A stretch of DNA of 64,000 nt from Novakomyces olei (taxonomy: Eukaryota): positions 558,001-622,000 of the forward strand of contig JADEYG010000002.1 of assembly GCA_016906335.1 (NCBI GenBank), read 5' to 3'. Numbering within the stretch: position 1 is the stretch's first letter; every line of letters begins with the position of its first letter. A model generated the notes under the pieces. That model saw only the letters and a list, made by a program, of their open reading frames with translations, was not told the DNA's origin and searched no databases. Positions 1-64,000 of this stretch are shown one piece after another. The translations under genes were made by a program, and so were the position numbers.

Positions 1-1273
1 TGTCATCTCTCAATTGCTCTGTGCCTTCCTCTTCCTCTTCATCCGAGAGCTCCATCAGCTCTCCCGTATAAAAACTGCCTTGTACCGCATTTACCTGTTC
101 AAGCAGCCGTAAAAGATGCAGGTAAGCTTCTAGCGGTGTAAGTCTAAGCTCGGTGATGAGCCGATCGATTTTGTTGAAAACGAGAATGGGCCGCAATTTT
201 TCTGTCCAGGCTTGACGCATAACAGATACAGTCTTAAAGTTAGTCAAGAGTCAATATTTTTAACTTTTTGCTGACTTAGATACCAATTTTGACATGTTTA
301 TTCTTTTATGTTCAATTATTTGTTCATTTAGTTCTGTTTTAATTCACGTTATACCTGGCTGCAAACGCCTTCAACCACATCAACGAGCAGTAAGGCACCA
401 TCACACAGTCGAGAGGCCGAAGTTACCTCGGACGAAAAGTCAACATGCCCAGGCGAATCGATGAGATTCATAAGGAATTCATCTTGACGAGATTCTGTGG
501 AGTTAAAATTGTTCTGAATTTAATAGCACAAAGACGTACCTGAGTACTGAACCTTGAAGTACATTGAAATAGCACTAGACTGAAAAGTTAGTATGTAGAA
601 AAGTGGTAAAATCTTTCAGGTTTGCAATGGCACTGAGAATGAAGTGCGAAATGTAAGAATTAAACGGTCTTTACAGGCCCATGTAAATGAAACATAAGGT
701 GTAACAAAACGAAAAGGGATTAGAACATTGAAAAAGAAGAATGGCAACACTCTGGTGAACCAGCCTGACCAGACGAGGCTATTATGAAACCAAGCAACAA
801 AAAAGAAAAAAAAAACAAACAAACAAACAAAAAAGAAAAAAAAAAAGAAAAAACAAGAGTGGGCAGCCCGAAATTGCTCAATGAACAGAAACCAATCTAC
901 TTACCATCATAGTAATGCCACGCTCCATTTCGTCTTCGCGGCTGTCCAAGTACCGTATCGTACCTGCCATCTTGGACGATATGATGCCATTACTGGCGAT
1001 AAGACTGTCGGCCAGCGTGGTCTATACATTAGCATAATGCTGCTTCAGAAGATAGTTGGAGAAAGGACAACAAACGCTGAAAAAAAAAGGAAAAAAAAAA
1101 GGAAAAATGAAAAAAATGAAAAAAATGAAAAATAAAAAAAAATTAAAAAAAAAATAGAAAAACCCCAGAGCCAGTACCTTTCCATGATCAACATGGGCGA
1201 GCAGGCAAAAGTTTCGAATATTCTGCGCGTGGCTCTGTAGCGCTGCCAATTTAGTAGGCGCGACTACCGGCAT
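1..1273 (-). CDS. ria1: Elongation factor-like GTPase 1 (EFL1/Ria1), 5' part; continues beyond the left edge; at least 4 introns
   Basis: Spliced reading MPVV...[15 protein letters not shown] | [39 protein letters not shown] | [10 protein letters not shown]... | [36 protein letters not shown] | ...VFNKIDRL; translational GTPase G1/G3/G4 motifs, GT-AG introns. Confidence 0.93.
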
Positions 1274-1508
1274 CGCTCTGTGATTGGGAATCCTAAATCA
1301 TGAGAAGTATGACATATATCTACTATCTGTGTGTATCGTATATAGCGATAGCGGTATATAATTGTAGTGTAATTCTTATAGACTTGGCTCCGACTGTAGA
1401 GGTTATGCGTCATATTATATAGTGTGGAGTATATAGGGATAATGCAAGGTCTCTCTCCCTTGGAGACGTTACATATGTGGAGCGGCCTTTGAGAGCGAGT
1501 GGCCGGTC

Positions 1509-2982
1509 ATGGCGCCAGCTGATGGCGGCCGCGACGAGAAATGGGGCAATATCCCCGACGACCGTACTATTCATTCAGGCTGGCTTGAGAAGCAGACAGT
1601 CTCGCGAGTAAGAACTGCTTGCCTGATCGAGGCATATTCGCACAAGGTACTGACCTTGCAGATCTGGCGCCGACGGTGGTTTGTTCTGCGTAAAGCGCGG
1701 CTCGGGTTTTACAAAGACGAGAGAGTAAGTGGCCTGCCGTCTGGCCGATGTGCCTTTGCCACATTCATACTGTATTCTGCTCTGGAGTAGGAATAGGCTC
1801 TCCAGAGTACCTAAATACTCGACGCCGTGTCGGATTGTTGCACGGTTTGATTTGATTTGTTTGTTTTTGACTTGATACTTTGTTTATTTCACTTGCTGGC
1901 TCATTCTATGATTTGTTACTTTTACTGGGTTCATTGTAAATTAAACTTTTTTTAAAATCCTTCTGTAAGGTTACCTAACCCAAAGGAATACAAGCCTATG
2001 GCTCTGATCCCGGTCCATGAAATATTGGCAGTAGCAGCCAAAACGACAAAGAAAAAACCGTTCGGTAAGCTTTACGTGGCCCCAAAAAATTGACAACGGC
2101 ATAGCGTTTATTATATATCTCAAATCTACGCGTGATTTGCGTCTCTGTGCCTCTAGTGAGCAGGATATGGCTGCTTGGATTGGAGTTTTGCGGAAAGTTT
2201 GCCAGGAACACGAGACGACAGATGCGCTGGCCCACGCCAAGCCGACCGGGCTGCCTATTGATATTCCGCCCGCACGGCCAGAGTTGGTGACCCATCAAAG
2301 TGGAACTAGCGAAGAAGATGAGGGCCAGAGTGGCGGCCAGTCTGTGGCCCTAAGTGGGGTCCTAAATGGGGCCCTAAATGAGGGCGTACTAGTTTCCAGT
2401 GTGGATACTGCAGCTGGCTATTTCCCAGTGGAAGAAGCAAACGCTGATGCAGCAGGCTTTCGGTCCTCATCTTCCTTGGCTTCAGAATGTGCCGTTCCCT
2501 TTGATGAGGATCCAAACGATTTAATTGTAGCAGCATCACCGGTCTCAATTGCATCGAGTGAGGACTCAAACCAACGACAAGTCTCGGAAGTCTTAAATCG
2601 ACGACGTGTCTTCACAGAGGGCTATTTACTGCGTTTACGAAAAAAGCTCAAGACGTGGAGTAAGCAATGGTGCGTGCTAAGGCAGACTGGCCTGTATATT
2701 TACGCTTCGGAGCGGGAGTACACTTTAGTAAGCTCAATAGGCGTAGAAAGTATCGAAGACGTTGTTGAGCTGGAGCCTATGAGTAAAGCTAGGCAGTGGT
2801 GCTTTATGATTGTTACCAGGGAGAATACAGTACGATTTTCCTGTGGTGATGAGGCGACACTTGAGCGCTGGCTGGGTGCGTTTAGTTCCATGATGGAGCA
2901 TTGGTCGATCATGACTGATGCCAAAGCAGAGGCGATGGAAGGAAAAATTTTTAAAGGAAAGCGAGAAAATGATCAGACATAA
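1509..2982 (+). CDS. Tandem PH-domain protein (Opy1-like); introns about 1608-1661, 1725-1985, 2065-2104
   Basis: PH1: HSGWLEKQ...WRRRWFVLR...FYKDEREY...AAWIGVL; PH2: EGYLLRLRKKLKTWSKQWCVLR...ERWLGAF; frame restored by GT-AG introns. Confidence 0.85.
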
Positions 2983-3300
2983 ATCCGCGAGGGAGAAACT
3001 GAATTAAAAATCATGAAAAGTTAAGGGTTCAATATTCGGTTTTCAAGCAGGCAAGCTATAAGGTACAAAACGTAAATTTAATTCACAAATTAATAAAAAA
3101 TAAATTTTCAATTTGATCAAGGAACCAAATTTCAAGGTGGTCAAATGAATCGCAAACGTAATGATTGTAAATGTAATGCAACTTATAACGTGGCTAACGG
3201 TATTACTCCTGTCCAACTAATGCAATAAAAGTACAGCGTTCACATGCTAGTCAAGCTCAATCACAGACGTTTCAACAAACTTTGGCTCTCCAAATAGGGT

Positions 3301-3865
3301 TTATTTTGAATCCGTGTTTTCTGCCATTCCCTTCCAAAGCGGCTCTTCCTCTCCCGGTAAACGCTCGACGCGTTTGTTCTCCCAATAGTCCAGTTTTTCC
3401 AGTCCCGAATTCTCCAGGCGCTAAGCATGATGAGCAAAATGTTTTAATCATATAAAGCATTCAAAATGGAACCGATTAAAGTTCAAAAAGTAAATGATGC
3501 ATGCAGTACGATGATTGTATTGACAAATCAAAGACTTTTTGTCCGGTATCAAAATCAAAATCAAAACAAAAATCAATAATCAAGAATTATAGTCGGCTCA
3601 CATTATACTCCTCTCTTATATCGAATTTACGACGCTTCCGTCTAATGCTGAGTTCCTGATCCTTTGAAATTTGCTGGTTGTGAGCAGCATGATGCTCATA
3701 CCGCACGCGAGTAAAGTTCTCTAGCAGAAACGAAGAGGCAACCACGATTGTTAGGAAAGGCAGACCAAAAGTCAGAAAAGGCCGCCGCACAAGAACCTGA
3801 TTAATACGGCCCAAAACGGACCGTGGGCTGGTAGCAGCCCATCTCTTGTTTGCGAATAAGGCCAT
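3301..3865 (-). CDS. cox16: Cytochrome c oxidase assembly factor Cox16; intron 3421-3601
   Basis: PFLTFGLPFLTIVVASSFLLENFT..RYE transmembrane block, FDIREEY | RL...WENKRVERLPGE C-terminal motif in a second exon ending at stop 3301-3303. Confidence 0.9.
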
Positions 3866-4167
3866 TTGCTACATGACTCGTGAATTTGAGGATTTAATCT
3901 CGATTTATTAAAGATACTTACTTGTTCGGCCAAAGATGAGAGTATCCATAGTTGTTAAATTATAAAGCGGTATTATAATATTTACTGTCTAGGTCAACAT
4001 TAGGGTTAACCAGGGCTAGTAGGTTCAAGAAGGATCAATTAGGGTTAGTTATGGTAAGTAGGGTTAGCTATGGCAGGTAGGTTAGTTTAATAAATAGAAT
4101 ATATAAATACGTAAATAAATGAATAAATAAATACAAAAAGACGTAATTTCGATAAACTGCCATGTGA

Positions 4168-4842
4168 ATGCCGGCAACACGTGGACGAGGCAGGCGGAGG
4201 AGCGCCAACAGCGCCACTCTAGTCTCTAATACTAACGCGGAAGCTTCTACGGGAGCGGAGTATGGAGTCGTGGTAAACTCTTCTCAGCAAACGGCAGCTG
4301 AACGAAGTTTGCCTTCGCGGAGGCGTACACGACGAACGCGCCAGTCTGCCTTTAGCAGCAGCGATGAGGAGGTAGACGCGGGTTCGAATCCGCACCGGCG
4401 CCGGCGGCTGAGCAGTTCCAGGGAGGAGCCTTGTGTCGCTCGGCCTCGGCGGATAGCTCACGAGGAAAACGAGGCATCTCCCGCCTCAGTGAGCGACAGC
4501 CAAGACGGGCGGCCGGTGATAGATTTGGAGGAGGAGCAAGTGCTCTATGTCGACGACGAGGACGAGGAGGAAAAGGGGGACAAGAAGGGCGTGGCCGGTG
4601 CTCCAATCTCGAGCAAGGATAGTGTGGAGGAGAGCACAGGGACCGGGTTGGCTGCATTTAACTGTGCAATCTGCTTTGAGCCACCTCAAGTCCTCTCTGC
4701 GGCTCCGTGTGGCCATTTGTTTTGCGATTACTGTATTCGCAGTGTTGTCGACATGAATCCGCGACAGGGCCGTTGCCCTATTTGCCGGCAAAAGGTGACA
4801 CAGCGCAGTATTGTGCCGCTGGCCATAAAGCTGGGGGTTTAG
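4168..4842 (+). CDS. C3HC4 RING protein with SUMO-interacting motif (RNF4/Slx8/Rfp-like SUMO-targeted ubiquitin ligase subunit)
   Basis: C-terminal CAIC...CGHLFCDYC...CPIC RING; PVIDL followed by an acidic tract (SIM-like); basic low-complexity N-terminus. Confidence 0.75.
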   Translation: MPATRGRGRRRSANSATLVSNTNAEASTGAEYGVVVNSSQQTAAERSLPSRRRTRRTRQSAFSSSDEEVDAGSNPHRRRRLSSSREEPCVARPRRIAHEENEASPASVSDSQDGRPVIDLEEEQVLYVDDEDEEEKGDKKGVAGAPISSKDSVEESTGTGLAAFNCAICFEPPQVLSAAPCGHLFCDYCIRSVVDMNPRQGRCPICRQKVTQRSIVPLAIKLGV

Positions 4843-5588
4843 GCTTTGGGCTTTAGGCTCTAGACATTAGACACTAGACACTAGTCATACGCGGCCGTGT
4901 ATATACATAAAAAGTGTTTAAAACGAATTTGGTCCTTGATACAGTACTCGTCAAGCTACTTGGCCGCTGGAAGCTAAAATGGTAATTGAAAGTGTAGTTA
5001 TCGCCTTGGGAAACGTACCTTGGCCGGCCATTAGCAATTAGACCTATGGCAGCTTTTTTGTATTTATACAGTAGGCCCTAAAAGTATAATAATATGCGCG
5101 TCATATACATATACTAGGCTGCACGCACAGAAACGCGTTGTGTATGGTCAAACTAATATGGATTAATTTAATATTGGCGCGCTATAGTGCTATATAATAG
5201 TTGTGGATAGTATTATAGAGTTTATATACGTTTTGTGTTTTGTATACGTTGTACGACTTTTATGCGAAGTAAAGATTGTTTCAGGTCTAAATGAAATGTA
5301 TCAGTTGCAAAGTCAAACTTGTATTTATATTAATATACCAATAATTATCTATAATTAAAATCTCACAAGCTTGCGTATGTGTCCAGTATTATATAGCAAC
5401 TTATCATACGTCGTTACATAATCAGTCTAGACCACTTTGCTTTGGCCATCACGGTCTCACTGCCGTATCGGGAACAGTTTGGTTTCGCAGAGTGCAGATT
5501 TGACGGAGAGTACGAGCGCAGACTTTTGCCCATGAAAAGTGGTGTGCAAAAGTAACGGCAAGATTGCTTACGGCCTGGCCAAGGTGTA

Positions 5589-8500
5589 ATGCTGCCCTTC
5601 TCCGGGGAGCGCAAGGAGCCGGCAAGTGGAGTTTGGGGGAATGGCAAAGTGGACACTGTTGGCCTGCAGGAGCAAGACGCGAGGGGGCATGGACATTTGC
5701 ACAGCCAAGGTATAGCGGACGAAATCTTGGAAGACGAAATCTTGGAAGACGAAGTTTTGGAAGACGAGATTTTAGAGGACGAGATTTTAGAGGACGAAAT
5801 CTTGGAAGACAAAGTCTTGGAAAAAGATGTATTGGAAAAATCCGTTCCGAGTCTGGAAGAGTTCATGTCCGACTACCGCAGCGGGCACATAAACAATGTG
5901 CCTGATATGTCGAGCAAAGTGGACACCAGTAGCGGTTGGGACGCGCCTTTTCCACGAAATATTGCTCAAGTCTCGCGGGCCGTCTGCGAGATGATCGGGT
6001 TTGACAGCTCGAATATTCTGAGTAATACAGCTGCCTTGGACGCTCTCGCCAACTCGGCTGAGCTCGCGGCAAATATAAGCGGATGCACTTTTGCCATGGT
6101 CACTCTGGTCGACGAAATGAATACTTACGTTTTGGCTACGCGATCGGTCGATCGTGATATTTTGCCCATTTCACATGTCGGCTGCTTTCCCAATGCTCAA
6201 AGCAACCTTATCTGCAGACACGTTTTGCTGACCACCAACTCTTCCCCGTAAGTACCGTCGTGCTGCTTTATTTCATTGCGGACTGTCCGTTTGTATAGCA
6301 CTCCTCTTGGGTTTGCGCTTTTTTTATTTACATCTACTTTTGATTGCCTGCTCAATCTATCAGCTTATGGCGCTCATAATTCATGGTTATTCATGGTTGC
6401 TTTTACGCGTATACTTTATCCATTTCACTGATGCCATACTAACCCACGTACAGGTTTATCGTGTCCAGTCTAAAGACAGATTGGAGGTTCAAGAATATTG
6501 TGAGTGCTTTACTCTATTTTCGTTTTCCTAACAAATTTCAGGGAGCCGTTAAATCTGGAAAGATCGATTTTTATGCGGGGTTTCCTTTAGTGAACAAGAC
6601 GGGACTCACGATCGGGTCGCTTTGTGTCTGTGACCAAAAGCCAAATGTCCCGCTGGACGAACGGTCACTGCGGAATCTTCGGTCTATCAGCAGCAACGTT
6701 GTCACATCCCTCTCTCTGCTCAGCAACAGCCTTATGCTGGAGAGGAAACGCAGGTACTTGAACCGGGTTTCTCTCTTCACCCGTATTTTTCTGGTAGACG
6801 ACAATGATTGTGATACGATGCCGTTTATTGGTGCTTCTGCCGGCAGCAGCGCCATGACTGGTATAGATACAAAAGGCCAACAAGATTACTTGACCGCTAT
6901 TGGAACTGGCGTGGAGTCTGTTGACGAAAAGGCCTTTACCGATGCAGACGGGGCCGACAGTCCGGCTGAGTTTAGCCCAGAAGCTGCTTTTAAATTGGGT
7001 AAATGGTTACGTGAAAACGTGGGGCAGGATGCGCCTGCATGGCTGGCTTGCTCTATGATCCGCGACATTATTCGCTGTGAGGGCGTTTATTATTTTAGTG
7101 TACACAGCGCAAGCCAGCAAAATGCACCGGCTGCTTCTGTTTCCTCGTCCTTTTCAACATTGTCACCTCCGCAATTCGAGTCACCGCCGGTCGCGGCGGA
7201 CAGTACCAGTGATCTGCTCAATTCGTTTCCCTTGAAAACAAACCCTAGGGTTAATAACCCTAATCACGTTTCTGGCTCGTCAACGGACACGGGGCCTGTG
7301 GATTCTGCGGTTGTGGACGGTGAAGCCGAAGGTGGCAGCGATGCAGAGGCATCTGATACCAAACGATGTGAGCTTATAGCTTACAGTATAATGGGGAATC
7401 GTGAACTAGCTGGCCTACGAAACAAGACAAGTGCAATGCCAGGTGCTCCTAAAAGCAATGCTCCTGCAGTATTACAGCAAAGTCTTGTTTGTGAGGGCGC
7501 TGAACTGGCGGGTATTATTGCTGCTGCTGTGAATGGTCATATATACAAAAGGCTGCCAGCAATTCTCGAGTCTGTTTTGCCCAGTGGGATCACGGAAATC
7601 GCCGTGGTTTCCATCATTGATCATATGAGAAGAGCGAGTGGTATCTTGGTGGCGTTTAACCCGCACGAGGCACCTCTTTCGCAGCCAACGCTGAGGATAA
7701 TGCTTTCTTTTGGAGAGCATATTGTGGCTCAGGATATAAGGCATCGTATAAAAATGGCGGACCAAGAAAAAAACAATTTTATTTCTAAAATCTCACACGA
7801 ACTACGTAGCCCGCTTTTCGGCATTTTGGCGAGTGCCGAATTGCTTGGAGAAACACCAGATCTATCTCAGCAGCAGCAGCAACTGCTTCATACTATTGAC
7901 CGGTGCGGAAATGGCCTTTTGGAAATAATAAACCATATTTTGGACGCTAAAAATATCGCAATTACCCTGGGCCAGGACGCTACTGGTAGAGGCGATACTG
8001 TGGCAGGCAAAGATGGCGACAGAATAGCCATAAACAGAGCGGAATCTAAAACGGAGGCAGCTACCTTTTCTTCCGGACCTGCATCTATTCCGCATGACGG
8101 CGAATCTGTAACGGAGGATCCTGGGACTGATTCCACTTGCCGTGCAACTAATCCTTCCTTTACTCCCGCGTCTTTCCCCGCAAAAGCTCCAGTCTATTAT
8201 GATGCGTTGGCTATCTGTGAAGAAGTAGTTGAAACACAGATAATGGGAGCCTCTGCCCATGCAGACTCTGCCCTGTTTGAGCATGATTTGACAACCTCAA
8301 TTTCGTCTCCGGCCTCTTCTTCACTGATTGTGGACGGGAGCATGGCTTTCTCTCATCCAGCAACATGCACAAAATCTGTGCCGTCTAGTAATACCACCCA
8401 TAGTTTTGCCAAAACTGCCGGGTATAATTCGGCGCTTCTTAACCCCGGTACTCCGGTTCAGCACCAGCATCGTGTGCACGATATCCCTCCTGTAACGGTG

Positions 8501-10441
8501 GCCTTTACTGCTGCGCCAAACGCTCATGTTGCTTGGTCAAATGGGAGCGGAGTGCCTGTGTCCTTTAGACGGATTCTGACAAATATTGTAGGCAATTCGC
8601 TAAAGTATACAAGACAGGGCCATATTCGCGTGACGTTGCAGTACAAGGCGAAGCGCAATTTTTTGGTTTTGCGGGTGCAGGACACGGGTAAAGGGATGTC
8701 TCGTGATTTTGTGGAGCGGAGGCTCTTTACTCCCTTCACTCAGGAGGACTCCTTCCAGCCTGGAGTCGGCCTGGGCATGTCTATGGTGAAACAGCTGGTG
8801 GACAGTTTGGCAGGCTATATCTCCATAGAGTCCAAAGTCAACTGTGGGACCTGTGTAACCGTTACACTGCCCATGCTGCCTTTGTGTAACGCAGGAATCG
8901 TTGTAGTAAAGGCTCCAGAGGCTGCTGCCCTGCGGGAAAAGTATGACCAGTTTAGGGGCTGCAGTGTGTACGTTCACTGTGAGCCGTGGACAACGAGCAG
9001 AGAGGGCAGTCGGAGTGCTGATTACAATAGCAATAAAGAGGCTTATAATACAGACGCTACAGACGCTACAGACCCTACAGACGCTACAGACGCTACAGAC
9101 GCTACAGACGCTAATAAAGGCCAAAAAAACACAGAGCTGTTTGAAGCAATGCAGGTCTACTGCCGGCAATGGATCCCAGACTGTCGGTTCTGTGAGGATC
9201 CTGAAGGCGCGGATATAATCCTGGTCCCACAGGACTCTGCCTTTGGAAGGTCCGTAGCCGTTGACAACGGAGGCAAGTTTGATGGGGCAAAGCACAGGGC
9301 CACTCTCGTCTTGTGCCGCAGCCAGATGAGTATTGCCAGCCTTGCTCTACTCCCTCACAAGGGGGTAGCCTTTGTTTCTGCTCCCTTTGGACCAATTAGT
9401 ATGCTACAGGGCCTTTTGAACTGCTGTTCAACGGGCAATACTCTGCTCGTAAGACGCGGATCTTCTTCCGTCTCTGTGCCGTCGGGGACGGCATTAAAAC
9501 TAGACGCCAATGCAAACGTATTAGGCCCAGAAAACCCTGACGGAGGTCAAGGCAGCATGGACACGAGTCCAAAAGGCAGAGCTGCTGCTGTGGTCGAGAG
9601 CAGATTGGACGGTCAGACAGAGTCGCAAAAAAGGAGCTCACAGTCCCGTCCTCGGCCAGAGCAGCTCAGCGGCACTTTTCCCGGCAGCCTTAGTAGCGCC
9701 TATCCATCTGGGCCAGAGGGAGATGGCCTACAGGACCGTCTGCCTCTGACCCAAGACTCGGCAGAGGCCGTCAGTCCTACAGCGAGCCGCTCTCTAAAGT
9801 TATCTGCTCTCGAAGCTCAGGACGAAGCCGTTGAGCCGGTCGTGACGACGGGAATATACAGCGAGAGCCCGAGTACAGCGGCTGAATTGACGGGCCGCCA
9901 GCAGAGTACGGGACTAAAAGGCTCTGGGTTCAGTTCAAATATTGCCCCTTTGATGGCAGCACAAGCAGCGAGGGCCAAACTGCCTTTTGGCTCTGATATA
10001 GTAAAACCAGTAAAACCTACAAAACCTGCAAACCCAGAAAAATCAGACTTGCCGGATGATACTCCTTTACGCATTTTGCTGGTGGATGATAATCTAATTA
10101 ATCTGCGTATTCTGCAGACGTTTGCCAGGAAAATGTCGCTTGATTTTGCTTGTGCAATGGACGGACAAATGGCCGTTCGCTGTGTCCAGGAGAACGCGAA
10201 TACGCCGTTCCAAGTTATCCTTATGGACATGCAGATGCCCGTCCTGGACGGGTGCGATGCTACCCGGCTTATACGGCAGTACGAGTCTGTGAGAGGACTG
10301 CCTAGATCTCGTGTAATTGCCCTCACTGGCCTCGCCAGCGACAGTGATAGACTGAGGTGCGAAAGGGCGGGTATGGACGGGTTCGTTACAAAGCCTGTCT
10401 CCCTTTCAAAGCTGCATTCTTTGATTCATGCCGAGATTTGA
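5589..10441 (+). CDS. Hybrid histidine kinase GAF-HisKA-HATPase-REC; introns 6248-6453 and 6500-6541
   Basis: Spliced GAF PFIVSSLKTDWRFKNIGAV..IDFYAGFPL..GLTIGSLCVCD; H-box ISHELRSPL; N-box NIVGNSLKY; G1 DTGKGM; G2 GVGLGM; receiver VDDN / MDMQMP / VTKP. Confidence 0.93.
5716..5835 (+). repeat. 15-bp coding tandem repeat encoding (EDEIL)-like units
   Basis: gacgaaatcttggaa-type units, about 7-8 degenerate copies. Confidence 0.9.
9049..9113 (+). repeat. 9-bp coding tandem repeat (acagacgct)n encoding (TDA)n
   Basis: About 7 copies visible inside the histidine kinase linker. Confidence 0.9.
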
Positions 10442-10595
10442 ATCAGAGAGGGGCTGGATGGGTTGGTTGTTTTTATTTATCTTTTTTGCTTTATATATCT
10501 GAAGTTTTTATTTCTTTCCTTGCCATAAAGATGTGCTTCTAAAGATCCGTCTGATGGCAAGTTACCCCTATCCTGGCGATTGTATTTGGATTTTA

Positions 10596-10647
10596 TTACT
10601 CATACTGGCTTTTACTCATACTGGCTTTTACTCATACTGGCTTTTAC
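10596..10647. repeat. 16-bp tandem repeat ttactcatactggctt, about 3.25 copies
   Basis: Directly visible downstream of the histidine kinase stop. Confidence 0.9.
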
Positions 10648-11057
10648 AGGATTTGAATTTAGTTTTAAAAGGAGGCAAGAGGGTTAAAGATTTATTGCAT
10701 ATTCCATTTTCACAAGTTTATTTGCATTCAGCACGCAACAGCACTACCGTTTATGCTGATTTCATGATTTAATTTGTATGAAATAGGTAAATTCCACAAT
10801 GTATCAATCAATTAATTTCCAAACATTTTGTTTCGAGTCATGTGTCAAACAATAAATATTTCAAGTATAGTGTAATACCATACCGTTTCATTTCTGTACA
10901 ACAAATCGGGAATTTAAAAATTGCCTATAAAAATTGCGAATGAATCACCACCACTTTTGATGTTGCACTTGGCTTACAGACGCTTATCAAATCCAAACGA
11001 CCGGAAAAGACACACTAGCAATAAAGAGCGAGACACAAAGTTGTAGTGTGTTTCTCA

Positions 11058-11848
11058 CTATAACGGAGAGGATTCTGATTGTGACAGTGTCGGGTATTTG
11101 ATATGCATATTGCGTACAGACTGAATTTAGCATTGCAATTATTACTATATCGCTCACCTCTGCGTACGCCGTAATTTTGGCGTCAAAAGTCTCCAGCTCA
11201 ACACGAGACTGGCGATTCTCTGCTTGTGCCGCGGCAATAAGCTTTTGTAGTTCTGTACGCTGTTGCAGCAAAGCACTGCGTGCCTCTTCTTCCTGCTCTA
11301 GCAGCTTCAATTCGGCCACGTGATCATCGTTTAGAGCTTTAATATCGCCAACAGAGAGTTCCAAATCCTCGAATACTGCCCTTGATTAGTTAGCATTAGC
11401 CGACGACGGATAAACAACAATAGTATTCATTTTATATTGTTTTATTCTTTGTGTTTTATTCGTTTGTCTATTATTTTTGTCTTATTTTTGTCTTTTAATT
11501 TTGTCTTTAATTCTTTTGTCTCTTCTCTAGTTGTAGTGTTTCATTTCCTCTTCGATTTCTCAATGCGCCAACGAACCTATAGCCTTTGTGAGCAGCAATT
11601 TCTGCTTCAAGGTGCTCCTTCTCGTACAGAGCGCCATTCAGTTTGTGCTGCGAAGCCTCCAGTTCCGACTTGACCGAACAAGTCGCACGCTTTCCCGACT
11701 TTAGTCTCAAGTACTGGTTCCGATTAAGCGCACGTAATCGAGCAGCAAGACTCCTTATTTCAATCACGGCCGCCGGCGGCAGCGGCTCTGATGCGGCAAG
11801 AGCCGCTTTGACCCGCGATCCTAGCGCGTCAATATCATCAAGGCTCAT
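11058..11848 (-). CDS. THO complex subunit 5 (Thoc5/FmiP family); introns 11381-11576 and 11121-11157
   Basis: LRALNR...K....KSELE...KLNGALYEKEHLEAEI motif, then DDH...EEEAR..L coiled coil; last exon SVRNMHIKYPTLSQSESSPL-stop. Confidence 0.78.
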
Positions 11849-12147
11849 TATACTGAACTGAGCTCGAATGCCGACCTAAGAGTCCCGACTTATTACAATA
11901 AGTGCTTTATAATTAAATATTAATATTAAATAAAATTATTAATAAACTATTAATAAAATATTAATAGAAATAGAACTATCAAACAAAGTCCAAAACCTAA
12001 GAATACAAATTTGAAAAATACACAATATACACAATACGATATAAATAAATCATAAATAATGCTAATTATATGGTGCAAATGCGAGGAATACAATAATTTA
12101 ATTCGAGCAAGGGCAGATCAGATCACAGCTCGAATCGACGAGCATGA

Positions 12148-13532
12148 ATGCCTCCCATAAAAGCGCCCTGGCGCTATGTATATATAGCGAAAGCAGAGCG
12201 GCACAGTCCAATTGCACTGAGACTGGTTTTCACTATCGATACAGACTTGGGCGGTTCTCCTCTCGGTGACTCGAGTGCTGAAGAGTTTGACAGTGAATCG
12301 TTTGCTCCGTACGAAGCTCGGGGCAGCAAGGCTCTTGATCTTTCCAGCGCATACAAAAATGTTTGTTTATATTATGCATTTAATGATGACGCGTCTCGTG
12401 CATTGGCCTTCCGCAATATCGGGCCCGGTTGCTATGAAGCACAGATTCCTATAGCTGCGCGCGATCGTGCTCCGATACTGCACGTTTACGCTTCAAAAGA
12501 TTCGTATTTTAGATTAAAGGCGCCTTGTGTCGTTGCGGGACAGAGTGTACAGCTACAGTATGCGAATAAAAAGGCAGTAGTTCAACAGCGGTTTCGAAGG
12601 TTATTCATTAAAGCGCCTCTGCTTGTTTATGAGCCGAGCAATGCTGTCATTGGCGGACACATTTGGTAAGACCGAACATGAAGAAGTTTTAATTGTAAAA
12701 AAAATGAAAAATGAAAATTGGAAAATTGAAATAAAGAATTTGACAGGAATTTAAATATGGTTACTCTAGCTACGTGAGCTATTTTATCTTGTAAACTTGG
12801 ACAGTATATAAATTGGATAAAAAATTAAATGGGTTGAGTAACTAGCATGGATTCTGATTCTGGCTCTGGTTCTGGTTTTTGAATTTGAATTTGAATTTTA
12901 TTCTTTTCCAACAATTCTTTTCCAACAGTTTGCTAATGTATAGGGACGCGGGTCTCTTTGTTGCAACTGATTTGTCTCAACAAGGACTCATACACCACTA
13001 CCTCTCGCGAAAAGACGTACAAGAACAAACTGGTAAAGATATTGCGAATGGCCGAGTCTTAGAACTCGGCGCCGGCACGGGTCTCGCCGGGCTTGCGTGG
13101 GCTGCCGTCTATGCAAACAGTGTTGTTATTCTAAGCGATGAGGTGGTGATTGAGAGCATAGCAACAAATAAAACGAACAACGGTGGAATGCCTCTCGTTG
13201 TACAGTATACGTGGGGTGAGAAACTGCCCACGCAAATTCTGGGATGTTTACCGGATACAGTCATTTGCACAGACGGCATTTACAATGTAGACGCGCACGA
13301 GGTACTACGTGACTCAATCCGGCAATTGGTTTACGCGCGTCGACGCGCTTTGCGTGGGCGTGAGAAGCCTTTGACGCTAATTATGGCCCACAAACGACGT
13401 GGGGGTGAAGAAGCAAAGTTTTTCCTTCCCTGGGAGACACAGGCAGACAGCAGTGTGCGCCTTAGCTGCTGGACTCGCCAAGTAGCCCGTGGATGTATTC
13501 TCATAGACATTGCTCTTGCTTATACTGAATAA
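12148..13532 (+). CDS. SAM-dependent protein methyltransferase (Methyltransf_16/METTL21-like) with N-terminal extra domain; intron 12666-12943
   Basis: IGGHIW|DAG across the intron, VLELGAGTGLAG motif I, YTWG, CTDGIY (DxxY), AHKRR. Confidence 0.82.
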
Positions 13533-14820
13533 CGTCGCTCCGCAGCAAGTCTGGAGATGGACTGGGAGCTTCAATCTGGTTCAGTGCTTGGATAATAGTG
13601 TGATGCTCCGAATAATGTACCAATGAGCAAAGTGCGGTGTCATAAACATTGTAATATGTCGAGTATACTCGTTTGCAATACAGTAGTTTGTGAAATGTAT
13701 ACGTGGATTAGCATAGAAAGATAAAGATCGGACGCTTTGGAAAAGATGACGGTGGAACTATGTGAGACAAGCCAGAGTGAACAGATTACTGAGAGAATTG
13801 GCTTCACATAAAGGTATACACAATCTTGACTAAGGTTCGTGTTTTATGTCAAATGCAAGGGTTCGAATGTGAGGACTCTTTCAAACCTGCTACATAAAAA
13901 GTTCGCATGCCCTGATGGAAGAGTATTGAGCTTTTATTTAAGACTATTATGGAGCCAATTTCAAAGGTAGTACGATGCTTCTACTTCCAAGCGCCAGTCT
14001 GAGATCTCAACACCGTCTCAGACTTGCCCTTATCCCTTAAAAAGTTTTTATAATTATTGCATTGTGTCACGTTCACCGTGGAATTAAGTCTATACAGTCT
14101 TGTATACGCAAGTACGGCAAACCTATAGGGAATATTATATAGCTTTATACCGTGTGCAATCGTGGAGCACTATAATCAAAAGATCGATCCCCGTGTTTTT
14201 TATAATTTGCTGTGTAATTAAGTGTTAATAGCGTGTCAAACGTGTAAGCAATCAAAAGCTGCTTATCATAATAATAATTAATATGAAAAGTATATTTGGT
14301 GTTATGAGTCATAGCCGACGATTTATTTTCCCTTACTAATAATAGGTTTTTATTTATTGTGTGCAGTATTCAAAATTTTTTAAGTGTCTCGCAGCCGTTT
14401 GAAAAGCGACACTTTTCATCGGTTCAAGGTACAATTTAGCTCTTGTTTGGCAGCTTAAAGGCCCCGTGGAAAGTGCCTTTTTTGCCCAAGTCTGCGGCGT
14501 TTCGATTTAGCACCGCCCAATTCCTTCGCTTTTCCCAAGTGTTTGAGGCAAAGAGTCCTGCCCCGCTAATTCGTTTCCTTGATTCAAATTCGATCCTGAC
14601 CACGGGCTTTTGGTACTGTGGGCGACAGCAAGGAAGGGAAGCAGGAAAAAGAATCAAGACAGGACGCGATTACGCTATTCTGTCTATTTGTCTCGATCGC
14701 ATAAGCTTTGCTTAAAATTTTGCTCTCAAAGTGAAAGACAGCGACGCTCAAGTACTGGCGTTTTAATTGCTGTTTTTCTTCTCTTTCCCTACTGCAAAAC
14801 TTAAACATTTTCTTTGGACA

Positions 14821-14934
14821 ATTGGTCAGGCGCTGGGACCATTAATATCCAGACGCTCCTTCTGCATTACGGCGCCGGCAGCAACTAGCAGCTTCGCTCC
14901 CGTCGACTTTTATCCTCCTTTCCGTCCTCCCTAA
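14821..14934 (+). promoter_or_regulatory. Putative AUU-initiated regulatory uORF in the ODC leader, 37 aa ending DFYPPFRPP-stop
   Basis: acaATTg context (A at -3, G at +4); open frame to TAA 14932-14934; no ATG between 14307 and 15221. Confidence 0.72.
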
Positions 14935-15221
14935 CGACCCTCGAGGACTCATCTATTTGCTTTGCCGGCCCTTTAATTTTGAGGCTTTTGAATTTTAGGG
15001 GTTTTGTTCCGGGCCTTTTGGTTTCGCGTACATTCGCGTACACTCATATAATTTTGGCATTATTTCAATTTCACAATCCACAGCTCTACAAGTTCCTGCT
15101 GTGCTTTGCGTAATAGGCACAGCAAACCCCGAAAGCCGTTTCAGCTATAGGTCCTCTCTTCGCCTCAGTTGCGCAGCCTGCGTCCAGGTTTGCCTGTAAG
15201 AGTAGCCCAAAGCTGATCAGT

Positions 15222-16919
15222 ATGACAGCAATGACTAGGGTTACGACTACAGCTGGACCTTTTACCAATGCCAGCTCTATTCACAGGACAAAAGTCGCTC
15301 GAGGTGTCTATACGTCTTCGTCTAGTATGGCTGCTGTTGCTACTGCTTCTGCGGCAGCTGCCTCGAACAATCCGGAACCTGTTTATTATTCTGCTGGGGA
15401 TATTGTAACCGCTTCTACTGTATCGGCTGCCCCCAGCCTGACCACTTACCCCAGTACAATATCTAGTCCTCTGCGTCATCGCAAGGAAAAGCTGTGCAAT
15501 TTTGATCCGGAAGCCATGATTGCAGAAGTCATGCGTCGCCGCATTGCTCTTGTTGACAATACGGGTCAGGTCGACTCTGAAAGCTCGTTTTTCGTGGCAG
15601 ACTTGGGCCAAGTTTACAGGCAGCATATGCAATGGAAACGTCTTTTGCCCCGGGTTGAACCCTTTTATGCAGTTAAATGCAATCCTGACCCGTACGTCAT
15701 TCAGCTCTTGTCTGCACTAAACACGGGTTTCGATTGTGCCAGCCATGCTGAGATTGAACAGATCCTTCATGCTGGCATTGATCCCCATCGTATTATATAC
15801 GCAAACCCTTGCAAAGCAGTTTCCCATATTGCTTATGCTCGTACAATGGGCGTGGAAAAAATGACGTTTGATAACGCTGAAGAGATCTACAAGATCAAGC
15901 AGCATCACCCGGAAGCTCGACTCTATCTGCGTATTCTTACAGATGATTCTAATTCGCTCTGCCGCCTTGGTCTTAAATTTGGAGCCGATCTCAACGTTAC
16001 CGGTGAGCTTTTAGCCTTGGCTAAAAGCCTCAATCTGTGTGTGGAGGGAGTGAGTTTCCATGTTGGCTCTGGCTCTTACGATCCAAACGCCTTTGAAGAT
16101 GCAATCAAAAGAGCCCGATTTGTTTTCGACCAGGCCGAGTCTCTTGGATTACCCCCACTGAAAACTCTGGATATAGGTGGGGGGTTTAGTGGGGAGACGT
16201 TTGAGGCAGTAGCTCCACGAGTCCGTGATGCTATCGACGATAGTTTCCCGAGTACGGTTCGCGTTATCGCTGAGCCTGGCAGGTATTATGTAGCGGATGC
16301 TTTTACTCTGGCTACTCATGTTATTGCGCGCAGAACAGTGGCACCGTGCTTGGAACAAGGCGAGGCGTATCCACGGTACTTGTACTACTTGAACGACGGA
16401 GTGTATGGCAGTTTTAATTGTATCGTCTTTGATCACCAGCAGCCGCAGGCCCAAGTGCTCACCCACCAAGGCCGATTTGTTATGGAGACGGGGCCCGTGT
16501 ACAAAAATCCAATGGGAGAGACAAGTAATACTGCTGCAGTATTACATAGTGCAGGTGCAAGTAATCTTAACAACTACAGTACAAACGGCGACGATGCAGC
16601 AAACGCAAATAAAACTGCGCTTGCGGCAGCAATTGCGGGGGAACAAGTAGCCAGAGTCGATGAGGCGATAGAAACGGCGCAGCTTCATCCGCCGGGAAGC
16701 GGCTTCAAGTGCTCAATTTGGGGACCGACTTGTGATTCTGCCGATTGTATCGCAGCCGAGTATTCGCTCCCAGTGAGACTGGACGTGGGCGATTGGCTGT
16801 ATTTCCGTAATATGGGGGCCTATACGAGTGCGGCTGCTAGCAAATTTAACGGGTTCCCTCGCAGTCCAGTTCACTATGTCGTCAGTGAAGTAGGAGCGCT
16901 TGAGCTGTTTAACTTGTAG
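15222..16919 (+). CDS. spe1: Ornithine decarboxylase (intronless; alternative in-frame start at 15327)
   Basis: PFYAVKCN (PLP lysine), GFDCAS, IIYANPCK, SFHVGSG, DIGGGF, AEPGRY, DGVYGSFN, WGPTCD, MGAYT..FNGF. Confidence 0.96.
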   Translation: MTAMTRVTTTAGPFTNASSIHRTKVARGVYTSSSSMAAVATASAAAASNNPEPVYYSAGDIVTASTVSAAPSLTTYPSTISSPLRHRKEKLCNFDPEAMIAEVMRRRIALVDNTGQVDSESSFFVADLGQVYRQHMQWKRLLPRVEPFYAVKCNPDPYVIQLLSALNTGFDCASHAEIEQILHAGIDPHRIIYANPCKAVSHIAYARTMGVEKMTFDNAEEIYKIKQHHPEARLYLRILTDDSNSLCRLGLKFGADLNVTGELLALAKSLNLCVEGVSFHVGSGSYDPNAFEDAIKRARFVFDQAESLGLPPLKTLDIGGGFSGETFEAVAPRVRDAIDDSFPSTVRVIAEPGRYYVADAFTLATHVIARRTVAPCLEQGEAYPRYLYYLNDGVYGSFNCIVFDHQQPQAQVLTHQGRFVMETGPVYKNPMGETSNTAAVLHSAGASNLNNYSTNGDDAANANKTALAAAIAGEQVARVDEAIETAQLHPPGSGFKCSIWGPTCDSADCIAAEYSLPVRLDVGDWLYFRNMGAYTSAAASKFNGFPRSPVHYVVSEVGALELFNL

Positions 16920-17657
16920 AAACTCTACATCGCAAACTCCGCACCGCAAAGGGCTCCAGTCGAAGGGAAAGAAAAGTCGGATTTAGTTGTACTGCTTTTT
17001 TTCTAGTCACCTTTTAGTTTTATTCCGTCTTGTTTGATTTGACTTTATAGTCTTTGCTGTGCCAAAATCTATATTTTTCTATCGCCTTTAATGCTTCAAA
17101 AAGGGCTGTAAACTATTTTGTCAAAATTTGCGCCTTGATCATACTAAATACACGTCGATAGCAACTTCAGAGTCAGTTGTGCGTGTGAAAGTAGTCGAAT
17201 AATAAATATTTTTTGCAAAACATAGACAAAATTGGAATTTTACAGCCAAGCAGATCGAGCGAACAAAATCTCAAGACACGATTTAGGCGTGTCAATGGAA
17301 CAATAAGTAATCTACGGTAGAATAATCTTGGCCATATTAACCGATTGTGGTAATACGTTCTAAACAATAAAATAATCGAGCAAACGCACTATTATTATAT
17401 TGTAGTTTATTTAAAGTGAAAAAAAAAATCAGGAATATTTACAGAATATTTGTAAAATGTACACGACGAATTTAAAATTGCCTCGTGTATCCGGCCCGTA
17501 ATATATTATATGCCATTCATAAACTAAACATATCGCCAAACAATTAAGACGCCGGCTCGAGAGACCAAATGCTCAGATTAAAATTGGATTCGACTCTGGC
17601 TGTAACGTCATTCTGCTCAAAGGCTAAATTAAAATCAACAGTGCCGTTTGATTCGAA

Positions 17658-17969
17658 TCAGCGGCCGATTATAAGAGTAATTAATTCATAAAACAAACCG
17701 CCCAGAGCCAAAAAAATGAGCAATGCTGAGATCAGTTAGTATAGATTCAGCAAATTATACGATATATTATATGTGTATTGGCATTACCCACTATTCCCTT
17801 TGAAAGAGGCAAACGGCTCCGTTTTTCTGCGCGTGGGACAGGCTTCGGCCGCCACGGCTGGCCGCGTTTTTCAAACTGCTTATTCGCAGCGCGTTGACGC
17901 GGCGTTTGTACCTAAACAAGGCATTGTTAGCTTTGACTGGCTGAATAGAGACACGGTCTGGTTTACCAT
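17658..17969 (-). CDS. ysy6: Ysy6/RAMP4 (SERP1) tail-anchored ER protein, 64 aa; exons 17969-17967, 17911-17788, 17725-17658
   Basis: Spliced product MVQTPRQRAANKQFEKRGQPWRPKPVPRAEKRSRLPLSKGIVALLIFLALGGLFYELITLIIGR; QTPRQR.AN..F motif plus C-terminal TM; both introns GT-AG with CTAAC branch; exon total 195 nt. Confidence 0.9.
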
Positions 17970-18165
17970 CGCGTAAGGACGACTACAACGTGTACAAACT
18001 GTGGCGGAATAAAAATATAATTTAATAACCTGAAGTCTCTAGTTATACTATCGTTAGTTTAGCCTGCCGCTATTCACATTTAAGCAGGTTAACCCTAACC
18101 CTCGGGTGTTTATACAAAAGCACTAATACTTGTGAAAATGTACCGAGACAAAGTTTGTAATAGTA

Positions 18166-18168
<3 letters not shown>

Positions 18169-18229
<61 letters not shown>

Positions 18230-18260
18230 ATATTATTATAATATTATTATAATATTATTA
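18169..18260. repeat. (TTA)n microsatellite, slightly degenerate
   Basis: Directly visible. Confidence 0.92.
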
Positions 18261-19054
18261 GATACAAGACCAGTCGTTTGTTCGCGCGCCTTAACGACAG
18301 ACGGCACAAATGCCGCTGCGGCTTTAAGCGCGCCAGCACATGTAAATTTGATTCGTCATTCCAACAGTATCCCAATCCTTCAACAACCCAGGCAGACGCC
18401 CATAATATTGGCAACGCCATATTGGCAACGCCAAGTAAGATAATGGACCGGGGTAGTAAAGTTTCAAGATACCTGGACAACGAGGCAATTGATTCTTTCT
18501 GGAATTAGTCGTGTAGAGACTTGCTCAATCTTGTGCCCTCTGATTACCAAGAGATTTCTCTTGCACACATTTCAGTTCGATATTGTACAAAAGGGAGACG
18601 ACCTTCAGCACAATACCAGCATGTGCTAATGTTGGACTAGAGACAGATAAAATAGGACCGTAATAAATAGAATGGATGGAAGTAAAGCGCAATGCGATAA
18701 GACAGTAAAAGGTAAAAGGGGACAAATTGCTTGGTAGAATATCAATAAAAATAAGCAAAGCAGATCGAGCACATGTTCTACAGCAAATAGAGTATTACAA
18801 TTCAACTCTCAAAACGCAAGACGCAGAAATAACGGAGAAAAGGCTTTTATTTCTATTCATGACAACGACAAGAGCAACTCAAAGGGAGACGAAGATTGCG
18901 GACAAAAGATGAAGACTGCGGAACAAAGGTGCAAATTATAGTAATTAGCAAGTGTCAACAAAAGGCGAACAGCAATAAAAGAACGAAAGGGGCCTCTTTT
19001 CTACAAAAAAAAATCCAGATTTACCGCTTCTGATTCGTTTCTCCTCTGAACACC

Positions 19055-22000
19055 TCACAGCGACTCTGTATCATGAACTTTCCAATCATCTGTCAGCCGC
19101 GAAGGCTCCTTTAACCCCCCCAAAACGGCAGCACTGTACTGCCCAGACTGGATGGCTCCGCCCAAGTATTTTTCGGCTACAGCACGAACCCGATCCAATC
19201 CAACATCGATAAGCTGCTCCCGTCTCTGCTGCTGCATTTCTGGTGAAAGTCCTGAAACAAACTCGCCCACGCCCTGCTCAGACACGCTTTGTGGAGCATC
19301 AACCGACTGGAAAATACTTAATTTTGCTTGTTGCAAGGCATCAGGCTCGAGCTTATCAAAGGCCTTTTGCCAACTTTGCTGCATAACCTGTAGCGAGTCC
19401 AATTCTCGAGGATCCCGATACGTGAAAAAGTTTGCCAGTCCACTCAGCCCGTTAAACACTAGTCCAGATCCGTACGCGCCTCCTTTTTCTCGTATTTCTC
19501 TGTGTAAAAATGGCTCCATGACTTGTGTCATGACCTGTAAGGCAGCACCGTCCGGGTTTGTGTACGAGACACCACGAAGACTCAAGGCAGAATAGCCCAC
19601 ACCAAAGGGCATTTTAAAGTATTGATTTTGAGGGAATGCTGAAGGATTGTAAGAAAATGTTTTGCACCCGATACTATTGCCGCAATTAGTGATATTCTAA
19701 ATAAATAAATAAAGAAAGAAATAAATAAATGTTATTATAAAAAATAAAGTGGACATACGCTTTTCTCGTGTTTGGACGTAATTGCGAGACCAAATTGCCG
19801 ACTGCTTTGCCCGCGGGTTTAACATTTTCGCTGCCACACGTCACAAGCAGCCTTGTACTGCCTGCACGGAAAATGTACTGTGAAATTTGCCTTAATTTTG
19901 CTGCCAAACCGGATAAATCCTCGGGCCCTCGAGCCAGAGTATTTAGGAGTTTGACTTGACGAATCCCGTTCAAGGCTTCGTTGTCCTTTGCTGTTCCTGC
20001 CATAAGAGCACTCGCCTCGGCAATAGCCATTGCGTGGCCGGAATCAGCAATTGAACTCGATAGTGAGCCTGCTTCCATCCTTACGAGCTCTCTCAATTTA
20101 TCCTGTTTGCCCTCGAAATCCGTGTGCAGTATCAGCTTGTTTATTAAAGCTGTCATTTGCTCAACGTTACGGTCTAGGGCAAAACTGGTGAAGGAGACGA
20201 GTAAATGGTAATTATCAAAATTCGTTGGATCAGCCATTGTAGAACAGGCGAAGGCAATTTGGCCGGTCGTCTGCTTTATTTCCTCCTCCAAGTCTTCAAT
20301 GTTTTCCTGCCTTGTCCCAAGGTTGCGAAGAGCCGTGCAGTACAACGGCAAATAGGGAACCAAGTCAGAGGGCAGATCGTCTAGCGTACAGACAGCCCTC
20401 AGATACGTCAAGCCAGAGCCCTTGATGAGCCATGAGACTGGAACTTTACCGGCATTCGTACCGCCATTATCGTTTAGCTCTGTAACGTGAGTCTCCAGAG
20501 TAGGGTGCTCTTTGGCCCGGGGAATATCCTTCATTGTTAGCGTAGGCAAGATGGCAGAAGCGTCTTGATTTCGATCGTTTTGAGATTTGGAAAGGGCTTT
20601 GTTGTTCTCTTCAATTTCTGCCAATTGCTGAGTGGTCAATTGTGCAACTTGGTGACCGAGCCGGGACGCTTCTTCCGCGGCTAAATCCTCCTGAAACTGC
20701 TGCGAAGGTTTCATTGTGAAAACGAGTCTCGAGAGATTGTCGAGCAGTGTTTTTTTAACCAGGTTTTGAAAGAAATTTGGGGTAAAGGCGTCGTGACGGA
20801 ACCGTTTCAGTAATTCGTCGTACTTCAACGCCTCCAATGGATCACCGCTGCCATTTATCCAAGGCCCTATAAGCTTCTGGGAAAGACGCATACCAAAGCT
20901 CGCTGTCCTGTGCTTTTGCCCTATTTCCAACTGGTGTAAAATAGCGTCAATTCGGTCTTTGCGGAATCCTTCATGTCCAACTTTTTCCAGTTCGCTCAGC
21001 ACAATCGCCTCTATCTTTGGTATGTCTTCAGCTTTGGCTCCCTGGACTCCGACAGAGAAAATACAATTAAGGCCGCCTTCATCGAACCCAGTGTTGGCAG
21101 TGAAATCTGATCCCAGACCAGAGCCGACGAGCGCCTTGTAAAGAGGGGCAGAATGCCCACTGGTTAGTAGTGAGGACATTATACTATAAATTAGTTTTTT
21201 GTAGCAGACTTGACTGCCTCCAAGCGAGCCTTCTTGCACAGGAAGCAAAAAGGAGACGGAAATTTTCATTTGTTTGTCCGGCTCAGCGTACTGATCAAAG
21301 GGACCATCTAAAGTTACTCGCCTCGTTTCGTTCCACGGCTCCTGTTGGTTCTTTATCGATTCTTTAGGTATTGCAGAATACTCGGAAAACCGGTCATTCA
21401 GACTTTGCAAGTGCTCCCGCACGTCCATGTTACCAAACGTAATGACCTTGCTGTTGCTTGGGTGATAGTGTGTTTTGTGGAAGTCGACAAGCTCTTTGTG
21501 AGTCAGTTCCGTTATGTGCTTAGGATCGCCCCCACTGTCGTTCCCGATACAAGTTCCCTTGAACATTGCTTTATAGAAGTTTATGTAAAACACGTAAAAT
21601 GCGTCGCTCTAGTTTGTGAGCATAAATTGCAAATTTAAAACAAAAATACTAAAGTAGATACAGTTTTGAGCGGAAAATATTAATTAAACAAAACGGATTA
21701 ATAAATAAATAAACAGATGTGACCGTCTGTTCTTACCATGTTCCCCTTCATTTCATTATAGACAACCCCTTTAAAAATTAAGGGCGAGCTTGGATCGTTA
21801 TTGTCCTCCCGTTCGAGCCGCCACCCTTCTTGCAAGAAGTCCAACTTGCGCAGATGAGGTGCCAAAACAGCATCGAGATATACGTCACGCAAATTCTTCA
21901 TATCCACGGCATTAGTCGTGGAAAACGGATACATGGTATAGTCGGCAGCGGTGAGGGCATTCATATAAGATACAAGGCTCCGCTTATACCTGGCAAGGTC

Positions 22001-22524
22001 AGACAAGAATAGGCATTTATATTAAAATGCATTCAAATAACAATATAGAAATAGCGAAGAGCAAAAAGATGATCGACGTCAAAAACGGCATACATTTTAA
22101 AGAATGGATCTCTAATGTTATATTTCTCGCTTCCGCATAGCGTGGTATGCTCCTATCACGTTATCAGCAAATTGCAAAAGCTCTTTTTCCTACCAATATA
22201 TGAGGCACTCCCTTCTCATTCGAAGCGGGCGTACCAAACCCGATAGCAAACACATTATTGTCGTCGTCGCTCGCGATATGGAGATATTGCGCTCTACTCT
22301 TTTCGTGTTCAAAGTGGAGCAAGTCGATCTCAAGCTCGGGGACTTGCAGCGTCTGTAAGACCTGTTAGAAAAAGAAATAAAAAAACATCAAAACTTGCCC
22401 GTTTCACCCTGAACCCGGAAATAACGTCGCCGACTTGCGGCATTGACCGGACAGCCGAGACCGTAGAGGCACTGCGTCGTAGCGCCGCCCGTGGCACTCG
22501 GGCTAAACTCCGAGTTCGCAGCAT
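19055..22524 (-). CDS. cym1: Mitochondrial presequence protease (pitrilysin M16C); 5 introns, the first GC-AG
   Basis: Arg-rich presequence; [15 protein letters not shown] (HxxEH), [56 protein letters not shown]. Confidence 0.95.
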
Positions 22525-23078
22525 TACACTGAGCGTGTGGCAATGGCAGTTTCTATGACGAATACTGAATTATACCTTTTAAAGAATTTCGTGCTCTATA
22601 TAATACATATATTTATGCCTTTATATGTGTAGCGCTTGACATGACACATTTTTTACCCCTATTTTTGTCACTCGTTAAATGGACGGGGCCCGTCCACGTA
22701 GCTGACCCTATATAATTTATACAAATCGATTAAATACATACTTTTATTATTTATTATAATACTTAGCAGCACGCAAAACATACCTACAGAGCCGCTCGCT
22801 CTCAATCTTCCAAGTAACCAGACATTGAGCCTCTAATTATGCGGAAAGATTTTAGACGATGGACATTGTTCGAATTTGTATTGCAATAGCCTGCATTTGC
22901 CCACAGAGGCGCCAAAATGATTTTTACGCTCGGCCACTTGACAATCCAAGTGCTTCATAATTCTATTTGACGTTAAATGTTGCTTGTTCTCAATTTACTT
23001 GTTCCCAGTTCAAGTAACATTACTGCAACATGGCCTATTCTGCAAGTAATACACCGGCAAATTAGCAGCTCTGTGTTT

Positions 23079-23114
23079 ACGCGAATAACGCGTAACGCGA
23101 GTTAATTTGCGCGA
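23079..23114 (+). promoter_or_regulatory. Cluster of MCB-like elements upstream of cdc18
   Basis: ACGCGA 23079, ACGCGT 23088, ACGCGA 23095, GCGCGA 23109, about 300 bp before the ATG. Confidence 0.7.
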
Positions 23115-23400
23115 CAAATCAATGTGCCTTGCTTCATTGTATTTTGCACTTCTCTACTGACATTTTGATTTGGCCGACTCTGTATCTTTAAACCTGTATT
23201 TTACGTGGCATCTCCCTTTCACACATTGCTCTTTGCTTTTCTCTACATTCCCTCTTTTCTCTACTTTTTTTATTTTCTCTACTTTTGCTCGGGTCGCAAA
23301 CATCTCTTTTGATCGGGACCAGCGTTCCTCGAACCCGGTCAGATCTTTGTATCTTACTCTTGTATACTCTTGAAATTCAACGTCTCTGCTGTTGGGGCCA

Positions 23401-25116
23401 ATGTTTGTTAAACGGCAGCAGCGCGAGGCGGATCCTCCACGCACTCCAAATTGCAGTCGGGAAGAGCGGGCGAAAAGACGGGCAGCGATGATGTCAGAAT
23501 CGCTGGACGAGGCAGAGTCGAATAGCCTCGACAGCCTGCCGACTCCGCCACGTAGTGGCAGAGGCCAGAAAAGACTCGCTCTTGAAATTGCTGCCACGAC
23601 TCCGCGGAAAAGACGTTCACGCTGTATCGCCGGAATAATTAACGCCGAGGCGCCCTTAACTCCGGAATCCTTATCGCCGTCGACACCGCAATTTTCGGGC
23701 AACACGCTTGCCAACGCAAATACGCCAGATATTATTGGACGCGAGCAGGAACGCGTTGTTGTACAGCAATTCATCGATGCCTGTATCGGCCATCGGCAGG
23801 GTGGCAGCTTATTTGTAAGCGGACCTCCAGGCTCTGGAAAGTCTGGTACTGTGTCAAGTCTCCTTCCCAGGATACCCGTCAAGTCAGCGACGATAAACTG
23901 CACTCACCTGAAAAGCGCTGCGGACGTTTTTCCCACTATTTTGTTTGCTCTGACTGGCGTGCAATTGGCCAGCAACGAAGATGCCGCTGAAAGATTATTA
24001 GATTATTTCACAAAAGAGGCTCAGTCAATGAGGTAAGACGGCAGATTTGTTTGGTGTAGAGTTTGCATGGATGCCTATGCGATTCGTCCCAAGCGTTGCT
24101 AGTATTGTATTATTTTCTGTCATTTTCTTTTATCTCTATTTGTCATTTCTATTTGCTATTTCTATTTGTCATTCCTATTACTATCCGAGTTTACTCTTTT
24201 GTTCTAATCAACGTTCACTTTTCTAATCAATTCTAGTTTGGTGGTACTTGACGAAATTGATTTTCTTATTACACGCGACCAGGAAGTTCTTTACTCGTTA
24301 TTTGACTGGCCGCAGCAACCAAATAGCAGACTCATCCTCCTCGGCATTGCCAACTCTCTTGATCTTACGGACCGGTTAGTTCCTCGGCTCAAAGCGAAAA
24401 ACATTTCTCCTAAACTCGTCACCTTTAGAGCCTACAATGCCTCAGAAATTGCGAGTATTTTAAGTGCCCGGCTAAGCCGAAATCCTAAAGTCGCCTTTAA
24501 CCCTGCGGCAGTTCAGCTCTGTGCTCGTAAAGTCGCTGCTTCATCAGGCGATATCCGAAAGGCACTCGATCTTTGTCGGCTCGCTACAAATCTTGCCGAG
24601 ACAGAGTACAAATCATCGAATGCTTCCGCTTTGCCTCCGCGTATAGTTTTGGGCCAACTTCCAACAGATAATGCTGTGAATAATCTCGAAAAGGAACAGC
24701 TGAAACCCTCCGTTACAGTGTCGATTTCTCATATTGCCAGGGTAACTTCAACAGTACAAAAGGGTGGCAACAACGCGAATCGTATTCAGCAGCTCAGTTT
24801 ACAACAAAAAGCAGTGCTCTGTACAATGTGTACTAAATCCACTAGATCAATACCCAATGTTACGTGCAATACTCTATACGAAATCTACCAAGGCTTTTGC
24901 CTGCGGGATCAATTATTATCGCCCCTGACTCTGTCCGAGTTTCTCGATATCGTTGATTCTCTTGAAGTTGTGGGCATTGTTAATTTGTTCAATGGCTCTG
25001 GACGATCAGCTGTGACTCGCAAGGCTGAAATGCGTTTAGGACTGTCTGTTCCCTGCCTTGAAGCAATCACAAACTTATCGGACATTGGCGTTTTGCAACG
25101 GTTTTTAAAGGATTAG
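23401..25116 (+). CDS. cdc18: MCM loader Cdc18/Cdc6 AAA+ ATPase; intron 24033-24236
   Basis: N-terminal CDK sites (TPPR, TPRK), GREQE, Walker A GPPGSGKS, Walker B VLDEID, GIANSLDLTDR, SGDIRKALD, C-terminal winged helix. Confidence 0.94.
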
Positions 25117-25373
25117 TCTCATGTGCACATTAGTATTTAGAAAAGAAATAGTTGGATTGAGCATTTGATCTATCCGTCAAGGTAGAATTATTATAATAAT
25201 AGCTAAAATGAAACTCTCAACTACTCTTCCGAGTAGATCAATATAGTAAAAAAGCTGTAAGATGGCAAATTTGAATAGCGATGAGACACAAAATTGTGCT
25301 TCAGTGTATTTAAAAATGAATATATTTCTATCTTGGACCCTTTGACTACATTTATCATACTATATAAACACTA

Positions 25374-28300
25374 TTACCTCACTGCACCGTCTTGCACATC
25401 GCTTGTCCCATTCTCTTCCAAGCTGACACCCGTAAATTGGCCCTCATCGTTGACTGCCGTGTCCTTTGGCGGCTGGGCTACCACGACTGGCCCTTGCGAC
25501 TCGTCATCAGCATCTTGGAACTGCTCCGCTAGAGCTTCTGTTGCTGCATCTTTTCCCTCGATACTACAGGCCGAAGAAGCATAACTTTGCCTGTTGCTGT
25601 TACCATTCCCCACTGCAACGCTCTCCTCCTCCCTTTCATGGCTCTGCTCTGAGGGAGCTTTGCTTGGATTAAACACTAAATCACGGGAAAATCGTCGATT
25701 TGATCGGGACAATGACGACTTTGCACGTGCTCCACTTCGTCGGCCAAGTTGAAGGCTTCTTCTTGCTTGTCCTGTTGCAGACTCTTCACTCGGTTTTGCA
25801 GCACTCGTACTGTCTCGCTCGCCCTCCATCTCGCTGCTTCTATTGGCAGCGATTTTGTCTAAAAGATCCTGTTCGCTGTCGCCCACTTTGAGGCTCTCAA
25901 CTACTTGTGAGACACTGCGTACTCTTGCAGGGTTCAGACTTGGATTGCCGCCGGCAGGTTTGGCGACAATCGATTTACGCAACTCATCGAATATTTGCCG
26001 TTTGTGCTGGAGCAAATCATAGGCTAATTTTGTTGCATGGCGATCGTTTTGCGTAAGTGCACTTACCGCCTGAGGACGTAGAATACACGTTGACATTTCC
26101 GTTGCTAGCAATTCTCTGTAACTCTTATCAGCCGATGTAAGTGCAACAAGCCGATTGCAGTGCGTGAAAATAGCGTCAAGCGTAGCAATATTTGTAGTTC
26201 TCAATTGTGCAAGGCAGTTTTCAACCATGCGAATACGGTCCTCCTGCTCATCTTCCGACCCGTGTTTTGTGTATATGGTTTTTACAACGTCATATAATGA
26301 GCTCGGGACGAGCGAGTCTGTACTGAATAAATGGACAGATAATTAAATCATTAAATAATTAAGTATAATTAAAACCAAAATTCAAAAGACCAAATGAAAA
26401 AAGAATTTGACGCGAAATATAGATAACGCAGAAAAAAAAATTTCAAGACGATAGAGACGTTAATGCAGTGTACTCCAATCTGTGGCGCATAATCAATTAA
26501 AGCATAATTTAGACTTACCAGGCAGCTCCAATAAATAGAGCTTTAAAACATTTGCTAGCTCAATAGGCTTGAATTGTTCTAATTTTTCTCGCGTTATTGA
26601 CCCTTTAGATTAGTCAAAAATTATTTAATAAAGAACAATTGGCTAATAAATTAATTAGACAGTAATGAAGTTACCCTTGCCCAAAGCAAGCCTGGCCCGG
26701 TGAATATCAGACAATCGGAGCCTTTCTGTCCAAACAGCTTGCCTCTCAGCGTCACTATCCATGCCAGGGTAGAGCTCATCCAAATAGCTCAGTATTCCAG
26801 AGACAATTGAGGGGACGCGTTTTTTGTCCGCCCGTACTCTAAGTTCAATATCCGTGCCAAAGACTTGATCATCGTCTACGACGTTGTAATAATTTTCATA
26901 CGCGATCACCTTGGGGATAAAAGGTCCAGTCTGGTAGTTTTCTAGTAGAAATCTCAAATCGCTCATTACTTGCACAGTCTCCTCATACAACATCATCTCA
27001 TCAATCGTTGCCCGCAACGACGGAATCGAATTTGAAAGAACCACTGGAATATCCAAAAACACCTTTTTGATTGTTTTTAAACGGTCAAATTCGCATTTTT
27101 CCAAAAATGCAAAATGTTGATACTTTTGATATATCAGTATTGCAAACTAAGAATTTTTGAACTAAGAAAAAAGATGAAAATAAAAATAATGATAAAACCA
27201 AACATTCAAATGCCATACCATTGCTTCTTCTAAAGCCATACGTCTTTGATCGAGCCTTTCCACCATGTCACGATAAGCCTTATCTGCTTCTTTAGCATCT
27301 CGTTGTAATTTCTGGAGAGGAGACTCATCCAAGCCAGCTCCAAAAGAATTCGAAATCCATTCGCCAACATAAGGAACACTCTTTGATTTCTCCAGCAACG
27401 AGTCCTGATGCTCGTATGGCACATGCGCAAGATTGAACGCCTTTGGTCGCCATTGGTAACTGAGTACTGACGAATTTGCAAAAGTACGGCCCATTCCCAA
27501 ATGTCGCAGGAATCCGGCGTTCAACAAATCTGCCATTAATATGTAAGAATAACAAAAGTAAACTTGACGCGATGATGAAAATCAAATGGCAAGGACTGTT
27601 CAATTGGAGCAAAGAGAACAAACATAAACATGGAAGTATTGCCCAAAGATCAAGAGCTAACATATTTGGAAAGACAAAAGATTCTTACCCTGTCCAATTC
27701 TCTCAGCCTGTCCCAAGGAATTTATAGCTAAATTTTCAAGAAGCCAAGCTACAACAGCATCGCCGGTAATAACATTAGAAAATACACCAAAAAATCGAAT
27801 TTTTTGCTCAGTTTGTGGAATTTCTGTAAGCATACGAGCCAAAAGTTTCCCAACCTCTTCGGGCGGGTACGCAGTTCCTGAAATCTCAATAGTATCTTCA
27901 GCAAGCTGCAACTTTTCAATATCCGCAGATTCACTCAGTGCCGCAATAGTATGAGGGTCATTTTTCAATGCCGTTTGCTCTTCTTCATAATCCTCTGCCT
28001 CACGGCATCTATTATAATAATTACTACGCAGCTTGCTTGTCTCGTTTATCATCTTTTCATACGACTTTGCCTTCTCTGAAAGTTCCGTTTTACTCACACG
28101 CACACGTGACGCATGGTCCTGTGACCACCTATCAAATGGCCGAATGACCACCTCGTTCAGGGCGGCAGCAATTCCAACATGATGGCTTCCCTCCTAGACG
28201 AGTTAATATGCAAACCTGCAGAGAGTAACAAGCATCAGGGCCAGAGCAAAATGATTAACCAAAACTCTAAACCCAACGGCACTGATGCAATTTGGCGGCA

Positions 28301-28686
28301 AGGCCAAAGAGCTCCAAAGAGCTTAGTATAATCTGTACCTCAATCATCTGGGACACGATCCCCTCGTAGGCTTGCTTTACGCTAGCGCCATCGTCCTTGG
28401 AAAATCCATCTGGTTTACGCGATTCAGTTGAAATGGATTTCAATTGTGCTCCATAGCTCTGCTCCGCAGCTGCACGTAATCGAGCCAGGCCAAGGACTAG
28501 AAAGTTAGTTTAACACGTCATTTACAATAAACAATGGCAGCAAGGTCATTTAACTGAGAGCAAAAAATGTGATACGGGTCTTTTACTTTCGTCATTTTCA
28601 CGTATGCCCTGCTCGAGCTTTGCAAAAAGCGTGTTTATTCCAGTAACGTAATCAGACGTCCAAAAGCTGTCGGCAAAGCCTGGCAT
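25374..28686 (-). CDS. F-BAR/DEP/RhoGAP protein (Rga8/Rgd2-like); about 6 introns
   Basis: MPGFADSFW start, F-BAR helices, DEP region (GDAVVAWL...AERIGQ|DLLNAGFLR), VFGTDIE..R.DKKRVP, NVLKLYLLELP|DSLVP RhoGAP. Confidence 0.87.
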
Positions 28687-29149
28687 GCTGATCGAGTCTG
28701 GTGCATAGATATCGTGTTGGTTGCGTGTCACGTGCTCTATGATGGAATATTTTATTTATTATATTATTTATTATAATAATAATTTATTATTGACTTTACA
28801 ATAGCGTTAATAAAATTAGAAAAACAATATTTTGATCGAATTACTATATGGTAAACATCAACAAAAACCTACGAGCCAACCGAATTTTGTTTAAGCGTGT
28901 TAACGCGCCTAAATGAACATTATTATTTAATTTCAGCTTGCATTCTCGCAACTGACCATTAGCACTTCATCTCATTCTAATTTATGATCTCTTATTAATT
29001 ATTTGCAACAGGATATCAAATTACCTTTACTCGTATTGCTCCATACTTTTTAATCCAAGAGATTTAATTTAGGCACGCGGTTCTACGATTAAATGTACAT
29101 GACTATTTTGAATATTATTTATACCAAGAATCACCAAATTGAAATCTTT

Positions 29150-30528
29150 CTAATGAGCTAGTCCGTCTTTTGTTCGGCCGTACAGCGCCAGTCTATCACA
29201 AGCATACGTGAAATAGTCAAAATCTAATTGGCTGATGGTCGCTTGGCAGAGTGCCCATACTCCCCAGAAAAAATGGCTGATGGGCACAAAATGCTGAACC
29301 TGCAATTGTAGCCGTTCAGCATCTTTATCACTGACAGGCGAATCAGATTTTCCTAGGTAGCGCCGTAACCAGGCGACTTGAAAGTCTCTGGTGGGAAATT
29401 TGTCCAACGCGAGTTCAAACCCTAGAGTATCAGTAAATTGAAAATTAGAAAAATGATACAAAAACATCGAAGGATTAAAAGAAAAGAATAAGGGGAGGGA
29501 GCGATTACCCATAAACTCGTTGAAATGGTTTGCTATATCAAATGCCCGTTCCGCTGGACACGCATATTCATAATCAATTATCGAGATATTTCCGTCCGGT
29601 CTAACAATAAAGTTTCTAGTATTCAGCACCATCATTCCCTTTCAAACTCATACCCGCTTAGCAAATCATTGTGTGAAAAGACTATTTTTGATTTAAAACT
29701 TTCCGCTGTCTGTTGGCACCACAAGAACTGCGTCTCTAGCCAACTTGTGCGCTTGTGTGAACAAAGTAAGCTCTTCATATCGCTGCAAGAGTCTGAATCG
29801 CTTAAAGCATCCTTTGCAAGCAAAGAAAGCCATAATACCATCGATCCCCAGAGCTGAGACTTGTTCTCGACCGGAATAGAATGCCATACGAATATCGTAT
29901 CCACAATCTTGGGCCAATAATCCACGGATTGCATTTCGTCAACCTCGAGAACTCGACCCGGTGTGAAATCGTACACAAGGCCGTTTGTAAATCTTGCTCT
30001 TAAAGCCGATGCCAGATTGTGGCTATGTAAAACAAGATGATTTTCTGCCTCTTTTTCGCGGGAAATAATAGCGTCTGTGCCGGCTCCATAGACGCGAATT
30101 AAGACAGCGTTTGAGTCCTTTACCGCAGAATTTTCGCATTTGAGTAACGTGTTTGTAATTCCATCTTTGCACTGAGTCCAGCAAAGCCGTTGATTCTTCC
30201 ACGAAGGAAACAGCTCTGTCACAACATCTTTTGCGTCTTCAAACAAATGTGTCGAGCGAACAGTTTTGTCAATTGAATACATATCTTGTTCTTCCTCTGA
30301 ACTGCAAGCAATTGTGTAGGAATAATACTCAACTGGCAAACGAAACTGTATTTAACCTGTTAACTTTGCCGCGATAATAAGCTTTGAATCAGAAAGAGAG
30401 ACTGGCACTAAACCGAAACTGAAACAAGCCAAAAGCAGGTCGCAAGTACACACGAGACTCTCGGCAATTTGCCTGTAATTGGTGCAAAAAGTAGCTTCGC
30501 CTCTCTGTCCCTGGAATCGATTTAGCAT
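29150..30528 (-). CDS. Ethanolamine/choline kinase; 3 introns (first exon inferred)
   Basis: DGITNTL, LIRVYGAGT..IISREKE, FTNGLVY, FSHNDLLSG|N, IIDYEYA, AFDIANHFNE, SHFFWGVWA, FDYFTYA. Confidence 0.88.
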
Positions 30529-30571
30529 GTGATATTCGTGTTCCCCATAATACCGAAGAATGCGTAATTAT

Positions 30572-31073
30572 TACAATTTATACAATTTATACAATTTATA
30601 CAATTTATACAATTTATACAATTTATACAATTTATACAATTTATACAATTTATACAATTTATACAATTTATACAATTTATACAATTTATATACAATTTAT
30701 ACAATTTATAAACAATTTATACAATTTATACAATTTATACAATTTATACAATTTATACAATTTATACAATTTATACAATTTATACAATTTATACAATTTA
30801 TACAATTTATACAATTTATACAATTTATACAATTTATACAATTTATACAATTTATACAATTTATACAATTTATACAATTTATACAATTTATACAATTTAT
30901 ACAATTTATACAATTTATACAATTTATACAATTTATACAATTTATACATATACTTATACAATTTATACAATTATACAATTTATACAATTTATACAATTTA
31001 TACAATTTATACAATTTATACAATTTATACAATTTATACAATTTATACAATTTATACAATTTATACAATTTAT
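30572..31073. repeat. About 500-bp tandem array of the 9-mer TACAATTTA (about 55 copies)
   Basis: Directly visible, with a few internal indels; explains the spurious NLY/QFI/INC/YKL ORFs. Confidence 0.97.
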
Positions 31074-31401
31074 TTGGTGCATTATTTTTTTCAGTAATAT
31101 TATAAGCCAAACGAATGCTTCCCAAATTATACATCAATGTTGATGCAGTTTCCTGAACAGTGAAGTTGATAGAACAAAGCCCAAAACTTGGGTGGCAATA
31201 AAAGACTCCATTCAGGTCATAAGTCTTAACAATACAATTGGCTTTTTCAATTCAAGTATTGAATCGTGTTTGAATTTCGTTAACTAATAATAAAAAGTGC
31301 CATGCAAATACAGGGAGGGCTATCCCTAATCTCAAGTCGGGACTTGTAACTTGAAATGCAACTTGAAAGTACGCACAAGATGCACCTTGTGCATATAGAC
31401 T

Positions 31402-33244
31402 CTAGTCCTGATATTCTTTAATCACGGCAGTTGGCAATTCCCGGAGACATTCTTTGATTATCTCAGCACCTCGTTCCAAATCTTTTTCTTCGATAACCAG
31501 GGGCGGTGCTAGACGTACAATATTGCCGTGCGTAGGCTTAGCCAAGAGACCTTTGTTCCTCATCAACAAGCACAGATCCCAGGCAGAACGGCCGTTTGTT
31601 TTACTTTCATCGATAACGATAGCGTTTAACAAGCCCATCCCCCGTACTAATTGCAATACAGGCGAGTCGCTTTGTTTAAGAGACTCTCGAAACTTGTTGC
31701 CCAAAATTTCAGATCTTTCAATAAGGCCTTCCTCCTTAACTACGTCCAATGCTGCCATTGCTACTTTGCAGCCCAATGGGTTTCCTCCATAAGTAGATCC
31801 GTGGCTGCCTACATCAAAGCAGAGCATGATCTCTTTTGAACTCAGCACTGCACTGACGGGATATACTCCACCGGAAATTGCTTTGCCGAGCAAAGTGATA
31901 TCGGGTTTAATGCCAGAGTGCTCACTACAAAGCATACGTCCAGTCCTGGCGATTCCAGTCTGAACCTCATCGGCAATAAGAAGTACATTATGTTTTTTGC
32001 ACAGTTCATAAGCCCGGCGCAGATAGTCCTTGTCCGGAACCATGACACTGGAAATTAGACGAACGAACTCTAAAGTGACCGAATATAAAATGGAACTCAC
32101 CCTGCCTCGCCCTGGATTGGCTCAACCAAGAATGCCGCAACACGGGGGCCGTGTGCATTTAGCGCAGCCTCAAGGTCATCAATATTATTGTAATTGAGAA
32201 CCTTCTTTGTCGCCGGACACACTGGACCAATCGATGGTAAGTACGGGCCAAAGCCTGTACAATTGTTAGATTTTATACTAAATATAAACAATCATTTATA
32301 TAGATATACCAGTGCGGGCATCAGAGTCAGTGGACATGGATATAATGCCAATAGTACGACCGTGGAAATTGTCGGCACATGAAAGGACGATCGCCTCATC
32401 TTGAGGAATTCCCTTCTTCTTGTAGCCCCAAAGACGTGCCAATTTACAGCCAGTCTCAACGGCCTCTGCTCCAGTGTTCCTGAAAAATTAATACCGCAAA
32501 TAAAGGAAAGCAGCAAGCCAAAAAAGGGTTAGAAAGTAGTTAAAGTAATGAAGAAAAATTGCCAGTATTTAAGGAAAAATCTCGGATTAAAAAGGAACGA
32601 AAAGTAAGAGAGGTCAAGGTGACCACGGGCGCGTGGAAAACAAAAGAGTAGACAAAATTTTTCAATAGAGACGGTTACACAAACCACTTACATTGGCAAT
32701 ATCATCTCGTAGCCAAACGTCTAACGAATGTTAGTTTAAAAGTCCCCGTATAATCCTACCTCAGTCATATACTTTGCAAAGACGCCAAATACGTCATTGT
32801 AAAAAGCACGAGAGCTGAGGGTCAGCTTGTGTGCCTGTTCCACAAGAGCGGCAATAATCTTTGGATGGCAATGACCTTGGTTTACGGCCGAGTCTGTTCA
32901 ATGCAGTTAGTATAAATTTGGTGCAAAGTGTACTTTCTAAAAACAAAATATAATCAAGTAAAATGAAGAAAAGCGAGAAAAATCACAAATCAAACTTACA
33001 GGCAGACAAAAAGTCGAGGTACTCGCGGCCTGTTAATGTTAGACAGATCTTGTGCTTCCAACTTGACACTACCCTCTGGATCCCATACTTTGGCACCTTG
33101 AGCGTGCGCCAAACACACTGGCAATGGGTGGTACGTGTGTGCGGCATATTCTTCTTCAAGCGCATAAATTTTACGGGAAGAAACGTGCTGCTGACCGTCT
33201 CCCTTAAGCTCTGGAGCGCCAACGCAAGTCTTTGAAGGAGCCAT
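31402..33244 (-). CDS. car2: Ornithine aminotransferase; 6 introns
   Basis: [91 protein letters not shown]. Confidence 0.96.
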
Positions 33245-33903
33245 AGCTCGATGTGCGAATGGATATGTTTAGTGTCGCAAACGTGCCGTGCTTTAATGTC
33301 TGCAATATTCTGATTTTTAACGTATGTTTTAATTGGTGCTCGGGAGCATGTAGCCGATGTGATCGACCGCTTGCATTACTTTAATTTGCGTGAACGTTAC
33401 TTGTATATTCTCCTGCTCCCATGATCTGAAATTCTTGAAATACATAAATATACACTCAAGCAGTATTCTACGTACAACGCGACCTGAAAATATTATTATG
33501 TAATAAATAGTGAATCGCAAGTTGATAGCTAAATAAGCGAGATCCATACGATAGCAGTCTCGCCAGACGCTTGCTCGTATCGATTACTGTTACTAGAATG
33601 ATTACATTATGTAAAATACTAAACGCTATTTAGCTAATACGAAAAACTGGTACGTATTGGGCGTAAAGTTCCTTTCGCCTGGAAACCGAATTATTGGGCA
33701 AATTAAAGAATCCTCAATCGTCTCCGTAAAACATCTTGAACGTTGGAAATAAAAAAGAAACAAAAAGAATAAAATCTCTTTTATGTCTAAAGCTTTTCTT
33801 AAAAATCCATCCTTTTTAATTTATTCTTTTCTGACGCATTATTGTGAATGATTAGCGTTCCCTCACTCTTGCGCCGCTTATTACCGTTCTCAATAAACAC
33901 CAA

Positions 33904-35656
33904 TCAAACCGTTTTCCTTCGCTCGAATTCAACGAGAGCCGGTCTCATTGGCATTACCACCATACTCGTGTAGTCCTCGGCGGGAAACTTGTTATTCGGC
34001 AAAGACATCTTGTACCCTCTCACAAACATTGCGGTAATAGTAACGAGCTGCAAGTAAGCAAACTGCTCGCCGATACAGCGATGGCGTCCAGCACCAAAAG
34101 GCAGGTAAGGCGAGGCAGTCCCCTTGGAAACGGCCCCGTATCCATAGTCCACAGTTTCCTCTTTTTCCTCCTTCTGAGTCTCCCATCGCATTGGGTTAAA
34201 CACTTCCGGATGAGTAAAATAATCCGGGTTCTTGGCCGACATTCCGGGAGCAGCCAGTACGTAGTAGCCTTCTGGAATAACGTACTTTGTTCCATCAACG
34301 TGAATAGGCTTTTTAACTTTGCGCAAAATAGAATGCAAAGGCGGATGGAGGCGTAGGGTCTCACGTACAACGTAATTGTGCAGTTTCAGATCCTTCAGTT
34401 GATCATAAACTGGCTCAGGCAAGGATTCACCCAGGACCTGCTTTTGCTCTTGCAAAAGCAGCTCTTGAAACTCTGGATTTTGAGCTAAATGCAAAAGAAT
34501 CCATTGACTAGTAGCGGAACTTGTATGCTGTCCAGCCATCAATAGAGCAATCATATTATTAGCAATTTCTTTGTCTGACAGCGGGGTCCCATCCTTGTAC
34601 GTTTTGTTCATCAGATTCCAAATCATATCTGCCTCTCCGGCACCACGCGAATCAGTGGCACGACGCTTTTTAATAATGTCGAGATACGTGTCCGAAACGA
34701 TACGGTGAGCCCGATCACGTGCTCCGTTTTGGGGCCAAGGAAACCAGGGCAAAATAAAATTTGCTGGAGAAAAACCGCGATCCAGATCGTGGTACAAATC
34801 AGCAAACCCAGAGTTCAATTTATCACGGACTTCCTTGCCTTGCAGGGAGCGTGACGCGGTAAATATTGTAATCTCGGGCATAATTTTGCTCACATCGACA
34901 ACAGCCTTGGCGGGCTTGAAAAGTGAGCTTTTGTTGATATAATCACGGACTTCTCCAATTATCAAGGGCACATAACTGCGAAACGTTTCCGTTGTAAGTC
35001 CAAATTTTATGAATTTTTTATGTTCCATAAGAACAGCGTTAGGTACATCGTAAACGACGCCCTCGCCAAACACCGGTGTCGTTAGAGGGCCGTAAGCGTC
35101 TTCTGCCGACACGTGTGATAATTTGCCGCCTAGCACGAGTTCGTTGCCCTGTGCGTCTAAAGCCACAGTTACACGTTTCCCGAGCAAAACAAAAGTGAAC
35201 ACGTTCCCATACTGCACATTATTTGGTGGTTAGTCAAGGCAGAATCATTGCGTTTGTAAAAACCTACTTTTGCCTTTGCCGTCGTCCAAAACTTGTAAGG
35301 GTTAAGCCCATACGTAACGGCAGATCCTAAGAATGGGACAAGATGAAACACGGTTGGAGGTTTTGATTTGTCTGGCAAAAACTGGGATTAGTATAATGAA
35401 TAAAGCTTCAATTAAACTTGCTGCAATTAGAGAGCAGCAAGTTGCGTATTTCTTTCCGTTCTTTTTCGCCTTCTTATTCCCCTTCTCTTTGCCCTTTCTT
35501 TTTGTCCTTCTCTTTTCTTCTTGCGTCAAGTGTTTGAGGCGAATGCTGCAAACATGTACGTACCAGTTGAGATACAATAAAGCCGATATACAGTGCCAAA
35601 AGAGCCGATGCCATATGAGCAACAGTAAGCTCCGAAACAAAAGACGACGACTCCAT
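33904..35656 (-). CDS. erg11: Sterol 14-alpha demethylase CYP51; introns 35382-35563 and 35212-35267
   Basis: PPTVFH..PFLGSAV.YG, LTTPVFGEGVVYD, LMAGQHTS, ETLRLHPP, heme motif PFGAGRHRCIGE. Confidence 0.96.
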
Positions 35657-35820
35657 CGTGAGAAGCGTAACGAGCGACTGTAACTCAAAGAATGGATTCG
35701 ACAGAGATTGATGTATAATAAATGTAAAACAAATCACAAAACTTGTGTCCCTGCGCGAATAGCAAACTCGCGATTTCAGCGCGCGTGAAGTATCGTATAT
35801 GTGTACTTAATGTGAATTGT

Positions 35821-35830
35821 ATGGTACGAT
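35821..35830 (-). promoter_or_regulatory. Candidate SREBP (Sre1/SrbA-type) sterol regulatory element ATCGTACCAT
   Basis: 165 bp upstream of the erg11 ATG; resembles fungal SREBP ATCxxxxCAT sites; related ATCGTA at 35792. Confidence 0.4.
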
Positions 35831-35923
35831 ACTCATATTGCCCGTATTCTAGATTCGTACTACCGAATCTTAAATGAGAATACGTTGTAGGATACAAGTA
35901 AGCTAGCATGCATATTATACGTG

Positions 35924-35997
35924 CAATATTCTACATACAATATTCTACATTCACCTCTCAATATTCAATATTCTACATACAATATTCTACATACAAT
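35924..35997. repeat. 14-bp repeat caatattctacata, about 4 copies in two pairs
   Basis: Directly visible in the erg11/arc40 divergent promoter. Confidence 0.85.
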
Positions 35998-36166
35998 CCT
36001 GCATCTACGTACAATACCGAGGACAGCATACAATGATAATATAATAATTTGTACTAATTTCCAATAATAATTTAAAATAATATTTGTACTACATAGCTGA
36101 TTCTGTGAATAGACTATTGCTATACATACCCATTGATCCCACAGTGGACTGAGTAGTCCTGTGGAA

Positions 36167-37616
36167 ATGTCGGCCGCCGCTCTTGTCAAGCAGCTGAATC
36201 TCGGCCCAATTACGGCTTATGCCTTCAATGGAGACCGCACGCAGATTGCAGTATCAAAAAATAGCAATATTGTCGAGATATTCTCCTGTCAAGGCTCTGT
36301 ATGGCACCGAACGGCTACTCTGACGGATGTACGTATTTGCTCCGCTTTTGTGTTTTACCCTTCCCTCTGGATCCACTCGGCTTTGGCTACATTTACGTCT
36401 GCATGGAAAATTAATCTCTGATCTGTGGACCCATTGGACTGCAGAGGCATTCAATTATTCTACTTTTAATCCTGCCCAACTGACCTTTGTTGCCGCTTGA
36501 CTGTTTTTTTAATTAAAATATGTTATTTTCACTATTTATTCGTCTTTTTCTCTATACGTTTCTGGCTTTGCTACTTTCAGTGCTTTTTTTTCTCTTGTTT
36601 TGTTATTTTTTTCGAGCTCTGTAAATCTTTTATTTTTAATCAGCATTCACTAATTTAAGCACGACAAACTCGTCACTTCGATCGATTGGGCTCCCAAGAC
36701 GAACCGTATAGTAACCTGCTCTCAGGACCGCAATGCTTACGTGTTTACCCCCAACGCCGACGGATCTTGGCGCCCTACTCTTGTGCTTTTGCGTATAAAC
36801 CGCAGCGGCACTTATGTCCGATGGTCTCCAAACGAGGACAAGTTTGCTGTTGCCAGTGGAGCCAGACTCGTGTCTGTATGCTTCTTCGAAGAGGATAATG
36901 ATTGGTGGATCTGTAAGCATCTTCGCAGGCCTATAAGATCGACAGTTCTTTCCCTTGATTGGCACCCAAACAATGTGCTTTTGGCCGTTGGCTGTTCCGA
37001 TATGTCAGCGCGTGTTTTTAGTGCCTATATTAAAGAAGTCGATGAAAGACCGCCTCCGTCTGTTTGGGGGGCAAGGCTGCCCTTTAATACTCTCTGTGCG
37101 GAATATCTGACGGATGGTTGGGTTCATGAAGTCAAGTTCTCCCCGGACGGAGACGCATTGGCCTTTGTTAGTCATGATTCGACAATAACTATAGTCTATC
37201 CATCTGCACCGGAACAGCCTCCAGCCGCAATCTACGCTATCAAATTGCCAATTCTGCCTTTTAGAACACTTGTCTGGCTGCAGTCAAACAAGATTTTGGC
37301 TGCAGGCCACAATTGCGAGCCTATTACGTTCACTGGCGATGCTCAGAGCGGCTGGAAAATGGGTCGTTCCCTGGACGATACTGCTTCCAGAGCCTCCTCG
37401 GTAGCTGAAAATCCTGAAAACGAAACTGCCTCTTTCTCGTCGCTGCGCCAAACGTTTCGAAATATGGATCTGCGCGGTACTAGCGACGATTCGAGCTTGC
37501 CAACCGTGCACCAAAACACGATTGTGAGCCTTCGTGTTTACTCTGGAACTCCTGACAAAATATCGCAAGTTTCGAGCGCAGGGACTGATGGTAAACTCGT
37601 TGTGTGGAACGTATAG
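36167..37616 (+). CDS. arc40: Arp2/3 complex WD40 subunit ARPC1 (Sop2/Arc40); intron 36329-36659
   Basis: D|HDKLVTSIDWAP..NRIVTCSQDRNAYV, PTLVLLRINR, RWSPNE.KFAVASGAR, NDWW..KH, RSTVLSLDWHPNNVLLA, FRNMD...TVHQNTI. Confidence 0.95.
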
Positions 37617-38151
37617 GGTGAATTTAATTCGAATTTAGTATCAGTCTGCTCTATGCTATTACGCTAGTTATTATTGTAGACGGTTTGTAAAGTGAAAAGC
37701 AGGTCCAATAGACGCTAAGCTAATCTTAGGATCAGGTTCAGACGTGGAAGTTTAAGATTAGTGCAAGGAGGTGTTCAATTGTTTTATTACCCATGTACCA
37801 CCAGTTTACCTAATCTTGGCTCGAGAATACGATCAAGCAGCCGCAGAGGAATTGCCGATAGTAGAAAACGGGACCGCTAAGACCTTTATAACCTCTGAGT
37901 TTTAGGATCTACCAAGTCTCTAGTTGCCATAAATATATTAGATGGCTAAATCACTGCTACAAGTCGGTCCCTTATTCACTTGAAATTGACATAATAAATA
38001 GCTTTTCGTCTTAATGGGTATTAATTATTATTGTGCGAATTTACTCCTTCACAACTAAATGCAGTCTATCTCTTTCGCTACTTTGAAGAAAAATCGCAGA
38101 AACAAAATCACGTATAGCCAAAAGGAAAAAGGCAAACTTGTTCTATCAGGA

Positions 38152-40264
38152 TCAGCTTGCGGCATTTTCAGCCTCTTCTTCACTTTTATCCTCAGTTTGC
38201 TTCTCTTCTGCCTTTTCTTCTCCTTTTGTTGTCCACGGATGATCCAGCACCTGCTTAGCCGTGATTCGTTTATCAACATCGACAATCAGCATCTGCTCTA
38301 TCAATTCCAATGCCTCATTGCTAACATTATCCCACCACGGAGAAGGGAACTCGTACAATCCTTTCTGCTCACATTAGTCTGACCCACGCGATCTAAATTG
38401 AGGGCGAATAAACGATAAACCAAACAAAAAAAATCCTGAAATACCTCAATTTGTTCAACAAACGATGGAGGCTCCATCTCCTTCGAAAACGGCGGATACC
38501 CGCCCAAGCACACGTAAAGAACACAGCCCAGTGACCAAATATCACACTTTGGAGACGAACTGCCACTTTTATCGTGTGTAATTATCTCAGGTGCCGAGTA
38601 AGCTGGAGTGCCACCGCTCAAAGAGGGATTCGAAAGTCCGATTATTCGAGACATTCCAAAATCCATTAGACGGAGATCGAAGGGATCTAATGAAGCAAAG
38701 CATATGTTTTCTGGCTTCAAGTCTCCATGCACTATTTCGCGTTCGTGGAGGTACTGACGATTAGCGAGATGCAAATCAAGAAATGTAAAAAACAAAATTA
38801 CAACTAAAAAACATAAATACAAGCAGACTGTGAATATCAGAAGGCTATATTATAGCAAAAGGTAAATATAAGATGATTCGCGTACCAGCAGGGCAGAACC
38901 CAACTGCCTTATTACAATTCGTGCTTGATCCTCAGTAAGAGTTCGGTTCTCCGCAATGAAATGGAACAGTTCTCCGTGCTCAACGCTTCATGCTTAGTCT
39001 TGGCCAGAGTAAGGTATTGCTTACTATTCCAAAATAATATAGATATGATCTTCAACAAAAACACCTTCGATACATAGAATATGAGGCTGGAGAGAGTAAG
39101 CAGTGTACAATGTCGAAGTGCAAGACTTACATGAGAGACCGACATCAAGATACCGATTTCATTGTGAAGCGCAATTTGCGAATAGTTGTGGAAAGAAGGG
39201 GTTCGGAGCACTTTGATTGCGACCTTGCGTCCCGACTCACGGTCTTTTGCCAGCCAGACATCGGCAAAATGACCTTTCCCTATAAGGTGGGAAAAGTCAT
39301 ACTGCTCTCTCACTGTCGGCTTATGGTGGCCTGTCTTTGGCAAATAGAACCTCCAGCCCACGCGGTCATCTCCTTGGCCTAGCTCTATCTCGTCGCCAGT
39401 ATGGAGAAATTTTGTCTCGTTTATAGAGATAGGAGCGCCTTGCCATGTTAGTTTTGAACAGGGGGGTGTGTGTATATATATATATATTAATATTATATTC
39501 TTTTTTATTTGTTTTCCTTTAAATTCACATTTTCGTAATGAGCCTTCTCGTGTCTTGCGTTTGCTTCCCGATTGCACTTACCTGATACTGAAACTTCATA
39601 GTCGCTACAGATTAGTTATTCAGTCCAGACATGGACAGCGCTTACCAAAGCTTTCGGATGAACACTCCGTACGTGTCTTCGCTACGTCCATAGTTGCACT
39701 GTGCCTTGAAAAGAAGACAGTGCCTTACCGATGAAGAGCATGACACTTTAATGTCGCAGTCACTATAGACCGTTAGAAAATGTTTTAGGAGGTTGGTTGA
39801 TCAGCTGCGTGATTCAGATCCTGCTTTTTGCCTCTTCCACATTGCTTTTGGTCTGGTTTATACAAACAGGTCTTCATCTTTCATCTTTATATCTTTGAGT
39901 TCAGTTTTAAGTTTTTCACTTTTCATTTTCATTTTCGTTTCATTTCATTTTTATTTATTTTTATTTTTCATTTTATTTTTCATTTCTTTACAATGTACCT
40001 TGAACTGCCGACGAGGTACCCCGCAATAATATCACTAGATTCCGAGTCTCGATGCATGCAATACCCGCTCTCGTTATGCCCCTTTCGTGCCTGTTCGCTG
40101 GCACAGTGTTCACATTTTCCGCAAGTTCGCTGTTTCCCAAGTTGAATGACCTCTGAACCGTCAAGCGGTTGCAGGATGCCCCATACCTCTTTGTCTGAGT
40201 TTTGTGCCATCTCGTTCAGTTCATTCAGATCCATTTCTGGCGCCTTTGTTGAAGGACTATTCAT
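38152..40264 (-). CDS. FHA + Ser/Thr kinase of the Chk2/Dun1 family, divergent; about 7 introns
   Basis: FHA-like VWG.L...GYLVGSS|SDCDI...SVRHCLLF; kinase [61 protein letters not shown]. Confidence 0.85.
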
Positions 40265-41452
40265 CGCATCCTTGGGAGAGTGTAGAAGCTGGCCTTCAAC
40301 TCGGATTCTAAACGTGCCTTTTTCCTATATTTTCTATTTTATTTATTTTTATTTATTTTTTTTCAAATGGTAGATCGGCGCGTATAATAAATACACTAGC
40401 AGCCGAAGTAGGACATGTCTTATGCTTGCCGTATTATTCAGCACAGCGTTAGCGGTCCAGACCGCGAAATACACACGTCTTCCACGCGGGTTTATGCAAT
40501 TACGACCTGTCAACCCGAGTGAACAAGTAAGTGTGTATGTTGTTTAGTGTATAATATCATCGTCAGGAATAAGAAAGGATACAATGATGTCACCAATGTT
40601 GAGTTTGTGACATGTCACAACACGTGGCGAATGCCGGTTGCGTAGCTGATCATTGCACTGGTGAGATATATCGTTGTCGAGTACTATAGAATCGTATCAT
40701 GCATACTGTAATAATTTCAAGTCCATGGAAAGTGACTATATATTGCGCAATCAGATGCGTATCGCTTAAGCTGAACGCAAAGTAGCGTTCCAGTTTCCAT
40801 TCGGATTTTTTGATCAGATATACACTTGTCTCGCTCTGAACTGTAATTGAAAGCAAGTATGGCCCATCGCACATGCAGTTACTGTGACAACCTCTGTCCG
40901 CGGAATTGAGTCCAGTTATATATTAAATTATTGGTAAATAAAATGAGGGCTAGCACGACCCTGCTTTGCGAGTACGTACAATTAAAATACTCAGCGAGTT
41001 TTCGCGTAATTGTGTGGGCATTGCTTTCAATGCTGCAGCATACTAAAACTCTGGCAATTGGTACAAGGGGAACAAAGCGAGCGGGACTGCACTCTTGCTG
41101 TAGTAAAAATAGCCAGAACTAACCCTAACCCTAATGACAACCCTAGGAGCTGGTTTTTTCAGAGGTTTGCGTATACGGCTCAAACATCTCTAAAACGTTT
41201 AGCTTTAACCATAACCCTAAAACCATCTAGAGTCTGTATGTACTTAAATGTTGACTTCTGTCATAATAATGAACGATATGAGATGCACGATACTTGGATT
41301 ATGGTGCATCAATAATCATTCAAATCCAGCTCGTGGGCCGCGCATTCTAGTGTCACCATGCTGGCTCGAAGGCGTTAGCTTTTGATTGCTTGGACCACGC
41401 AATTGTGCGCTTATATTAAGTCTGGATATATACTCAGCGTGTTTTTAGAATT

Positions 41453-44400
41453 ATGGTCGCCTTTGATGGGTAGGCAAAAGAGGCTGTTTTCTTTTGATTC
41501 ATTTCTTCATTTTTAAGCTATGGAACGGAGTTTGCTGATATGATTGTGCAGTTTACGGCGCAGGCATCCTCGCCGAGCGGCCTTTGAACGGTTGCTACGG
41601 TTACCGGATGGCATAAATATAATTTTATCCAAGTACTTGGATCTTGATACAAAGACAGCGGAAACTGTGAGTGTTATTGGAATTATTGATCAGCATAAGA
41701 GAGGGGAAAAGACTCAGATGAAACGAACTAACCTTATCACAGACGGAATTGAACTTGGAATGTTTACTGGCAATTGAGGCACATGCAGACGCGCTGGCGG
41801 CGTCTCCATTGGCCGACTCAATACTGCAATCAGAAAGACGTATACTCTTGCAGTCTTTAAGTGCAGATGGACTTGAAGGTAAGGGTGATATGACTAAAAG
41901 AGACGATTGTTTTGATTTGGGCAAAACGAATAGTGCTTCAATGATGAATCGATACAAATGAATACATGTGTTTCGCTTTAATTCGGGTTGCTAATTCGCT
42001 ACTAGAGACGAGTCCTGTAATACAGTTTACGCTAGCCAATACTATTCAGTCTACTTTTGTGAAAATGACCACGCGCAACGAAATGCTGGTCCCGAATTCA
42101 AGCCGCTTTATTTCCTCATTTTTCCGTCATTGTGAGGCTTTATCAAAGTCCGCCTTTGATGGTAAGAACGAACGAGTTGAGCTGGGGTTTCTCGAATGCC
42201 TTAATGGCCTGCTTCAGCGTGATATTGCCTCTAATTTAAGCTTCCTATATGGACCGTATTTGCTTAGCTATATTCGGTCCTTGAACAATATTTTGCGAAA
42301 CATCAACAAGCACGATAGTTTACAAAGCAATGCAGATGGTAATTCGGTAGTTTCCTCGGCTGGTGGTGGCGCCGAAGGCGTCCAAAACGAGGATACAAGG
42401 AGTCTTTTGCTCACTGTTCAGAGCCATATATTAAGCTTTATGAATACCTGTATAGTCACTTTTATAACACAAAAGTCACCACAACAGGATTGGCTTGAAC
42501 TTGTACTGGATCGCAAAGTTGAACTTCACAGTTTCCCTCTTGAAGATTCTGTGCAACTTCAAAGAACGCTCGAATCGTTGCAGCTACATTCGCAGTACGA
42601 TGAAGCCCAGTCTATTATTGTCGCCCTTTTTCTCGGAATTCTTTCGGGCGAACAAACCAAGACACGGAAACTGTTGGATTTCTTTGGGAAACAACTAAAT
42701 CATTTTTTGCAGGGCGAAACAGACGTGATTGAACTTATTCTTAATGGCTTGAGCTTTATAGCTGCCCGATCAATCGAAAACGAGCAACAGGCTATTATCT
42801 TAATCCGCAGAATCATCGATACATCTGTAGCCTCGGACGAAAATAAGGTGAACAGATTAGCTGTGCGTGGTGCTTCATGCTTATGTGATCTTTTTGCAAA
42901 TTATTCGTCTGATTCAATAATGAGTATTATATTTCTGTATTTAAAGAACATTGGACCGAGCAATTTGTTATTAAATGATTCTGAAAGCCTTTTGGAGGAC
43001 TCCATGAATTTGAACGAATCCAAATCAGAAATGGACTCCTCCGAATTAAGATCGGAAAAGCAGCAAAAAATACTAAACTCTCTCGACGTTTTATTGACGA
43101 TTGCTCTCAAACTGGACGACGATAAGATTTACGGGATGATTATCTCTGTTCTTGTGCAAAACACGGGTAAAAGGAACCACGAAATTGAATCTAAGTTCCT
43201 ATATACAATCTCTCAGTTAGCCCCCAGAGCCAATGAAAGTCAACTGTTTGAGCTGATTAAATACCTTGAATCGCAATTTGCCCTTTCGTGGGCAGACAAT
43301 GCTGGTGACACGGAAGTTATGCGTGGACAGCAAGATTGCTACACGACAATTTGCGATTTAATTGAGCCTGATTCGTTCCAAGAGAGCGAAATATTAAACA
43401 GCCTTTTGCGCAATATTATCAGTGTCAATTCCTCGTCTGACGAGGGAGGCATTAGTAGCAACATCCGTCATAACGATCGCCGCAAGCTGCCCCCTGCTAT
43501 GTCATCGGAGAGCAGTATTCTGGATCGTCTTCTTGTCAATTTGATTCCTTTAGGCCAATTGCTCAGTCGAAGGCAGAAGAACGTCTCTTCCGAAAATATT
43601 GACCTGGTAAACTTGTTCCGGAACGCTTGGCTGACGGTTGTTGTTAATGGTGGATTTTTTGGATCGTCTTTTTCGCAGAGAAACGCTGCGACGCTACGTA
43701 AAATTGCTCACAGATGTCCACCGCTGATATTGGAAAATGTTACCAATGACTTTGAGAGTGATCTAGAGCTAAACACGATCCTGCGAAGAAAGCATCATAA
43801 TGAGGAAAAATTAAAAATAATTAGCAAACTTTGTGATACTGTGCCGAGTATTGCACAAAGCACTCGTGGTCTCGGGTACGCTGAAGCAGTTTTCCTCTCT
43901 GCAGTTGCCCTTGTTGAAAACTGCCGGGCTCAAGAGTTTCAGTGCCAGGGCATTCTGGTTTATTTCCAGCAGCTGAGTATCCGATCAAGTAGAATGGCAG
44001 AGCCTCTTTCTGCTCTAGCTCTTTATAATGCGGCCACGTTTGCTAATGTTGTACGCAGCCAGGACAGTTTTGAGAGGAACCGTGATCGAATTCTGAGCAA
44101 TTTGAGCAGTCTCGTAACGTTTTGTGCAAACAGGGTGGAAAGGGTTAATCAATTGGCTGTAGAAATGGTTGATTCAATGGTGCAGATAACGCCTTCGCTT
44201 CTTTGCTCTACAACTACTGCTTTCACATTACTTGAGTGTTTGAATTTGCTATGGAGAGCTGCCCGAGAACGGGAAACTAACCAGTTTTCCCCATCGTCGA
44301 CTTTTTCCAGTGACAGAATGGAGCTGGAGATATCCGTACCCAGCATCTTTGACCGCAGGGATTCCATGCTGATTTCGATGTATAAGAATTCAAGAGATTG

Positions 44401-47400
44401 GCTAATAAGTGCGGCTAAAGCGGCGCCGGATGCTCTTAGCGGCGTGCTGCAAAGCTACTTGAGTGGAGGCGGAGACGGTGCAAACAATTTTAATAATAAC
44501 GGGGTCGCCATTGGCCAAACTTTGGCGCTGGAAATCGGGAAAATGATCCCGTTTACGGAACCCACGTTTGCCGAGCTCAGTATACGGGATATTAGGGCAG
44601 ATGCTACTTTTGGCTTTTTGAGTGACTTTTCTACAAGGCAGCTGTACCGTGGGATAATGGATTTTAGCGACTTTACAGACATTACAGAGCCGATTGAAAA
44701 TGGCAGCCAATATTCTCCTGCTTTGCCAAATACGTTAATGCCAGACGGTCTGTCAGGAGACATGAGGCGGCCCACAGAAAAAGCTCAAGAGTTTGTGGAT
44801 AAAATATTGAAGGATTTAAAAGTTACCGAGTCGCGTATTGAAGCGGGAGAAATTCCCAATACAAAATCATTGCGAGAGCTTCTTCGTCGGAGTGCGGGTC
44901 TACTGTTTTACAGAACAGATATGGCGAAGCTGATAGTGAAGAGTATCGTTGGTATCCCCTTTTCCATGTTTGATGAACCCTCCATCCGGCTGGGAACGAC
45001 ACTTTGGACGTGGATAATGAGCGAGCTACCCCAGCTTCAGGCTTTAGTCATCTGTGAAATATCGAGTAACTGGAGGTCTACTATTGCAAACGGAATAGGG
45101 TTTTTCTCTGATAGATCGAGTGAATCGCTACAGGATCCGTTTGCCCTTCGGATGGAGTACGCTCCGTCCAACAAGGCGCTAAACAAGCAACAAGGTGAGG
45201 CCATTAAATCGAGTATTATGCCTCATGTAATGATCTTGCACGTCCTTAAAGGTCACTATCAAGTATTTGAAAAAATACTGCCGCGTACGCGAAATGTCTT
45301 TGAATCCCTCATTGTCCGTAGTCTAAGAGCGATGGCATCTAAACGAGCATGTGTTCATCCATTAGCGCGCTGTCTCTATTTCAAACTGCTTTGCTTTGCC
45401 ACTGAAGTATGGTCGAGTCTGAGCAGCCACCAAAGCTGGAGGAGGCCCTTTTTCGCTCTAATTATTCGTGCAGGGATTGCCTGGTTTCACCCGACAGGAT
45501 CGGGACGGCCGGGTTGGCCTTTTGGGTCGGATTCACTGCAGGTTGAGGAGGAAATCGAGTTAATATCTGAGTTGTTGAGCTTTTTCTTGCAGTACCGGGC
45601 CGCCTCTGAGGCAATTTCTCAGGAACAAGATGCACTGCTATGGCTGCTGAGGGACGAAAGGTACAGGCTGCGCTGCTGGCTGGCTCCAGAATCTGCGGCC
45701 GTCGCTGCCCGGCAAAGTGAGGGCGATAGACCGTCGCTTTCCGGGGCAGATATAGTAGATTTTATACGTTTGACGTGGCACATTGACGCAGCAATTTCGT
45801 TCAATATATATAACCGTCGGCACCCGTCTCCGGCCAACAGGGCGGTACTCCTTGAACTGATCCTCGCTTTCCCTGAAAAGTGCCTCCATATAGCTGAAGC
45901 TGCTTCTTTTCTGCTCACTCAAGCAGACGACAGTGGTAATACTGCTATGGCGAAAAGGCTTCTTTTACTATGGGAACCAGTTGTTCCAGTGACGGCAATA
46001 AACTTGTTTCTCCCGTCGTTTGGACAGGATCCGTGCGTTTTGCAGTACGCAATGCGGTCACTGGAGCATTTCCCAGTTGACGTCACTTTTTTCTATGTGC
46101 CGCAGGTCGTTCAAGCGCTGCGGTACGATAAACTTGGGTACGTTGAACGCTTCATCGTGGAGACGGCCAAGATATCACAGCTGTTTGCGCATCAAATAAT
46201 CTGGAACATGAAGGCCAACGAGTACAAGGATGAAGATGGTCGAGATCCAGATGCGATTAAGCCCACGCTTGATGCCGTAATGAAAATGATGTTTGCCTCC
46301 TTTTCGCAGGCGGATACTGCCTTTTACCATAGGGAGTTCACTTTTTTCAGTGCCGTTACTTCCATCAGTGGGAAGCTTAAGCCCTTTATTCGCAAAACAA
46401 AACCGGAAAAAAAGGCTAAAATTGACGAGGAAATGAAACGGATCCAACTTGATCGCGGGGTTTACCTGCCGAGTAACCCTGACGGAGTTGTTGTTGGTAT
46501 TGATAGAAAATCGGGCAAGCCTTTACAGAGCCACGCTAAGGCTCCGTTTATGGCCACGTTTATAATACAGAAAAAACAGCAAATTGTGCCTTCTGATGAG
46601 AGCAGACGGCAGATTGAAAAAATTAAGCACCAAAGGCAGCGGTCAGGGCTGCATTCAAGAGCAAATGGATCTCGCTCTGGAATTGACGAGGCGGATGAGG
46701 ATGAGTGGAGTGTAGATCAGGAGTATAAGGAGCATAAACACTGTGAAAATCCCAAAAAAATGGACCAAACTTTTGGTAAAAAAGACGGCAGTACTACCGA
46801 GCATAAGCCTAACAAAGAATCAGCAAATACCGTCCAGCCTTACGACATAAATGGACAAAAATCGGCTTCAAAGCAGCCGGCAGACCAGCTGCAATCGCCA
46901 CCAGCCTCAAACTCGGCTCTGGACAGTCAAACGGTAGACATTCGTCAGTCGGCCATCTTCAAGGTCGGAGACGACTGCCGACAGGACGTGCTGGCTTTAC
47001 AGTTAATTTCAGTATTTAGAAATATATTCAATAGTGTCGGGCTCGACGTTTATGTGTTTCCCTACCGTGTCGTGGCCACAGCACCTGGCTGTGGCGTGAT
47101 TGACGTGCTACCCAATAGTATCTCTCGAGATATGCTCGGCCGTGAAGCTGTCAATGGTCTTTATGACTATTTTATCACAAAGTTTGGCGACGAGGACTCT
47201 GAAGTCTTTCAAAAAGCACGCGCTGAATTTGTGCAGAGTATGGCAGCCTATTCAATAATCACCTTTTTGCTACAGTTCAAGGACAGGCATAACGGAAACC
47301 TTATGATTGATGGAGAAGGCCATATTCTCCATATCGATTTCGGGTTTTGCTTCGATATTGCCCCGGGTGGCGTCACGTTTGAAGCCTCGCCTTTTAAATT

Positions 47401-47722
47401 GAGCCCGGAAATGGTTAGGGTTATGGGTGGACCACAGCACCAATGTTTCAGACAGTTTAGAACTCTGTGCATTAAGGCCTTTTTGGCCAGTCGGCCGTAT
47501 GCTGATCAAATATGTCAAATGGTCACGGTTATGCTGGATTCTGGACTGCCCTGTTTCAAGGGAATGACGACGATTGCAAACCTGCAAAAACGGTTTAATC
47601 TCAATGCCTCTGAGCATGAAGCCATCGCCTATGTTCAGCGTCTTATTGATTCCGCTTACGAGAACAAAATGACGCTTTTGTATGATCAGTACCAAAAATT
47701 GACGAACGGTATTCCGTATTAG
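41453..47722 (+). CDS. stt4: Phosphatidylinositol 4-kinase Stt4 (PI4KIII alpha); three 5' introns
   Basis: FRNAW, FFYVPQVVQALRYD, FAHQIIWNM, GVYLPSNP, LQSHAKAPF, AIFKVGDDCRQDVLALQ, KDRHNGN, HIDFG, NGIPY C-terminus; first exons MVAFDG|LRRRHPRRAAFERL reconstructed. Confidence 0.96.
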
Positions 47723-48028
47723 ATGCACGTTTTAGAGATTATTATTAAAATGGTTGCTGGTTAGACTTTAAAATTAAAATTATTCAGAATATATTTACAA
47801 TATGCTAATATGCTAATATGCTAATATGCTTAACCAATACAATTCTTATAACCTAACCCATTTTTGTGTTTGATTTTACGGCGAAGACCCACATCTTTGC
47901 TCAATCTTTTGCATTTATGTACAGACAGTCTTCATATATAACGCACGGAATAACACGTTTGACAGACACGGATAGAGGTCCAGAAATGCAACTATCGATA
48001 ATAATACCACTCTTCCAGTCTTCATGAC

Positions 48029-48223
<195 letters not shown>

Positions 48224-48367
48224 GTGTGTTTTTCGTGCCTCTTTCAGATAAAAATACATTCATAAGATTCATATATATATCAAAACACTATAATATAACA
48301 TCAGCACCAAATTCGCTTTCAAAGTCAGCTCAATTGTTCTCACTCGAGCCTTAAAGCGCTTATAGCA

Positions 48368-51277
48368 ATGGACTTTGTTGACCATGCAGCGCCAGGTCCC
48401 GACAGGGAGTCTGAATGGGATCGTCTCAACAGAATTGCTGAAGAGTTTCCCGATGACTTTAATAATTGGTAAGCGACAATAGATCAATGGCAATGGAAAA
48501 GGGAAGTAAGACAGGAGCGTCCAGCAAGCGGACGGCTAAAAATTCCCTGAAAAAGAATATGTCATATTCAATTCTAACTCGCTACAGGGAACGACTTGTG
48601 CAGGCAACAGAATCTATGGACGGAGGCCTTTCTCGGAACTCGGCCGATTCAGCGATTCGAGCAATGCGAGATGTATACGATCGGTTTCTCGCCCGGTTCC
48701 CTCTTCTCTTTGGCTATTGGAAGAAATATGCAGACTTTGAGTACATGGTGATGGGCAGCGATTCGGCAGACTTGGTAATTCTTGCCTATTTTTTATAAAT
48801 CTTTGTGTTTATTGGCCCTGTCGTATCATGCTTCGGGTGCTTGCTTTGGCGCTATTTGTAGACCGTATTTTGGTGGATTTTCCTTTCTTTGTTTTTTTTT
48901 GGTCTTTTTATCTTTTTTCTTTTTTTTCCGATCACTGATCGCTGATCATGAACTCTGATTTCGATTTTTTTTGTGGCTTTTATAAGTTGGTTTTAATTAT
49001 CTCTTTATTACCGTTTCTTTAATTCGTTTTCTTTAAGTCTCTATCGTTTTCTAACACACAGATATATGCTCGTGGAATTGCGAGTATACCCTACTCCGTG
49101 GACCTGTGGACACATTATTTGTCGTTTAAAACACTCGCCTGCCATGATGAGGACAGCGTGCGAAGGTAAGTCTAGCAAGGCTTTGCTCTTTGCTAATTTC
49201 TAGCCTTTTTGAGCAAGGTGCCGACAAAATTGGCCTCGATTTTCTCTCGCACACCTTTTGGGACAAGTATATTGAATATGAGGAGCGGCTTGAAAACTGG
49301 GATAATGTATACAATATTTTGGATCGTGTTGTGCATATTCCTTTACACCAGTACGCTCGATATTACGAAAAGTAAGGCCATTTTATTTTATGATTAAATT
49401 TCTCACTCATTTTCTTTCATGTTTAATGAATGAATTATTTTGTTTTATAGTATCTTGTGCTATTTTGTTTTATGTCTTCAATATGTTTTCATTGTTCTGT
49501 CTCTTTTCAATATTAATCCAAGGTTTACACAATATGCGCAGACGCGTAGTGTAGAAGATGTGGCACCAGCAGAAGTCGTGGCTCAGCTCAAGGAAGAAAT
49601 AGTACGGGAACCGGCTCAAACGGTGACGGCTGGAAAACAGCAAATGAAAATGGAGCGTGGCGAGCTTGATATTGAGCGCGAAGTCAGGTCGCGGCTTAAT
49701 AATTACCACCTGGAAATATACAATATGACTCAGCTGGCCACCACTCAACGTTGGACTTATGAGTCAGAGGTAATTTGATTATTTCTAATTGATTTGCAAA
49801 CTAATAATTTCAGATTAAACGGCCATACTTTCTTGCCGCCGAACTCGATGCAGCTCAATTACAGAATTGGCACAAGTATCTCGACTTTGAGGAATTGGAA
49901 GGCACATTTGATCGAGTGCTCTATTTGTATGAAAAAGCCTTGATACCGTGTGTAAGTAAATGAAAATAAAAGAATTTAATTAATGCCTATCCATTTATTT
50001 ATTTCGTATTTGTTTATATATTTATGTTTATATTCGTTTATTTATGCCTTTCATAATCTAACTTTAGGCATTATATGACCATATGTGGCTACGGTACATT
50101 CGATGGCTGAATGCTCAGAATGGGACGCAAGAAGCTGTCAGGCTCGTGTTTCAAAGAGCCTCTGCTTTATTTATTCCCATTTCACGACCTGGTCTGAGGG
50201 TTCAATATGCGTATTGGGAAGAACAACAGAACGACGTAGATACGGCAAGAGCAATTCTTTCGTCGATTTTGATCAAACGTACGTGTGCATATGTGTTTTT
50301 GAACATTACTTGAACATTGCAGTTTTTGGAAAAAAAAGATATGTGTCACCAGGACGAACGTTTGCCTTGATCATAATTCTACAATTTTTTTTTTTCGATG
50401 TTTATATACGTTCTTTGTTTTAATGTTTACTATTAATTTAGTTTAAAATCTCAGTTTTGAAATTCAGCCTTTATTTTTGTCCACTGTATGTATTTACTAA
50501 TTCTTCAGTCCCCTATTCTCTTGAAGTCATAATTGCACGAATTCATCTGGAGCGTCGGTGGGGCGGTGGCAGTCTCGAACCGGCTCGCGCAGTAATAAGA
50601 AGTATTCTCAAAGACGAGGCGGCCGATTATTATTTAAAAACCAAACTTATTACAGAAGACATTCGTCTTACTTGGAAAATCGAACGAAATATTGAAGCTG
50701 CTCGTGCTCAATTTGAATCAAGCGCTGCAAAATGTTTAGAAAGCAGATATTTCTGGGTCAATTTTCTCAATTTTGAAATCGAATCAGCATCGTGTAAGCT
50801 CATTTTTTACTTTTATATATTTAAAATAATTTAAATGTCGTTTTAATTATATGATTATTATGATGACTATGGTTAATATAATCAATAATTTATTTGTAGT
50901 GCTAATTTCCAGATGATGCGAACTCCCGAGATAGGGTGACAAAAGTCATGCGCCTGATTGAACAAGAGGCGCGTCTGCCTTTAACTACGTTGCGGGATCT
51001 TGCACACAAGTACCAAATTTATCTGGTTGAGCAGGCCGAAGGACCAGGAATTATGGACGAATATTTCGAGCTTGATCGAGAAATTGATGGTCCGTTTAGT
51101 GTTCAGATACTGTGGAAAACTCGACTAGATCCAGAGTCTGATCCTAATGGAACGATTAGACGTGCACTTTTATACAACGGCCATCCCGGAATTCCTGTAA
51201 ACAAAGTCGATAGCATGAACGGAGTTAATGTATACCAGACTTTGTATGACATGGAAGGCCAAATTCCTGACTTGTGA
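48368..51277 (+). CDS. prp39: U1 snRNP HAT-repeat protein Prp39; about 8 introns
   Basis: PDDFNNW|ERL, YDRFLARFPLLFGYWKKYADFE, SVDLW..Y, GLDFLSH.FWDKYIEYE, IPLHQYARY, YESE|IKRPYF, NW.KYLDFEE, DREIDGP. Confidence 0.92.
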
Positions 51278-51360
51278 TTGGCCGTCAATGTTTAAATGGA
51301 AAAAGTACGATTATCTATTTAATTCTTTGATTCTATTAGTTATGAATCAATACTAATAAA

Positions 51361-51563
51361 TTACAAATTATAAATTATAAATTATAAATTATAAATTATA
51401 AATTATAAATTATAAATTATAAATTATAAATTATAAATTATAAATTATAAATTATAAATTATAAATTATAAATTATAAATTATAAATTATAAATTATAAA
51501 TTATAAATTATAAATTATAAATTATAAATTATAAATTATAAATTATAAAATATAAATTATAAA
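51361..51563. repeat. 7-mer tandem array (TTATAAA)n, about 29 copies
   Basis: Directly visible between the convergent prp39 and rad7 genes. Confidence 0.95.
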
Positions 51564-51915
51564 TAATAAAAAATAGGAAAAAATTTACTAAATTTAAAAC
51601 CCGATTGTTACAAACTCATTATCCATTCGTTTTCCAATAAACTTTTAATATTCAATTAAATGAAATCTATCTCTATTCCCGAGATCGAATTCCAATATGT
51701 AAAATGCTCCGGATTGTAAAACACGCCCATTTGCCTCATCTCGCACCTTTTGCTCTTAATCTAATTTTGCCGAAATCTATGTCTAATTTCAATTTCAGAT
51801 CCATGTGATTTTTCTCGTTTCTCGTTCCTCATTTTCTTTTTGCTTGATTCTTTTTTTTTTATTTTTTTTATTTTTTTTATTTTTTTTATTTTTTTTTATT
51901 TTATTCTGTTACTCT

Positions 51916-53930
51916 TTACATAACATCAGCCTCTCGTCCAACCAAAAAGCAGCCTTTACGAGGCTGACAAAACTGTGTAACCCTGTTATCCCCCCATACA
52001 AGCACCTTTTCGAGTTTTGTAAACATTTGTGAGTACTTTTCCACTACTTCATCGTCAAATTCGCGTACAAACCCGGCGTCGAGGTAATGGAGGCTGGAAT
52101 TTAGCTCTTGAGCTAGTTGCAAAATTCCATCGCGGGTCAAATTGTAGAGCGAATTGATCGAGAGCCATCGTAGTCCGTACCCAGAATGACGGAAAACTGC
52201 AAACAAAGCGGTATCGCCCAGATCATGGCACCGAGTGAGATCAAGCAGGACAAGTCCCTTATTTAGGGTCCATTCATTAAAGAGCCCAGTGACGCCAGTG
52301 TCCGTGAGTCTATGGCAGCTTGCTAACCGCAATTGCCGTAGTCTCCCACAGCAATTACGAATACTATCACTCAGCAATTCATCCTGGATCCCACCATTGC
52401 CAGAGAAATCCAATGATTCCAGGCCAGAGCCGATAGTGTTTACGACATCCTCAAAGGCGCTACTGCCAATTGGCTCTTCGCCGCCGGGAAAAGTAACGGC
52501 TATTTTCCGTAGATTTCTCAGCCCACAAAGAAGCCGAACACACTCGCCGTCCAAGTACGTGATATTGTCCAGTTCGAGCCGCAGTAAATTAGGGCAATTA
52601 CGAACGAGCGAGTCCACAGTCGCAGCATTAAATCGGGAAGTATGACTGAGCCGGAAGCTTTTCAATCGTGGGCCAACGCGCTTGAAAAAAGCGTCCCAAG
52701 CTCCGACAGTAACGAGAAAAGCTCCGCCAAAAGTGCACTCCTGTAAATCCTGTAAATGCTCTGCATAGGCCAGGACTGTGGAGTCGGTCATCTGCCCACA
52801 GTACTCGAGGCAGATTGACTGCAGTCGAGGACAAAACTGGGCGATTTGGTAGAAAGTTTGGTCGCTAACGCCAGAGCAGTCGTTGAACACGAGACTCGTT
52901 CTGGCTGAGTCGAAAAAAAGAGAGACAACTCGGGAGGAGAGTGACCTGTTCTTGCAGAGAATAAACGATATTTTGTCCATATTCAACTGGCCAATATCGC
53001 CCAGTGCCTCCACATCGTCAATGTACTTTGCTACAATTTGCACACAAGCGTCTGCGAGTTTGGGAATCCTGAACGCTGATCCGGTTAAGCGCGCTTCCTT
53101 TTCTGCCTTGCGACGTTTATTACTAAGCTGACGTCGATCGGCAGCCGACTTTGAATTGCTTTCTTTTTCCTTGTCTCCATTACTGCACCTGTGGCACAAG
53201 TAGCCCAGTCCGCCATCAGGAGCAGGTTTGCTGTACGCTGTAAACGTGAATCGGCACCCGCACTCTGCACAAAAGGCGACCGAGCCAGAATTCGGTTTTC
53301 GCGAATAAGAGAAATGAGCATTCGAATGCGGATCGTCAGAGGGATCGTAGTCCGAGTCACTCTCAGGCTCGATTTTTTTCGATTTTTTGGCACTTGCTTT
53401 GCGTTTCCTTGCAGACGAAGCTGCAGTGGATGAAGAGGCCGCTTCAGTTACTTGTTCAGGTGCTTGCTCAGCGGGCGATTCACTCAGTGTAGAGGTGGGG
53501 GTTTCGGTGGGGGTTTCGGTGGGGGTTTCGGTGGGGGTTTCGGTGGGGGTTTCGGTGGGGGCCTCACTGAGTGTACTGGTGGGGGTCCTGGTGGGGGTTC
53601 TGGTGGAGGTTCTTCGAGCAGGCGTACCCGACTGATTTGCAGTAGGAAATTCTTGTTCTTCGAGCTCATTGATCGCTTCTTGCGCATTCTCTCCGTTTTC
53701 CACTCGCTCTACAGCGTCCTGCGCTGCCTGCAAACCATCTTGATTTCCATCGATTTGCTCTCGATTGCGATACCTCAGATTGGGTACATTGATACCACGA
53801 GTCTGCTGTTTAGCCGTGTTCCATCAAGAATAGATAAAAAGCTTCAACAAAAGAATCTAAAGAGAGCAAAATTTACCCTTAAATACGCTGTTAACGCGGA
53901 CGTGGGGCCACGAACGCGCGAGTTGGACAT
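51916..53930 (-). CDS. rad7: Nucleotide excision repair LRR protein Rad7/Rhp7; one 5' intron
   Basis: VRGPTSALTAYLR first exon, CAEC..RFT.TAYS...LCHRC zinc motif, YIDDVEALGDIG, ILCKNRSL, LRRs, VWGDNRV, LVGRE; (TETP)n coding repeat at about 53490-53610. Confidence 0.9.
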
Positions 53931-54532
53931 TTGCAGCGGACAGATTGCCGAGCGATGGATGGGTAAACCGTTACAGTCCGATACAGAGTAATATTAATAT
54001 ATTCATTAATTAATAATTAATTAGCTAATAAATATTGACATTGATTAATTAATAATTTAATTAATTAATTAATATTTAAATATTGATATTCATTAATTTA
54101 TCAATATATTAAAAACATACACGTAATAATTGCATTTCTACGTAATCTTTTTATTATGTATATTCGTATTTATTGCGATATATTCAGCTCATCTCATAGA
54201 ATCTAATATGTTTTGCGTGAAAGACCTCGCTACCGAACGTTAATTGCGCAAACGATTTATTTCTATTCATTTCTACTCAATATTTTTCATGAAAACGAGA
54301 TATAAATGTATCGAGAGTTGGAGAGTATTGTAATTTTGATAATGATAAAAAATATACAGACCTTTTATAATTCAGTATCGTACGCTGCGTTCGTGCCAGC
54401 TTTGCTCCAGACAAGAGCATTAAACTCGTCGTTGTGATGATTGACCGCGACTAACTTGACGGGTTCTGACTAAACGATTCTTTTCTTATGTCCATTTTTC
54501 TTTGCTCTCTAATATACACGCAAAATCTAGGT

Positions 54533-57500
54533 CTATTCAGCTTTTAACTTTTGTTGCGGCTCTGTGCGAAAAGCAAAAGTACGCTCAACGAGTTTGAGCA
54601 GCTCATCGAGCAGAATGACAGGCAAAGAAATCAAGATAACCGCCTTCCATTCTGTCCAATTGAGCGGGTAGATATTAAACAATGCCTGTAGCCAGGGCAC
54701 GTACAATATGGCAAAATGCAGAGCCATTGAGAGCGCAATGGCGCTGACGAGAACCATATTGCGCCAGACGGGTAGAGTCAGCAGTGACTCTGTCTGTGAA
54801 AGCGCATTCATGGCATTCATCATTTCAATCACAACAAGACTAGACGTTAGAACGTGTAATTAAGAATATTATAGATATATTGAAATGTTGAAAATAAAAT
54901 GCGTAAAATAAAATATGTTTAGAATAAAATGTGTTTAGAATAAAATATATATTGAATAAAATATATTCAAGAGACGAAAACAAAAACAATTCAGTAAACA
55001 AATGAAGGAATAAATATAGAAAAAACCAAAGAGCTGTATACAAAACTAGTTCTTCTCCAGTTCAGTAATCTCAGTGTACTAGCGTATTTGCGTTTCTTTC
55101 TTTTCCAATTATGACTTACATCGACAGGGAAACGGTGGAGGCACGCGTAGAATTCTCATTATAAAACACAGAACAGTCGAATCTAAAGGAAAACCCCTTA
55201 GCGAGAGTAGAGCATTTATGGAAATGAGAAAGCTGGTAGAAGGTGACGCGCGGTCCGCCCGAGTAGTAGACGTACCACCAAATATACCCAAAAACTGTGG
55301 CAAACCCGACATAGGCACCAACGACCAAGTAACGGAAGAACAGCCACCCGTCTACGAGAGGAGCATTTCGAGGCCGGGGCGGCTTTCGCATGATAGAAGC
55401 ATCAGGCCGATTAAAGCTCAAGGCAGTTGCGGGCAATCCGTCAGTAACCAGATTGACCCAGAGCAATTGTACAGGCAGTAAAGCCTCTGGCATTCCCAGC
55501 ATGGCCGTGAGGAATATGGAAACGACTTCTCCGATATTAGAAGAGATCAGGTACCGAATAAACTGCTGAGTATTGGCAAAAATGCCTCGGCCCTCTTCAA
55601 CTGCCACCTCAATCGTACCAAAATCATTGTCTGCCAGAACCATATCCGCTGCCAATTTAGCCACATCAGTTCCTGATCCCATTGCAATGCCTATATCCGC
55701 GCGTTTAAGAGCAGGAGCATCGTTAACCCCGTCGCCTGTCATTGCCACTACGTGCCCCGCAGACTGGAGCAGTTGAACAATCTCCAGTTTGTGCCTCGGC
55801 TCGACACGGGCAAAGACTCGGGTTGTTGCTACTGCTGTTTTTTTGGCTTCAGCCGATAACCGATCAAACTCTGTGCCCGTCAGCGACAGATTGTACGGAC
55901 TGAAATTGGAGGAATTAGAGTTGGAATCAAACTCGGCACTGGAATCAGAATTATCACCATTTTTGCTCCCCCTTTTACCTTCTTTTTTACTCTCCTTTCC
56001 ACTTTTACTCTCCTTTCCACTTTTACTCTCCTTTCCACTCTTACTCTCCTTCCCAATCTTACTCTCCTTTTCACTTCTACTCTCCTTGCCACTCATTCCA
56101 CCATTCACACCAGGCAGCAGTCCAATCTGCCGTCCAACACTCTCTGCAGTCTGTTTGTTATCGCCTGTAATCATTACGACACGGATCCCGGCAGAGTGGC
56201 ATTTGGCAATTGCCTCTTGCACGTTTGGCCTTGGTGGATCTCGCATGCATGCGAGTCCTACAAACGTCAAATTCTGTTCAATTTTCACATAGTCCTCTGG
56301 CGCAGTGGCACTGCGGACTCTGTCGACAGAGTCAAATGCGTCTGTCATTGCGAGAGCAATTACACGCAGTCCACTGGCCCCGTAACCGTTGACGCGGTGG
56401 AGAACAGTTTGTCTAAATTTCGTGTCCATTACTCGGCGCAGATGGCCCTGCTGGAAAAACTCACAGCGCTGCACTACCGACTCGGGAGCGCCTTTAACAA
56501 AAAGCGCATGCTTCCCGTCCTTTAGGCGGCTCAGTACCGACATGGATTTACGGTCACGCGTAAACTCAAAAGCGGTCTCCCGTACGTGTGATTGGGCAAT
56601 GTACGCGTTTACTGTATTGTACCTCTGCTCTGGAGGCAAAAGCATATTTTTCTTGTTTTCCGCTGCTGTATCGAACCCAAGCTTCTCCACCAGTGTTCGC
56701 AGAGCTGCTTCTGTCGGCTCACCGACACACTGGAAGGCGGCACTGGCTTCGTCATAGGCAATACTCGAATTGTTACACACACTGCAGACCTGAGAAAACA
56801 GGGCGAGTCCGGGAATACTGACGACTGGATCCTGTACGGGGACGCCGAGCTTATTGCGCACCCGTCCTTGAGGGGAATAAGTGTCCCCACTGACACTATA
56901 TTCGTTCAGCTCTTCTCCTTTAGCGGCCCCAGCAACGACAATCGTGGCCACTGACATTTGGTTCGTTGTCAGCGTTCCCGTTTTGTCGGAGCAGATAACG
57001 CTTGTGCCGCCGAGTGTCTCCACACTCGGGAGAGAGCGCACTATTGCGTTTTTAGCTGCCATTTTCCTTGTGCCCAAGGCCAGGCAGGTGGTTATTACGG
57101 CTGCCAGGCCCTCGGGGATAGCCGCTACTGCTAGAGCAACCGCAATTTTCAGATAGTAAATGGCGCCTTTGAACCAGTTTGATCCGTGACCAGGGTCAGA
57201 AAAGTTGCGGATATTCATTACCCAAACTGCCACACAGATAACAGCAATCACCCGAGCTAAAGCGTCACCAAACTCGTCCAAACGCTCTTTCAGCGGTGTC
57301 GGCTCCGCTATTTGAGACGCAATATCGCTGTGGATATCGCCAAGAGCAGTTTGCTGACCCGTCGCTACTACAATCGCACTCGCCCGACCAGAGGCAATTG
57401 TCGTTCCTGAAAAGAGGGTATTGTACCGATCCTGGAGGACAGAGCCCCGGCCGTCTTGGCCACTAGAGCCCAGTGTCTCTATTGCAGCCACACGCTTCTC

Positions 57501-58524
57501 CACCGGCTCAGACTCGCCCGTTAGAATAGCCTGGTCTACTCGGAGCAGTGTATTGTTTGCAATTGCCGCTACACGGCAGTCGGCAGGGATCTTGTCTCCC
57601 GTCGCAATTTGCACAAGGTCACCGGGCACAAGCTCTGCGGCATTTACTCGCTGAGGCTGTCCGTCTCGGACAACAGTGCACTCGTCCGGAGCGTAGCTCG
57701 AAAGCGCAGAAATTGCTTTCTCTGCACTTACTTCCTGCGAAACTCCCACGATAGCGTTCAGGACGAGGATCGCCAGAATGACTATGGGGTCGACAAAGGC
57801 TAACTTGTCTTGGCCGCCGTCTACTATGGCCAAAACAAAGGAGAGAATGGCGGAAGCTAAAAGGACAATGACCAGTTTATCCTTGAATTGCTCGAGAACA
57901 AGGCGCCATAAGGGCGGCGACGGATCTTGAGGGAGTACTGCGGGTTAGTGGACTGGCCGATGAGCACAAGTATGAAAATGAATGGGGATTAAACTGCCAA
58001 TTAAAAGATCCGTTTTGCGATACAAGGAGGGAAGCAGAGTGGGGACTATTAATCAAGCAAAATATATGAAGACAAGACTGGCTCGTGAAACCATAGATCG
58101 GAAATAATAATAGGACAAAGCAAAGACTTTTATACGAAAACACAAACTAGTCGGAGACATGATTTGTTTAAAAGCAGCAGTCAGTCTGGTCGGAGGAAGA
58201 ATAAGAGATATAAGCTTTCAAGAGCAGAATGTAATCTTTAGATATGAACTCGAAGCAATTAACAAACAAAAACAAAACAAAGACTTAAAACAACAAGGGG
58301 AAAAAAGAGAGAAACAAAAAAACAAAGCAAACAAAACAAGCAGATTCTAGCCCCAATTGCGAGCCACTCGGGCAGATTTAAGGCCCTCTCTCAGAATTCA
58401 TCTTACCATTCTTGCCGTATTTCTCCTGCAGAGCCGGTATTTGTTTCCTTTGCAGCCCTTCACGCTCGCTAGTACCTAATCGCGATACGACGTCGTGAAC
58501 AGAATGCAAGTATGCATCCTCCAT
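54533..58524 (-). CDS. SERCA-type (P2A) ER Ca2+-ATPase; introns 57938-58406 and 54840-55119
   Basis: MEDAY start, LEQFKD, DQAILTGES, KIAVALAVAAIPEGL, CSDKTGTLTTNQM, VKGAPE, ITGDN, TGDGVNDAPAL, QFIRYLISSNIGE, QLLWVNLVTDGLPATAL, IEMMNAMNALS; C-terminal KLKAE (KxKxx). Confidence 0.94.
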
Positions 58525-59039
58525 AGTGCTCTGACGCAGATGCTGCGATTGGGAATCTGACACGTGTCGTCGGAAAATAGTATACAATATTGCGTATTTA
58601 ATTGTATTATTTATATATATTTTTAAATGGACAATTGATATTCGATAAAACGTGGATTATTCTTCATTTATATATGAGCTTTTTATGGTACACGAGCAAG
58701 ACTGATTTTATATATTTTATCTTATTAATAGGATATCTGACACGTGTGTTACGTTTTATATAACAAACCCAATATTGATTACAAATGCTGAATATTGCAG
58801 AGTTTGAATAGTATTAATAGTACTACTATTATTATTCCGTATGTACATTTCGACAGTACCGTTTATTAAATTAGCACTAATAAATTCACTATTAATTTCC
58901 ACTTAATTACTATTAATTACTATTAATTTCATTAATTTTTATTAATTAATTACCATTATTAAAGGCATTAGCAGAGCAGCATTAGCAGGAATAACAGGCG
59001 GCCGTACAAGATTTCGTCAGTCTGTCAACAGTAAGCGCG

Positions 59040-59510
59040 ATGGACGTTGTAGCCGACACGGCGGTGCATTCGTCAATCGTCACGAATCCCGATGAACGGG
59101 ATATAGCGCCCGATACTGTACTCGACTCGCGTCCAGTAGATCGAGAGCACGCTGGCACGAGTAAAGAACGCGATCCTTTCAAGGGCGTAAGGCTGGACGA
59201 GCTTCCCGGAGCGAGAAGCAGCAGCCCGAGGTCTCCACGCGGTACCGCTGCCGCCACTGCGCCTTTACCGGCTCTGCCGGATTTACGGTTTGAACAGTCT
59301 TATCTCCGCAACTTGGAACCGGCTCAGGGAGACACGAGCAAGATCGTCTGGATTACAGTGCGGGATCAGGTGCTCTTCCCTTTTATACAGGGAGCACTCT
59401 GGACACTCGCTATCTTTGGACTCGCTCAGCTGAGGAGGCATGGCCACTCGCTTGGATTATACATCCACGACTCTGTTCGGTACATTGTGGGCAAATACCG
59501 TAAGAGCTGA
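59040..59510 (+). CDS. Conserved fungal membrane protein, DUF1770-like
   Basis: LPDLRFEQSYL and WITVRDQVL.PF.QG.LW motifs with a C-terminal hydrophobic helix. Confidence 0.78.
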   Translation: MDVVADTAVHSSIVTNPDERDIAPDTVLDSRPVDREHAGTSKERDPFKGVRLDELPGARSSSPRSPRGTAAATAPLPALPDLRFEQSYLRNLEPAQGDTSKIVWITVRDQVLFPFIQGALWTLAIFGLAQLRRHGHSLGLYIHDSVRYIVGKYRKS

Positions 59511-60366
59511 CTGCCTCAATTGACGTGCGTGGACTGACGTGCGTGGCAATGAATCAGTGGCTGATTCGTTGTGGTAAGCCCGAGTGGCCGAGACGCTTTT
59601 GCGGTCGTTTGTTGGAAGACGACGCTCAGCTCTCGTCACTCTTAGCTTTACTGTCTTTGTAATACGAGTGCCATGGCGTTTGAGGTTGTAATAACAGCAC
59701 GAGGATTATGCGGCCCGCAATGGCGTCAAGTCGAACACTGTTTGCCAAACACTTGTCTGCCAACACTTGTCTGCTTGTTTTGATTGGACTTGCGACTGGA
59801 CTGACTGACGATCCAGAGCAGTTGGTCCTGCTTGTTTCGGTCTCGATCGGCGACAGTTTCTTAAACGACTATACTCAACAATGGCACAAGCTTAAGAGTC
59901 TTTATGCGCAATCGGCATACAGTTTTCGATTGGCTCATGGCTGAATGATGGACTAGTGGATAAAATGGGAAGCTCGAATAAAGCTTTTAGAGGATACGTG
60001 TTTAATTGCACGATGGTGACAATAAATTTGGAGAGTATAAAAGTATACTTCTGCAAGACCTAATTCGAATTGTCAACATGGCCACTTGGCTAATACAGTG
60101 CTGATAATATGGCTTTTAAAGACTTTTTCAGTGTGAGTGTTCATAAGAGTCCTGTAGAAATCAAATACTTTAAATGCTTTAGACAATATTCTGCAGATTA
60201 CTCCGAAAATTGTGATCAAGCCAATCGTTCTAAATTCCATCCGGCCATTGTATAGATTACTTCTTTTCAACAAAAGGTATCATATAGTGCAATGATGCTT
60301 TTTATTCAACTAATGTCTCATTATACCGCTCCAACACGAGGTAGTGGTTCGTTTGACTTTGAGCAT

Positions 60367-60631
60367 TTAGGCAGGGACCTCCTGTACGGACAGACCGGGC
60401 GGTAGTGATTGCTTCAGCTTCTCGGCCTTGGACGGATCTGATACAACGAGCGTGTAAACGTACTTTGAGCAGCGAACCTTAAACTTGACGGTCTTGTTCG
60501 TGTTCTTCTTCACGCGGGCCGAGCGGGCATCTTTCCGACGCGCAATTTCCAAGAAAAGCTTGATATCTTGAACTTGCCTCGGCTGTAACGCGTTAATACT
60601 TGAGAAATTTAGCTGGAATGTAACCTACCAT
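60367..60631 (-). CDS. rpl38: 60S ribosomal protein L38; intron 60583-60628 directly after the ATG
   Basis: [22 protein letters not shown]...[29 protein letters not shown]. Confidence 0.96.
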
Positions 60632-61039
60632 GATGATCTTTATCGGTTGTCGTTAGGGCTGGTGTTGTGAGGGCAATGGTTCGTGTTTGTTGTGTATATC
60701 GTGATATATCGTGACAAACTTTTTACCCTAACCTAATTATATTCAATGCTTTTATTTATGCTGCGGCTGCATATATATAATAAAACTGGTATAGTCGCAA
60801 GTAATTTTAGAAAGGATAATTATTATATCTCTACTCCATGCACACTCCACATAGAATGTAACTTATTATTATTAGTATTATAATATTATTATTATATTAT
60901 TATTATTATATCATTTTTTGTATATCTAATTTATTGCTGTTGTTCTGGGTATTCATCCATTGATTTACATCAGTTTCATGCAATTAGATTCTTTTATTAA
61001 TGTCTACATGTCCCCGGGTATCTTTAACACTGTCCTCCC

Positions 61040-63372
61040 TTACACGGCAGAAACCCGAACTTTTGGTGAATAGTGACGGCTTAGTAGAGCAGTTTCATAT
61101 ATAGTAGCGGTTCGAGCGTTACTTTGCATTGGATCCGAAGCAATAGCATTATACTCACCATCACCAAGCCGGTCTTGCGTGCCCATCATAGGCAAAAGAA
61201 TTTCACGGTGACGCTCCTTCAGCTGATTTACCAGTGAGAGAACAGCAATACACGAAGGCTCCGGTAATTGCAATAACACGATATAAAGCCGCTTGAAAAA
61301 TGCCGAGAGCTGTACAGGACTGGGCTGCCTGGCCCGTAAAAACACTTGCGCCGTGCTGTTTACGATCATTTCGACTTGTGCCCGACAAGAAGAATTCTGT
61401 TCAACTTCATTTTGGGAGTCTCCCCCTTCCGCTACAAGCAAAAGAAGCCCGTAAAGTTCTCGGACAAACAGCGACAGGTCCAGATCGACTCCCTTGCCGT
61501 TTAATCCTTGGGCTCTTAATAGTTCAAAGGCCGTATTTAAGCAATAAACTCGATGACGAACGTCATCAACAGAAAGTAGAGAGTATCTCAAGGCCTCTAG
61601 AATATCTCCAAATAAATCAAAGTTTATCAAATGAGAAAACTTTGCTATTCCTTGCAAAGTAGTAACAATCAGCTTTTTGTTTCGCTCTTTCAGCACCTGT
61701 AAATAAAAGACAAAAACGCTTTTCAATGCTTCATTTTGTAGACGTTCGCGCTCCTCTTCGTCCACTACTGCTTCCGCCTCCTTCATTTCTTTCTCTATTT
61801 TTTTGATCTCTGAAAATGCTTTTTTCGCTTTCTTAGTCATGTGACTACGATCACGTTTCCTTTTTCTCCCGGTGGCACGATCAGCTTCCGTCTCTTCGTC
61901 TCGACGAGCAAGTGTTGTAAGCAAACCGAGATCGAGAAAAGTGGCTACCAGGCTCTCTGGAGCACGGAACTTTTGCTGCTTTATTACGCGTATTATTTCA
62001 CGAGTAATTTCAATACTAGACTGCCCATAGATGTCGGTGGTAAAAACGTGCTTTATCGCAGCAATACACTCTTGCTGAGGTTTTGTATTGGCCGCATAAG
62101 CTGCCCGTCTAACAACCATTCGTATAACTATGTCTCTAAAATTAAAGTGATTTGCAAACATTAATAGGCGGCACGCACATCTTACTGCCGCTGAATGAAC
62201 TCTGTCCTGTTCAGATCCTTTTTCTCCGGTTTTGCCTGTGCTAAAGCCTTTTTTAACGTCATTCTGAGGCCGGGTCTCTTCAATTATAAGTCGCAAACGA
62301 TCCACGTATCCGTGGTACCGCGCAACCAGAGACTCTTCATACTCACGGAGTCGTCTGACGTCCTTTGTTACACGTTGAACACGTTCTGCATCGGAGAGAG
62401 GCCGTATAGAATACCCGGGCAAAATGTCCTCGTAAACGGCAGCCTGTGTGAGTAGCGCTAACTGCACAATTGCTTTAGGATTGCGCGGCGATTCGAGGTC
62501 ACGAATTTTATTGAGATTACGGAGATTTTGCTCCGGATCGGCAATTATTTCTTGACTCAGCGTGGCCAACAGTTCTTTGGCTTCCAGCACAGAAATAGGG
62601 CGCACTGCAGTTTGCTGTCTTGAGTCTTCGTCACTTTCGCTTGCTGATTCTGCTTCGCTGTCGTCGTCCGCGTCAATATGCCTCTCATCTTCTGCTTCAC
62701 TTTGTTCTTCAAATTTCGTTTCGTGTACTAAACCACCATTGACTTTTATTGGGAGCCTCTGAGGTTTTGAGGGGGGTTCAAGGGTTCGAGGTTGCAGTTC
62801 ATAGTCTTGTAATGAGTCTAAATTTTGTACGTCCACACGTTTTTGCTTTTCCACTTTTCTAGACGGGTCAGTATTCTTTTGAGCTTTGTATGTCTGTGGT
62901 AAACACAAGCGAAACCAGTCTCCTTTATTCTTTGAATTAAGCCAGTTTTTCTTTTTTCTAGATTTTTGCTTTTTGTATTTTCTTGAATTTCTGGTTTACT
63001 CTATTTGATTTTGGTGTTAATTTATCTCTTACTTTGCCAGCTCAAGAGGTTTGATTTTCGTTAAAAACCCGGCATATTGGGCATACTCGCCCAAATCTTC
63101 ATCATCAATAGCGGTTTCATCATTGCTTTCGTCTCGCGATAGCGCGGGAATATCAACATATTTACGTTCCGCTCCAGACTGCTTTTTTTTTGCTTGACTT
63201 GCTCTTTGCTTTTGTTCTTCCTGTAACCTCTGTCAATAACGATACGACAAAATATTATAAAAACAGCATTGGATCGACGTACTTTTTGCGCTCGGAGCTG
63301 TTTGTTCTTTGACTTGTGGCGTATTTTTAATGCGTCTGTACGCGGCCTTCCAGGTGCGTTCTTCGACCGCAT
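61040..63372 (-). CDS. noc3: Nucleolar complex protein Noc3; two 5' introns (extreme 3' end uncertain)
   Basis: RLPIK, EAKE.LA, DPEQN, AVYEDILPGYSIRPL, HFNFR, L.GIAKFSHLIN, SAFFKRL, RHYSP. Confidence 0.9.
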
Positions 63373-63870
63373 AATGAAACCCCCAAAAAAAAAAAAAAAG
63401 ATATGAAGACTCCTTTACCGAAACTGATAAATTAAAGATATTTCCAGAAAGATTAAAAGATATAGTTCGTCTAGTCATAGCAATAGTAAGCCAGAATAGG
63501 TTAGGGTTAGGGTTAGTTACATAACCCTAACACTAACTGTTATAAATGCTGGCAGAAATAATTTTTAATATATCTTTTCACAAAACAAGAAGCATTCTAT
63601 GCAATAAAAATAATGTATAAAATGCAATAGGAATTGTACAGACAATTCGTGCTTATATATCAGAGGTAACTAGTACTTATAAACAAGAAAATAAAAGCAA
63701 CATAATAATAACATTGCAATAACAACATTAATAATAGCACTTTTATAGCAACACTGTAATATGATAAAAGTAACCCTATGTCAAACTTGTGGTGGGGAAA
63801 GTACGATATAAAATCCAAGTAAATCTGGAGATTCGTAATCGGCGGAAGATTCGGCAAGATACAGCGAATA

Positions 63871-64000
63871 ATGGAGACGGCTTTGGGAGCTGCGCCTGGA
63901 ATAACAGGCAATACTAAAGGTAAATGCTCAGGTTTTGCACTATTAATTCTAATCTTTGAGGTCTGCCCAGCAAAATTGCTGCTTGGAGTTATAAAGACCA
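63871..64000 (+). CDS. Probable 5' end of an unidentified gene running off the right edge; intron 63920-63960
   Basis: ataATGg start, METALGAAPGITGNTK, G|gtaaat...ctaat...gag intron, then LPSKIAAWSYKD; too short to identify. Confidence 0.35.
   Translation, partial: METALGAAPGITGNTKGKCSGFALLILIFEVCPAKLLLGVIKT

Follow-up and report, generated by a model that had tools for sequence, protein, structure and literature searches.

Upstream frames known as uCCs (upstream conserved coding regions) have been reported in the mRNA leaders of ODC homologues from animals, Pezizomycotina, Basidiomycota and Zygomycota, and their origins in these separate groups were judged to be probably independent (PMC2811004). 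They range from 22 to about 100 codons; most have a conserved non-AUG start, mainly AUU, in a good context, and almost all encode a pair of adjacent prolines near the C-terminus (PMC2811004). As of 2009 experimental proof was confined to AZIN1, the Neurospora ODC leader being supported by indirect evidence, and Taphrinomycotina are not among the groups named in the sections of this review that deal with uCCs (PMC2811004). The mechanism published for AZIN1 combines leaky scanning with polyamine- and eIF5A-dependent stalling and ribosome queuing (PMC9788402, PMC11550727, PMC2811004). In the later model, polyamines impair the eIF5A-assisted synthesis of a PPW motif, and the stalled ribosome queues scanning ribosomes so that more of them initiate at the AUU; the HOL1 uORF shows a related termination stall at PS-stop (PMC9788402, PMC11550727).

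Here we compare with these systems an ODC gene, and the DNA upstream of it, in a 64-kb stretch of fungal DNA (the window; all coordinates are positions in it). A full-text literature search, with fungal alignments in primary papers outside its range, brought up no uCC described for an ODC of Taphrinomycotina.

The ODC gene and the lineage of its host

The ornithine decarboxylase ORF lies on the + strand at 15222-16919 and encodes 565 aa, with matches to PF02784 (E 2.4e-75) and PF00278 (E 1.9e-25). Its named relatives are fungal ODCs, the best of them being that of Saitoella coloradoensis (59%). The protein is long, 565 aa against 400-480 aa in most of its matches. Homology begins near residue 93-120, and matches to the C-terminal domain fall into two stretches; this suggests an N-terminal extension some 100 residues long as well as an insertion at about residues 440-490. 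The gene 5' of the ODC leader is a lysine-methyltransferase-like ORF on the same strand (12936-13532). Other genes of the window encode an intron-less 1235-aa hybrid histidine kinase with HisKA, HATPase_c and receiver domains (6734-10441, + strand), a PI4-kinase (41966-47722), an M16C peptidase, a P450, a P-type ATPase and a CBF/Mak21-family protein.

To which lineage does the host belong? A 27-row ODC tree puts the window ODC outside the clade formed by Saccharomycotina and Pezizomycotina (support 100/99), as a long branch among the Taphrinomycotina. Its grouping with Schizosaccharomyces has weak support (55/32) and is possibly a long-branch artefact. The catalytic region of the PI4-kinase is most similar to those of Saitoella (70%), Schizosaccharomyces and Taphrina. 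The first-pass annotation had spoken of a fission-yeast-like lineage; this is right insofar as ODC and PI4-kinase both place the host with or near the Taphrinomycotina, but the host is not close to Schizosaccharomyces, since its ODC is 57% identical to that of S. osmophilus. Judged from these proteins, the host branches deeply among the ascomycetes, near Taphrinomycotina, and the databases used contain no close relative.

An upstream frame with a putative non-AUG start and a Pro-Pro-stop end

Between 14307 and the ODC start at 15222 the + strand is free of ATG, and these 915 nt (14307-15221) most likely form the 5' leader of the ODC mRNA, which would be long and without AUG. Within this stretch an ATT at 14821-14823, a putative non-AUG start with A at -3 and G at +4 (acaATTg), opens a frame of 37 codons, IGQALGPLISRRSFCITAPAATSSFAPVDFYPPFRPP, that is closed by TAA at 14932-14934. 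Relative to ODC it is in frame +1, and 287 nt (14935-15221) lie between its stop and the ODC ATG; from stop to stop it extends over 55 codons (14767-14934). The first-pass annotation had described the absence of ATG, the ideal context of the ATT, the 37-codon frame ending Pro-Pro-TAA at 14934, and its position 287 nt upstream of ODC in another reading frame; letters, translation and coordinates all proved correct.

The 23 leader frames of at least 10 codons include several that are longer than 37 codons, with 91, 74, 73 and 66 codons open in the longest, so what marks the frame at 14821-14934 is not its length but its start context and its end. As to the start, the ATT at 14821 is the only one of 29 leader ATTs in an optimal context (purine at -3, G at +4). 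The leader holds 139 near-cognate codons, 14 of them in a strong context, and three of these 14 fall in this one frame: the ATT, a CTG at 14833-14835 (gcgCTGg) and an ACG at 14869-14871 (attACGg), the last two being possible second and third entries. By position about 0.6 would be expected there (Poisson P ~0.02, hand calculation).

As to the end, the C-terminus reads Tyr-Pro-Pro-Phe-Arg-Pro-Pro-stop (14911-14934), a candidate stall site that holds two of the three Pro-Pro dipeptides found in the leader's three-frame translation. The prolines are encoded by an 18-nt pyrimidine-rich tract, CCTCCTTTCCGTCCTCCC. RNA folding predicts that this proline-stop end is unpaired. Around the start and across the frame the predicted folds are no more stable than those of shuffled sequence (z +0.8 and +1.1), and folding predicts no hairpin at the classical distance 3' of the ATT. 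A +1 shift at CCC-TAA was considered and discarded, the +1 frame stopping at 14998 and never joining ODC.

How does this frame compare with those already described? Three of the five traits listed for uCCs are present in the sequence, the other two being a peptide conserved among orthologues, above all towards its C-terminus, which is the defining one, and a repression of the main ORF that is stronger at high polyamine and depends on the start codon and the C-terminal peptide. The frame lies upstream of a bona fide ODC ORF in an ATG-free stretch, and would be in the 5' leader if that stretch is transcribed; it has a non-AUG start of the commonest kind, AUU, in good Kozak context; and it has two adjacent prolines near its C-terminus. 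With the vertebrate AZIN1 uCC it shares an ODC-family leader and an AUU in good context (PMC2811004), as well as adjacent prolines followed by an aromatic residue near the C-terminus. It differs in motif: AZIN1 has PPW and the animal uCC ends in Pro-Ser (PMC2811004), whereas the window frame has YPPF and then RPP-stop, so neither PPW nor a Pro-Ser C-terminus is found in it. PPF with Pro-Pro-stop may nevertheless act as the AZIN1-type motif does, though it is another motif. The AZIN1 uCC is, moreover, conserved and experimentally tested, whereas the window frame is known from sequence alone.

The ODC uCCs of Pezizomycotina, such as that of Neurospora crassa spe-1, are likewise on a fungal ODC and have a non-AUG start and adjacent C-terminal prolines (PMC2811004). 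By their published description, the only basis of this comparison, they have about 100 codons against 37 here (55 from stop to stop), and the window ODC stands outside the clade of Saccharomycotina and Pezizomycotina. The N. crassa ODC mRNA also has a long AUG-free leader. The ODC uCCs of Zygomycota can, like the window frame, be short, with as few as 22 codons (PMC2811004). Finally, the HOL1 uORF of S. cerevisiae and the small uORF of plant AdoMetDC resemble it in their proline C-terminus, at which a polyamine-dependent failure of eIF5A-aided termination leads to queuing and repression (PMC11550727, PMC2811004); these, however, belong to other genes and end in Pro-Ser-stop, while the window frame ends in Pro-Pro-stop and lies on ODC itself.

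Scanning metagenomes with the ODC protein gave 69 pattern matches and 31 ODC loci, all of them distant (none above 56% identity), and 25 of the 31 carry some upstream sequence. In two of these 25, L002 and L025, a frame with PPW stops 43-45 nt short of the ODC AUG (L002, 188-283; L025, 57-221), and the available upstream sequence is free of ATG over at least 326 nt and at least 266 nt, respectively. The L002 ODC is nearest to Mortierellomycota (58%). Both frames have the published animal motif, are probably members of the published uCC class and serve as a positive control of the approach. The L002 frame, of 31 codons, contains ...APDPPWF..., loosely like ...APVDFYPPF... in the window frame, a likeness too short to test; it ends 43 nt before the ODC AUG and seven residues past its PP, whereas the window frame stops directly after PP and 287 nt upstream. 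A filter for Pro-Pro beside an aromatic residue passed eight of the 456 upstream frames of the metagenome loci. One of the eight, in L027, reads ...DAFYPPIP-stop and overlaps the ODC start of that locus; it shares FYPP with the window frame, a likeness that is intriguing but again too short to test.

Three Mucoromycota-like ODC contigs (L001, L003 and L004) have in common a conserved upstream frame that contains AUG, reads ...LPFMFFQ.TVQLSFESLKNRYSK.KD.NVR-stop and ends just 5' of the ODC start. It has no Pro-Pro and so represents a different kind of conserved ODC uORF.

The 55-residue stop-to-stop frame of the window was also searched exhaustively against 1.84 billion representative proteins. 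The single match (E 1.3e-5), a 494-aa tandem-repeat protein aligned to residues 27-47, was judged spurious. Upstream frames are rarely annotated, so a nearly empty search of this kind is weak evidence against the frame.

Could a frame with these features arise by accident? Pro-Pro-stop ends five of the 3245 stop-to-stop frames of at least 10 codons in the window (both strands), and one of the 23 in the leader. In 4000 dinucleotide shuffles of the leader we scored the fraction with at least one qualifying frame. A PP-stop frame occurred in 9.9% of them, PP-stop with a strong-context near-cognate 15-120 codons upstream in 2.0%, PP-stop with a strong-context ATT in 0.22%, and PP-stop with a second PP within the preceding six residues in 0.18%. 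Looser definitions, in which a strong near-cognate is combined with PP anywhere in the last 4 or the last 10 residues, gave 5.9% and 14%. The feature was picked after the sequence had been read, and the honest chance range therefore runs from 0.2% to 14%. The rarity of the start/PP-stop combination is suggestive, not conclusive.

It is a serious alternative, to which we give a substantial though clearly minor share of the probability, that the leader is real and AUG-free but the frame in it is a chance one, any control of ODC synthesis being exerted by the length of the leader, by structure close to the AUG or at the level of transcription. The prolines would then be an accident of a pyrimidine tract lying beside a TAA, since such a tract yields Pro-Pro in one of three frames without selection, and the loose versions of the traits do arise in 6-14% of shuffled leaders. 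The codon usage of the frame, scored with ten long ORFs of the window as reference, is not coding-like (-0.04 against an in-frame mean of +0.23; rank 158 of 803 leader windows). Several other frames of the leader are longer, as noted above, and PPF and PP-stop are unlike the experimentally proven PPW and PS-stop. Another route to repression may also exist, in that the fold predicted for the last 142 nt before the ODC AUG (15080-15221) is more stable than in shuffles (-42.8 kcal/mol, z -1.98; matched by 5 of 200). What speaks against an accident is that the strict combinations occur in only 0.2-2% of shuffles and PP-stop in so few frames of the window, that the sole optimal-context ATT and two more strong near-cognates all enter the same frame, and that the ODC gene family, with its published uCCs, gives a high prior for such a device at the window ODC (PMC2811004). 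Were the frame a chance one, the finding would come down to an ODC leader that is long and AUG-free, nothing unusual in this gene family.

The probable leader and its transcript

The uCC-type reading presupposes that the ATT is transcribed, and here the distribution of ATG is informative. The last ATG before the leader is at 14304-14306, and the start-to-start distance from it to the ODC ATG, 918 nt, is the longest ATG gap on either strand of the window; the runners-up are 618 nt (+ strand) and 620 nt (- strand). At 11 other ORF starts in the window the ATG-free distance upstream is 1-422 nt, several of the first ATGs being possibly false starts. Local base composition predicts about 13.5 ATGs in the leader and none is seen. 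Dinucleotide-preserving shuffles of the 915 nt contain 7.6 ATGs on average (sd 2.3), and not one of 5000 was free of ATG. The reverse-complement word, CAT, occurs 10 times in the leader, so the depletion is strand-specific.

The depletion extends to the DNA 5' of the frame: by itself, the 514-nt segment before the ATT (14307-14820) is ATG-free in 0.6% of 3000 shuffles, with CAT present four times. A depletion this strong and this strand-specific favours a place for the ATT inside a scanned leader over one in promoter DNA. Further upstream, 15 ATGs are packed into 13557-13975, after which only those at 14283 and 14304 precede 15222. GC content is 26% in an AT-rich block at 14200-14350 and climbs to 48-53% past 14400. 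We infer that this block holds the promoter, as a putative TATA region, and that the transcript starts at about 14300-14400.

A transcript start 3' of the frame is unlikely. In that case the tract at 14908-14931 would be a promoter-proximal CT element and the frame would never be part of the mRNA. CT elements precede start sites in filamentous fungi, and the tract is indeed pyrimidine-rich. A short leader would also be unremarkable in itself, the 287 nt past the frame (14935-15221) being ATG-free in 5.4% of shuffles. Such a start would, however, leave the ATG depletion of 14307-14934 as a property of untranscribed promoter DNA, for which it is hard to explain: that region is ATG-free in 0.2% of 3000 shuffles, as its 5' part alone is in the 0.6% given above, while CAT is normal in both (six and four occurrences). 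The AT-rich, TATA-like block, moreover, is at 14200-14350 and not near 14900.

That the frame is spliced out as part of a 5'-UTR intron, or that it comes from a small gene of its own or a non-coding transcript, is very improbable: a branch-point-like CTAAC overlaps the stop codon (14931-14935), and TACTAAT followed by AATAG is found at about 14333-14346 with GTAAGC upstream at 14244, but a scan for splice signals shows no GTRNGY-type 5' splice site in 14367-15195 and no YAG within 30 nt past the CTAAC at 14931, so that no intron removing 14821-14934 is predicted, and searches for genes or RNAs gave no Pfam family for four leader ORFs on both strands (among them a 74-aa minus-strand ORF at 14584-14808) and no Rfam match over 13500-15400 at E up to 1. 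The 74-aa ORF is one of only two minus-strand ORFs of at least 60 codons across the leader; the other, at 15165-15626, is antisense to the ODC coding sequence.

Some further features of the region may be recorded. The ATGs at 14283 and 14304 share one frame, an 18-codon ORF, MKSIFGVMSHSRRFIFPY-stop, at 14283-14339 (+ strand). A transcript start 5' of 14283 would make it a conventional AUG uORF preceding the proline-stop frame; many leaders of ODC homologues are noted to carry conventional AUG uORFs (PMC2811004). Between the upstream frame and ODC, a 10-mer, TTCGCGTACA, is perfectly duplicated in tandem at 15023-15042 (+ strand), and a 10-bp hairpin (about 15097-15125) is part of the fold predicted for 15080-15221. 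At 13989-14031 (+ strand), between the methyltransferase-like gene and the AT-rich block, there is an inverted repeat whose 16-nt arms are 88% complementary and flank an 11-nt loop. A 13-nt complementarity between 14904-14916 and 15285-15297 was set aside as being at chance level (about 0.5 such pairs are expected per 1.35 kb, by hand calculation).

A proposed polyamine switch and its implications

Weighing these points, we regard it as the likeliest reading, with a chance of about even, that the frame at 14821-14934 is a working regulatory upstream frame of the uCC type, that is, a polyamine sensor. Its anatomy and its rarity against shuffles are direct observations; its transcription, its translation, and the stalling and polyamine dependence of its ribosomes are what the AZIN1, HOL1 and Neurospora precedents would lead one to expect. 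The first-pass annotation had proposed a polyamine switch of this kind. The proposal is partly supported: the anatomy fits the uCC traits in a combination that, strictly defined, is rare in shuffles. PPW and Pro-Ser, the exact AZIN1 motif, are absent.

If the frame works as a uCC, its operation can be pictured as follows. At low polyamine levels most scanning 43S complexes would bypass the weak starts, AUU 14821, CUG 14833 and ACG 14869, to begin translation at the ODC AUG. Those few ribosomes entering the frame would clear Pro-Pro-Phe and, aided by eIF5A, terminate after Pro-Pro. At high polyamine levels eIF5A function would be impaired, and ribosomes would pause at YPPF (codons 31-34), at RPP-stop (codons 35-37), or at both. 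Scanning complexes would then be held up behind the paused ribosomes. The resulting queue, 96-108 nt or some three to four ribosome lengths, would keep a scanning complex near the AUU, where initiation would become more frequent, and less ODC would be made.

A bolder form of this reading, which we put forward tentatively and at somewhat less than even confidence, is that the frame represents a fifth, independently arisen uCC-type sensor, carried by the ODC mRNA of a deep-branching, Taphrinomycotina-like ascomycete and compact in form, in which AUU, CUG and ACG funnel ribosomes into one frame with two stall sites in seven codons. If this is true, elongation and termination would both be polyamine checkpoints, and convergent evolution would have arrived at this device once more. 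The frame, whose Pro-Pro abuts the stop, would also offer a short natural sequence on which stalls in elongation and in termination could be told apart when eIF5A is limiting. Non-AUG proline-stall frames on ODC mRNAs would extend to a fungal lineage absent from the groups that the 2009 review names in its treatment of uCCs (PMC2811004), and the case that the proline-stall solution to polyamine feedback evolves repeatedly would be the stronger for it.
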